A stretch of 63,815 bases of DNA, the filler included, from Collodictyon triciliatum (taxonomy: Eukaryota): NCBI GenBank assembly GCA_043381765.1. It is 24 parts of 24 records of this genome, joined end to end, with 100 filler letters (N's around TTAATTAATTAA, not from the genome) between each part and the next. Parts side by side here need not be neighbours in the genome. Positions count along the whole stretch, not along the records: positions 54,482 to 57,171 come from JBHJMP010008577.1; 23 more parts are not named here. One strand, 5' to 3'. Of this stretch, positions 1 through 63,815 are shown piece by piece; positions within the stretch are counted from its first letter, which is position 1, and each line of letters starts with the position of its first letter. A program made the position numbers and the translations under genes. The notes below the pieces were generated by a model, which did no database searches, was not told the DNA's origin, and worked only from the letters and a program-made list of their open reading frames with translations.

Positions 1-13803: not shown

Positions 13804-15022
13804 CCAAGCTCCGAATAGCTATGTTTCATTTACAGAATCTTTCTGTTGTGTCTTATCCTGTTTCTTTGCCCTATGAGGCGAATGAACTCATCGAGATGTC
13901 GTCTTCCCTTGGCTCAATACAACTCCCAAACGCCTCATGCGTCTTTGGTTTGCATAATGTATTCGATGCATCCGTGTTTAGCTATGCGAGAGTTCCTTTG
14001 TTCATAACTATTGGCGCGGCATTTTACTTCTGTGGGCATGCCAGACTCAGAAATAAGGTAGACCAGATTTTTTCGATCGTGAATCTATGAAGAAGAAAAA
14101 GGTGTTATCAGGAGTGATATATTAATGAAGTTTGTAATAATTAGGTTGTTTTTATTACGCTGAACCTTTTGTTTTTCATATACTATTCAATCGCAAGGGA
14201 GGTATTTGGAGTTTTAGGCTGCACTTTATATGATGAAGGCGAAAACAAATATTATTTAAACTATGCTCCATGGATAACCTGCAGTCCAATCTCATCTGAA
14301 TATCAAGGATTAATTTGGCTTTCCTTGCCTTTCTTTGTTTTTTTCATTCTTGGTATTCCCATGTTTGCTTGGAATCTATTGACAAAAGCACTCCATAACC
14401 CCGATAATGACCTAAAAGCAAGATATGGGTTCTTGTACTTGCCGTACAACGAGGTATTTTTTCATTTTTGGTAAATTCATTCTTTTGCATGGTATAATAT
14501 GTTTGGTATTCTATATCATTCAGAGGCACAGATATTGGGAACTGGTCATCATAGCTCGACGCATCCTATTTTCTCTCCTGATAAGCGTAGTCCCATATAC
14601 CGACCCGTCTGTTTTCTTCTTTCTGCTTTTGGTCCTTGTCCAGGTTCAAGTTCTATTTGTCGTATTTTAATTCTATCTAGTATGCCAGACAACTTGAGAA
14701 ATCAGCTCACAAAAAACTTTAGATATCTATTTGGCTGCAGAAGGAGTGCAAACCATATCACTCTCTTCTCGAGAATCAAATGGAACTGTCAAGTTTATAT
14801 GTCATCTTCGCTTCATTCTTTCTCGTGTTTTCATCGGGCATGTTTGGATGGCACCTTTGGATGTCTATAATGTTGGCTTTGTCGAATTTAGCTTGGATTA
14901 TTTACTTCACATATTTTGCTTTTTTACTTCCCCTTTCTCAAAATAATTGGCTGAGGCAAAGATTCGTCATTATGATTGAAAAAATGTTTGAAATGAAAGA
15001 CATGAAATACGAGCTAATATGA
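13804..15022 (+). CDS. Multi-pass membrane protein, C-terminal TM region, multi-exon
   Basis: Hydrophobic exons with VFGVLGC..YYLNYAPWITC..FFILGIP..RYGFLYLPY|..YWELVIIARR..KPY..NQMELSSL, typical of the C-terminal TM bundle of large protist surface proteins. Confidence 0.75.
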
Positions 15023-15289
15023 ATAAACAGCGATTCGTTTGACGGGCTAAGTGTGGGCAAGGCTCTATGTAAGAAAAAAATGTAAACCGAGATATTATAG
15101 TGATGCTATGGCTATTTGTTTCCTCTTATTTTTTCATTTGTCTTACGATATGCACCCAATATAAGTTTGTAATTTTTCGAGTAAGAGTTGTAGCGTTTAT
15201 TTTTCTTCATTTCTCGGGTTGTTCTTAACTTCATTTTATCCTTTTGTGTACATTTATTATTTTTGATTTCCTTTCCATCGTTGGTTAAA

Positions 15290-16309
15290 AGAAGAAAGCC
15301 GAGAAACCACCCCTCGCCTCTAGGACAAAAATGAGCTGTGGACAAGACAGTGGAAAACCCCGCATTGTGTGGTTGGAGTTTTTGTGTTTTGGGTGGAAAG
15401 AAAAAGAGAAAGAGAAAATAGAAAGGAGAGAAAGTATTCTCACACGCAGACTATTCTACCGAAGTGAATCATCTCCAACGCGATTTCTGGTTGTATTCGA
15501 GACTGACAGAAGAGCAGATATAGTTGTCGGGTCAATGAAAGTACGCACATGGCAGTTACTTCTCAAATCGATTCCGACGAGTCCTTTCAACCATCTATCT
15601 CAGACAAGGTTTACATCCTATTTCATTCCACTGGATGAGTCTTTTGAGGGGACAACGGGTCACTTTCCTTACGTTTCTTGCTGGGCGACTCTGACAAAAA
15701 GCGATACATCGTTGTTTGTCTGGAACTATTGGAAGTGGCACTTGACCGTCTCCTGGTTTCGGAGCCGTGCGTAGCCGGCAGTGGACTTTGCTTCATCGGA
15801 GTATGGATATGCGTTCGTGGTTTTAGAAACATACGCTCCTGCTTGCTCGGACTGCCTTTGGTGTGTGGAGTTCCAAGCTTGGATTCGACTTGTGCTGTTT
15901 GCTCTTGCTCCTTGCTTCTTGATGCGACGGGCTGGGGCAGGGTAAACGGACTATCTTTGGTGGGCGCTGGTTCTTGTGTTGCCTTCGCTTTGGATATCCT
16001 TTCGGATAAGTAACGAAGACTGCATTGATGCCTCCTGTGCTAACCATATTCACGTCAGTCTGAAAAGGAAGTTTAAGGGGATTTCTTTCGGGGTTTGGAG
16101 ATGCGCTGCTCTTGGGTCTTGCGATGTACGGGCTTGTCTGGTGTTGGCGGTGATGGTGGCTTGAGTGTGAGGATTCTGAAGAGGAACCGATATTTCCTTC
16201 CATGTCATCGTCGCTGTCGCTGTATGCGCGTATCTGCTGTGAGTCTTGCGGACTCAGTTGTTGCCTGGCCTTGGCTTCCTTGACCCCGTTGCTGCTTGTC
16301 TGCTTGGCA
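15290..16309 (-). mobile_element. Dispersed repeat X, copy 1 (3' half; LINE ORF1-like, degenerate)
   Basis: Clearly alignable by eye with 33945-34975 (reverse complement) and 55315-56265. Runs to the contig edge. Confidence 0.85.
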
Positions 16310-16409
16310 NNNNNNNNNNNNNNNNNNNNNNNNNNNNNNNNNNNNNNNNNNNNTTAATTAATTAANNNNNNNNNNNNNNNNNNNNNNNNNNNNNNNNNNN
16401 NNNNNNNNN

Positions 16410-17530
16410 AATCGCGGACATCAAAGGCTCAACATATTGCTAGAATACGAAAACCGTAAGTCTTAAGCAATCAGATATTCTATTTTGCTTTCTCTTCACT
16501 TTGAGCATTTTGTTTTTTTACTCCACACACTTAGTGGATGTTTTTTTATTATAATTCATATAGAAAGTTTTATTTTTACCATAGAGCACAAAAATTGAAT
16601 TTCCCTTGTGAAAATAGTATTATGTGTCAGTTATGTGGAACATTCGAAGCTCAATATCCTGCTTATCGAATACGACGGAGACTGCTTCGCGGACAAACAC
16701 AACCCTCGAGGGCTCTCCACTATGCCGGAATACGAAAACCGTAAGTCTTAAGCAATCTGATATTCTATTTTATCTTCACTTCTCTTTGAGCACTTTGTTT
16801 TTTTACTCCACACACTTATTCGATTTTTTTTTTATAATTATTCATATAGAAGGCTTATTCATGCATAAAGCACAAAAATTGAATTTTCCTTGTCATAATA
16901 TAGCAAATTGTGCCCGGTTATGTGATACATTCGAAGCCTAATTCCCTGCTTATTGAGCAACAAAGCTGAATCGCGGACATCAAGGGCTCTGCACTATGCT
17001 AGAATACGAAAACCGTAAGTCTTTTGCAATCAGATATTCTATTTTGCTCTTACTTCGTATTTTGATTTGCATTTGCACACACTTAGTCGATGTTTTTTTT
17101 ATTATAATTCATATAGAAGGTTTATTTTTAACATAGAGCACAATAATTGAATTACCCTTGTGAAAATAGTGCGTATAAGTCAGTTATGGGGAACATTCGA
17201 AGCCCAATTCCCAGTTTATTGAGCAACAAAGTCGAATCGCGGACACACACAATTCGCAAAGGCTCTCCACTATGCCGAATACGAAAACCGTAAGTCTTAG
17301 GCAATCAGATATTTTATTTTGCTCTTTACTTCACTTTGAGCATTTTGTTTTGTACTTGCATACACTTAGTCGATGTTTTTTTTATTATAATTCATATAGA
17401 AAGCTTATTAGTGCATAGAGCACAAAAATTGAATTTCTCTTGTTTATAATAGTACAATATGTGTCAGTTATGGGGAACATTCGAAGCCTAATTCCCTGCT
17501 TATTGAGCAACAAAGTCGAATCGTGGACAC
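16410..17530 (+). repeat. Tandem repeat, about 4 diverged units of ~272-286 nt
   Basis: The anchor AATACGAAAACCGTAAGTCTT occurs at ~16444, 16729, 17002 and 17278. Units share GAACATTCGAAGC, CACACTTAGTCGATG and TTGAATT segments. Confidence 0.92.
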
Positions 17531-18295
17531 GAGACACAACATATTCCCGTCCATGTGCAGACGCGAAGGACTACAGGTGAGCATCCTATTTACAAACATT
17601 TTTATCATTAAGATAATCCCTTATTTTCTCCATTTACAATTACAACAATTCAAAACACTTGAGCATATTTTTCAGCCTTTCGATAATCAAAGAATCCAAA
17701 TAAATTCTCAACAACCCATTTTCCAATGTACATTCTCCAGTTTGTGATTGCAGAATTTCGGCCACTCTCCAACCGCAGCGACGCCGGACTTAGCACAAAG
17801 AGACGCATCCGTGCAGGTGATTCAGGAAACCACGAACATGCAGCAACTCCTCCGCACCAACGCGACTCATGAGGCCACCCCCAGTATTCCCAACCCATAT
17901 GGCAATTCCCAGGTCTTTGGTGACGCCCGGTGACGCACGCGACAAGCACCCGGCTATTCCCAAGACTTTCGATGCAAGAGGTCAACCTTGTCTGTGGCCA
18001 ACCCCGAACCGGTGAATTTTCAAGGAAGCACAAGCACACAAGTTCTGCACAAGTCGTCTTCTCGGAAAAATTCGCCGGCCTTTGCGGGATATTTAACCTC
18101 GTCTTGTCGAAATCCTTGCTCCTCTTTTCTTATTCACAAAGTACTTTCTGATCTCTAAGTGCACAACCCCACCGTCCTGACTCGAGTTATTCTGTCCTGT
18201 GTGATTGTCAAGTCCACTCATAAAACAAATAAATGATGTGTATTGTATTGACACCCAGCCAGTCTACCTATATATACATACCAGAATCTGTCCAG

Positions 18296-19032
18296 ATGTC
18301 CGACTGTCTCACACCTGCCGAAGTGGATGCGCTTTTGGAAGAAGTCCTGAAACTCTCTTACTATCCAATAGCTGATATTGCCACTCTGAAAGGATCCACA
18401 GAACTGGATCTCAGTGAAAAGAATCTGTCATCTGTGCCGCCTGGTGTTTTTCTATTGACTGGTCTGAAAGAATTAAATCTTGGTGGCAATAAGCTGTCAT
18501 CACTACCTGCACAAATATCGTGTTTGACTGGTCTCACATATCTTGAAGTTAGTGCAAATCAGCTGTCATCGCTACCTGCACAAATATCGTCTTTGACTGG
18601 TCTCATAGGACTTTATGTCAATGGCAATCAGCTGTCATCACTACCTGCACAAATATCGTGTTTGACTGGTCTCAGTGTACTTTATGTTTATAGCAATCCG
18701 GTATGTTTTTATTCATATATTATATTACTATTTATGTTTAAAAGATAATGACTGACAATTATACACGCAGATGGAGGAGCTTCCAGCACAGATCACAGCA
18801 CTCACAAATCTGAAAGTACTCTACATAAACGGTGGATGCACACAAACCATAAAGAGAGCCCCGCGTGGCATCTCAAATCTCCCCTGCTGGAATAACACAG
18901 AATACTCTGACAATAAACACATTCGCGCTCTGCAGCTCTACGACCCCGTAAGCACACAACCACCCCCAACCCCCACATACACAACACAGGACACAACTAA
19001 CATAACCCTAGGTCGATACCGCAGCTGAAGCT
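18296..19032 (+). CDS. Leucine-rich repeat protein (23-aa LRRs), multi-exon, 3' truncated
   Basis: LxxLxLxxNxLSSLPAQISxLTGL repeats. In-frame intron 18701-18770 (GTATGT...CAG); probable further intron 18948-19011. Confidence 0.9.
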
Positions 19033-19322
19033 NNNNNNNNNNNNNNNNNNNNNNNNNNNNNNNNNNNNNNNNNNNNTTAATTAATTAANNNNNNNNNNNN
19101 NNNNNNNNNNNNNNNNNNNNNNNNNNNNNNNNTTGTTTATTTTTTTTTTTATTTTGAAATTTTTTTTTTTTTCCTTTTTTCTTTTTTTTTTTTTTTCGGG
19201 GTTTTTTTTTTTTTTTTTTTTTTTTATTGTTTGAATCTCATCACCCTTCTTGAAACAATTCTTCTCTATGTGTTTATCGAGTATTTTTTTTATCGCAATA
19301 TTGAATCCTTTGTCTATAGAAA

Positions 19323-20579
19323 TTAGTGGCATAAAAAAAATATCTTGGACGTACCCCTTTCCAGTGAGTCAGGTAAATATCCGACCAGGCGTTAGAGCAT
19401 GATATTTTTGATCAAAAGTTCTTCAATACAAATTTCATAGATAAGAGTAATTCGTCAAACACTCGGATGTACGGTTAATGATATTATGTCCTCGATAATT
19501 GCTGGTGGATTCAGAAGATACTTACTGGTGCTCGTTTATCTTTTTCCGAATTCCATTATATTCACTTTTACTCCTAAACTGGATGATCTAATCAATAAAA
19601 TTGATGAGGCAAATATCCTACGTTCTCCATTCACAGGAACAAAACAAAAACAATCCAAAAAGCAAAAAGTCATTTAAAGTAACTTCGTGCGTGCCGATTA
19701 ACGTGCGGTCATCAAACACAAACGTTAAGATGGAGAACCATTTTTCTGTCATACTCTTACCATTTGCTGTTGATGAGGTTTGTGTTTTAATTTTGAGAAA
19801 ATTGGGTTCAAATGCCTTTTCGCCTTTTTATATGTTCGGCACCATATTTTACAATTTCATTCAATGCAGCCCCTATAAGTTTTCTTACTTCATTCAGGAA
19901 GAGATGCCTAAGCGCCTTGTTAAGACGAAATGTATCATGGACGATATCAAGGACTCACCTGAGCCTCTGTCCATGTACATCATTGTGAAGGGACTCCAGG
20001 TAAACACCCCTGCCGATAGCATACGTTCAACTCTTTATTTTTTTTTTTATTGTTATTCATATTGTTTTGCTCTTATTATGGATTAACCATGTATTGATAA
20101 TTACTTTGAATCGAATAAAGGAAAACAAATCATTTATTGATAATTATTTTGTCTAACACACTTCCCTGTGTGCCCATCAACAGGCCGTCATACCGTCTTC
20201 TCTTTGTCGGTGGCTGATCGATATCACAGCGATGCGGACTACACTCGTCTTCACTAATGTACCTGGTCCGCTTAAGCGCTGCAAACTGGGTGGCATAACA
20301 GTCAGGTCATTATCTCATCCATCGATGCAGTATTTGTGATAGATACCGCTATACACGTGAGAAACTGAAATCACCCACAAAAACGATAGAGACATTATCT
20401 TTTGGGTACCCTCCAGAACTTCACTCGGTGTGGGTATCTCTGTATTTTCGTATGGTGGTGCATTTCGAGTGGGTGTTGTAGGAGATCGTACTGTATTGCC
20501 ACATCCTGGTATGCTCAGTAAATGCATCGAACAAGAATACGAAGAATATTGCCACTCTATCCCAGGAAATGAAGTATAG
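19323..20579 (+). CDS. Wax ester synthase/diacylglycerol acyltransferase (WS/DGAT), C-terminal part, multi-exon
   Basis: IRQTLGCTVNDIMSSIIAGGFRRYL; VPINVR..MENHFS; TTLVFTNVPGP; FWVP..GVGISVFSYGG. Confidence 0.88.
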
Positions 20580-21674
20580 CTATGATAAGGAGACGGTTTA
20601 ATTCTATGTTCCCATATTTTGCCTTCCTTCTCTGACATCTTTCAAAAAATCACCGAAGAGAAAAACGTAGTGCTCTATCATTTGGTGCATTCGTCTACAT
20701 GAGCACTCTGGAGTGCAATATTCTATCTTCATTCAATTGCAGAAGTCTCTTCATACTTCCTCGCTCCTCGTATCTGAGTTCTAATTAAAATGGATGTCAC
20801 TGATTTGATCTATGTTTGTTGCTGATTGGTTTAATTGTATTGTCATAAATCTATACTAAAAATTTGCAAAAGAAAAGTTTGTAACTTTATGGACGACATG
20901 CACAAAACCTTGCTTGAGGAAGGCTCTGTGATTTTTTTTTCTTTTTCGAGAATGAAGCTCGATTGAAGTATTTTTTTTTTAATTATTTGTTGCCAATAGT
21001 GTATTGCTAATTTTTTTTATTTTATAACCATTCTAAAACACTAATGTTAGGATAAGGGCGCCATATAAACCAAATAACCCTAAAATGACGTGATACAAGG
21101 TTATATCAACCGCGTTGTGTTCTAATTTACGCATATAAGTCGAAAAATAAGCGTGACACACCAACGAAGGAAATATCTGTGAAAATCATAGTCGTATCGC
21201 CAGACAATCACAATGCGAATAAATGCGGTGATCACACCGAGAGACAGAGTTGAGAAGAGCAATAAAAGAAAAAGCACAATAATTAAGAAAACAAAACTCT
21301 TTTGCTGTGAAACAAGCACACTGAGAGAGAAATAAAAAAGACACATTCTCTGAAAAATAATGTAATACAATGGCTTTCTTCTTCTCTTCCAAACCCACCA
21401 CATTCTGAAACCGTAAGAAAAAACACACAAGCGATCGGAAAGAGCGATCCCGAGAAGGACGAGACCGACGCCACAGCCCCGCCCCAATGAACGCCTACTG
21501 ATCGTACGCTAACCGAGAAGGCCGACGCAGCCGACCCAGAGAGCGAAAAGGTCACTCGACCACAACCCTTTCAACACAGGTTATGCACCGAGACACACCC
21601 ATGATCAAGACGCCAGCTGCCACCGACCTGTGAGTCAACAAACTACTAATAAGACAGAGCGAGCTCTTTGAAAC

Positions 21675-21754
<80 letters not shown>

Positions 21755-22039
21755 NNNNNNNNNNNNNNNNNNNNNNNNNNNNNNNNNNNNNNNNNNNNTT
21801 AATTAATTAANNNNNNNNNNNNNNNNNNNNNNNNNNNNNNNNNNNNNNNNNNNNAAAAAAGAAAAAAAAAGAAAAAAAAAAAAAAAAAAGAAAAAGGAAA
21901 AGAAAAAGGAAAAGAAAAAGGAAAAGAAAAAGGAAAAGAAAAAGGAAAAGAAAAAGGAAAAGGAAAAGAAAAAGGAAAAGAAAAAGGAAAAGAAAAAGGA
22001 AAAGAAAAAGGAAAAGAAAAAGGAAAAGAAAAAGCATAG

Positions 22040-23935
22040 ATGTATCATACCTAATGAGAGATGGGTTCTTATATATATGGTACATTCACTGCCACAACTA
22101 TCACAGCAATGGAATATTCTCTTGAGAACTATCTTATTCAATGGTGTTTTGAAGAAATTAAAGCACCGCCGTTTTTGAACGTTCATTTTTAAGGTTGTAC
22201 ATAATCGGGGGACAGAATGGACAATCTTCATTTCTTAACGATGTTCACATGCTCCATAATGGTAACTACTGCAATGTTCAATTTTGCACAGCACTATGAA
22301 TTAAAATTCAAGGATATAAACAACTCCTGTTGTATGATAGGACCACATTTAAATCTTACTCATGAGAATTCATGTTGGAAAATAATGACCATATATATTT
22401 ATTCCACTAACCAACACCATATTTCATCCTTTCTTTCTTCTTCTTCCTATTTCTTATTCACATACGTCCTTAAGGAAAGTGGCACATCGTCAGTTTCAAC
22501 GGAGCGCCGATGTCGGCTAGGTCACGGCATACCGCTTCCCTATTGAAAGGAAACCACCTTGTGATTTTTGGCGGATATGATGGTTCTTCATGGATGAACG
22601 ATATCCTTTTGGTAGATATGGGTATACTTCTTTCTTTTTCATTAGCGGATTCGAGTAAATTAATCATAATATGAATACTCTTTTCTTATACTAGTTTCAT
22701 ATTTAATGATTTTATACTACAATATACCAAGAATAACAACACACTGGATTTTTTTTAATAAAAAATAAAATGTCTCATCTATTCTTATCGTAGTTAAATG
22801 GATATATTTCGTTTTTATTGAGAACTAACCACATTACCATATTCCATGAACTAGATTTTGCTCAATTACAAAATGAAATTTCGAAAATGAAAGAACGTGT
22901 CGAGTATTTAGAGGGTGGGCGAATGGATAAACTGACACTATCAGACGTAAATAATATTTTTTTTCTGTATCTAGTTTTGTTATACGCATCATTTTAAATT
23001 CATATTTATTTACAATACCTATTTCTGCCAACATTGGATTTCGTGCTACTAGTATTGTATCTTTCTCATAATCTCCTGATCTCCTTCATGCGCATGTAAA
23101 GAAAACAAATAAATTAACATAGATTGATGAACTGGAGGAATCGTACCTTGTAGGTCTAAAATCTCTTGGTAAAGTTAAGGTAAACATGAATGATTTCCCC
23201 TAGTACACACTGCTCACCACTTATTTTGATCTGAGCGGTTGTAATGAATATCTGTTCAATACTAGAAACAGTTTACTACCATCTCCCATAATTATAAAAC
23301 ATTCATTCTATATTTTTGTGATATACATATTCAATAGAGAAAAAAAATGTCGTCTCCTTCCTCTTTTTAAAATACCTCCATACATCCATATCCATCACAA
23401 GTCTGAAGCAATTAGACGGGAGTACGAATCAAAGCTAGCCAGAAACTTGGAGCATACATCAATAGGCGGTGCAGTATCGCCTCTCTCACCAATCACTCAG
23501 AGGACAATAATGACGGACTCGGACCATAACTTCACAAGTTTATATGGAACTTCGTATGTCTTTGGCATAAGTGATATCCCTATGAAAGTTTTAATGCGCA
23601 CATGTTCATTTCCCCACAATCGTTTGATTTTCCATTCCTTTATCATTTTCTTCTGATTCACCACAATTTATACTTGGCTCCAAGATGCATGCAGCTGATT
23701 TCATATACTAAAAGCAATCTTAATTCATCTATTCATGTCTTTCTTAGTATTTTTCCCAATCGCACCCTATTTTGGCTGATTAGAGGATTCTTTCCCCCTC
23801 CACGATTATTAGAAAACGTTAATAATAATGAATTTTCTGCAGCTCATCATCAACACAACACAAGGCAGGGATGAGCCGCCCTATTTCATCCAGCGCGACA
23901 TCATCCAAGCGTTCAGGAAAGGTCGGTTTGATTAA
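22040..23935 (+). CDS. Kelch-repeat protein, 3' part, multi-exon
   Basis: Exons LYIIGGQNGQSSFLNDVHML (~22195-22260) and KWHIVSFNGAPMSARSRHTASLLKGNHLVIFGGYDGSSWMNDILLVD (~22475-22620). Downstream exons less certain. Confidence 0.7.
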
Positions 23936-25405
23936 CAAAGTATAAGATGCGTCCCCAAAACCATACCAATATTATGATATTTTCTTTTCCCTATCTTATA
24001 ATCTGTTTCATCATAGATATTTTCGGTTTAATATATGTCACTCCTTCGTAGTCCTCAATTTTTTTCTGATACTTTATACAAAACATGCGAAATGTATCGA
24101 TGCTTTGGTTCGCCCAACGGAACGGATGATTTTTTTCCTCCCAAATATATTAGCTTCGTGGTGATTTGCCAGATAGTTATACAGATGATTGATTTTAACA
24201 ATTGATCCCACCACAGCAGCGTGTACACTTTGGATTCGCAGAAACGCGCTTCTACCAGCGGGAACAAGGCGGAGGTGGCGGGCTTCCTGCGTCCGGCGCT
24301 GCTCCTCTCGGCCTGGGTTGGGAAGTATGTGATTATTCTTGGACGATTTCTAACCAACCTAGCCTTCCACCGCAATCGAAAATTATATTCACAAAAAAAA
24401 AAAAAAAAAAAAAAAAGTTTTTTCAAACTATTTGTGGCAGTTGAATGTATCAAACACAAAACACAAAGCAAAAAAANNNNNNNNNNNNNNNNNNNNNNNN
24501 NNNNNNNNNNNNNNNNNNNNTTAATTAATTAANNNNNNNNNNNNNNNNNNNNNNNNNNNNNNNNNNNNNNNNNNNNTTTTTTGTTTTTTTTTTGTTTTTT
24601 GTTTTTTTGTTTTTTTTGGGAAGTGCTATTGTGCTTGGATGGTCACAAAACAAAATAAAAATAAAAAAACCTGCAGCGTTTTCAGACAGGGTAACAGAGG
24701 CGGGTGTGAACCAATGGCGAGGAAGGATTTCGACAGTGCCGGACATAGACATTCTGCGCATAAGTCCGAATGTTAAACCTTCTATTACAACAATAGAGTA
24801 TTTCAAATCCTTCCCCCAAGAGGGTGGAGAGAATAGGGAAAAGGAGCGACCTGAAAATAAAAAAAATAATAACACAGCAAAATATAAAGAAAAGAGATAA
24901 GGTGCGGTTCACGCGTAATGATTCGAATAGTCTGCTCGATATTGCAGAGATGCCAAGTGGGAAATAGAAGGAATCGAGGAATGGCAGAGAAATTATTGTA
25001 TTCGGCCGACAGGTGGACGGGTCAGGCCTCTGATGTATGGACCAGACGAAGAAAAAGAAAACCAAAGAGTAGAATTATAGTACAAAAGTGGACAGACATC
25101 ATGACATTCATTTACCCAGATATGGTATGTATAGTTGCATCCGGAATCTTCGACACGCAACCGCACTGGTCTCGGCGAAACGCTGCAATTCGATCCATTG
25201 TCCACACTTCATGGAAAGAATTGGAATACAGATATAGACATATATGTTGATGCTGTTGCTGATTGTGTTGTTTATCAACGAAATGAATATGTGGGTGAGT
25301 GGGTGAGGGGGTGAGTGGGCATCAAGAGGCTTGCATTTGCCTGTGGGGCTCCGCCCAGAAGGTATTTGTGAAACAAAGACACGATATAACCAATTCACAA
25401 GCTGC

Positions 25406-26820
25406 TTAATGCCCGCCGTGATTGCCAGGGATTTGGTCGAAGATGCCCATGGCCAGGCGCGAGTTGAAGCGGATGTGGTCCGAGTGGGCTGCGATGAAGC
25501 GACGGGCAACATTGACCGGCTTTTTGAGGACAATCCATTGGACAATCTCTGTGCATGGTGGGGTGGTGAAGGAGCCGTCGTAGGCGTAGAACTCATCCAA
25601 GGACACATCCTTCAGCAGAGGAGCCCAGTCCAGAGGCGCATCCACATTGATGGTGGAAACATGCTCAGGAATCTGGGGAAGTCAGATAGCGAAGATCAGT
25701 TATTGATTTCATCGAAAAAAAAAGCATTTCGTTACTGACGATTTAATTTTTAATTTCTTTCAATATTTTTAGTTCTACTCTCAATTGAGAGATTCAATAG
25801 TTAAAACAACAACAAGAAAGGAGGGTATGATTCTTGAGGTGATGTACACGTTGGTTGGTGTTAATAGAGGAAAAGAGGGCACGGGTAGTTGGCCGCACCT
25901 GTGAGACAAACTGGTCAAAAAACAAGTTCCTGTTCGTCCCGAATTCGAGAAGGATACCAACGACGAGGTATCGGCCCTCCGTGTTGAGATGTACCGCGTG
26001 TAATTCCATAGGATAGTGTCGGCCCTTGATGAGATGCTCGCTGGGCCTATTTGCAGCGGATATCAACACGGGTCAGGTATCGGGTCAAATACTTGGCCCC
26101 GAGTTGAAGCTAACTAAACTAAACTTTTTTTTTCCTTTATTCGATTCAAAACTAAACTAAACTTAAACTTAAATAGACCAAAAGAAAGAAAGAAAATGAA
26201 AATGAAAATGAAAATGCAACTTGACCCTACCCGTGGAAGTGCGCCTGGACAAAGTAGTACTTTGTGCCGTTGAAGGTGACAAAGCTCTTGAGGCCGGCAG
26301 AGTTGTGATAGACATCGATCTGGAAGGCGTGGCCGTTGTTTGAGACGCTGACGGGGCTGCTCAGCGGGGCCCAGTGCATAGAGAGCAATGCATCGCCATC
26401 GGTGGTGTGTCCAGCAGTGTTTCTGGTGGGTGCAAAGGCGATGTCGATGGGCGACTGCTTGCGACCCTCCTTGCAGACGGCGTATTCGGGGTTCAGCTCG
26501 CCCCAGTGGGCCGCAGAGGTGGTGCCCGTGTAGGACCAGTGTGTTTCCGTGCTGTTTGGGGAAGCGGCCCGGCCGTGCGAGGCGCTCGGGCCGAAGTGGC
26601 TTTCGCTGCAGAAGGCGCTTTGCGAGAAGGCCCGTTGCAGGAGGCTCTTGTCGAGGTTGTCGCTGCTTTGCGGCGCGTACTTGTTGGCCGCGTTGTCTTG
26701 CGGGTTGCTTGCTGCCGAGGAAATCCCTTCGACTTGGCGCGTGTGTAGAGTTGTCATGGTCACGGTGGCAACACCCAGTAGGGCAACGAGGGCAAAGGTG
26801 ATAAGGGCGAGTCGGGCCAT
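25406..26820 (-). CDS. Alpha-carbonic anhydrase with N-terminal signal/anchor, 3 exons
   Basis: HWSY..WG..C..GRKQSPIDI, NNGH, QAHFH, SEH, MELHAVH, YDGSFTTPPCTEIVQW. All three Zn-binding His are present. Confidence 0.95.
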
Positions 26821-27542
26821 CGGATTCGTTCCTGATTTTGAAGTGATGTGTCGTCTCAGTAGTGTGTATGTTTTGCTGTGTTGCTATTTGGACTTTTTTG
26901 CGTTGTTTATATTTTTGGTAAAAAAAAACTCGTTTTATTCCTTTTTTTGTTTTTTTGTTTTTTGTTTCTTTTTTGTTTCTTTTTTTGTTTCTTTTTTTGT
27001 TTCTTTTTTTGTTTCTTTTTTGTTTCTTTTTTGTTTCTTTTTTGTTTCTTTTTTGTTTCTTTTTTGTTTCTTTTTTGTTTCTTTTTTTGTTTCTTTTTTG
27101 TTTCTTTTTTGTTTTTTGTTTCTTTTTGTTTTTTGTTTCTTTTTGTTTCTTTTTTGTTTTTTGTTTTTTGTTTTTTGTTTTTTGTTTTTTGTTTTTTTNN
27201 NNNNNNNNNNNNNNNNNNNNNNNNNNNNNNNNNNNNNNNNNNTTAATTAATTAANNNNNNNNNNNNNNNNNNNNNNNNNNNNNNNNNNNNNNNNNNNNTT
27301 TTTAGTTTAGTTTAGTTTAGTTTAGTTTAGTTTAGTTTAGTTTAGTTTAGTTTAGTTTAGTTTAGTTTAGTTTAGTTTAGTTTAGTTTAGTTTAGTTTAA
27401 TTTAGATGGCAGTAATAAATATTTATAGATAATAGTCATATTAATAATGGTTAAATATCAAATACCTATAAACAATTCTTGAAAATTATGATGAATTTCA
27501 AACATTTAAAGTTTTCGAAAAACATTATCATAAAGAACAAAG

Positions 27543-29097
27543 GAAAGGATTCAAGTCGCCCTCCCTAGAAAATCCGTGTGAGGTTGACATATTCCGACAA
27601 ACAACTCACTGTGCTCATCGTGTCTTGTTGGCCTGTTGGAGTGAGCCTCTGTACGCAATGTTTGCATCACCCATGATCGAAAAGAGACAACGTAATTTGA
27701 GAATATCTGATGCTGACCCAAGGATATTCGCACACCTACTTCATTTCATGTATACCGCCGAATTGGATTTAAATCCAACTGATTACAAGGACGACGTGGA
27801 CTCGTATTTGGCGGTAATTATCAGCCTTCTTGAACTTGGAACCCGATACTGCATCGACCTACTTCGCAGCCTGCTTTGCGAGAGACTTGAATCGCTGATA
27901 TCTGAGGATAATTGTTGTCGGATATATTACGCAGCTCAGCTGTACCAATGTAACTTCTTAGCAAACGTTTGCTTGAAATACATCTCCAGGGGGTTTCCAA
28001 AAATATTGGGGACACCGGACTTTCTCAGCTTGGACTATGCATCATTCTCGACCATTTTACGACGAGATGACCTCGCAGTTAGCTCTGAAGCAGTGGTTTG
28101 GGATGCTGTACTTGATTGGATTTCCCAGAAAAACCGTTCATCGTCGCCATCAGAGTACATTACAGGCCCTAGTACATCAAGATTACCCTTTCTCGACGAT
28201 TTACTTGATATAATTCGATTCCCACTGTTCTCGCCAACGGAATTACGACATATATCGAGTTCAATTCTTCCAGAAAATCCTATGCATCTCCCAGAGGAAT
28301 TCCACGTTTTATTGTGCCAGAAACTACCTCCTTACATCAAAACTGCTCACACAGCGCTTAGCGCGAAGGAACTACAAACCACAATCCCATCCACAAGTTC
28401 TTCATCAATGCCCACACTGTCTTCTTCGCCGCTGGCTTCTTCTCCTTCATCTTCTGTGATGAGCTCTAGCCCTTTGCAATCATCTGGGTCTTTCTTCAAA
28501 ATCTTTGAAAACAGTATTTCACTCCGCCCAAATACGAATCCTGGGGCAGACTTTCGACTTACAAAACGTCGTAATCCTTCCTTGCGCCCTTTGATTTTTT
28601 CTTGTGCCGGAGATGAAAACGGGGCTTGCTTTTACGCAGGGACAGGATACAATCGAGGAAAGCAATGGACAAATCCCCATACACTCGGAACTGTCAAAGT
28701 AACGTCATCTTCGTTCCCTAGCAGATACACAAAGCCGGAATATTTGGTCGACCGAACGTATCGCACAATCTCATTTACTACCGCTCGTACAGGGCAGTGT
28801 GCGTGGTGGGCAATCGACTTTGGGCCCGACCATGCTCTCATTTGCAATCACTATGTTCTTCGGCATGATGGAACCCGCACGACCTTCCTTCGCAATTGGA
28901 GACTTGAGGCGTCCAGCGATAAGATAGAATGGGTTACACTTCGCGAGCATAGAAACGACCTCACGCTCTCGGCTCCCGGTCAGTTTGCTGCGTGGCCCGT
29001 GGAGCCCACTCTCGCCTACCGCCACTTTCGAATCTACAACTTGGATGATGGACCGCTTGTCTTGATGTCTTTTGAGTTTTACGGGCAGTTTGTGTGA
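27543..29097 (+). CDS. BTB/POZ-BACK protein with C-terminal F5/8 (discoidin-like) domain, last exon
   Basis: AHRVLLACWS..AMF, F..LLHFMYT, BACK motif (LRRDDL.VSSE..VWDAVLDW, IRFPL), C-terminal WWAIDFG..NHYVLRH..LRNWRLEAS..YRHFRI..FEFYG. Confidence 0.92.
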
Positions 29098-30582
29098 TTG
29101 TCTATGCACACGTCGCACGCGTGACTCTATTGTCTCCTTTCTGTCGTATACAAACCCACTTGCAGGTTAAAAGATATGAAGAAAAAAAAACGAAGCCTTC
29201 GTATGTCTTGGCTGCAACGAAGAAACTCGCCCAGAAGCCCCTTCCCTCTTTGCTTCCTCTATCATCACTTGCATGTCTTCCGGTAGCGTCAACAATCGGC
29301 TCTGCTGCCCACTTTCTCAGTGTCGAGCCCGCCCTGGGTCTCCCAGAAGTATAAAGACACATATATACCGATGATTGCCGAGCCTCAACGCTGGTGATAG
29401 GCTTTTATGCTCTTCTTTTTTTGTAGCTTGTGCCCACCTCTATTCTCATGAAAGCTTCGTGTTGTATGGAGACTACAGCGCCGTTTATTCCTATTTTATT
29501 TTATGTTGCCGATTCAGCCTTTTTCCTGATATCCGGAGTATATGCGCTGTGTCTGTGGATTTTCTTTTATTGGTGTGGGAAATGCGCTGTCATCGCGTTC
29601 ACAGCAAGAAAATGATCGATCTATCAACCAACCGATCAATCGTTTACCTGCATCTGTTGATTCCGCTTATCGTTTCTCTTTTTCCTGTGTTTATCTCTTT
29701 TCTTTTTCTTCCCTCGGTCCTGCACAAAAGTTGAAAGGAAGAATAAAAAAAAAACTCTTTTCTTTTTCTTTTCTTTCCTTTTCTTTCCTTTTTTTTCCTT
29801 TTTTTTCCTTTTTTTTCCTTTTTTTTCCTTTTCTTTTCTTTTCTTTTCTTTTCTTTTCTTTTCTTTTCTTTTCTTTTCTTTTCTTTTCTTTTCTTTTCTT
29901 TTCTTTTCTTTTCTTTTCTNNNNNNNNNNNNNNNNNNNNNNNNNNNNNNNNNNNNNNNNNNNNTTAATTAATTAANNNNNNNNNNNNNNNNNNNNNNNNN
30001 NNNNNNNNNNNNNNNNNNNTTCATGTTTTTTTGTTTTTTTGTTTTTTTGTTTTTTTGTTTTTTTGTTTTTTTGTTTTTTTTTGTTTTTTTGTTTTTTTGT
30101 TTTTCTGTTTTTCTACTTTTTAGTTTTTTAAGTTTTTTTTTGTTTCTCTGTTTTTGCTTCATGCTTCATGCTTTAGGCATTGGCTCTGTATTTTGTTTTG
30201 TTTGTTTTTCGCTGGCGAGTTTTGCCTGATGCGAGTGAAGCGTGGTGTTCCGGCGAGGCTCATTATCAGTGACGAGTGGCTATGCGAGGGGTTGCGGATT
30301 GTGACCGCCTGCTTGTGGCCGCGGCGACAGGTCGTTGCGGTTTCCTTGCTTTCCCGTGAATGCGCAGTAAATTCCCTCCTGCAAGAAGGAATGACTTCCC
30401 TTCCGGAAACGAAGGCTGGATTTTGTCCCTCTTTGGGAAGGCTCCATTTGTGGAGAATATCGCTGTTCTCTAATTTTGCGCGGTGTTTGCCGGTTTCGGT
30501 TGTACATTGTTGTGAAGGAACTCTGTTCAGATCTGCGACTTTCGGCTGCTTTGCGTTCGCGCACAGATTCTTTGTTTTAACT

Positions 30583-32325
30583 TTATTTTTTCCCTTCCAG
30601 CTTGCTGACAAGGGCATTGATTTTCGTGTCCTTTACTCGCACCAGTTGCTCCAGCTTAGATATCTTGGCCTCTAGTATCTGCGCAGTGATATTGAAAGAG
30701 TAACCAGCATCAGCCCGTGGTGGTGACATAGTTAAAACAAAAGTGAATACATCAACAAATAAATCAGCGCAACAGCAAGGTCAGGAAACAGACATCTATG
30801 GTCTCGCGAAGCTCAATGTTGCTTTGCTCCTTCTCATACAGTAGCTTCTCGTATTTTTCTTCCATTTCTTGTAGTCTCGCTGCGGTGGCGTCATTCACCA
30901 CTTTACCGGACCTAAGAGGTAGATTGAAATACACGTTTATGACTCTTGTCAAGTAGACCACAAGGCTGGTATTTTCCTTAACTTTACTACCATGACTGAG
31001 CCTATATTACAGTACGCTCATTTTCCATGACGCTCATGCATATAAGCCTTCCATATTTTAACAAAGCAAAAAATATCATACGGCGAGCCGGATGCAGAAG
31101 GCCGAGAATCATGAACAGATGCCTGTGCACTTGATTTCGGCTGATTTTCTGAAATAGAACAAGAACGAATTAAAGGTCAAAATTTGGTCACACATAAAAA
31201 AAGATGTGGTATTAATACCTCTATATTATATAGGTATTAATACCACAAAAGAGTAATATTCAAAGATAAAAAAAAAGCTATAAAAAAAAAGGGGAGTGGG
31301 GTGGGGGAAACGCTATGTAAAGGAATTACGCGAGCTTTTTTCCTGTGAAAATGCGTCCATAATCTTAAATGAGGGATTTCTTTGTCGTTAGAGTTATATT
31401 TGAACCATAGAACATTTTTTTCTCTATTTGTTTCTTTAGGAAAACACTCTCCTGATTAAAAAAGTATATAATAAACTCAAATGAAGATAGGAAAATGATA
31501 GATTCAAAATGATACCTTTTTGTGTAATTGTACAAGAATCTTTTCAATAGTTCCTGGGTGGCTATTGGAGACCGCATCAATATCTGTCTGGGTCAATGGT
31601 AGCCCGATTTTTTTCCAAACCTTATCTATTAATGAAATATGAAGGGGGAAAGGTTAACAATTTTATTACATCTATCCCGACCAGCTTGGACTGACATTCA
31701 ATCGAATGTATAGATTTGATACTATTTAATGTTATCCAGTTGGCAGCCTTGCGATCTACTGCACTGGCCGCGCTGTAGTTGTGTAGCTCCACTAACTTTG
31801 GATAAAACTGTTTCAAGATCTCTGCCATCAACACTAACTCATTTTCAGGAGTGTGCAGAGTAGGTGCGTTTAACTTAGTACGTGACCATGAAGAACAACT
31901 TATACGCCATACAATTTTTATTTTATTATTATTATTATATTATCATTATTATCATTATTATCATTATTATCATTAGTATTAGTATTATTAGTATTATTAG
32001 TATTATTAGTATTATTAGTATTATTAGTATTATTAGTATTATTAGTATTATTAGTATTATCATTATTGTTGTTGTTGTTATTTTGATTCCAGAATGTCAC
32101 CTAATGGAGTCTACATTATGTTTTGCTGATATTGTTAGGTTTTTTGGTCCTTGGTTTTTGCTGGGCTATTTTATGCTTGTATTCTTTTGCGTGAGATTCA
32201 TGTATTTGAAACGAACCTCCGTCACTGAAATCTCGGTGAAGGTTCTTCTTCGGCCGCGAGAGCGGAATCATATCTATCCACACAAGCGTTTGCTCCACCT
32301 GGTCAGCACTCGGGTCTTGACTCAT
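30583..32325 (-). CDS. SPEF1: Sperm flagellar protein 1 (SPEF1/CLAMP; CH domain plus coiled coil), multi-exon
   Basis: WIDMIPLSRPKKNLHRDFSDG|VLMAEILKQFYPKLVELHNYSAASA..NWITLN; C-terminus ILEAKISKLEQLVRVKDTKINAL. Confidence 0.92.
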
Positions 32326-33394
32326 GTCTCAATTCTAAGAAAAGAATGGGGATACAAAAGGAAATGAGGCCAGATGCATAACTGTAGGCGCTAACTCGTT
32401 GGTGGATTTGGTCAGGTAAAAAGCATCTCATGTGAATGCTAAGAGGTTGGAGTGTGTATATTCTTTTTCTTTTTCTTTTTCTTTTTCTTTTTTGTTTTTG
32501 TTTTTGTTTTTGTTTTTGTTTTTGTTTTTTGTTTTGTTTTGTTTTTTTGTTTTGTTTTGTTTTTTTGTTTTGTTTTATCTTTTTGTTTTTCTTTTTCTTT
32601 TTCTTTTTGTTCATGTTTTTTGTTTTTGTTTTTTTTTTNNNNNNNNNNNNNNNNNNNNNNNNNNNNNNNNNNNNNNNNNNNNTTAATTAATTAANNNNNN
32701 NNNNNNNNNNNNNNNNNNNNNNNNNNNNNNNNNNNNNNTATTTTTGTGTAATAGTTTCTCACAAAATTCAATACCAATCTAAGCATCGCTGCAATTACGT
32801 AGGTTACTAATTTTATCACCCGCCTGAACGGCATTGGCTTCAAATGGTTCCACAGAAATCCAGTAAGAGACCTTGTCTTGCGAAGCTCCTCAGGTAAGTC
32901 TGGGAGAGTTTTGCACTTTGTTGAATACTCTTTCATCAGAGTTTAATAAAGCTTGCTTGAGGACCAATATAGACTCTATTGTTGGTATTGTGAAAGGCAT
33001 ATATATAATTCTTTCCGAATTTCATGATAAGAGAATAGAATTTTATAGGAAGAAAAGTTTCATCGACCAACTCGAGGTGTAGAGCGTGGATTTTTCAACA
33101 GAACATTTCAATTTTTAATAGACAAATTCTCAGCCGACAACTGGCAAATACTCAATATTCTTTCTGTGACATAAGTCTTTCACTAGACAAAGGAACAATC
33201 TAGATGAAAGGCTTCCCTTGCGTAACATGAGCTTGCGGTAGGTGGCATATAAGTGAATAAAGAAACAAGTCGGGAGAACAAATTTAAATAAAATAAAGAG
33301 GCTTCGCAAGATGCAGCCAGTTCTTCAAATCCCAACACTGATATAAAGGAAAAACACCCGCGTTGCACGTAAGTCCAGAAAGACCCGAGCAACG

Positions 33395-34975
33395 AAGCCG
33401 CCTGCAAGTCTTTCTATGCGGACAGTATTTTTGCACGGGGTCGAGCAAGTCGTTTATAACAAGAGCAAGGCCCGCAGGCTCACAGATGCACTCGCCTCCT
33501 TCTTGAAAGCGAACAAACTTTGCAAAGAGTCCATCCAATTGCGCTTACCGGACAGCGAAGGCCTTTGCCTGATTGCCTTCCACAATGCAGAAAACGCCCG
33601 AAAGCTTTTGGAGCTGAAGCAGGTAATTTTGCTCGATATTACGATCAGCTTCAGGGGAAGTAAACCGGCAGAGACATCGATGATAATCCACCAACTACCG
33701 CTGGACGTGTGGCCGCAACTTATTCGTGAGGAGCTGAAGCCGTTCAGACCGACCCACATGGAAATCGAAAAAGGACAAAGGCTCCACAGACACGGCCGTG
33801 GTGAAGCTTCTTTGTCACAAGAACCAGCTCCCTGCAAAGTTTACGGTCATGGGCAAAAAGTGTCCAAAGCACATCCTCAAAGAGCGTCCGCCAGGCGCGA
33901 ACAACGAACGAAAAGTAAAAGCCCCGCTAAAGAATATAAACCCGCCAAGCAGACAAGCAGCAGCGGGGTCAAGGAAGTCAAGGCCAGGCAACAACTGAGT
34001 CCGCAAGACATACAGCAGATACGCGCATACAGCGACAGCGACGATGACATGGAAGGAAATCTCGGCTCCTCTTCAGAATCCTCGCACTCGAGCCCTCCAC
34101 CGCCAACACCAGACACGACCGCACATCGCAAGACCCAAGAGCAGCGCATCTCCAAACCCCGAAAGAAATCACCCCTAAACTACCCATTCCGACTGACGTG
34201 AACATGGTTAACATAGGAGGCATCAAGGCAGTCTTCGTTACTTATCCAAAAGGATACTCCAAAGCTGAGGCATCAAAAGAACCAGCACCCACCAAAGATA
34301 GCCCGTTTACCGAGCCCCAGCCCGCTGCACCAGAACCAAGGAGCAAGAGCAAACAGCACAAGTCGAATCCGAGCTTGAACTTCACACACCAAAGACAGTC
34401 CGAGCAAGCAGTAGCGTATGTTTCTAAAACCACAAACGCGTATCCATACTCCGGTTAAGCAAAGTCCACTGCCGGCTACGCATGGTCCCGATGCCAGGGG
34501 ACGGTCAAGCGCCACTTCCGATAATTCCAGACAAACAACGATGTATCGCTTTTTGTCAGAGTCGCCCAGCAAGAAACGCAAGGAAAGTGACCCGTTGTCT
34601 CCTCAAAAGACTCATCCAGTGAAATGAAATAGAATGCAAACCTTGTCTGAGATAGACGGCTGAAAGGACTCGTCGGAATCGATTTGAGAAGTAACTGCTA
34701 TGCGCGTACTTTCATCGACCGACAACTTTATCCGCTCTTCTATCAATCTCGAATACAACCAGAAATCGCGTCGGAGCTGAATCACCTCAGGTAGAATAGT
34801 CTGCGTGTGAGAACAATTAATTTCCTTTCTATTTTCCTTTTCCTTTTTGTTTTTGTTTTTGTTTTTCTTTCCACCCAAAACACAAAAACTCTAATCACAC
34901 ATTCCGGGGGTTTCCACTGTCTTGTTCACAGCTTATTATTGTCCTAGAGGCGAAGGCGGTTTCCTCGGCTTTGTT
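33395..34975 (+). mobile_element. Dispersed repeat X, copy 2 (longest); frameshifted LINE ORF1-like gene 33416-34627
   Basis: N-terminal RRM-like region (LRLPD..LCLIAF..ENARKLL..ISF..IHQLPLDV..IREELKPF) followed by a disordered tail. Frameshifts differ between copies. Confidence 0.8.
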
Positions 34976-35026
34976 TTCTCTCAATAAACTGTTGAAAAGA
35001 ACCCAAAAAAATCATTATTATTATTA

Positions 35027-35356
35027 TTAATATTTATTAACCCTTTCAATTTGTGTAAGATGGTGGAGATATTTCTCTGATTCGTTAGCCATCGTTTGCA
35101 TGAACGCTACTTGGTGGCAGGTGGCGGAGAAGTAGTCGGTAATCAGCAATTGCATCCCGCGATTTGGCCTGTAGCCCGGGTCTTGTGCTTGCATGAGGGA
35201 TACAAGGCGAGGTTGAATATCCTTCTCAGCCTCTTTCCACATGTCTCTTCTCACGGGGTCGGAGTAGTAGAGAACGTGCAGGTGGCGAAGAAAGCTATTG
35301 AGGAAAGAGATTTGTATGATGTCATCCAGCCATTATCAGGAATGGGTGGCTGGTTG
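35027..35356 (-). pseudogene. 3' fragment of an unidentified gene with in-frame stops, ending in a (TAA)n tract; possibly a retroelement 3' end
   Basis: Frame reads QPATHS**WLDDIIQISFLNSFLRHLHVLYYSDPVRRDMWK...NKY*, then TAATAATAATAATAA. Confidence 0.3.
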
Positions 35357-35456
35357 NNNNNNNNNNNNNNNNNNNNNNNNNNNNNNNNNNNNNNNNNNNN
35401 TTAATTAATTAANNNNNNNNNNNNNNNNNNNNNNNNNNNNNNNNNNNNNNNNNNNN

Positions 35457-35750
35457 CAACCCTATAGGCCCATTGGTCCACGAGGCACTTGACCCGTTGT
35501 TTGTAAGTATATATCCACTGACCCCTGCAGTCGCCCCAGGTATTTGATTCACCACGGCCCACGACGGCACTGACCCGTTCGTCGTCAAGAAGCGGCCCTG
35601 ATTTCCCGCTTGGCTAGGCAACTCTGCCGGTGTCGTCGTCTCCTGCAACCACTGTAAATATACCCCACTTGAATCTACTTTTAATACTTTGTTTGCGTCT
35701 TGATTGGAAAATTCCGGTAGTTCCTTTTCTTCTGTAATGAAAAAACCCAT
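35457..35750 (-). CDS. Putative fibre protein, variant B, N-terminal part (truncated by contig edge)
   Basis: First 45 aa are 40/45 identical to 12197-13516, then LPSQAGNQGRFLTTNGSVPSW-type phage fibre repeats. Confidence 0.8.
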
Positions 35751-35764
35751 ACTTTAGGCAAGAT

Positions 35765-36529
35765 TTAAAAATCTGGAATAATCCGCAGCGTGAAGCTGTA
35801 GTCCTGAAGTTGATTGATTGTATTGCCCAGCCTGTCCACCAATCTGAAATTCCAACTAAACGGAATATAACTACAGTCCATCAGATTCTCTAGGATATTG
35901 TCATTCACCTCAAAGTAGCTAGAGTACCTCGCGCCAACACTCAGCGGAATCTTTGCGATAATGCCATTGCCGCCTATGTTACTGGCAAAACTCGAACTCT
36001 GGACATTCGGGCTGACTAAATACACATAATCAAACGGACGAACATTGACCATATTCTGCAGCTCAACAAAACTAGTGTTGAATGTTAAATTAGCCGTCAG
36101 TCCTATTAGGTCTCGACACGTTGACGAATTTACAAACAGTTCATATGAAACATCTGGACCAGCTGCTTTGATTGCTATCTTTTGCTTGCCAGTAAGAAAT
36201 GAAACAGTGACTTCTGCTGCAGCTCCCTGGCCTGTGGTTGCCGCGTTAATCTTTGTTCGTATGTCACTGACAATTTCATTGATTGTTAAAAGTCCAGTCT
36301 CTAGTGAAATATTGTATGAAACAGGGCTGCTGTTGACACTGCAAATAAAAGCTAATTCATTGTTGGCACTAGTAACATTATGTACGGCATAAGGTATCTG
36401 GATACTTTCAAGTGCGACTCTGGCTGAGCTTGAAACGTATCTGTTTTGTGTCGTGGCAAAATTAAAATCTGAGATAGTTCCGTTTGATCTGTTGGCTGAA
36501 TCAACGTGAAGGTAATAAGCTTTATCCAT
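35765..36529 (-). CDS. Putative minor capsid (penton, single jelly-roll) protein, 254 aa
   Basis: N-terminal YLHVDSANR..SDFNF..VALESIQIPY..HNV..NNEL and C-terminal YVYLVS..IIAKIPL..FRLVD..G..DYSFTLRI match the pattern of PLV/Polinton/NCLDV pentons. Context next to an ATPase supports this. Confidence 0.75.
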   Translation of the reverse strand: MDKAYYLHVDSANRSNGTISDFNFATTQNRYVSSSARVALESIQIPYAVHNVTSANNELAFICSVNSSPVSYNISLETGLLTINEIVSDIRTKINAATTGQGAAAEVTVSFLTGKQKIAIKAAGPDVSYELFVNSSTCRDLIGLTANLTFNTSFVELQNMVNVRPFDYVYLVSPNVQSSSFASNIGGNGIIAKIPLSVGARYSSYFEVNDNILENLMDCSYIPFSWNFRLVDRLGNTINQLQDYSFTLRIIPDF

Positions 36530-36563
36530 ATTCTACAACAGAAATTATTTTCTTTGGTAAATT

Positions 36564-36911
36564 ATGAGCGACAGCGAAAACGAAATGAATACCATCGAAA
36601 AAAAAACGAAACCAAAACGAGTTGCCAGTGAAAAGCAAAGGGCGCACCTTGCGAAAATCCAGCCAAAAGCGACAGAAGCTAAAAAGAAAAACAAGGAAGT
36701 TATTCAGACCATAAAAACTTACCAAAAATCCACAGCTCCATCAAACGAGCTAGGAGAATTAAAATCTGAAATGGCCAAAGTCGTAAAGTACCTGACACAG
36801 CAAGAAAACTATAAGATACAAAAACGCGCCCAGAAAAAAGCTCAAGCAGAAGCAATAGATAAAGAAACAACACAAGCTTACGCATATGATGTTAACAATT
36901 TATTTCGCTAA
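36564..36911 (+). CDS. Hypothetical basic/coiled-coil protein, 115 aa
   Basis: Lys-rich intronless ORF (KPKRVASEKQRAHLAK), 6 nt upstream of the ATPase. Confidence 0.75.
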   Translation: MSDSENEMNTIEKKTKPKRVASEKQRAHLAKIQPKATEAKKKNKEVIQTIKTYQKSTAPSNELGELKSEMAKVVKYLTQQENYKIQKRAQKKAQAEAIDKETTQAYAYDVNNLFR

Positions 36912-36917
36912 TAATAT

Positions 36918-37640
36918 ATGGAAGAAAAAAAGGTCAACAATTTTAAAGTCGAACCCCTGACTGCTATTAAAAAAAGCAAGCGGCAGATTATGTTGGAAGC
37001 TCTACCAGACCCTGCAGAGTCACGGCCGTACCTGATGTTAATTTCTGCAAAAACGGGCTCAGGCAAAAGTATACTGATAGCAAATTTGCTTAGAAAAAAG
37101 GAGCTGTACTACAAGTATTATGCAAAGTGTTATTTTTGTTCTAGTAATATGGTTGATGGTAAGATATCGGATGTGGCCTATCAGGGAATCAGATTTGCAA
37201 AGACTCGCAGCTTTGATAATTTTACTGATGAAATATTTGACTCAATTCTTCAGGACATAACCAAGGACGACGACTGGAAGGACGAACAGTATTTATTGGT
37301 GCTCGACGATTTGTCCACCGTCTTTGAACGGCCGACCAAACAGATGCTCAAAAACTTTCTAAAACATCGGCACTATAATTTGAGTATTATAATTGTGAGT
37401 CAGGCTATTAGATTAATGAATCCAAAGCTGCGGCAGAATGCCACTCACTTGATTTCATTTTATACCAGTAACCAGCGCGAACGTGAGGCGCTTAATGAGT
37501 TGACGAATCTTTCGCAATCAAAATTCGATGAGCTTTTGGAATATTGCACGGACGAGAATTATTGTTTTATGTTTATAGATTTGCTCCAGCCGAGAAAGCC
37601 AAAGATATACAAGAACTTCAACTCTGAAATCGTTTATTAG
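36918..37640 (+). CDS. A32/FtsK-like genome-packaging ATPase, 240 aa
   Basis: Walker A AKTGSGKS, Walker B LLVLDD, the A32 signature RHYNLSIIIVSQ, and LRQNATHL. Confidence 0.9.
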   Translation: MEEKKVNNFKVEPLTAIKKSKRQIMLEALPDPAESRPYLMLISAKTGSGKSILIANLLRKKELYYKYYAKCYFCSSNMVDGKISDVAYQGIRFAKTRSFDNFTDEIFDSILQDITKDDDWKDEQYLLVLDDLSTVFERPTKQMLKNFLKHRHYNLSIIIVSQAIRLMNPKLRQNATHLISFYTSNQREREALNELTNLSQSKFDELLEYCTDENYCFMFIDLLQPRKPKIYKNFNSEIVY

Positions 37641-37665
37641 ATTAAATAAATTTGTCTGAACTTAT

Positions 37666-37839
37666 ATGTTCAAACTAATTATTAATGATGTAACCTATGA
37701 ATTTGAATCGTGGGACGACCTCCAGATATTTTTATATTCGCTGGACAAATACAATAAGAAGAAGAAACAGAAGGCCAAGCAGATGGACGTAATCTATAAG
37801 GTCGTGACATATGATTCGTTTCGCTTAGTCTTTGAGTAA
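37666..37839 (+). CDS. Small hypothetical protein, 57 aa (below ORF-track cutoff)
   Basis: MFKLIINDVTYEFESWDDLQIFLYSLDKYNKKKKQKAKQMDVIYKVVTYDSFRLVFE*, 25 nt after the ATPase stop. Confidence 0.55.
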   Translation: MFKLIINDVTYEFESWDDLQIFLYSLDKYNKKKKQKAKQMDVIYKVVTYDSFRLVFE

Positions 37840-38368
37840 TTTGCCGTCTGGCCTACGGCCCCAGTCCCAGAACTTTCCGCTTCCAAATGTTGAGGTTGTT
37901 GGTTAGTGGCTAAGAATTTTTCCTGCCCAAATCCTTTATATATTCTTCTTTTTTTATTTTAAAATTTTAAAATTTTAAAAAAATAAAATAGAAAAATATA
38001 GGCGATTGGAGCCCGGGGTTTTTGCCTCAACCTCCACCACCCGATCATCAAGCGGAGGCGAAAAGTTGTTGGAGGNNNNNNNNNNNNNNNNNNNNNNNNN
38101 NNNNNNNNNNNNNNNNNNNTTAATTAATTAANNNNNNNNNNNNNNNNNNNNNNNNNNNNNNNNNNNNNNNNNNNNAAAACAAAAATAAAACAAAAATAAA
38201 ACAAAAATAAAACAAAAATAAAACAAAAATAAAACAAAAATAAAACAAAAATAAAACAAAAATAAAACAAAAATAAAAACAGGGAAAATCAATTCATACA
38301 GCAAGAGTAAGTGCGCAGTAACAATTATGAAAATATACTTTTTTATTCGAGAGATTTAGCAGCTCGTC

Positions 38369-40794
38369 ATGATAAAGCCTCGAAAGTTTGTCGATTTGTG
38401 CCGAAGATCGATTAAGATTATCCTCTTTTCAATATCAATTTCGGTGGTTTTCATACTATCAGGTTTTTATTTTAAATATTCATCTATTTTATTCCTCTTT
38501 TATTCAAAAAAAAACATGCCTTTGAATAATAAAAAAAAAAGCGTTGTGGAAAGTCAATTATGAGAAATAATTTTAATCGTTTATTAAAAGTGGAATGGGA
38601 GTACTCTTCTATGGCTCCCAATCCTTTTCGAGGCGCCTACACAATTTCGAGGAATGAAACAATATACCTTTTGGGCGACGAGTTTGATATTTTATTCGCT
38701 TATCTTTTTAGATTAAATTGTATATTTCATTTCATGGAGTCATTCTGATTCAATGTCACCGTCTTCTGTAGTCAAAATAATGAGTATGACGACCCAGCAC
38801 CTCGTTTTGACAGAGTGTGGATGCTACACACGGGTAATTGCGAGATTCTTTTGTAAACTCAAAATTAATAAATTATTTGCAGTCTTGATAAAAATCAATC
38901 TATAAAATCGAAATTAGCATCATTGGAATGGTCCTGGGCGAAAACTTTTGGAAATATCCCTAAAAGGAGGACATACTATTGCGCTTACCTAGTGGGCGAT
39001 GAGGTTATCTTTTTTCCTTTATATTCAAGGGAGGGGTTTTGTGACCATGAGGTTAACTTATCTCTTCAATTATAAAACCCAAATATTTGACGGTTTTCTT
39101 TTAGATTTACATATTTGGCGGAATCACATGGGAGGGCTTGGTTGCTTCAAACGAAATATTCTCCCTCAACTTACACAGCTTTGAATGGAAGAAAGTGGTT
39201 TATGCATCAAAAAACAAACCAAAACCCATAATTCAAATGGCTTGTGCTTCGTATCAACATAGGCTTTACATTCTGGGTGGTTACAATGGGAATGCTGTCT
39301 CAGATTTATGGGAATTCAATATCAGTATGACAATTTTCTTCTAATAATTACTTTTTTACACGTTTAGTCAAGCTGTTTGTTAATTAAAGGTATCAACAAA
39401 ATTATCTTTAGAAACAAGCTCTTGGAAAAAAATCAAACCAAACCTGAAAAATGAAGCATTTTCTCTCTTGCTTTCTTACACACAAATGACGACTTATGAG
39501 GATTCCATCGTAGCTTTTGGAGGATGCGATATATATTACTATTTCTCACCTACGCTATGGGTTTTTAACCTAAGTACTCTTTGCCAATATTCAATATCAA
39601 TGAGAAAATCACTTAAAATCATTCAAAACTAACGAAAATATAACTAGCAACGTATGAATGGCAAGAACCTGTGGAATTCGAAAATGTGGTATCAACGTAT
39701 ACTGCGGCAATATCAATTTACAAGCACGACCTTTATATATTTGGGGGTTCATATGACTTTGGTCTCTCCAAAAAATCAAATGAACTTGTCATAATCAATC
39801 TCGGTTGGTTTTTATCCCATTAAAGCTAAACCAATATTTTTTGCATCATTTAAAGATGACAAGCAGTAAGTACTTTTCTCAAATTTAATAGTTAATATGA
39901 CGGCTCGAGTCGTGACATCCGATGTTCCAAATTTCATGTCAAATTATCCCATAAGCTCGCCTGTACCTCGATTCTTTGTATCTGGCTCATTCTCAAAGAA
40001 TTCATTTTTCATTTTGGGTGGACATAATACAAAAAAGATGAATGACTTCTGGGTTTTTGATACAAGTAATTTCGATTGATTTGGCTTTCATTTTACCTTA
40101 TTTTGACTCAGCAAATGAAATTAAAATGTATCTATTCAAAAGAAATAATTCTCGCTTTGTTGTATTCAATATTCACATAAATCTGCTCACTCAATAAATT
40201 CAAATTAAAATAGGAATTCAAAGATGGACAAATAGCAGTCTCTCGCTGTATCCAATCGGAAGAGAGGAGCCTCACATAGCCCAGATGGATGAATCCAGAA
40301 TTGCTATGTTTGGAGGGCTTGTGCATCTAGATACAAAGCAGCCGATAAACGACTTGTGGATATATTACACTAGTATTTTTTTAAACGTATAATCAATCTC
40401 ATTCAAAAATTAAAGGAATCACATTTAATTCCTCTTATTTTTAGATTCCAAAAAATGGGAGAGAGTACTTCAAGAGTCTGTCTGTTTTCCTCGTCAATCG
40501 GATTGTGGTCCGAGTGTCATTGATGCGGTAGGGGTTACGTCTTAATAAGGCATCATCCGAAATGAAAACATAATCCAAAACCAAACACGAACTTTTGAAA
40601 TATTAATTAAAAAAACGATTATTTTTTATCCTTTATTTTGACAGGGCTTTGGATATTATGACAGAGTATTTTACTTGATTGGTGGATACTTTCCTGAAAA
40701 CGATTTGCCAATTATGAAACAATACCATATAGGTAACTTATTTTCCTTTCACCAGCAGAATCTCAATGAATATGTCTATAAAAATTTTGTTCAG
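38369..40794 (+). CDS. Kelch-repeat protein with N-terminal hydrophobic anchor, many short exons, 3' truncated
   Basis: Repeated YIFGG/YILGGYNG..SDLWEF, FILGGHN..NDFWVFD, MFGG..NDLW, YLIGG motifs separated by GT-AG introns. Confidence 0.85.
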
Positions 40795-41521
40795 NNNNNN
40801 NNNNNNNNNNNNNNNNNNNNNNNNNNNNNNNNNNNNNNTTAATTAATTAANNNNNNNNNNNNNNNNNNNNNNNNNNNNNNNNNNNNNNNNNNNNAAAACA
40901 TGAGCATATAAAAAGGAAAAGGAAAAGGAAAAGGAAAAGGAAAAGGAAAAGGAAAAGGAAAAGGAAAAGGAAAAGGAAAAGGAAAAGGAAAAGGAAAAGG
41001 AAAAGGAAAGAGAAAGAAAAAGGAAAGGACAAGTGTTATGCTGATATCAATTCCTTGATGTGTTGGTTTATTAGCGCGGTGTTGAGAAGTATAATTCAAT
41101 TCATTATTGATTAAAAAATCTACAAATAATAGAAATCAATCAAGTAGGCTATTTAAATTTTTGATAAACGCATTTGAATCGAATAATGGAAAAGTTATTA
41201 TTTGTGTTTATTTTATTTTTTATTTTTTATTTTTTTTATTTTTTTACTTATTTTGTAGTTCATTCATAAACACTGGCAACTGTCCAATGGCGATGTGGCG
41301 CTCTCTTTTCACTTTCTTTACTTTTTCATTTTTTAAGAATGTTCATATGAACTTTTGATTATTATTTTTNNNNNNNNNNNNNNNNNNNNNNNNNNNNNNN
41401 NNNNNNNNNNNNNNNNNNNNNNNNNNNNNNNNNNNNNNNNNNNNNNNNNNNNNNNNNNNNNNNNNNNNNNNNNNNAAAAAAAACTTCTTTTATTTTTATT
41501 TTGTTGATACGAAGCGTGCAC

Positions 41522-43320
41522 TCAGTTGGTTTCTCGAAGCGGTGCGCATTCCAATCCAACAGGAGGTTCCTCGATGTGTTTTCTTGCTTGAATCAACCTC
41601 AGTTCAGGACGCTCTTCATCAGGCGCAAGCTCCATCGTCTTTTTAAGAACCGCTTGCAATGTTGCTGTCGTTCTCTCCAGCGTTTCCTGTTGGTTTTCAA
41701 GACATTTACAAAACTCACGCGCTGTACCAGTGAATTTGTCTATCTCGGCTAAAATGAAATGCAAATATCGTACTTTCAGAGGATATTGATAATGCCAAGC
41801 AAGAAGAAGAGACGCCATCAAATCCCCAGTTCCAGAGAATGACATTGGTATCTTTGGAATCAGAATTTGGTACGCTTCGTCTGGTGGCATAAATAAGGAA
41901 AATAAAAATTAACAAGTTACATTACATACTATATTTTTTGAATGAAAGCATTCTGTGGCAAAATGAAAGTCAGAGTAGGATGAGATGGAAAAAAAACCTT
42001 TGCCAGTTGATTTTCTGCTTCCAATAGTCAATATTGTGTTCACATCGGTAGGGTGTTGCATGCTTGTGATGACAACGGTCTCAACACCCAATCCGTGAAG
42101 TTTTTGACAGGCTTGTTGAGCATCTTCGATGGTGTTGATTTTCATATCTGTCAAGTGCCTTGGGAGAGAAAAAGGATAGGGTGGATCAATAATATTGATT
42201 GGTCATATGAATAGAAAGGTTAATCTCAATTAAAGACATGGCTTTTTTTTTCAAAAGAAATAATTATTGGGGGTTCCTTCTTTTTTCATAGGGCATTGAG
42301 TTTATAAAGGTTTGGGTGTGTGTTGAAATTACGATTGTAAGCGATGTAAATTATTTTGGGTAATATTAGCAAATGGAAAGGAATCGCTTACTCGCACTCA
42401 AACTGATTTGGGGTTAAAATTGAAGCATGTTTGATGACATCTTCGCGGAAAATGGATATGAGTTCCTTCGCTACATAAAGCTTTCCGTCGTCCCCCATCA
42501 CAGGGTCGCAGACTAATCAAAATAATGAATAGATTCAATAGATTATTCTTCCCTTTTTCTTTTTTTTTTTGACAGGAAAACAAGGACTCCTGGAATATAG
42601 AGAATAAATATTAAAGGAAATAGACACGTAAACAAAAATAATAAAGTTGAGAACGGTGAAGAATATAAGAATTTTTATATTATTGTTTGACGCGATGGTA
42701 GGTTGAATATTGAATAGTAAAATTTGTAAAGAAAATATCGTGACCGTAGACCAACGAAGGGTTTCTCTCTTTTAATCTATCAATAATTCTCAAGACTGTT
42801 CGAAGGAAACTGACGGATCCGATATATCCTTTTAGAATAAAATTATATGATTGAGTAATTTGCGAATACAGTGATAAAGAGAGAGCTCAAACCCCCGTTT
42901 TTTTATAATAAAACAAAGGTAGTTGAATAGCTATGGTTCTTTTGGTGAGACGCTTAATGATTTTGTACGAAATAAATGTAAGAAAATATTTTTGATAAAA
43001 CGCAGACCAGTGAGGAGGTGCGTGTATTGCCCAAGCAATCCATTTGAATCCAAGCCTTCGATTAAAGTCCACAATTCATCTCCGTTCAATACTTGCCCTC
43101 GAAAAACAGGGTAGCCTAAACATGTACGGTGTCATTAAGTCTCGAATAAGGTCATCACTCGGTAGGAAGTGTATTATTTTTAATTCAATTATAATGTATA
43201 TCTCAGAGATTAAGTTTGGGACTGCAGCGCATCGCAGAAACGTGAAAACATGGATAAACCTGTGTGATTTGAAAACTGCACTGAATTGATGGCATCCACA
43301 TCAAATCCCAAAACTTGCAG
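41522..43320 (-). CDS. PDXK: Pyridoxal kinase, multi-exon, 5' truncated
   Basis: [61 protein letters not shown]. Confidence 0.95.
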
Positions 43321-43438
43321 GGGGAAAGTAGCGGCCTATTAGGTAATACAGCGCGCACTTAGATAAAAAGACCAAAGACGAAAATGATTAATAATGATTT
43401 GATAAAACAAAACAAAACAAAACAAAACAAAACAAAAC

Positions 43439-43469
<31 letters not shown>

Positions 43470-43871
43470 ACAAAAACAAAAACAAAAACAAAAACAAAAA
43501 CAAAAACAAAAANNNNNNNNNNNNNNNNNNNNNNNNNNNNNNNNNNNNNNNNNNNNTTAATTAATTAANNNNNNNNNNNNNNNNNNNNNNNNNNNNNNNN
43601 NNNNNNNNNNNNGTTATTTTATGTTATTTTATGTTATTTTATGTTATTTTATGTTATTTTATGTTATTTTATGTTATTTTATGTTATTTTATGTTATTTT
43701 ATGTTATTTTAATAGTATTGAATATGTTCATCACAAAATTTAATGAATTTTTTAAACTTCAAACAAGTTGTCAAGCTTATTGTGTGGTATTTTGATTTAT
43801 ATTGTTTCAATTTTCTAAATTTGACTCTAGACTTTCATTCGAAACTTAACATATTGGAAAAAAATATTCTA

Positions 43872-44509
43872 GCAAAGTCAGGTGTTGATGAAAATGAGTA
43901 CATGCCCCTCGCGAAGCATATCATTACTTCATGTCCAAATGTGAAATTGGCTGGGTTGATGACCATAGGGGCTCCAACAGCTGGTGTTCGGCCTGACGAT
44001 TTTTTGGTTTCTTTAGACTTTCTTTATCAGCCTTTCTCTTTTTCTCTCTTTTTCATTCCTCTTTCGAATTTCTTTTAAAAAGTTTTTTATGTGGTCCATT
44101 TTTCCTTCACACCAAGATTCCTTTATGTCTCGTTACCCGCCCGAAGCAAAAGCTGTCAATTGACAACTAGTTCTGCTGCTATTATTCTCATCTTGTGTCT
44201 TAATGCTACCGCCTATTCGCTCTTTTTCCATTCGCCATCCAGAAACTCTCGCAGTTCCGCGCAGCACTTTGCCAAGAGACTGGATTAAATCCCCAGGATG
44301 TGGAGCTGAGCATGGGGATGTCATCAGACTACGAGCTCGCGGTGGGCCTACTTATATCATTTGTCCAGCGAGAATACACTTCATGCGGTATAATATGTTT
44401 TCCTCATATACATACTCAAGAATAATCACAGATTCAACACGGGAGCACGAACGTTCGCGTTGGCTCCACGATATTTGGCGAGAGGAGCTATCAACCAAAA
44501 GCAAAATAA
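43872..44509 (+). CDS. PLPBP: PLP homeostasis protein (YggS/PROSC), 3' exons
   Basis: KSGV..CPNVKLAGLMTIG; ELSMGMSSDYELA; IQHGSTNVRVGSTIFGER*. Confidence 0.93.
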
Positions 44510-45231
44510 AGCACAAGGAAACGAGCTTATACAGCTAGCTGTCAATCGTGTGGCCCTTGTTTCAGTATATTTTATTCTGGATGCACATAGGAGAACATGC
44601 CAGAGAAATTGCGACTGCATGAATCCATCTTATTTAAATATATTGTTATTTTTAACATATATCAATTGTGAATCCACATTAAGTTCTTAGTGCGGGGGTG
44701 TGCAGCCCATCTCTCACGGGTAGCTCTTCTTTGTTTGTTCCTCTATTTCTTTTTTCTCTCTCTTTTCCTTTTTCTTCTTTTATCTTTTTTCTTTCTCTTT
44801 TTTCTTCTTTCTCTTTTTTCTTCTTTCTCTTTTTTCTTCTTTCTCTTTTTTCTTCTTTCTCTTTTTTCTTCTTTCTCTTTTTTCTTCTTTTCTTTTTCTT
44901 TTTCTTTTTCTTTTTCTTTTTCTTTTTCTTCCATGTCAGAACTTTCAAAACTTTTCAAACATAAGCCGAAAACATACAAGCCCAGGGCGCAAATGGGTGG
45001 TGATTACAATGGAATATAATGACGAGCAGGGTGCGGCCGAGTCTTCGCAGCACTCCTCGATGGATATCCTAACCAAAGCCAGAGAAGAACGCATGGGAAC
45101 TCCCTTCAAACACAGCACAAAGGACAGGAAGGAAAGTAGACAGAGAGAGAGACTTTTGCCTCTGCGAGTCCAAGCAATAAGCATCATTCTCACGCGTGGG
45201 ATAGGCCACTCTTAGATTCATCTTTATGGCG

Positions 45232-45668
45232 CTATGTCCGGTTGACGACAGGTGGCGTGTCTGGGTCCATCGGAGGGAGAACTGCGGAGCGCATGTCAGG
45301 CTCTCCAGTGAGTCCGGCATAGTATTCCCAACGCCCGTAGTAGATGTACGGCCACTTTGCAGGAACGAGCTTGCCAGGATGCTCATCCCAATACAGCTCC
45401 TAGATGAAAGAATAAAAAAAAAAATGGCTCTTGATAAGGTGTACCGTATTAAAGAAAAAAAAAGCAGAGACCACCCAACTGGGCTGGAGTCGTGGCAGTG
45501 AAAGGAAACAAGTGCTCTTCGTACCCTCGAATATGCCTTTACTATGGACCAAACAGAGACTCCGGCTACAAAGGCGACGGTGTTCCACATGAGCAGGCGT
45601 GGGAAAGGATACGGGCGCTCGTAGCTGCGCAGGCGGGCAAAAAACGCTAGCTTTTCGTGCGGATCCAT
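45232..45668 (-). CDS. Small single-TM protein (~103 aa, 2 exons), possibly a mitochondrial complex subunit
   Basis: MDPHEKLAFF..LMWNTVAFVAGVSVWSIVKAYSR|ELYWDEHPGKLVPAKWPYIYYGRWEYY..*, with an in-frame GT..AG intron at ~45524-45400. Confidence 0.55.
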
Positions 45669-46761
45669 CTTGGAGAAAAAGCGGGTGTGCTGGAGAAGCG
45701 TTTTGTGAGGCAGATACCGTGCGTTAGGAACAAAAGGGAAGCCAAACTCTGTGTTTTAAGCCACGTGGGTGTGATGGATCGAAATAGGGCGTTTAAGCTG
45801 CATGGAATGGGATAATTGCGTAAATTCTCTAATATTTTTGTGATGCATGTGTTATTTTCCACATTCTGTATATTAAATTGGAATATATAATAATAATCGA
45901 TAAAGATGCAAAATAATTCTCAAATATTCCATTGTATACTTACATATACGTAATTAAATAGTATATATATGAAAAAATTTCTGTTCTGCACCACTTTGCT
46001 GGTTGGCATCTCCGCTTTGATTCTTTTATGCGAATAATGATCTCACAGGCGCTCACAACCTTTCGTTTCTGCAGTCACATAATCACTTGGCTACCTTTTT
46101 CAGAAACAAAACCAAAACCAAAAACAAAACCAAAAACAAAACCAAAAACAAAAACAAAACAAAAACAAAACAAAAACAAAACAAAAACAAAACAAAAACA
46201 AAACAAAAACAAAACAAAAACAAAAAAAAANNNNNNNNNNNNNNNNNNNNNNNNNNNNNNNNNNNNNNNNNNNNTTAATTAATTAANNNNNNNNNNNNNN
46301 NNNNNNNNNNNNNNNNNNNNNNNNNNNNNNTTTCTTTCTATTTCTTTCTATTTCTTTCTATTTCTTTCTATTTCTTTCTATTTCTTTCTATTTCTTCTTT
46401 GAAGGATGCACATTAGCCCTATGTGTGTCATATGTATGTGCTAGTTCTTGGCATTGCAGCACCTCTTTCTCATCTTCATCGTACACTACAATTATGTATT
46501 TGTATTTGTATTGGATTTTTATTTGGATTTTTATTTGGATTTTTATTTGGATTTTTATTTGGATTTTTATTTGGATTTTTATTTGGATTTTTATTTGGAT
46601 TTTTATTTGGATTTGTATTTGGATTTGTATTTGGACTTTTATTTGGATTTTTATTTGGATTCTTATTCGGATTCTTATTCGGATTCTTATTCGGATTCTT
46701 ATTCGGATTCTTATTCGGATTCTTATTTGGATTCTTGCTTACCTACATCCCCATCCCTCCC

Positions 46762-48770
46762 AGTTCACCCCGGCTGTGAACCAACCAGTGCAAACACCAC
46801 CGCTACAACAGCCTCAAAAAGACGCAGAGCGGCCAGTTGTGACAAAGTTAGGTGTGCTCTTTGCGGGAATCAGCCCCGATAATCCTGCTGATGCAAACAA
46901 AATGGTTGGTAAATATCGACTTGGTGAAACTATCGGAGAAGGTGCATACGGCAAGGTGAGTAGATTATCAACGACGAGCACCCTTTGTTTGTGTGCATGT
47001 GATTTGTTTAGGATGTTGAGTATTCCCTTTGTATTTACATCTGGTGATCAGAACTCTTGTTGAATTATTAATCCATGACTTGAAAATAGGTAAAAGTCGC
47101 TACTCATGTGGAAACGGGTATAGAGTACGCAATAAAGTCCTACAACAAGAAAAAGATTTCAGCAGAAGACCTTGTGAGCCAGACGCTGAGCATTACATGA
47201 ATTAAATAGAATTTATTTCCTTATTTATCAGAAAACATCCTAACTCATATTTCTTTTAAGTAATCAAATTACCTGATGCAATAATTACAGAGAAGGGTTG
47301 AAGGTGAAGTCAAGGCGCTTCGTCTTTTGTGTCGGCATGAAGTGAGCACATATCCCATTTTAACTGCAATTTATTTAAGGATGTTTTTTTTCAATATTTT
47401 TATCAATATTTTTTTTCAATAGAACATCATTAAGCTGGTTGATTATATCGAAATTGGAGATATGATGTATATCGTCATGGAACTAGCTAATGATGGGGAT
47501 CTTTTGGACTACACCGATGAGCGTGGCTATATAGACGAAGATGTTGCTCGTCCACTTTTCCGCCAAATTGTCGAGGGAATATACTATTGCCACCAATACA
47601 ATATTATTCACAGAGACCTTAAGCTTGAGAATGTGCTGTTGTCAGGAGGAGACAAAATCGTTTGTATTTTCCATATTTTTCTTTTCACTTTCTTTTCACT
47701 TTCTTTTCACTTTCTTTTCACTTTCTTTTCACTTTCTTTTCACTTTCTTTTCACTTTCTTTTCACTTTCTTTTCACTTTCTTTTCATTTCCTTTTCATTT
47801 CCTTTTCATTTCCTTTTCATTTTCTTTTCATTTTCTTTTCATTTTCTTTTCCATCCGAAAAGAATGATAAGGCGAGAAATAATTCGATTTATTACTATTA
47901 TTATTATTATTATTATTATAATTATTATTAAAAAAAACCTAGGCAAAGATATCTGACTTTGGTCTGTCATGTGTTTCTGCTACTGAAGACATCAAAACGA
48001 TATGCGGAACTCCTGTTTATCGTGCTCCAGAGATGATTCTGAAGCAGGTATTACAATGTACTTTCGTTTAAATACTTACTCAAAATCATAAAGAATCATT
48101 GTTTTTTATTGTAAAAAGAGTGGAGAGAAAAAAACCAAAAAAACCAAAAAAAAAAAAAACAAAGAAAAGAATATGGCAGTATGTTGTGATTGTACCTATA
48201 ATATATCAACGAAATATGATTCGCTTCTTTGTGCATAGAGGAAAAATTGACTATCATTACGCTCCCATGCCAGTTGCACAGTTTTCACGCTAGCCAATAA
48301 CACGTCCATTATGTCTAGGATTATTCCACTGGTGTGGATGTGTGGTCGCTCGGAGTGATTCTCTTCTCGATGCTACACGGCCAATTCCCATTTTATGAAG
48401 ACACACTGCAGAAGCTCTTTGACAGCATCACTTCTGGTCGTTATGTGGCGCCCACCAAAGGCAGCCCGCTTGCCCACGACCTCATCAGCAAGATGCTTAC
48501 AGTAAGGAGCTCCCTGTCATCCCCATGCTATCTTTTCCATAGTGGCAACCCCCCGATTTTTCTCCTGGCCCCAGGTCAATCAGCACGAGCGCATCACGGT
48601 GCGAAACATCCTTCGTCATCCGTGGCTGCAAGAACCCGTGCCTGTCGCTGTCCCTGTGCCGTCTCCGTCTTTGCGCCCGGTCGATGCCGATGAGACACGC
48701 CCGCGGCGCTCCTCTTCCCTCTTCCGTGTCAGCTTTGGAAAGCGAACAACAAGGCAAACGCCTGTTTCTC
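46762..48770 (+). CDS. CAMK-group (AMPK/MARK/SNF1-like) Ser/Thr kinase, multi-exon
   Basis: KYRLGETIGEGAYGK|VKVA..AIK, IVMELA, LFRQIV..YCH..IIHRDLKLENVLL, KISDFGLS, TICGTPVYRAPE, DVWSLGVILFSML.GQFPF, HPW. Confidence 0.93.
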
Positions 48771-49190
48771 TTTTTTTTTCTGTCTCTCTTTTTCTGTCTC
48801 TCTTTTTTTCTCTCTTTTTTTCTCTCTTTTTCTCTCTTTTTTTCTCTCTTTTTTTCTCTCTTTTTTTTCTCTCTTTTTTTCTCTCTTTTTTTTCTCTCTT
48901 TTTTTTCTCTCTTTTTTTTCTCTCTTTTTTTTCTCTCTTTTTTTTCTNNNNNNNNNNNNNNNNNNNNNNNNNNNNNNNNNNNNNNNNNNNNTTAATTAAT
49001 TAANNNNNNNNNNNNNNNNNNNNNNNNNNNNNNNNNNNNNNNNNNNNAGACAAAGACAAAGACAAAGACAAAGACAAAGACAAAGACAAAGACAAAGACA
49101 AAGACAAAGACAAAGACAAAGACAAAGACAAAGACAAAGACAAAGACAAAGACAAAGACAAAGACAAAAGACAAAAGACAAATACAGGAA

Positions 49191-50875
49191 ATGTTCTTTT
49201 CTGCACTGCGTCCCTTCCAATTCGCCGCAAAGGCGATCGGCGCCGTCTTTACTTCGCCTTCGTGGAATCAGGGCAAAGCACGACCATTTGTTACACGGGC
49301 CAACCCGTTTGCTGAGGTCTTTTGTAATAGAGTAAGCTCCTATATATATGTTCGTCATCAGAGAAAATACAAATATGTCTTTCCACAAGCACCAAACGCA
49401 TATAAACCACTCACTCCCCTTTCACGCGCAATATAATAAAGTCTCAATAATAATCAACCATTCCTATCAATTCTCTTCCTTTTCTTTTCTTTCACCATTC
49501 CAATCTGTCTTATATTTCCTTACTCTTATTCCTATTGCACTTTGAAAAAGCCCGCACAACCTCCTCGTCTTCAAAGCTCGGCCCGTCGCTCTTACTCGGA
49601 AACTCCAGTACCGACCAACCCACCCAAAGACCCGTCCAAACGCGTAAACTCGCTCGCAAAAGTAAACACAACACAGGGCCCGCCGCTCTCTCCGGTCTGT
49701 AGCAAAATCCACATCCGATAACACAACCCTTTATGTTACTGTCATTCGTCTGCAATCTATAAGTCCCGATATCCACTTCTTCTGCTCCCATCACCACCAT
49801 TCCATCTTCAATGTGACAATACTAATGTCAGAATCGTACCTTACTCATCGGACGTTAAAATATATTGTTCAATTCTCTCATTTGTGTATGAAATGCAGAC
49901 AGTCAAAAAAATCGTTCAGGGAACTCGAAAGACTGCATATGGCATGTTCATTGCTGCTGGTATAGCGATGCTGGTCAGTTTCTTTTCATGGGAGTTTCTG
50001 ACTTTTCTACAGCCAAACTTTTTGTCTCGTTCGTATAAACATACAACTGGATGGATTCATTTGCTCCACTTCCCTCTCTTCGTCATTCTGCACCATATGC
50101 ATTAATCTTCCATCCACCAAAGTATGATTGTGTATGTTGATGGATTTGCAGGGAGGCGTTGCATACACGCTGCTCTACGAATTAGTTGCGCCTCAGACTG
50201 ACTTGAAACTATTCCATGCTTCACTACCGATTATTCAGAATGATGAAACGGTATCTCCCATAATATATATATATATGTTTAAGTTTCCTGATGATGAAGC
50301 TGTCCTAAAGAATCTATGTCATTTCAAACATTATGCTATCTCAATTAAATTGTGCGAATGAAAAAAAAACGACATGGAAAGAAAACGAAAAATAGCCCGC
50401 CTAGTTTCTATTTTCTGTGCACAATCACGCATTAACTTGTCTATGGGAGATATTCACAGATATTTTTCGTATAGGCCACCCGCTTCCTCGGCTCTTCAAT
50501 TACAGGGCACGGTGGAGGTCGCGGAGCTGCTGTTGAATCGGAGACATTCGCTGGGGAAGATGGAGAATATATTCGCATCCATGTTAGTGTTGTTCCGATT
50601 GGATACATATATATAATTGCATGAATACATTGATTGAAGAATAGTACTCCCACAAAACATACATACAAAACAACCTCCCAAAAAAGTATTAAATTACTGC
50701 ATTACGAATCCCACCACTGCAGTACCGAGTCGAAGGAACTCGCACGAAGGGAATCGTCACCGTAGAGGCCAAGAAGTTGCCAAACGGCGGATTCGAGTAC
50801 AGCACCATCTACCTCTATCTGCCTGCGATGCACAAGCGCATTTACATCGACACGCCCCAAACCGCCTCCGAGTGA
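49191..50875 (+). CDS. TIM21: Mitochondrial import inner membrane translocase subunit Tim21-like, multi-exon
   Basis: Presequence-like basic N-terminus; TM YGMFIAAGIAML|GGVAYTLLYEL; FLGSSITGHG; DGEYIRIH|YRVEG..GIVTVEA..FEY..IYL, ending TGA at 50873-50875. Confidence 0.75.
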
Positions 50876-51211
50876 AGAGCAGCCACCATGGGCGGTGATA
50901 ATGGCTGTAATTTGCGAAGCTCACTGGATTCATAAACTTAAACATACGTGCGGTTTTGAAAGACTTTAAAATACCCCCTCTAAAAACCATAGTTCGGCTG
51001 AGGGACAGCATACCACAAATTATATACCGTATAATATAAACCATATTTTGTTGTGTCATATACTCATGAAAAGTAACAGAAAACACATCCCAACGAGCCG
51101 TTTCGCCAAGCTTTTTCTTTGCACGGCGCATCTGTCAAAGTCTCAAAGCGACGCCGAATCGTGTGTCCGACTTTCTCACGCGCAGGCTTCCAGCATCAGA
51201 ATACCCCGAGT

Positions 51212-51566
51212 ATGTCGTATTACCCGGCACAAATCCGGCCCACGCAACGAAAGCCGCAGAGAAGCGGACGCTCGGCTGTCGCTGAGTTGTCGAGAAAGAA
51301 GCCTACAGAAGCCTTGTTTGAGTGCGATGAAGAGGAGGAGCAGGACGCCCAGGAAGGCCAGCCTGTATGTCAATTGACTACGAAATGGGTTTTGGTCATG
51401 TGACCTCTTCCAGACTTTGAACTCTTGATGTTATGTCTGAACGCTTCATGTTTGATCCAAGGATGAGGAAAAGAGAAAGGAGCTGGAAGAAGAGGCCAAG
51501 GTTGAAGAGATCTACTGCCGTTTACAAGAAAAGATTTCGATGTCCTTAGCCATGGAGAGAGAACCG
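51212..51566 (+). CDS. Hypothetical protein, first two exons
   Basis: MSYYPAQIRP..QEGQP|DEEKRKELEEE..MEREP with GTATGT donors. Confidence 0.45.
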
Positions 51567-52933
51567 GTATGTATGTATGTATGTATGTATGTATGTATGT
51601 ATGTATGTATGTATGTATGTATGTATGTATGTATGTATGTATGTATGTATGTATGTATGTATGTNNNNNNNNNNNNNNNNNNNNNNNNNNNNNNNNNNNN
51701 NNNNNNNNTTAATTAATTAANNNNNNNNNNNNNNNNNNNNNNNNNNNNNNNNNNNNNNNNNNNNAGTCACCGGCTTCACTTGCGTATGGCGGACTCCCCT
51801 GCCTGCAGGGCGAATCCTGATTCTTGCGAGGCTGCGTGGTTGTGGCAGCTTCTTTGTGAGGCATGTTCAGCTTGACCACGGGCGAAACGACGTCGGTGAG
51901 AGACTGACCGCGTGTACGGATGTGGTTGGAAAACATGCCTTCACGATACTTGTGCTCGTTGGAGTGGGTACTCTCGTTGCTGTTGAGGGTGCGCTCCCGC
52001 TTTGTTCCAGTCTGCTCCGGCGTGTGGGCGGCCGTGGAGGTGGGTCTTTGGAACACAGACNNNNNNNNNNNNNNNNNNNNNNNNNNNNNNNNNNNNNNNN
52101 NNNNNNNNNNNNNNNNNNNNNNNNNNNNNNNNNNNNNNNNNNNNNNNNNNNNNNNNNNNNNNNNNNNNNNNNNNNNNNNNNNNNNNNNNNNNNNNNNNNN
52201 NNNNNNNNNNNNNNNNNNNNNNNNNNNNNNNNNNNNNNNNNNNNNNNNNNNNNNNNNNNNNNNNNNNNNNNNNNNNNNNNNNNNNNNNNNNNNNNNNNNN
52301 NNNNNNNNNNNNNNNNNNNNNNNNNNNNNNNNNNNNNNNNNNNNNNNNNNNNNNNNNNNNNNNNNNNNNNNNNNNNNNNNNNNNNNNNNNNNNNNNNNNN
52401 NNNNNNNNNNNNNNNNNNNNNNNNNNNNNNNNNNNNNNNNNNNNNNNNNNNNNNNNNNNNNNNNNNNNNNNNNNNNNNNNNNNNNNNNNNNNNNNNNNNN
52501 NNNNNNNNNNNNNNNNNNNNNNNNNNNNNNNNNNNNNNNNNNNNNNNNNNNNNNNNNNNNNNNNNNNNNNNNNNNNNNNNNNNNNNNNNNNNNNNNNNNN
52601 NNNNNNNNNNNNNNNNNNNNNNNNNNNNNNNNNNNNNNNNNNNNNNNNNNNNNNNNNNNNNNNNNNNNNNNNNNNNNNNNNNNNNNNNNNNCCTTCTCCT
52701 GCAGCCCCGCTGCTCGCTCCACCGGTCGCGTCCGGTAGTGCTCGTAGACCACACTCTCGTTGTCAAAGTTGAGGCTTGGTTGCTATTCGTGTAGTTTTTG
52801 TGCAAAATCAAAGGGCTACTTTGTGTGTTTGTTTGCCCAATGAGCACATTTTGAGAGTCAGTAGATGCTTAATTTTTATCTTAATTGATTTTGTGCAGTT
52901 TTTTTTTATTTTTTTTAAATTAAATTGACTATG

Positions 52934-52976
52934 TGTCGAAATTGAAACTATATATTATGGAGTTTCAATTTCGACA
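52934..52976. promoter_or_regulatory. Perfect 16-bp inverted repeat containing an AAATTGA motif
   Basis: TGTCGAAATTGAAACT / 11 nt / AGTTTCAATTTCGACA. The core TCGAAATTGAAAC recurs at 53435-53447. Regulatory role is inferred. Confidence 0.55.
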
Positions 52977-53483
52977 GCGTTCTTCTCAACCCGCCAAATT
53001 AAGCGCTTTATATACTGTCTCGCCCCTTGACCACAGAACATTACACCCTTAATTAACGAATACCTTCCATATGCGGCCGCCTTCCAACCTCAATCACCGG
53101 ACACCTTCCATATATATCCATCTTCCACCCTCACCCATGGAGTATTGATTGTCTATGCTAGTATGTGTTTTGTGACTTGTCTATGCTTGTATAAATGCAG
53201 GATATTTTCTCCACCCCCGCGCTGCCAACTTAGATACGCATATGCGTCCTGTATGTAGCGTAGTCTTTCTTGTATCAATGGTTTGCGCTCACGCTTGGAT
53301 CCGTTTTTTATGATATCACGTTTAGATTCTTCACCCCGTTCTATTGGAAGAGTTGTATCCTCATAAGTCTTCTTGTTCTTTTGTACTTCTTTACGATTCC
53401 CTCGACCCACCATACTCTACGCAACATATTCAAATCGAAATTGAAACGCGTTTGTTTAAAAAAATCATTATCATTTATTCAGT

Positions 53484-54065
53484 ATGCCGCCCCGCAAGTA
53501 TGTCCGCAAAACCCCCAGCGAAGACGACGCCAAGAAACCCAAGACCAAGACTGCCTTGCCTACCGACGACAAAGATTACACAAAAGTTCAATACAGTGAC
53601 CTCAAGAAAGGTGACTACATTATGTACGAGATGAAAGCTCGCACGTACAAAGACAAGGAATACCCAGCCAAAGTCAACCAAGGGTTTGTGTCTCTGATTC
53701 AGAATGAAGTCGGAGACGCTCTGTGGAAAGACCAAGACGGAAAAGTTCTGGGCATGACGAACTATGGCAAGTCATGGACAAACAACACAAAGGACATCGG
53801 CGACATTTACAGACAGAGTGATGAAGCTAACAAAGCCAAGCGAGAGAAAGGATTGAAAAAACATATGGACAATGCTCCTGCCCGTGCAGAGAAACGCAAG
53901 GTTGTAGCTAAGGTCGAAAAGATGCTTCAAGAAGAAGACAAGGACGAGGCGCAGAAGAGAGAGCAGAAGCCAGTCGAGCTTGTAGCCCTGGCCAAGGAGA
54001 TCAGTACTGAGATTAAAAAATCTAAGAAGCCTGCGAAGAAACCACGGTCATCTTCCGACGCTTGA
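53484..54065 (+). CDS. Hypothetical Lys-rich protein, 193 aa, intronless (possibly viral)
   Basis: Strong coding-like composition; a small SH3/Tudor-like-looking core (DLKKGDYIMY) between basic tails. Confidence 0.75.
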   Translation: MPPRKYVRKTPSEDDAKKPKTKTALPTDDKDYTKVQYSDLKKGDYIMYEMKARTYKDKEYPAKVNQGFVSLIQNEVGDALWKDQDGKVLGMTNYGKSWTNNTKDIGDIYRQSDEANKAKREKGLKKHMDNAPARAEKRKVVAKVEKMLQEEDKDEAQKREQKPVELVALAKEISTEIKKSKKPAKKPRSSSDA

Positions 54066-54381
54066 TCGGTTTGATTGGCTCCACGGTTATCGGTTTGCTT
54101 ACAGCTACCTCTTCCATAGGCTGCACCTGCAATAAAGCGCCTAAAATTCTTTTCAACTTATTAAAGTTTTTAGTTTGAAGCGTAGTCATTTTAGGGTTGT
54201 CTCCGTGCTTAGAAACAAACGCTTCATATGCTTCCTTGACTTTCGGTTCTAGCCTATCAAGCTCAGCTTGACGCCCTGGCTTGCTCGGAGCATTCTTGCC
54301 AGTGCGGTTTGTGAAATTTTTAGTGTCCGCTGTCCACACTTTCTTATCAAAGTCGGCGCGGGCATCCTGCACGTTCGAAGC
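54022..54381 (-). CDS. Hypothetical protein, 3' part, overlapping the convergent ORF by 44 nt
   Basis: Frame is open to the contig edge; intronless. Confidence 0.65.
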   Translation of the reverse strand, partial: ASNVQDARADFDKKVWTADTKNFTNRTGKNAPSKPGRQAELDRLEPKVKEAYEAFVSKHGDNPKMTTLQTKNFNKLKRILGALLQVQPMEEVAVSKPITVEPIKPIKRRKMTVVSSQAS

Positions 54382-54482
54382 NNNNNNNNNNNNNNNNNNN
54401 NNNNNNNNNNNNNNNNNNNNNNNNNTTAATTAATTAANNNNNNNNNNNNNNNNNNNNNNNNNNNNNNNNNNNNNNNNNNNNA

Positions 54483-55009
54483 CATAATTCATGCACGGTC
54501 GATTATGAACAATTTCGAAAATATGTGTCTATGAAATCAAGATACCAGATAGAATTATCCACATTTTATGAACAAGTAACTTTTTGAAAGATGAGATGGA
54601 GACAGTATGTTAATACAAAAAGAAGTGAACAGTTGTTTATGAACTGAATCGATAAGGCATTTGGCAAGGATTTTGTACTGGCGTATGGAGACTGGAGCAG
54701 AAAATCCCCGATGAACCATTTTATGCCAACAATCGGAAGAGGATTACGAAAAATGCTATCCAAACGTTTTGAAACAGTTAGTGCAGATGAATTTAGAACC
54801 TCCAAGATGTGCTGCAACTGCGAAAAAGAACTGGAATATGTAACACTGAAAGGGAGTTCAAAAAAGTGTATAGATATCTGGTATGTAAAGAATGCAATCG
54901 CTCAGAAAGCAAACGAACTGTATTCTTGACAAGGGAGTTTAACAGCGCTCAAAATATACTCAAGAAGGTTCTTTTAATCCTTCAAAAAAATGCATGCACC
55001 TTCCTTTAA
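54483..55009 (+). pseudogene. Fanzor1 (eukaryotic TnpB-like RNA-guided RuvC nuclease), C-terminal half, inactivated
   Basis: TFYEQVTF*KMRWRQY..LFMN*I..LAYGDWS..MPTIGRGLRKML..ADEFRTSKMCCNC [frameshift ~54855-54866] YLVCKEC..TREFNSAQNI. Shows the GDWS, DExxTS, two CxxC and RDxNxAxNI-type motifs. Stops at 54585 and 54645. Confidence 0.88.
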
Positions 55010-55015
55010 AAAAAC

Positions 55016-55137
55016 AGGCTGTCGGGTCTTTCCTGGCAGCCTTCACTACTACACAATCTTTGTGAAAAAAATGGTGAGACCTTGGATACTAGCGCACCAG
55101 GTTAACCAATCGAAAGATGGTATGTCCCTTCTAGTAT
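55016..55137 (+). ncRNA. Putative Fanzor omegaRNA scaffold / element right end
   Basis: Four consecutive hairpins start 6 nt after the ORF stop. The loop ATACTAG (55086-55092) is complementary to CTAGTAT (55131-55137). Confidence 0.65.
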
Positions 55138-55299
55138 AACATAAACGATTGATATGAATGCTCAATTTCATTGATAATAACTAACAATACAAGAATCTCA
55201 TGCAAATAAGAAGTGATTCGTGGAATTAAACCCTCTTCCTTTTCTTGAATCGAATAAAGGGAAAAAAGGAATGGCTCATGGACGAGATAATGGAACCTC

Positions 55300-56787
55300 C
55301 TTCCTCGCCCCAGATTGTGTGGTTGGAGTTTTTGTTTTGGGTGGAAAGAAAAAGAAAAAGAAAAAGAAAAAGCAAGATAGAAAGGAGAGAAAATTTCTCA
55401 CACGCAGCCTATTCTACCCGAGGTGATTCAGCTCCAACGCGATTTCTGGTTGTATTCGAGACTGACAGAAGAGCGGATAAAGTTGTCGGGTCGATGAAAG
55501 TACGCACATGGCAGTTACTTCTCAAATCGATTCCGACGAGTCCTTTCAACCGTCTATCTCAGACAGGGTTTACATCCTATTTCATTCCACAGGATGAGTC
55601 TTTTGAGGGGACAACGGGTCAATTTCCTTGCGTTTCTTGCTGGGAGATTCAGACAGAAAGCGATACATCATTGTTTCTCTGGTATTATCGGAAGTGGCGC
55701 TTGACCGTCCCCTGGCATCGGGACCATGCGTAGTAAGCAGTGGACTTTGCTTAACCGGAGTATGGATACGCGTTTGTGGTTTTAGAAACATACGCTCCTG
55801 CTTGCTCGGACTGTTTTTGGTGTGTGAAGTTCCAAGCTTGGATTCGGCTTGTGCTGATTGCTCTTGCTCCTTGGTTCTCGGTGCGACGGGCTGGGAAGAG
55901 TAAACGGACTATCTTTGGTGGGCGCTGGTTCTTGTGTTGCCTTCGATTTGGAGTATCCTTTCGGATAAGTAACGAAGACTGCCTTGATGTCTCCTGTGTT
56001 GACCATATTCACATCAGTCTGAATGGGTAGTTTAAGGGGGTATTTCTTTCGGGGTTTGGAGATGTGCTGCTCTTGGGTCTTGCGATGTGCGTGCTTGCCC
56101 GGTGTTGGCGGTGGAGGGCTCGAGTGCGAGGATTCTGAAGAGGAACCGAGATTTCCTTCTATGTCATCGTCGCTGTCGCTGTATGCGCGTATCTGCTGTG
56201 AGTCTTGCGGACTCAGTTGTTGCCTGGCCTTGGCTTCCTTGACCCGTTTCTGCTTGTCTGCTTGGCGGGTGTATTCTTTTGCGGGGCTTTTACTTGTCGT
56301 TTGTTGTTTGCGGCTGGCGGACGCTCTTTGAGGATGCGCTTTGGACACTTTTTGCCCATAACCGTAAACTTTGCAGGAAGCTGGTTCTTTTGACAAAGAA
56401 GCTTCACCACGGACGTGTCTGTGAAGGAGCCTTCGTCTTTTTTTATCTCCACGTGGGTCGGTCTGAACGGCTTCAGCTCCTCACGAAGGAGTTGCGGCCA
56501 TACGTCCAGCGGTAGTTGGTAGATCATCACCGAGGTCTCTGTTGGTTTACTTCTGCTGAAGCTGATCATAATATCAATCAGACCTACCTGCTTCAGTTCC
56601 AGAAGCTTTCGGGCGTTATCTGCGGTGCGGAAGGCGATCAGGAAAAGGCCTTTTCTGTCCGGTAAGCGCAATTGGATGGACTCTTCCCAAAGTTTGTTCG
56701 CTTTCAAGAAGGAGGCGAGCACATCTGTGAGCCTGCGGGCCTTGTTCTTGTTGTAGACGAATAACTCGACATTATGCAGGCGGCTTT
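55300..56787 (-). mobile_element. Dispersed repeat X, copy 3 (5'-truncated)
   Basis: Aligns to 33395-34905. Similarity stops abruptly at ~56787, with a short internal deletion between TGCA microhomologies near 56775. Confidence 0.85.
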
Positions 56788-59347
56788 ATAGATTTATCTT
56801 CGACTCATGTCTTTCACCACACACTGAGATTTGGAGATAAATAATCTGGTGTCTTAAAAGATTATTGGCTGTAATGAATTCCAGCGCAATTAAAATGCTT
56901 AATAATATTTGTAAGAACCTACTATACATAGAATCCTATCTGTAGTATGATAACGATAATTGTTATCAATATATTAAGATTCCATATATGTATAATTCAA
57001 CCGTTCCCAAATGTGGACATTATTCAATGTATTATCCCTCTTCCAAATGAACCACACGACACATGCTACAAATCAAAAACAAAAGCAAAAACAAAAGCAA
57101 AAACAAAAACAAAAACAAAAACAAAAACAAAAACAAAAACAAAAACAAAAACAAAAACAAAAACAAAAACANNNNNNNNNNNNNNNNNNNNNNNNNNNNN
57201 NNNNNNNNNNNNNNNTTAATTAATTAANNNNNNNNNNNNNNNNNNNNNNNNNNNNNNNNNNNNNNNNNNNNATTTTGGTTTTTGGTTTGTTTTTCCTTAT
57301 GTTTTTTTTATCAACCAGCGCTGGCTGACGACAAGAAAGAGCGGGAAACTTCCGTTTGAATCAGTGGTGACATTTTCATGTTTTATTTGATATCGCGCCA
57401 GTTAATGCAGCATCTTTAGTCCCGCAGGATGTGTACTGTAGAACGCATTCACCAGTTTTCGGTTGCAAAGGACGCACACAGTCGCATCTTTGATTGTGAT
57501 ATATTTATTTATATTTGTATAAACTAAAAATTATGAAAGATTTTTGTATTACAACATCTTTCGTATTGGTATCACTTCCTTTTGAGGCGTATTTATGTTA
57601 TTTTGTGAATGGGTAAATGAGTTGAAGAAGGTACTTTGTGGGTTGGTGTCACGGTGGATGTTTGCATTGGATTCATGCACACCACTTCACAAACTCGCAA
57701 GGCACTAGCATGCAATATTATTTCGAATAAACTTTTGACACGAGTGCGCTCATTTCAATTATTTTGCATCTTCCATCTGCAACCGCTCCATCTTCATACA
57801 TGGTGCACATGAATTTCAAGTGCTTATCGGCATTTATCACTACATTGTTGTCTCCTTGCTGTTTATTGAAGCTTTCTTTTGGAGTCATCTGAATTTCACA
57901 AGAACGAAACACTTGGCATATAATTAAGTGCGTATTCCAATAGATTCTCAAATAGCTGTTCTGCAACTATTTAATGCAACGCCGCAGAAGGAAAACGAAT
58001 TATTTGGCACCGGTCAACTTTTCACTTTTCTTTTTATATCAGGAAATTGTAATTAAAGGATTGAGCCAAGAAAATCTTCCCGTCCCTTTAGAAGATAAGA
58101 GTAATTTGCATTAATCATTTATTCATCCATTATAAATTTTTCATAATATATATATCTAAGTTGCAAATAAATTCATTCTCACTTATAAGCATTTATGTTT
58201 TTATATTGTTTTTCTTACTCATATGGCCGTATTTTCCATGACTTGTCATCAAGCTCTCAATCATGCCAAAATTACGCCCGACTGAAAAATCCCCAAGCTT
58301 AATTTTCATCTTTCTATCAGATAGCATGTTCGAAGAGACCAAAGACCTCAGGTAATGCGTGATACCGCTCTACTTCATTTATGTCGAGCCATAACAAATA
58401 TTACAAAATTGGGAGGGCTGCTACTCCCTTGATGATATTCGCCAATAAATTTCTAATGTATATATATATATATATATTAAAGGTTATTAGTCGTGTGCAC
58501 TAAAATTTTCCTTATCAAATTTGTTTCCTTCATATCAATCATGCCTCAACAAAGCCCTTATCCTCGCATCCAGGATGCTCTATGCTGCTCTAGGTATTTT
58601 TTTTTTATTTCAATACGGATTTCCTTGTTATACCCTCCTGTTCACTATATCCACACAATGATGCTCAACCCCGTCCTCAGATTTCACACGCCATTCACCA
58701 GCTATATCGACTTTACTTTTGTGTAATGGCAAATCTTCTGCACTTATTATTTTAACTATTATTGGCCCAAGTGAAGGAAACCATGAAGCCACGCAACATT
58801 TTACATCAGGAGTTGTGTGATAAACTCCGTCTTTATTTTTTGGGGTTGGTGACAAATCCTATAAAAGAGAGACTTAGAGTTTCAGTTCGGTGGGTGTTAA
58901 GAAAGGATGCAACATCGACAAGGAAAAGCTGCTCCTCGTTCTCAAGGTGCTTTGTTTTGATGCCCAGTGGTCCGTAAAATGAGATGTTTTTTGTTTTTAT
59001 ATTTTTATTTGAAATAGCGACTTAAGCATAGTGCCTTGATTGTTTTTTGTTTTTTGTTTTTTGTTTTCTATTAGCAAATCGATGTCAGCTGAGCTTTGTG
59101 TGATTTTGTTGCACAGGACATCGAGTCGTTGCCTCTATCCCACAAGCAGATCTTGCAAGAGCACACTTGTTTTATCAAAACAATATGCCGTGAAGCATAG
59201 AGCCGGCTCGTTGGTTATGATGGCGATAATAAAGGATGCAGAGTATGAAAAAGCATGAAAAAGTAAAAAGAAAAAACACGAAAAGAGTAGGAAGCAATAG
59301 AGTATATGGATTATGTACCATGTGATTTCCTAGTTCCATAGGTGAGC

Positions 59348-59419
59348 GGCTTAAAAGTCTAGTGGTATGATTCTCGCTTTGGGTGCGAGAGGTCCCGGGT
59401 TCAATTCCCGGTTGAGCCC
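59348..59419 (+). tRNA. tRNA-Pro (TGG), with non-canonical A8
   Basis: GGCTTAA-AA-GTCTAGTGGTATGAT-T-CTCGC-TTTGGGT-GCGAG-AGGTC-CCGGG-TTCAATT-CCCGG-TTGAGCC-C, followed by a T5 Pol III terminator. Confidence 0.9.
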
Positions 59420-59656
59420 ACATACTTTTTGTTCTCTCCGCTCTCATGTCCACAAACCCTCTTTTTGCGCCTCTCGAGTCCTGTTCTATTGAGCAGTCCG
59501 CAAAATGCTTTTATGCGATTTGTTGAGCGACCTTTCTGTTACTTATCTGCATTTTCCTTTTGTTCTTTTAATCGGTTCTTGTGATAAAGTCAATCTTCTA
59601 TATCGCTTGTTGTGACACCACCCTTTGTTGTTCTCCCTTGTATTTCACCCACACAC

Positions 59657-59887
59657 CTAGTCTAGCTCCGGCCTCTCTCCTCCGGGCTCACCCATAAAAC
59701 TTTCGAGTGTTATGATTCGGTTGCAACCAATGTCCAAGTATCTGAGGTTTGAAAGAGAGAGTATGTTCTTGGGTAAGCTCCTTAGTCTATTCCATGACAG
59801 GTCGAGCTCTTCCAGGCACCGCATCTCTGTAACCACCTCTGGTAAGAATGAGAACCGACAACGGCTCAAGCAAATACAAGAAAGATT
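59657..59887 (-). CDS. LRR protein fragment
   Basis: LPEVVTEMRCLEELDLSWNRLRSLPKNILSLSNLRYLDIGCNRI. Confidence 0.8.
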   Translation of the reverse strand, partial: NLSCICLSRCRFSFLPEVVTEMRCLEELDLSWNRLRSLPKNILSLSNLRYLDIGCNRIITLESFMGEPGGERPELD

Positions 59888-60114
59888 NNNNNNNNNNNNN
59901 NNNNNNNNNNNNNNNNNNNNNNNNNNNNNNNTTAATTAATTAANNNNNNNNNNNNNNNNNNNNNNNNNNNNNNNNNNNNNNNNNNNNACACCAAAACACC
60001 AAAACACCAAAACACCAAAACACCAAAACACCAAAACACCAAAACACCAAAACACCAAAACACCAAAACACCAAAACACCAAAACAGCAAGACGAAAAGG
60101 AACCCAGCCAGCAA

Positions 60115-61829
60115 ATGCCCGAGCACATCCCCGGCCTTGCCTTGCGCCTGGCGCATGCCCTTGCCACATACACGCTCGTTGCCGCACTCGTGGCCCTCAC
60201 AGGAGCACAAACACTGTCGCCAAAGCCCGCCCAGCAATTCTGCGTCGATCCGCACTGCCTGCCAGTGAGCAAAGAATGGAACGGACTGACAGGCTCGGCC
60301 GTCTCGCTGCGAGGTGGATACGCGCTTGTCGGGAGTCCAAAGTCAGTCGAGACACTGTCCACAGGGATTGTGTATCTGTACGGCGTGCGGGACCGCAACA
60401 AGCCGACGCCCGGGTCGTTGTGGATGTCAAAGAACACCATCATCCAAGGCAGCATGGCCATCAACGCGTTTGGCAAGTCTGTCAGTCTTGTGGACGGCCC
60501 GACCATGATTGCTGTGATTGGCGCGCCAAGGGCTCCGCAGCAGAACAGCATTGTGCCGACCGGGGCCGTCTTTTACGTGCTTCAATCGCTCGTCACGTTC
60601 TACACAGTACAAGTGGCCGACGGAAACCCCGTGCGTGGCGGAGAAACAGGGTGTCTGGTCGGGACCACACAAAAGCTTGTTGGGTATGTCTCATGCGGGC
60701 TGGGGACCGTCTCCATTGTGCGTGTGGATTATCTCTCCACCTCCGGTCCATATGCAGGGGCTGGCAAGCTTCTGGCCACGACCTCGTATCCTTTGTCCCG
60801 CGGTAAGATTCGTTCGTTCGGCATCACAGATTCGCGCTTTGTGGTGGGGATTAGTGCTTCGGGGCTCGCGCTTGTGGGCTCCTTTGACATAAAGGCGCCG
60901 GTGGTCGAGATAAAGTCGACCTATCTGCAGTGGCCTGCTCTCCTGGATGATGAGAAAAATAACCGAAACACCTCGCTCTTTGGGTACTCGTCCGCCATCA
61001 CAAGGACCTATGTTGCGGTCGGGGCTCCAGGATACAATTCAAGATGCGGCGCAGTTGTCTTGTATGATGCTGCTAGCCTTGACATCTCGGCGATTCTCCA
61101 TCCGCCTGGCTTTGAGGAATTCCGGTTCTTTGGAGCGGCCGTGGCGCTTTATGGTCCATTCATCGGGGTTGGTGCCACTGGCTGTGGCGAGATGTTTCTG
61201 CGCTGTCTCAGCGGCAAGGCTTACTTGTTTCATGTGAACGGCACGCTGCTATCCACTTTCCAGCCCATCGATGCAGTAATCGGGGACAACTTTGGAGTGG
61301 CTATGGAAATCACACACAATTACGCTATTGTGGGTGCTGACAGGTTCTATGGAGACAGAACAGGATTTGGGTTTGTGTTTCCTGCGTCCTCGGGCTCCTG
61401 GGATGGATTCTATGTTCCTGTGACAGAGTCAAAGTCGTTCTCGCGCTTAAAGAGTCGCTCGCGTTCGAGAAGCCAATCGGCCTCACATGGGAACATTATT
61501 TCGAGCCAGGCAAATCAAGGTATGGAACAGTTCTACCCACTGCAGAACAACTGAAGAGGGAAGAAAAGAAGATGAAAGAAATCTATTTCAGCATACTCGT
61601 ACATTTTATCAACACCAACTTAAGGCCTTTTATTATTATTATTATTCTATCTTTTTTATCTATAGAAAAATCCAGCTTCCCGGTGGTCGTGATTGCTTCA
61701 GTTTGTGGGGTCGTTGGTGCATTGACATTTCTTATGCTATTGTGGGTGTTGAAAAAGAAAAGACTGGTTAACTCAGTCAGCCCATACGAGCAGGAAACCG
61801 ATGTGGAAAAACAAATCAGTATCAAATAA
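60115..61829 (+). CDS. Type I membrane protein with FG-GAP beta-propeller repeats, 2 exons
   Basis: Signal peptide; FGKSVS..VIGAP, FGYSSA..VAVGAPG..GAVVLY, FGAAVA..VGA..GKAYLF, FGVAM..IVGA. A probable intron (~61520-61664) joins to a TM helix (VVVIASVCGVVGALTFLMLLWVL) and a KKKR tail. Confidence 0.85.
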
Positions 61830-62505
61830 GCTACACATAGTGCTCTTATAATTACTGTTCCATACTGAAACACCCTGTGTGTTTCTTTCTTTCTTTTAAA
61901 TGTGGTTAATCAATCTTATTGGAAAAAGAAAGAAAGAAGGAAGAGAGAACAAGGTTCTATGATTCGCCCTTTCGTTATATATATTTTAAACCAAATCCCC
62001 TAGGACGTTTATTTAGTGAATAAACACAGACAATAATAACACCTTCATCCTCGAGATTAAAGTCCTTTTTTTACGACAATATCTACAATCATAAAATTTT
62101 CTTCCGTATTTACCGTATATATTTGTCCATTATGATCAGCCTTTGGGCACAAGGCAGATAACGAAACATGTGATATTTTCCGTCTTTGAAACGCTTTTCA
62201 TCCTCCTTATCATCATAAAATAATTCAAATGGATAAACTAGTTGGTTTTCCCTCATTTAATTAATTTACCATTGCTGTATCATACATGTGTTAGAGATTT
62301 CAAAAAGTAAGATTATGTCATATATGTCCTTTGCTGGGGTGGGAGAAACAAGCTATGTTGTTTGCCAGCGGGTGGTGTGTCCCATCGTTGCACCGCTCCT
62401 GGAAGGCTTCCATTCGGTGATTATCGAGCCAAGGTATCGATGGAATCTCAAACCCGATGAAGAGAAGCGTGATTGTAGTGAAATCAATCAATCAATCAAT
62501 CAATC

Positions 62506-62601
<96 letters not shown>

Positions 62602-63419
62602 ANNNNNNNNNNNNNNNNNNNNNNNNNNNNNNNNNNNNNNNNNNNNTTAATTAATTAANNNNNNNNNNNNNNNNNNNNNNNNNNNNNNNNNNNNNNNNNN
62701 NNGAGATTGTTTATTTTTTAGTTCGGGGGTGCGGGGGGGGGGGGGGGGGGGGGGGCTGTGATTACGCACCAATCCAGCTAGCCAGGGGAACTCGAATTGT
62801 GCTGTCTCAACACCCCCAACAATTCTCTTTGTAGGTGCTTTGTTTTCAACGATATCAACTAAGGTAAGGGTTTAAATTCGTAAAGACATACACAGAGGAA
62901 TAACATGCAAGGTAGTCATGCAGCAGCACCATGCAGGAGAGACAAAGACAAAGGCGATTCCCGCCAAGAGTTTAAACTAGACGACAATATATTAGAGCAA
63001 AAGCGTGAAGAAACCTGTTTCTGCAGTGACGAGCGCATAGCAATTGAGTGTCGCAAGAAACACCACGAAAATAGATGTGATAGCCCTCATTTCCTGAAAG
63101 TCATATAGCAGGAGTTTCGATCGTTTTGAGGTTAATTATTTTATTATTGTTTTTTGGGTTCAAAAATACTTGTCTCCAACAAAGAGAAAAGAAAACAAAT
63201 GAAGTGGTAACTTTAGAAGAGAAAATGAGCCAGTTGCAGCAGCACTGATCGAAGTGGATTATTGTTCCAGTCCAGTTCTCATGATACTTTTCCCGGCCGC
63301 AAACTTGTGGCATGGCTCTCAGTCTCGTTGGCAATGGCTTGGTTTTTGTTGCGCTGTTGTCTTCTATAAGGCCTCCGCTCGGGGGGCGCAACCTTATCTA
63401 AATATGCCTTTGATCGTGG

Positions 63420-63500
63420 CGGGCTGCGTTGGCAAAACAACGCTTGTCCGTCGTGTCCAAAAGGAGATAATCCACGGCCTATCCATTTCTGGATTTTATT
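63420..63500 (+). CDS. Possible NTPase_1 (NTPCR/THEP1-like) fragment
   Basis: GCVGKTTLVRRV..GLSISGFY resembles the family N-terminus; the rest of the gene is not recognisable. Confidence 0.3.
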
Positions 63501-63815
63501 TATGCTATTTTCTCAAGCTGCTCAGCCCGCGATTGGTCTTTTGGGCGGCTGATATTTATGGATGCTTATCATGAAGGGGCACATCTATGGATTCACCCAT
63601 GGAGCGCATCTTATCTCGCTGAAGCACCTACCATAATGCCTGCGAGTGACACGGATGACATGGGTCTAGGAATAAACGGTTTTCTCTTGTGCAGTTACAG
63701 TATACATGGGCGCAAGCACCTGTGATGCGAGTTTGAAACGGTAGACTTTGGTTACATCTCTTTTTGACTGAAAGCACGAAAGCCTACTACTTCTGACGAG
63801 AACCACATTCTTTTC

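What the first reader, a model, noticed from the sequence alone, without database searches (positions are those of the whole stretch)
54483..55140. Fanzor1 relic with a readable omegaRNA: four hairpins plus a 7-bp pseudoknot at the element end
Seen after the Fanzor ORF stop (55009): stem 1 AGGCTGTCGGG/CCTGGCAGCCT (55016-55042, 11 bp with 2 G-U); stem 2 TCACTA/TGGTGA enclosing CACAA/TTGTG (55043-55077); stem 3 GACC-TGG/CCA-GGTT (55078-55103); stem 4 ACC-ATC[GAAA]GAT-GGT (55105-55121). The stem 3 loop ATACTAG pairs with CTAGTAT (55131-55137). Known: TnpB/Fanzor guide RNAs are encoded at the element's right end, fold with a terminal pseudoknot and take their spacer from flanking DNA. Inference: this is the scaffold of an RNA-guided nuclease family in this protist, with the guide starting near 55135-55138. 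This copy is dead (two stops, a frameshift, RD>RE), but intact siblings may exist.
Basis: partly seen in the sequence, partly recalled or inferred. Interest (0 to 1): 0.8.

Follow-up and report, generated by a model that had tools for sequence, protein, structure and literature searches.

The report
Dead Fanzor guide-RNA recoded for Helitron
This is the broken tail of one of well over a hundred decayed copies of a rolling-circle jumping gene (Helitron) that carried an RNA-guided DNA cutter (Fanzor1); the tail likely encoded the cutter's guide RNA, and its last helix was probably rewritten to fit the new carrier's end rather than forming the proposed 7-bp pseudoknot.

Summary
The stems are real, and conservation across 81 distinct copies ends at CTAG|T (55131-55135). 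The protein is Fanzor1: a sibling frame hits only the three solved Fanzor1 structures. None of 44 whole-gene copies is intact. The carrier is a canonical Helitron: hairpin, ~9 nt, CTAG, then T in 54 of 57 copies. Its 5' end shares a 17-mer with a Helitron family derived from a RepHel element in this genome. The 7-bp pseudoknot is copy-specific; only ACTAG/CTAGT (5 bp) is constant. In intact relatives from metagenome and giant-virus contigs, stem 2 covaries, and a nested terminal helix TTTAC/GTAAA sits in the same register as ACTAG/CTAGT. So this pairing is best read as the normal Fanzor1 terminal stem, recoded to the Helitron end plus the target T, with the guide starting at 55136. A pseudoknot needs stem 3, which relatives lack and which only ties the nested fold in energy. 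Published Fanzor1 RNAs lack a pseudoknot. The family's stop codon lies at 55063-65, inside the scaffold. No RNA evidence was found. The scan reported this family before on other contigs. Verdict: new variant of a known kind, a fossil.

The parts
54482..55065 (+). 3' part of a broken Fanzor1 gene, cut at the contig start; the family reading frame ends at TGA 55063-55065
   Evidence: 54% and 44% identity to intact relative P0001 in two frames
54585..54587 (+). premature TGA
54645..54647 (+). premature TGA
54789..54821 (+). RuvC-II glutamate with six residues between it and the first zinc-finger CxxC (Fanzor 'Ealt' signature)
   Evidence: definition in PMC10711439
54932..54937 (+). RuvC-III RD motif, read RE in this copy only
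   Evidence: 1 of 75 copies
55016..55042 (+). stem-loop 1 of the predicted omegaRNA (11 bp, 2 G-U); overlaps the coding end
   Evidence: 94% of cells paired; a hairpin in the same position in the closest relatives
55043..55077 (+). stem 2 with bulged A, inner stem and A-rich bulge; covaries in relatives (TCACC/GGTGA vs TGACC/GGTCA, GTCTT/AAGAC)
55078..55087 (+). 10-nt spacer ending GAT (relatives: ATCAGTTGAT hairpin); 5' arm of the alternative stem 3
55088..55092 (+). ACTAG, 5' strand of the terminal helix (relatives: TTTAC)
55105..55121 (+). stem 4 = Helitron subterminal hairpin; loop inverted (GAAA to TTTC) in some copies
55131..55134 (+). CTAG, Helitron 3' terminus
   Evidence: 57 of 81 copies
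55135..55135 (+). target-site T (T in 54 of 57 copies), inferred to be the last scaffold base
   Evidence: principle in PMC10711439
55136..55150 (+). flanking DNA = inferred copy-specific guide (57 different 15-mers in 57 copies; A-rich at +7 to +12)

Best explanation
The stretch is the 3' end of a dead copy of a 3.2-3.8 kb non-autonomous canonical Helitron that carries a Fanzor1 gene, and its last ~120 nt likely encoded the Fanzor omegaRNA scaffold while also serving as the Helitron's termination signal. Shown: Helitron ends, Fanzor1 protein, many copies all broken where examined, boundary at CTAG|T. Inferred mechanism: a transcript through the end of the gene into flanking DNA would fold into SL1, stem 2 and a long hairpin. 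A nested 5-bp helix (ACTAG with CTAG plus the target T) would close the scaffold, and the flank from 55136 would be the guide. An empty A|T site would then present a TAM ending in AT followed by the guide match, so an active enzyme would cut insertion-free alleles and favour copying of the insertion by repair. The relatives sit in TA-duplicating inverted-repeat elements and close the same helix with TTTAC/GTAAA. The move to a Helitron end was probably accompanied by three paired changes in that helix. Spread was by a RepHel supplied in trans (inferred). The nuclease may already have been weak or dead during most of the burst.
For: Fanzor1: frame L021 hits only PpFz1, SpuFz1 and GtFz1 in the PDB at E<=1. 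TDG motif in 27 of 44 copies; E six residues before CxxC. Helitron: hairpin, ~9 nt, CTAG, with T next in 54 of 57. A Fanzor-less family has the same layout and head-to-tail CTAG|TC joints (4 joints). It starts with TCTATACAATAAATTTG, preceded by A in 16 of 22 non-joint cases, and is 74-79% identical to the 5' part of a contig with a 1194-aa Helitron-Rep frame. One 1.7-kb element (C2153) runs from that exact 17-mer to this tail. Full-length C4364 starts A|TCTACAGATTAAATTTG. RepHel-like DNA (72-80%) lies upstream in 5 of 6 Fanzor loci tested. RNA: a model built from 11 relatives only ranks 55007-55135 first in the 64-kb window (18.2 bits, E 0.019; next 12.9) and finds the tail in 29 of 29 sibling loci. 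In relatives the 5 nt after TTGAT pair with the terminal 5 nt fully in 72 of 123 tails and at 4 of 5 positions in 39. MAFFT aligns ACTAG on TTTAC without gaps. The family majority tail folds nested (P 0.75 vs 0.12 for stem 3). The inner CTAG is not used as an end: 17 of 17 copies with a non-C next base run on to the full end, and 127 have C.
Against: No transcript or small-RNA evidence. The model match is weak: 11 of 29 sibling loci at E<0.05, and in the two best sibling alignments shown it did not use ACTAG/CTAGT as the terminal helix, so it mainly supports the front half. The recoding is a single evolutionary event, and CTAG is a palindrome. In relatives only one pair of the terminal helix shows a two-sided change. 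In 21 natural copies the nested and stem-3 folds tie (11 vs 10). Copies show no compensatory changes among themselves, and the tail is no better conserved than the gene. dN/dS among copies is 0.7-1.0 even for shared variants. RuvC-I reads DAG in 33 of 44 copies, against DPG in 68 of 68 motif matches in stored relatives. No empty insertion site was found, and 5' ends of most older copies are degenerate.
Confidence: 0.68

Rival explanations
1. One reading: stem 3 and the 5-bp ACTAG/CTAGT helix form together as an H-type pseudoknot, so this Fanzor1 regained a TnpB-like pseudoknot next to the guide.
For: Stem 3 is more stable than shuffles of the same two segments (p about 0.03) and ties the nested fold in natural copies (stem 3 lower in 10 of 21; mean pairing probability 0.50 vs 0.33). 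The family has lost the small ATC/GAT hairpin that occupies this spacer in relatives. Five nucleotides next to the guide pairing with a loop is the TnpB/Fanzor2 pattern (PMC10711439).
Against: Stem 3 is absent in relatives. G55100>A breaks a central pair in 16 of 81 copies. Its 3' arm is also used by the extended terminal hairpin of the nested fold. Four papers state that Fanzor1 lacks the pseudoknot. ViennaRNA cannot score pseudoknots, so joint formation was not computed.
Confidence: 0.17
2. Passenger capture: a Helitron picked up a Fanzor1 gene with the front half of its RNA and replaced the back half with its own terminator. The guide RNA was broken from the start, and ACTAG/CTAGT complementarity is chance or the relic of an earlier CTAG end 11 nt after stem 2.
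For: Near-neutral dN/dS among copies. Family-wide DAG in place of DPG. The back half shares no sequence with relatives beyond GAT and TA. CTAG is self-complementary. ACTAG appears somewhere in 8.7% of shuffled 89-nt scaffolds.
Against: The pentamer sits in the exact register of the relatives' helix strand. The inner CTAG is followed by C in 127 exact matches vs T in 13, and none of 17 checked copies ends there. The majority gene is open except at one ambiguous homopolymer and keeps D, E, D and the zinc cysteines.
Confidence: 0.13
3. The carrier is not a Helitron but an inverted-repeat transposon like those of the relatives; CTAG|T is coincidental.
For: 11 of 23 relatives examined have 19-20/20 terminal inverted repeats with TA. 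Two earlier scan notes found the Helitron claim unproven.
Against: No inverted repeat between the 5' end and CTAG, and no target duplication in the two copies with both ends read. Shared 17-mer with a RepHel-derived family, and RepHel remnants upstream.
Confidence: 0.02

Closest known systems
Fanzor1-omegaRNA systems SpuFz1 (PDB 8GKH), GtFz1 (9CER), PpFz1 (9CF0); PMC10432273, PMC11423790 (passages read)
   Same: Protein family. Scaffold at the element's right end starting with an SL1, several stem-loops (GtFz1 has four), variable flank as guide, terminal bases in a double-stranded stem (PMC10711439).
   Different: Carrier has Helitron ends, not inverted repeats. Scaffold overlaps the coding end. 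SL1 is 11 bp vs 7 bp. RuvC-I reads DAG, not DPG. All examined copies are dead; no activity shown.
CRe-1/2/3 Fanzor1 elements of Chlamydomonas reinhardtii (Bao and Jurka 2013, PMC3627910, passages and one supplement table row read)
   Same: Non-autonomous Helitron-type elements carrying Fanzor1, more than 100 copies.
   Different: CRe elements are Helitron2 (asymmetric inverted repeats, insertion after TTTT, some with target duplications, multi-exon gene). This one is canonical Helitron1 (TC...hairpin-CTAG, A|T), with the gene collinear with intronless relatives.
Canonical Helitron (Helraiser/Helibat1; PMC4778049, passages read)
   Same: 5'-TC / CTAG-3' ends, hairpin ~10 nt before the end, A|T target, AT-rich bias strongest in the 3' flank, head-to-tail joints (seen in the sister family).
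   Different: No RepHel of its own (only remnants in some copies); carries a Fanzor1; terminator hairpin and CTAG likely double as RNA scaffold.
Uncharacterised Fanzor1 elements in metagenome and giant-virus contigs (e.g. P0001 / L231, L311)
   Same: About 50% identity in the nuclease region. SL1, stem 2, 10-nt spacer and terminal 5-bp helix in the same order and register.
   Different: Intact 634-aa frames with DPG. End in GGTG|TA, many with inverted repeats. Two extra hairpins in the back half.
TnpB / Fanzor2 right-end RNAs with pseudoknot (ISXfa1, ApmFz2; PMC10711439, PMC11832414, passages read)
   Same: Five terminal nucleotides pair with an upstream segment; an invariant flanking base is absorbed into the scaffold (IS607).
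   Different: Protein is not Fanzor2/TnpB by PDB search; the pairing here is nested in relatives.

Membership tests
Fanzor1 | Sequence similarity to characterised Fanzor1 rather than Fanzor2/TnpB | tested here: met
   only 9cf0, 8gkh, 9cer hit; Pfam gives only a sub-threshold TNB match
Fanzor1 | RuvC-II glutamate six residues before the zinc finger (Ealt) | tested here: met
   DEFRTSKMCCNC in this copy; the GAA codon is kept in most copies
Fanzor1 | RuvC-I DPG motif (near exclusive in Fanzors) | tested here: not met
   DAG in 33 of 44 copies, catalytic D kept; relatives DPG 68 of 68. Read as a derived one-residue change; lies outside the window's truncated copy
Fanzor1 | TDG motif in the WED domain | tested here: met
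   TDG 27 of 44, TDS 10 of 44
Fanzor1 | RuvC-III RD and C4 zinc finger | tested here: met
   RD codons AGGGAC in 53 of 75 copies; RE only here; CxxC pairs in L021
Fanzor1 | Expressed omegaRNA extending ~15 nt past the element end | tested here: inconclusive
   only contigs, two runs of guessed RNA type and one metatranscriptome with no cover of the tail
Fanzor1 | RNA-guided, TAM-dependent DNA cleavage | not testable with these tools
   no intact copy among 44
Fanzor1 omegaRNA | Structured scaffold at the right end with a sharp boundary to variable flank | tested here: met
TnpB/Fanzor2-type RNA | Terminal pseudoknot | tested here: inconclusive
   5-bp helix supported but nested in relatives; stem 3 not conserved
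Canonical Helitron (Helitron1) | 3' hairpin ~10 nt before CTRR | tested here: met
Canonical Helitron (Helitron1) | 5'-TC start | tested here: met
   C4364 and C2153; degenerate in most other copies read
Canonical Helitron (Helitron1) | Insertion between A and T with no target duplication | tested here: inconclusive
   3' T in 54 of 57; 5' A in 2 of 3 for this family and 16 of 22 for the sister family; no empty site found
Canonical Helitron (Helitron1) | RepHel in cis, or in trans for non-autonomous members | tested here: met
   1194-aa PF14214-positive frame on C6377, linked through the sister family's shared 5' end and RepHel remnants; helicase part not seen (contig ends, parts masked)
Helitron2 (CRe-type) | Asymmetric terminal inverted repeats, 5' hairpin, insertion after TTTT | tested here: not met
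   ends read are TC...CTAG|T; ATIRs looked for by eye only

The most novel reading that the evidence does not exclude
A Fanzor1 moved from TA-duplicating inverted-repeat elements of giant viruses into a canonical rolling-circle Helitron and rewrote its guide RNA so that the Helitron terminator and the target T close the scaffold. In doing so it regained a TnpB-like pseudoknot and acted as a homing nuclease for Helitron insertions at A|T sites: one 30-nt stretch serving as DNA terminator, RNA scaffold and protein-facing helix.
Probability: 0.15. Interest if true: 0.75.

Novelty: new variant of a known kind. Interest (0 to 1): 0.45.

Why it matters
Fanzor1 is thought to have spread among transposon types because its RNA can absorb new ends (PMC10711439). 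This family gives a concrete before/after pair: intact relatives close the scaffold with TTTAC/GTAAA at a TA-duplicating end, and this family with ACTAG/CTAGT at a Helitron end, in the same register. That makes the rule testable by RNA swaps on an intact natural relative. It also bears on the open question of what an RNA-guided nuclease does for a rolling-circle element (raised in PMC10432273 and PMC13565253). Its value is limited: the copies examined are dead, Fanzor-in-Helitron is known in general, and the scan has reported this family on other contigs.

Tried and rejected
Rfam scan of 54483-55600: no family for the tail; one weak RNase P match elsewhere, far below its gathering score. Pfam and NCBIfam: only sub-threshold zinc-ribbon matches. 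Covariation among sibling copies: none, as expected for neutral decay on a star-like tree; G55100A is not linked to T55126 (p = 0.54). Methylation-driven decay: CpG transitions 0.071 vs 0.043-0.059 at other C/G, too weak to claim. Empty-site search with this copy's flank: only a duplicate of the filled site on C6437. Inner CTAG as an active terminus: rejected. Closer relatives with the same tail in viral contigs: none. Sequencing runs: three small-share holders, contigs only, no information on RNA ends. The ORF at 53484-54062 lies on another contig and is unrelated. Literature: 'Fanzor'+'Helitron' 14 papers, 12 listed; 'Fanzor'+'HLE1' 0; 'Fanzor/rolling-circle/omegaRNA' 15 listed. In the passages read none describes a Fanzor on a TC...CTAG Helitron1. 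Repbase entries cited by PMC13565253, two unsearched supplement files of PMC3627910 and the data tables of PMC10530073 (no table hit) were not seen and could hold such a case. A search for Helitron hairpin-loop inversions gave nothing relevant in titles and abstracts.

Full report
Setting. The window is a string of contigs joined by N-linkers. The finding lies at the very start of contig G000:C8577 (window 54482 = base 1), so the gene is cut by the assembly and the DNA upstream in the window is unrelated. A search of the genome with 54483-55260 gave 363 candidates; the 40 scored include 39 other copies at 88-90% identity, whose alignments mostly end near window 55135. The tail alone gave 334 candidates, and one exact 16-mer of the tail matches 144 places.

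Observation. The four stems and the complementarity are at the stated coordinates, and the stretch folds better than 198 of 200 shuffles (z -2.82). Across 81 distinct copies the majority base holds 0.81-0.91 through 55131-55135, then 0.63 at 55136 and under 0.5 for the next four bases. Of the seven claimed pseudoknot pairs, five are family-wide (66-73 of 81 each); the sixth holds in 58 and the seventh in 31 of 81, from an A/T-rich flank. This copy has two premature TGAs, a frameshift near 54860, RE for RD and a further shift before 55010. The family frame runs through stem 1 into stem 2 and stops at 55063-65, so the scaffold overlaps the gene end, as in the relatives.

Protein. The sibling frame L021 matches only PpFz1, SpuFz1 and GtFz1 among solved structures. 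Its best database relative is an intact 634-aa protein, P0001 (52% over the matched stretch), which again hits only those three. Fanzor signatures as defined in PMC10711439 (passages): Ealt is met, TDG is present in 27 of 44 copies, but RuvC-I reads DAG in 33 of 44, against DPG in 68 of 68 motif matches among stored relatives. None of 44 copies spanning the whole gene is intact (longest stop-free frame 280 aa), and they are 91.6-93.9% identical to the majority. A protein search of the genome scored 70 of 1146 candidates and showed stops or split frames throughout. The tree of 75 copies is star-like (median tip 0.072). dN/dS is 0.91 for singletons and 0.70, 0.72 and 1.04 for variants shared by 2-3, 4-6 and 7 or more copies. 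So there is little sign of selection on the protein during spread.

Carrier. 57 of 81 copies end in CTAG about 9 nt after stem 4, followed by T in 54; the flank is A-rich at +7 to +12 (0.62 vs 0.38 further out). These are the hallmarks of canonical Helitrons in PMC4778049 (passages). A Fanzor-less family in the genome ends hairpin-8 nt-CTAG|T and has head-to-tail CTAG|TC joints. It begins TCTATACAATAAATTTG, after A in 16 of 22 non-joint cases, and is 74-79% identical to the 5' part of a contig with a 1194-aa Helitron-Rep frame. The Fanzor element begins with the same 17-mer in C2153, a 1.7-kb deleted copy that runs to this tail, and with a near match after A in the 3.7-kb copy C4364. Five of six Fanzor loci tested carry RepHel-like DNA upstream of the gene at 72-80%, though this lies partly in a low-complexity repeat. 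Most older 5' ends are degenerate, and no empty site was found. The Fanzor1-bearing Helitrons in PMC3627910 are Helitron2 (passages).

RNA. Within the family there is no covariation, and the tail is no better conserved than the gene, so sibling alignments cannot test the fold. I therefore used 159 loci of relatives from metagenome and viral contigs; the RD anchor was found in 157. In 11 selected relatives stem 2 and two further hairpins covary strongly (22 of 36 pairs with two-sided changes; 0 of 500 shuffles; slid controls far lower). The family's TCACC/GGTGA with bulged A and A-rich loop aligns on this stem. A covariance model of those 11 relatives ranks 55007-55135 first in the window (18.2 bits, E 0.019) and finds the tail in all 29 sibling loci given, 11 at E<0.05. 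In the two best sibling alignments it did not use ACTAG/CTAGT, so it supports mainly the front half. In relatives the five bases after TTGAT pair with the five terminal bases in 72 of 123 distinct tails fully and in 39 at four positions; one relative changes C-G to T-A. This helix is nested, and includes the TA target letters of elements of which 11 of 23 examined show terminal inverted repeats. In 12 relatives it starts exactly 10 nt after stem 2. In the family ACTAG starts 10 nt after stem 2, also after GAT, and MAFFT aligns it on TTTAC without gaps. TTTAC/GTAAA to ACTAG/CTAGT keeps two pairs and changes three on both sides (two counted by the tool; the third falls on an alignment gap and is read by eye). 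This is one event, not many.

Nested or pseudoknot. The pairing is a pseudoknot only if stem 3 forms too. Stem 3 is absent from relatives, is mildly non-random (p about 0.03), and ties the nested fold in 21 natural copies (nested lower in 11). The majority tail folds nested (P 0.75 vs 0.12). Passages in PMC10432273, PMC10711439, PMC11832414 and PMC13565253 say Fanzor1 RNAs lack the pseudoknot, and PMC10711439 says their terminal bases form a double-stranded stem and absorb the fixed target letters. The alternative that the inner CTAG is merely a second Helitron end is weakened: 17 of 17 copies with another base after it still run to the full end, and the usual next base is C, not T.

Mechanism and verdict. 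Shown: a decayed Fanzor1 on a non-autonomous canonical Helitron, ending at CTAG|T. Inferred: the last ~120 nt were the omegaRNA scaffold, closed by a 5-bp nested helix that uses the Helitron's CTAG and the target T. The guide would start at 55136, and the TAM would end in AT. Whether the nuclease helped the spread is doubtful given DAG and near-neutral dN/dS. No RNA evidence was obtained. Earlier scan notes describe the same family on other contigs; one of them suggested the front-half/back-half comparison, which I tested here. New variant of a known kind; interest 0.45.

Noticed in passing
window 55105-55121 and sibling loci (L139, L161, L157, L097, L090, L145, L443 and others): The loop of the terminal hairpin is inverted (GAAA to TTTC) in 6 of 81 copies, and in about 14 of 94 by my reading. 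The flipped copies are scattered on the tree (6 changes on the best tree, at least 2 forced), suggesting recurrent flips of a DNA hairpin during rolling-circle copying or repair.
   Followed up: partly
G000:C2153 (L443) and C6264 (L194): Two 1.4-1.7 kb copies share the same internal deletion breakpoint and keep both ends and the RNA tail but lack most of the Fanzor gene: a ghost-like subfamily.
   Followed up: partly
G000:C6377 (L084) and C2589 (L207): An open 1194-aa Helitron RepHel frame (partly masked, cut by the contig end) and a young non-autonomous derivative with head-to-tail joints; possibly a recently active Helitron.
   Followed up: partly
G000:C6437 (L165/L190): A duplicate of this insertion with the same flank, 90% identical over 2.27 kb and sister on the tree (100/95); it extends further upstream than the window's copy.
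   Followed up: partly
window 21217-21683: Pieces of the 5' part of the same Helitron family (76-84% identical).
   Followed up: no
window 52818-52931: A 120-bp piece (84%) of the DNA just upstream of the Fanzor start codon, lying on the neighbouring contig.
   Followed up: no
window 52934-54381: Another repeat family (several copies at 90-96%) with a short inverted repeat at its left part and two convergent open frames (193 aa at 53484-54062; one on the minus strand) with no Pfam match.
   Followed up: no
window 55400-56800: A further repeat with a 190-aa minus-strand frame (56213-56785), also seen next to a sibling copy (L039); no Pfam match.
   Followed up: no
P0003 and L018/L021: A ~35-aa insert between RuvC-I and the REC2 helices is shared by this family and one database fragment (P0003) but absent from the other aligned relatives.
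   Followed up: partly
L231-L389: A large, uniform group of intact Fanzor1 elements in giant-virus and metagenome contigs with a strongly covarying RNA tail and TA-flanked inverted repeats; good candidates for activity tests.
   Followed up: partly
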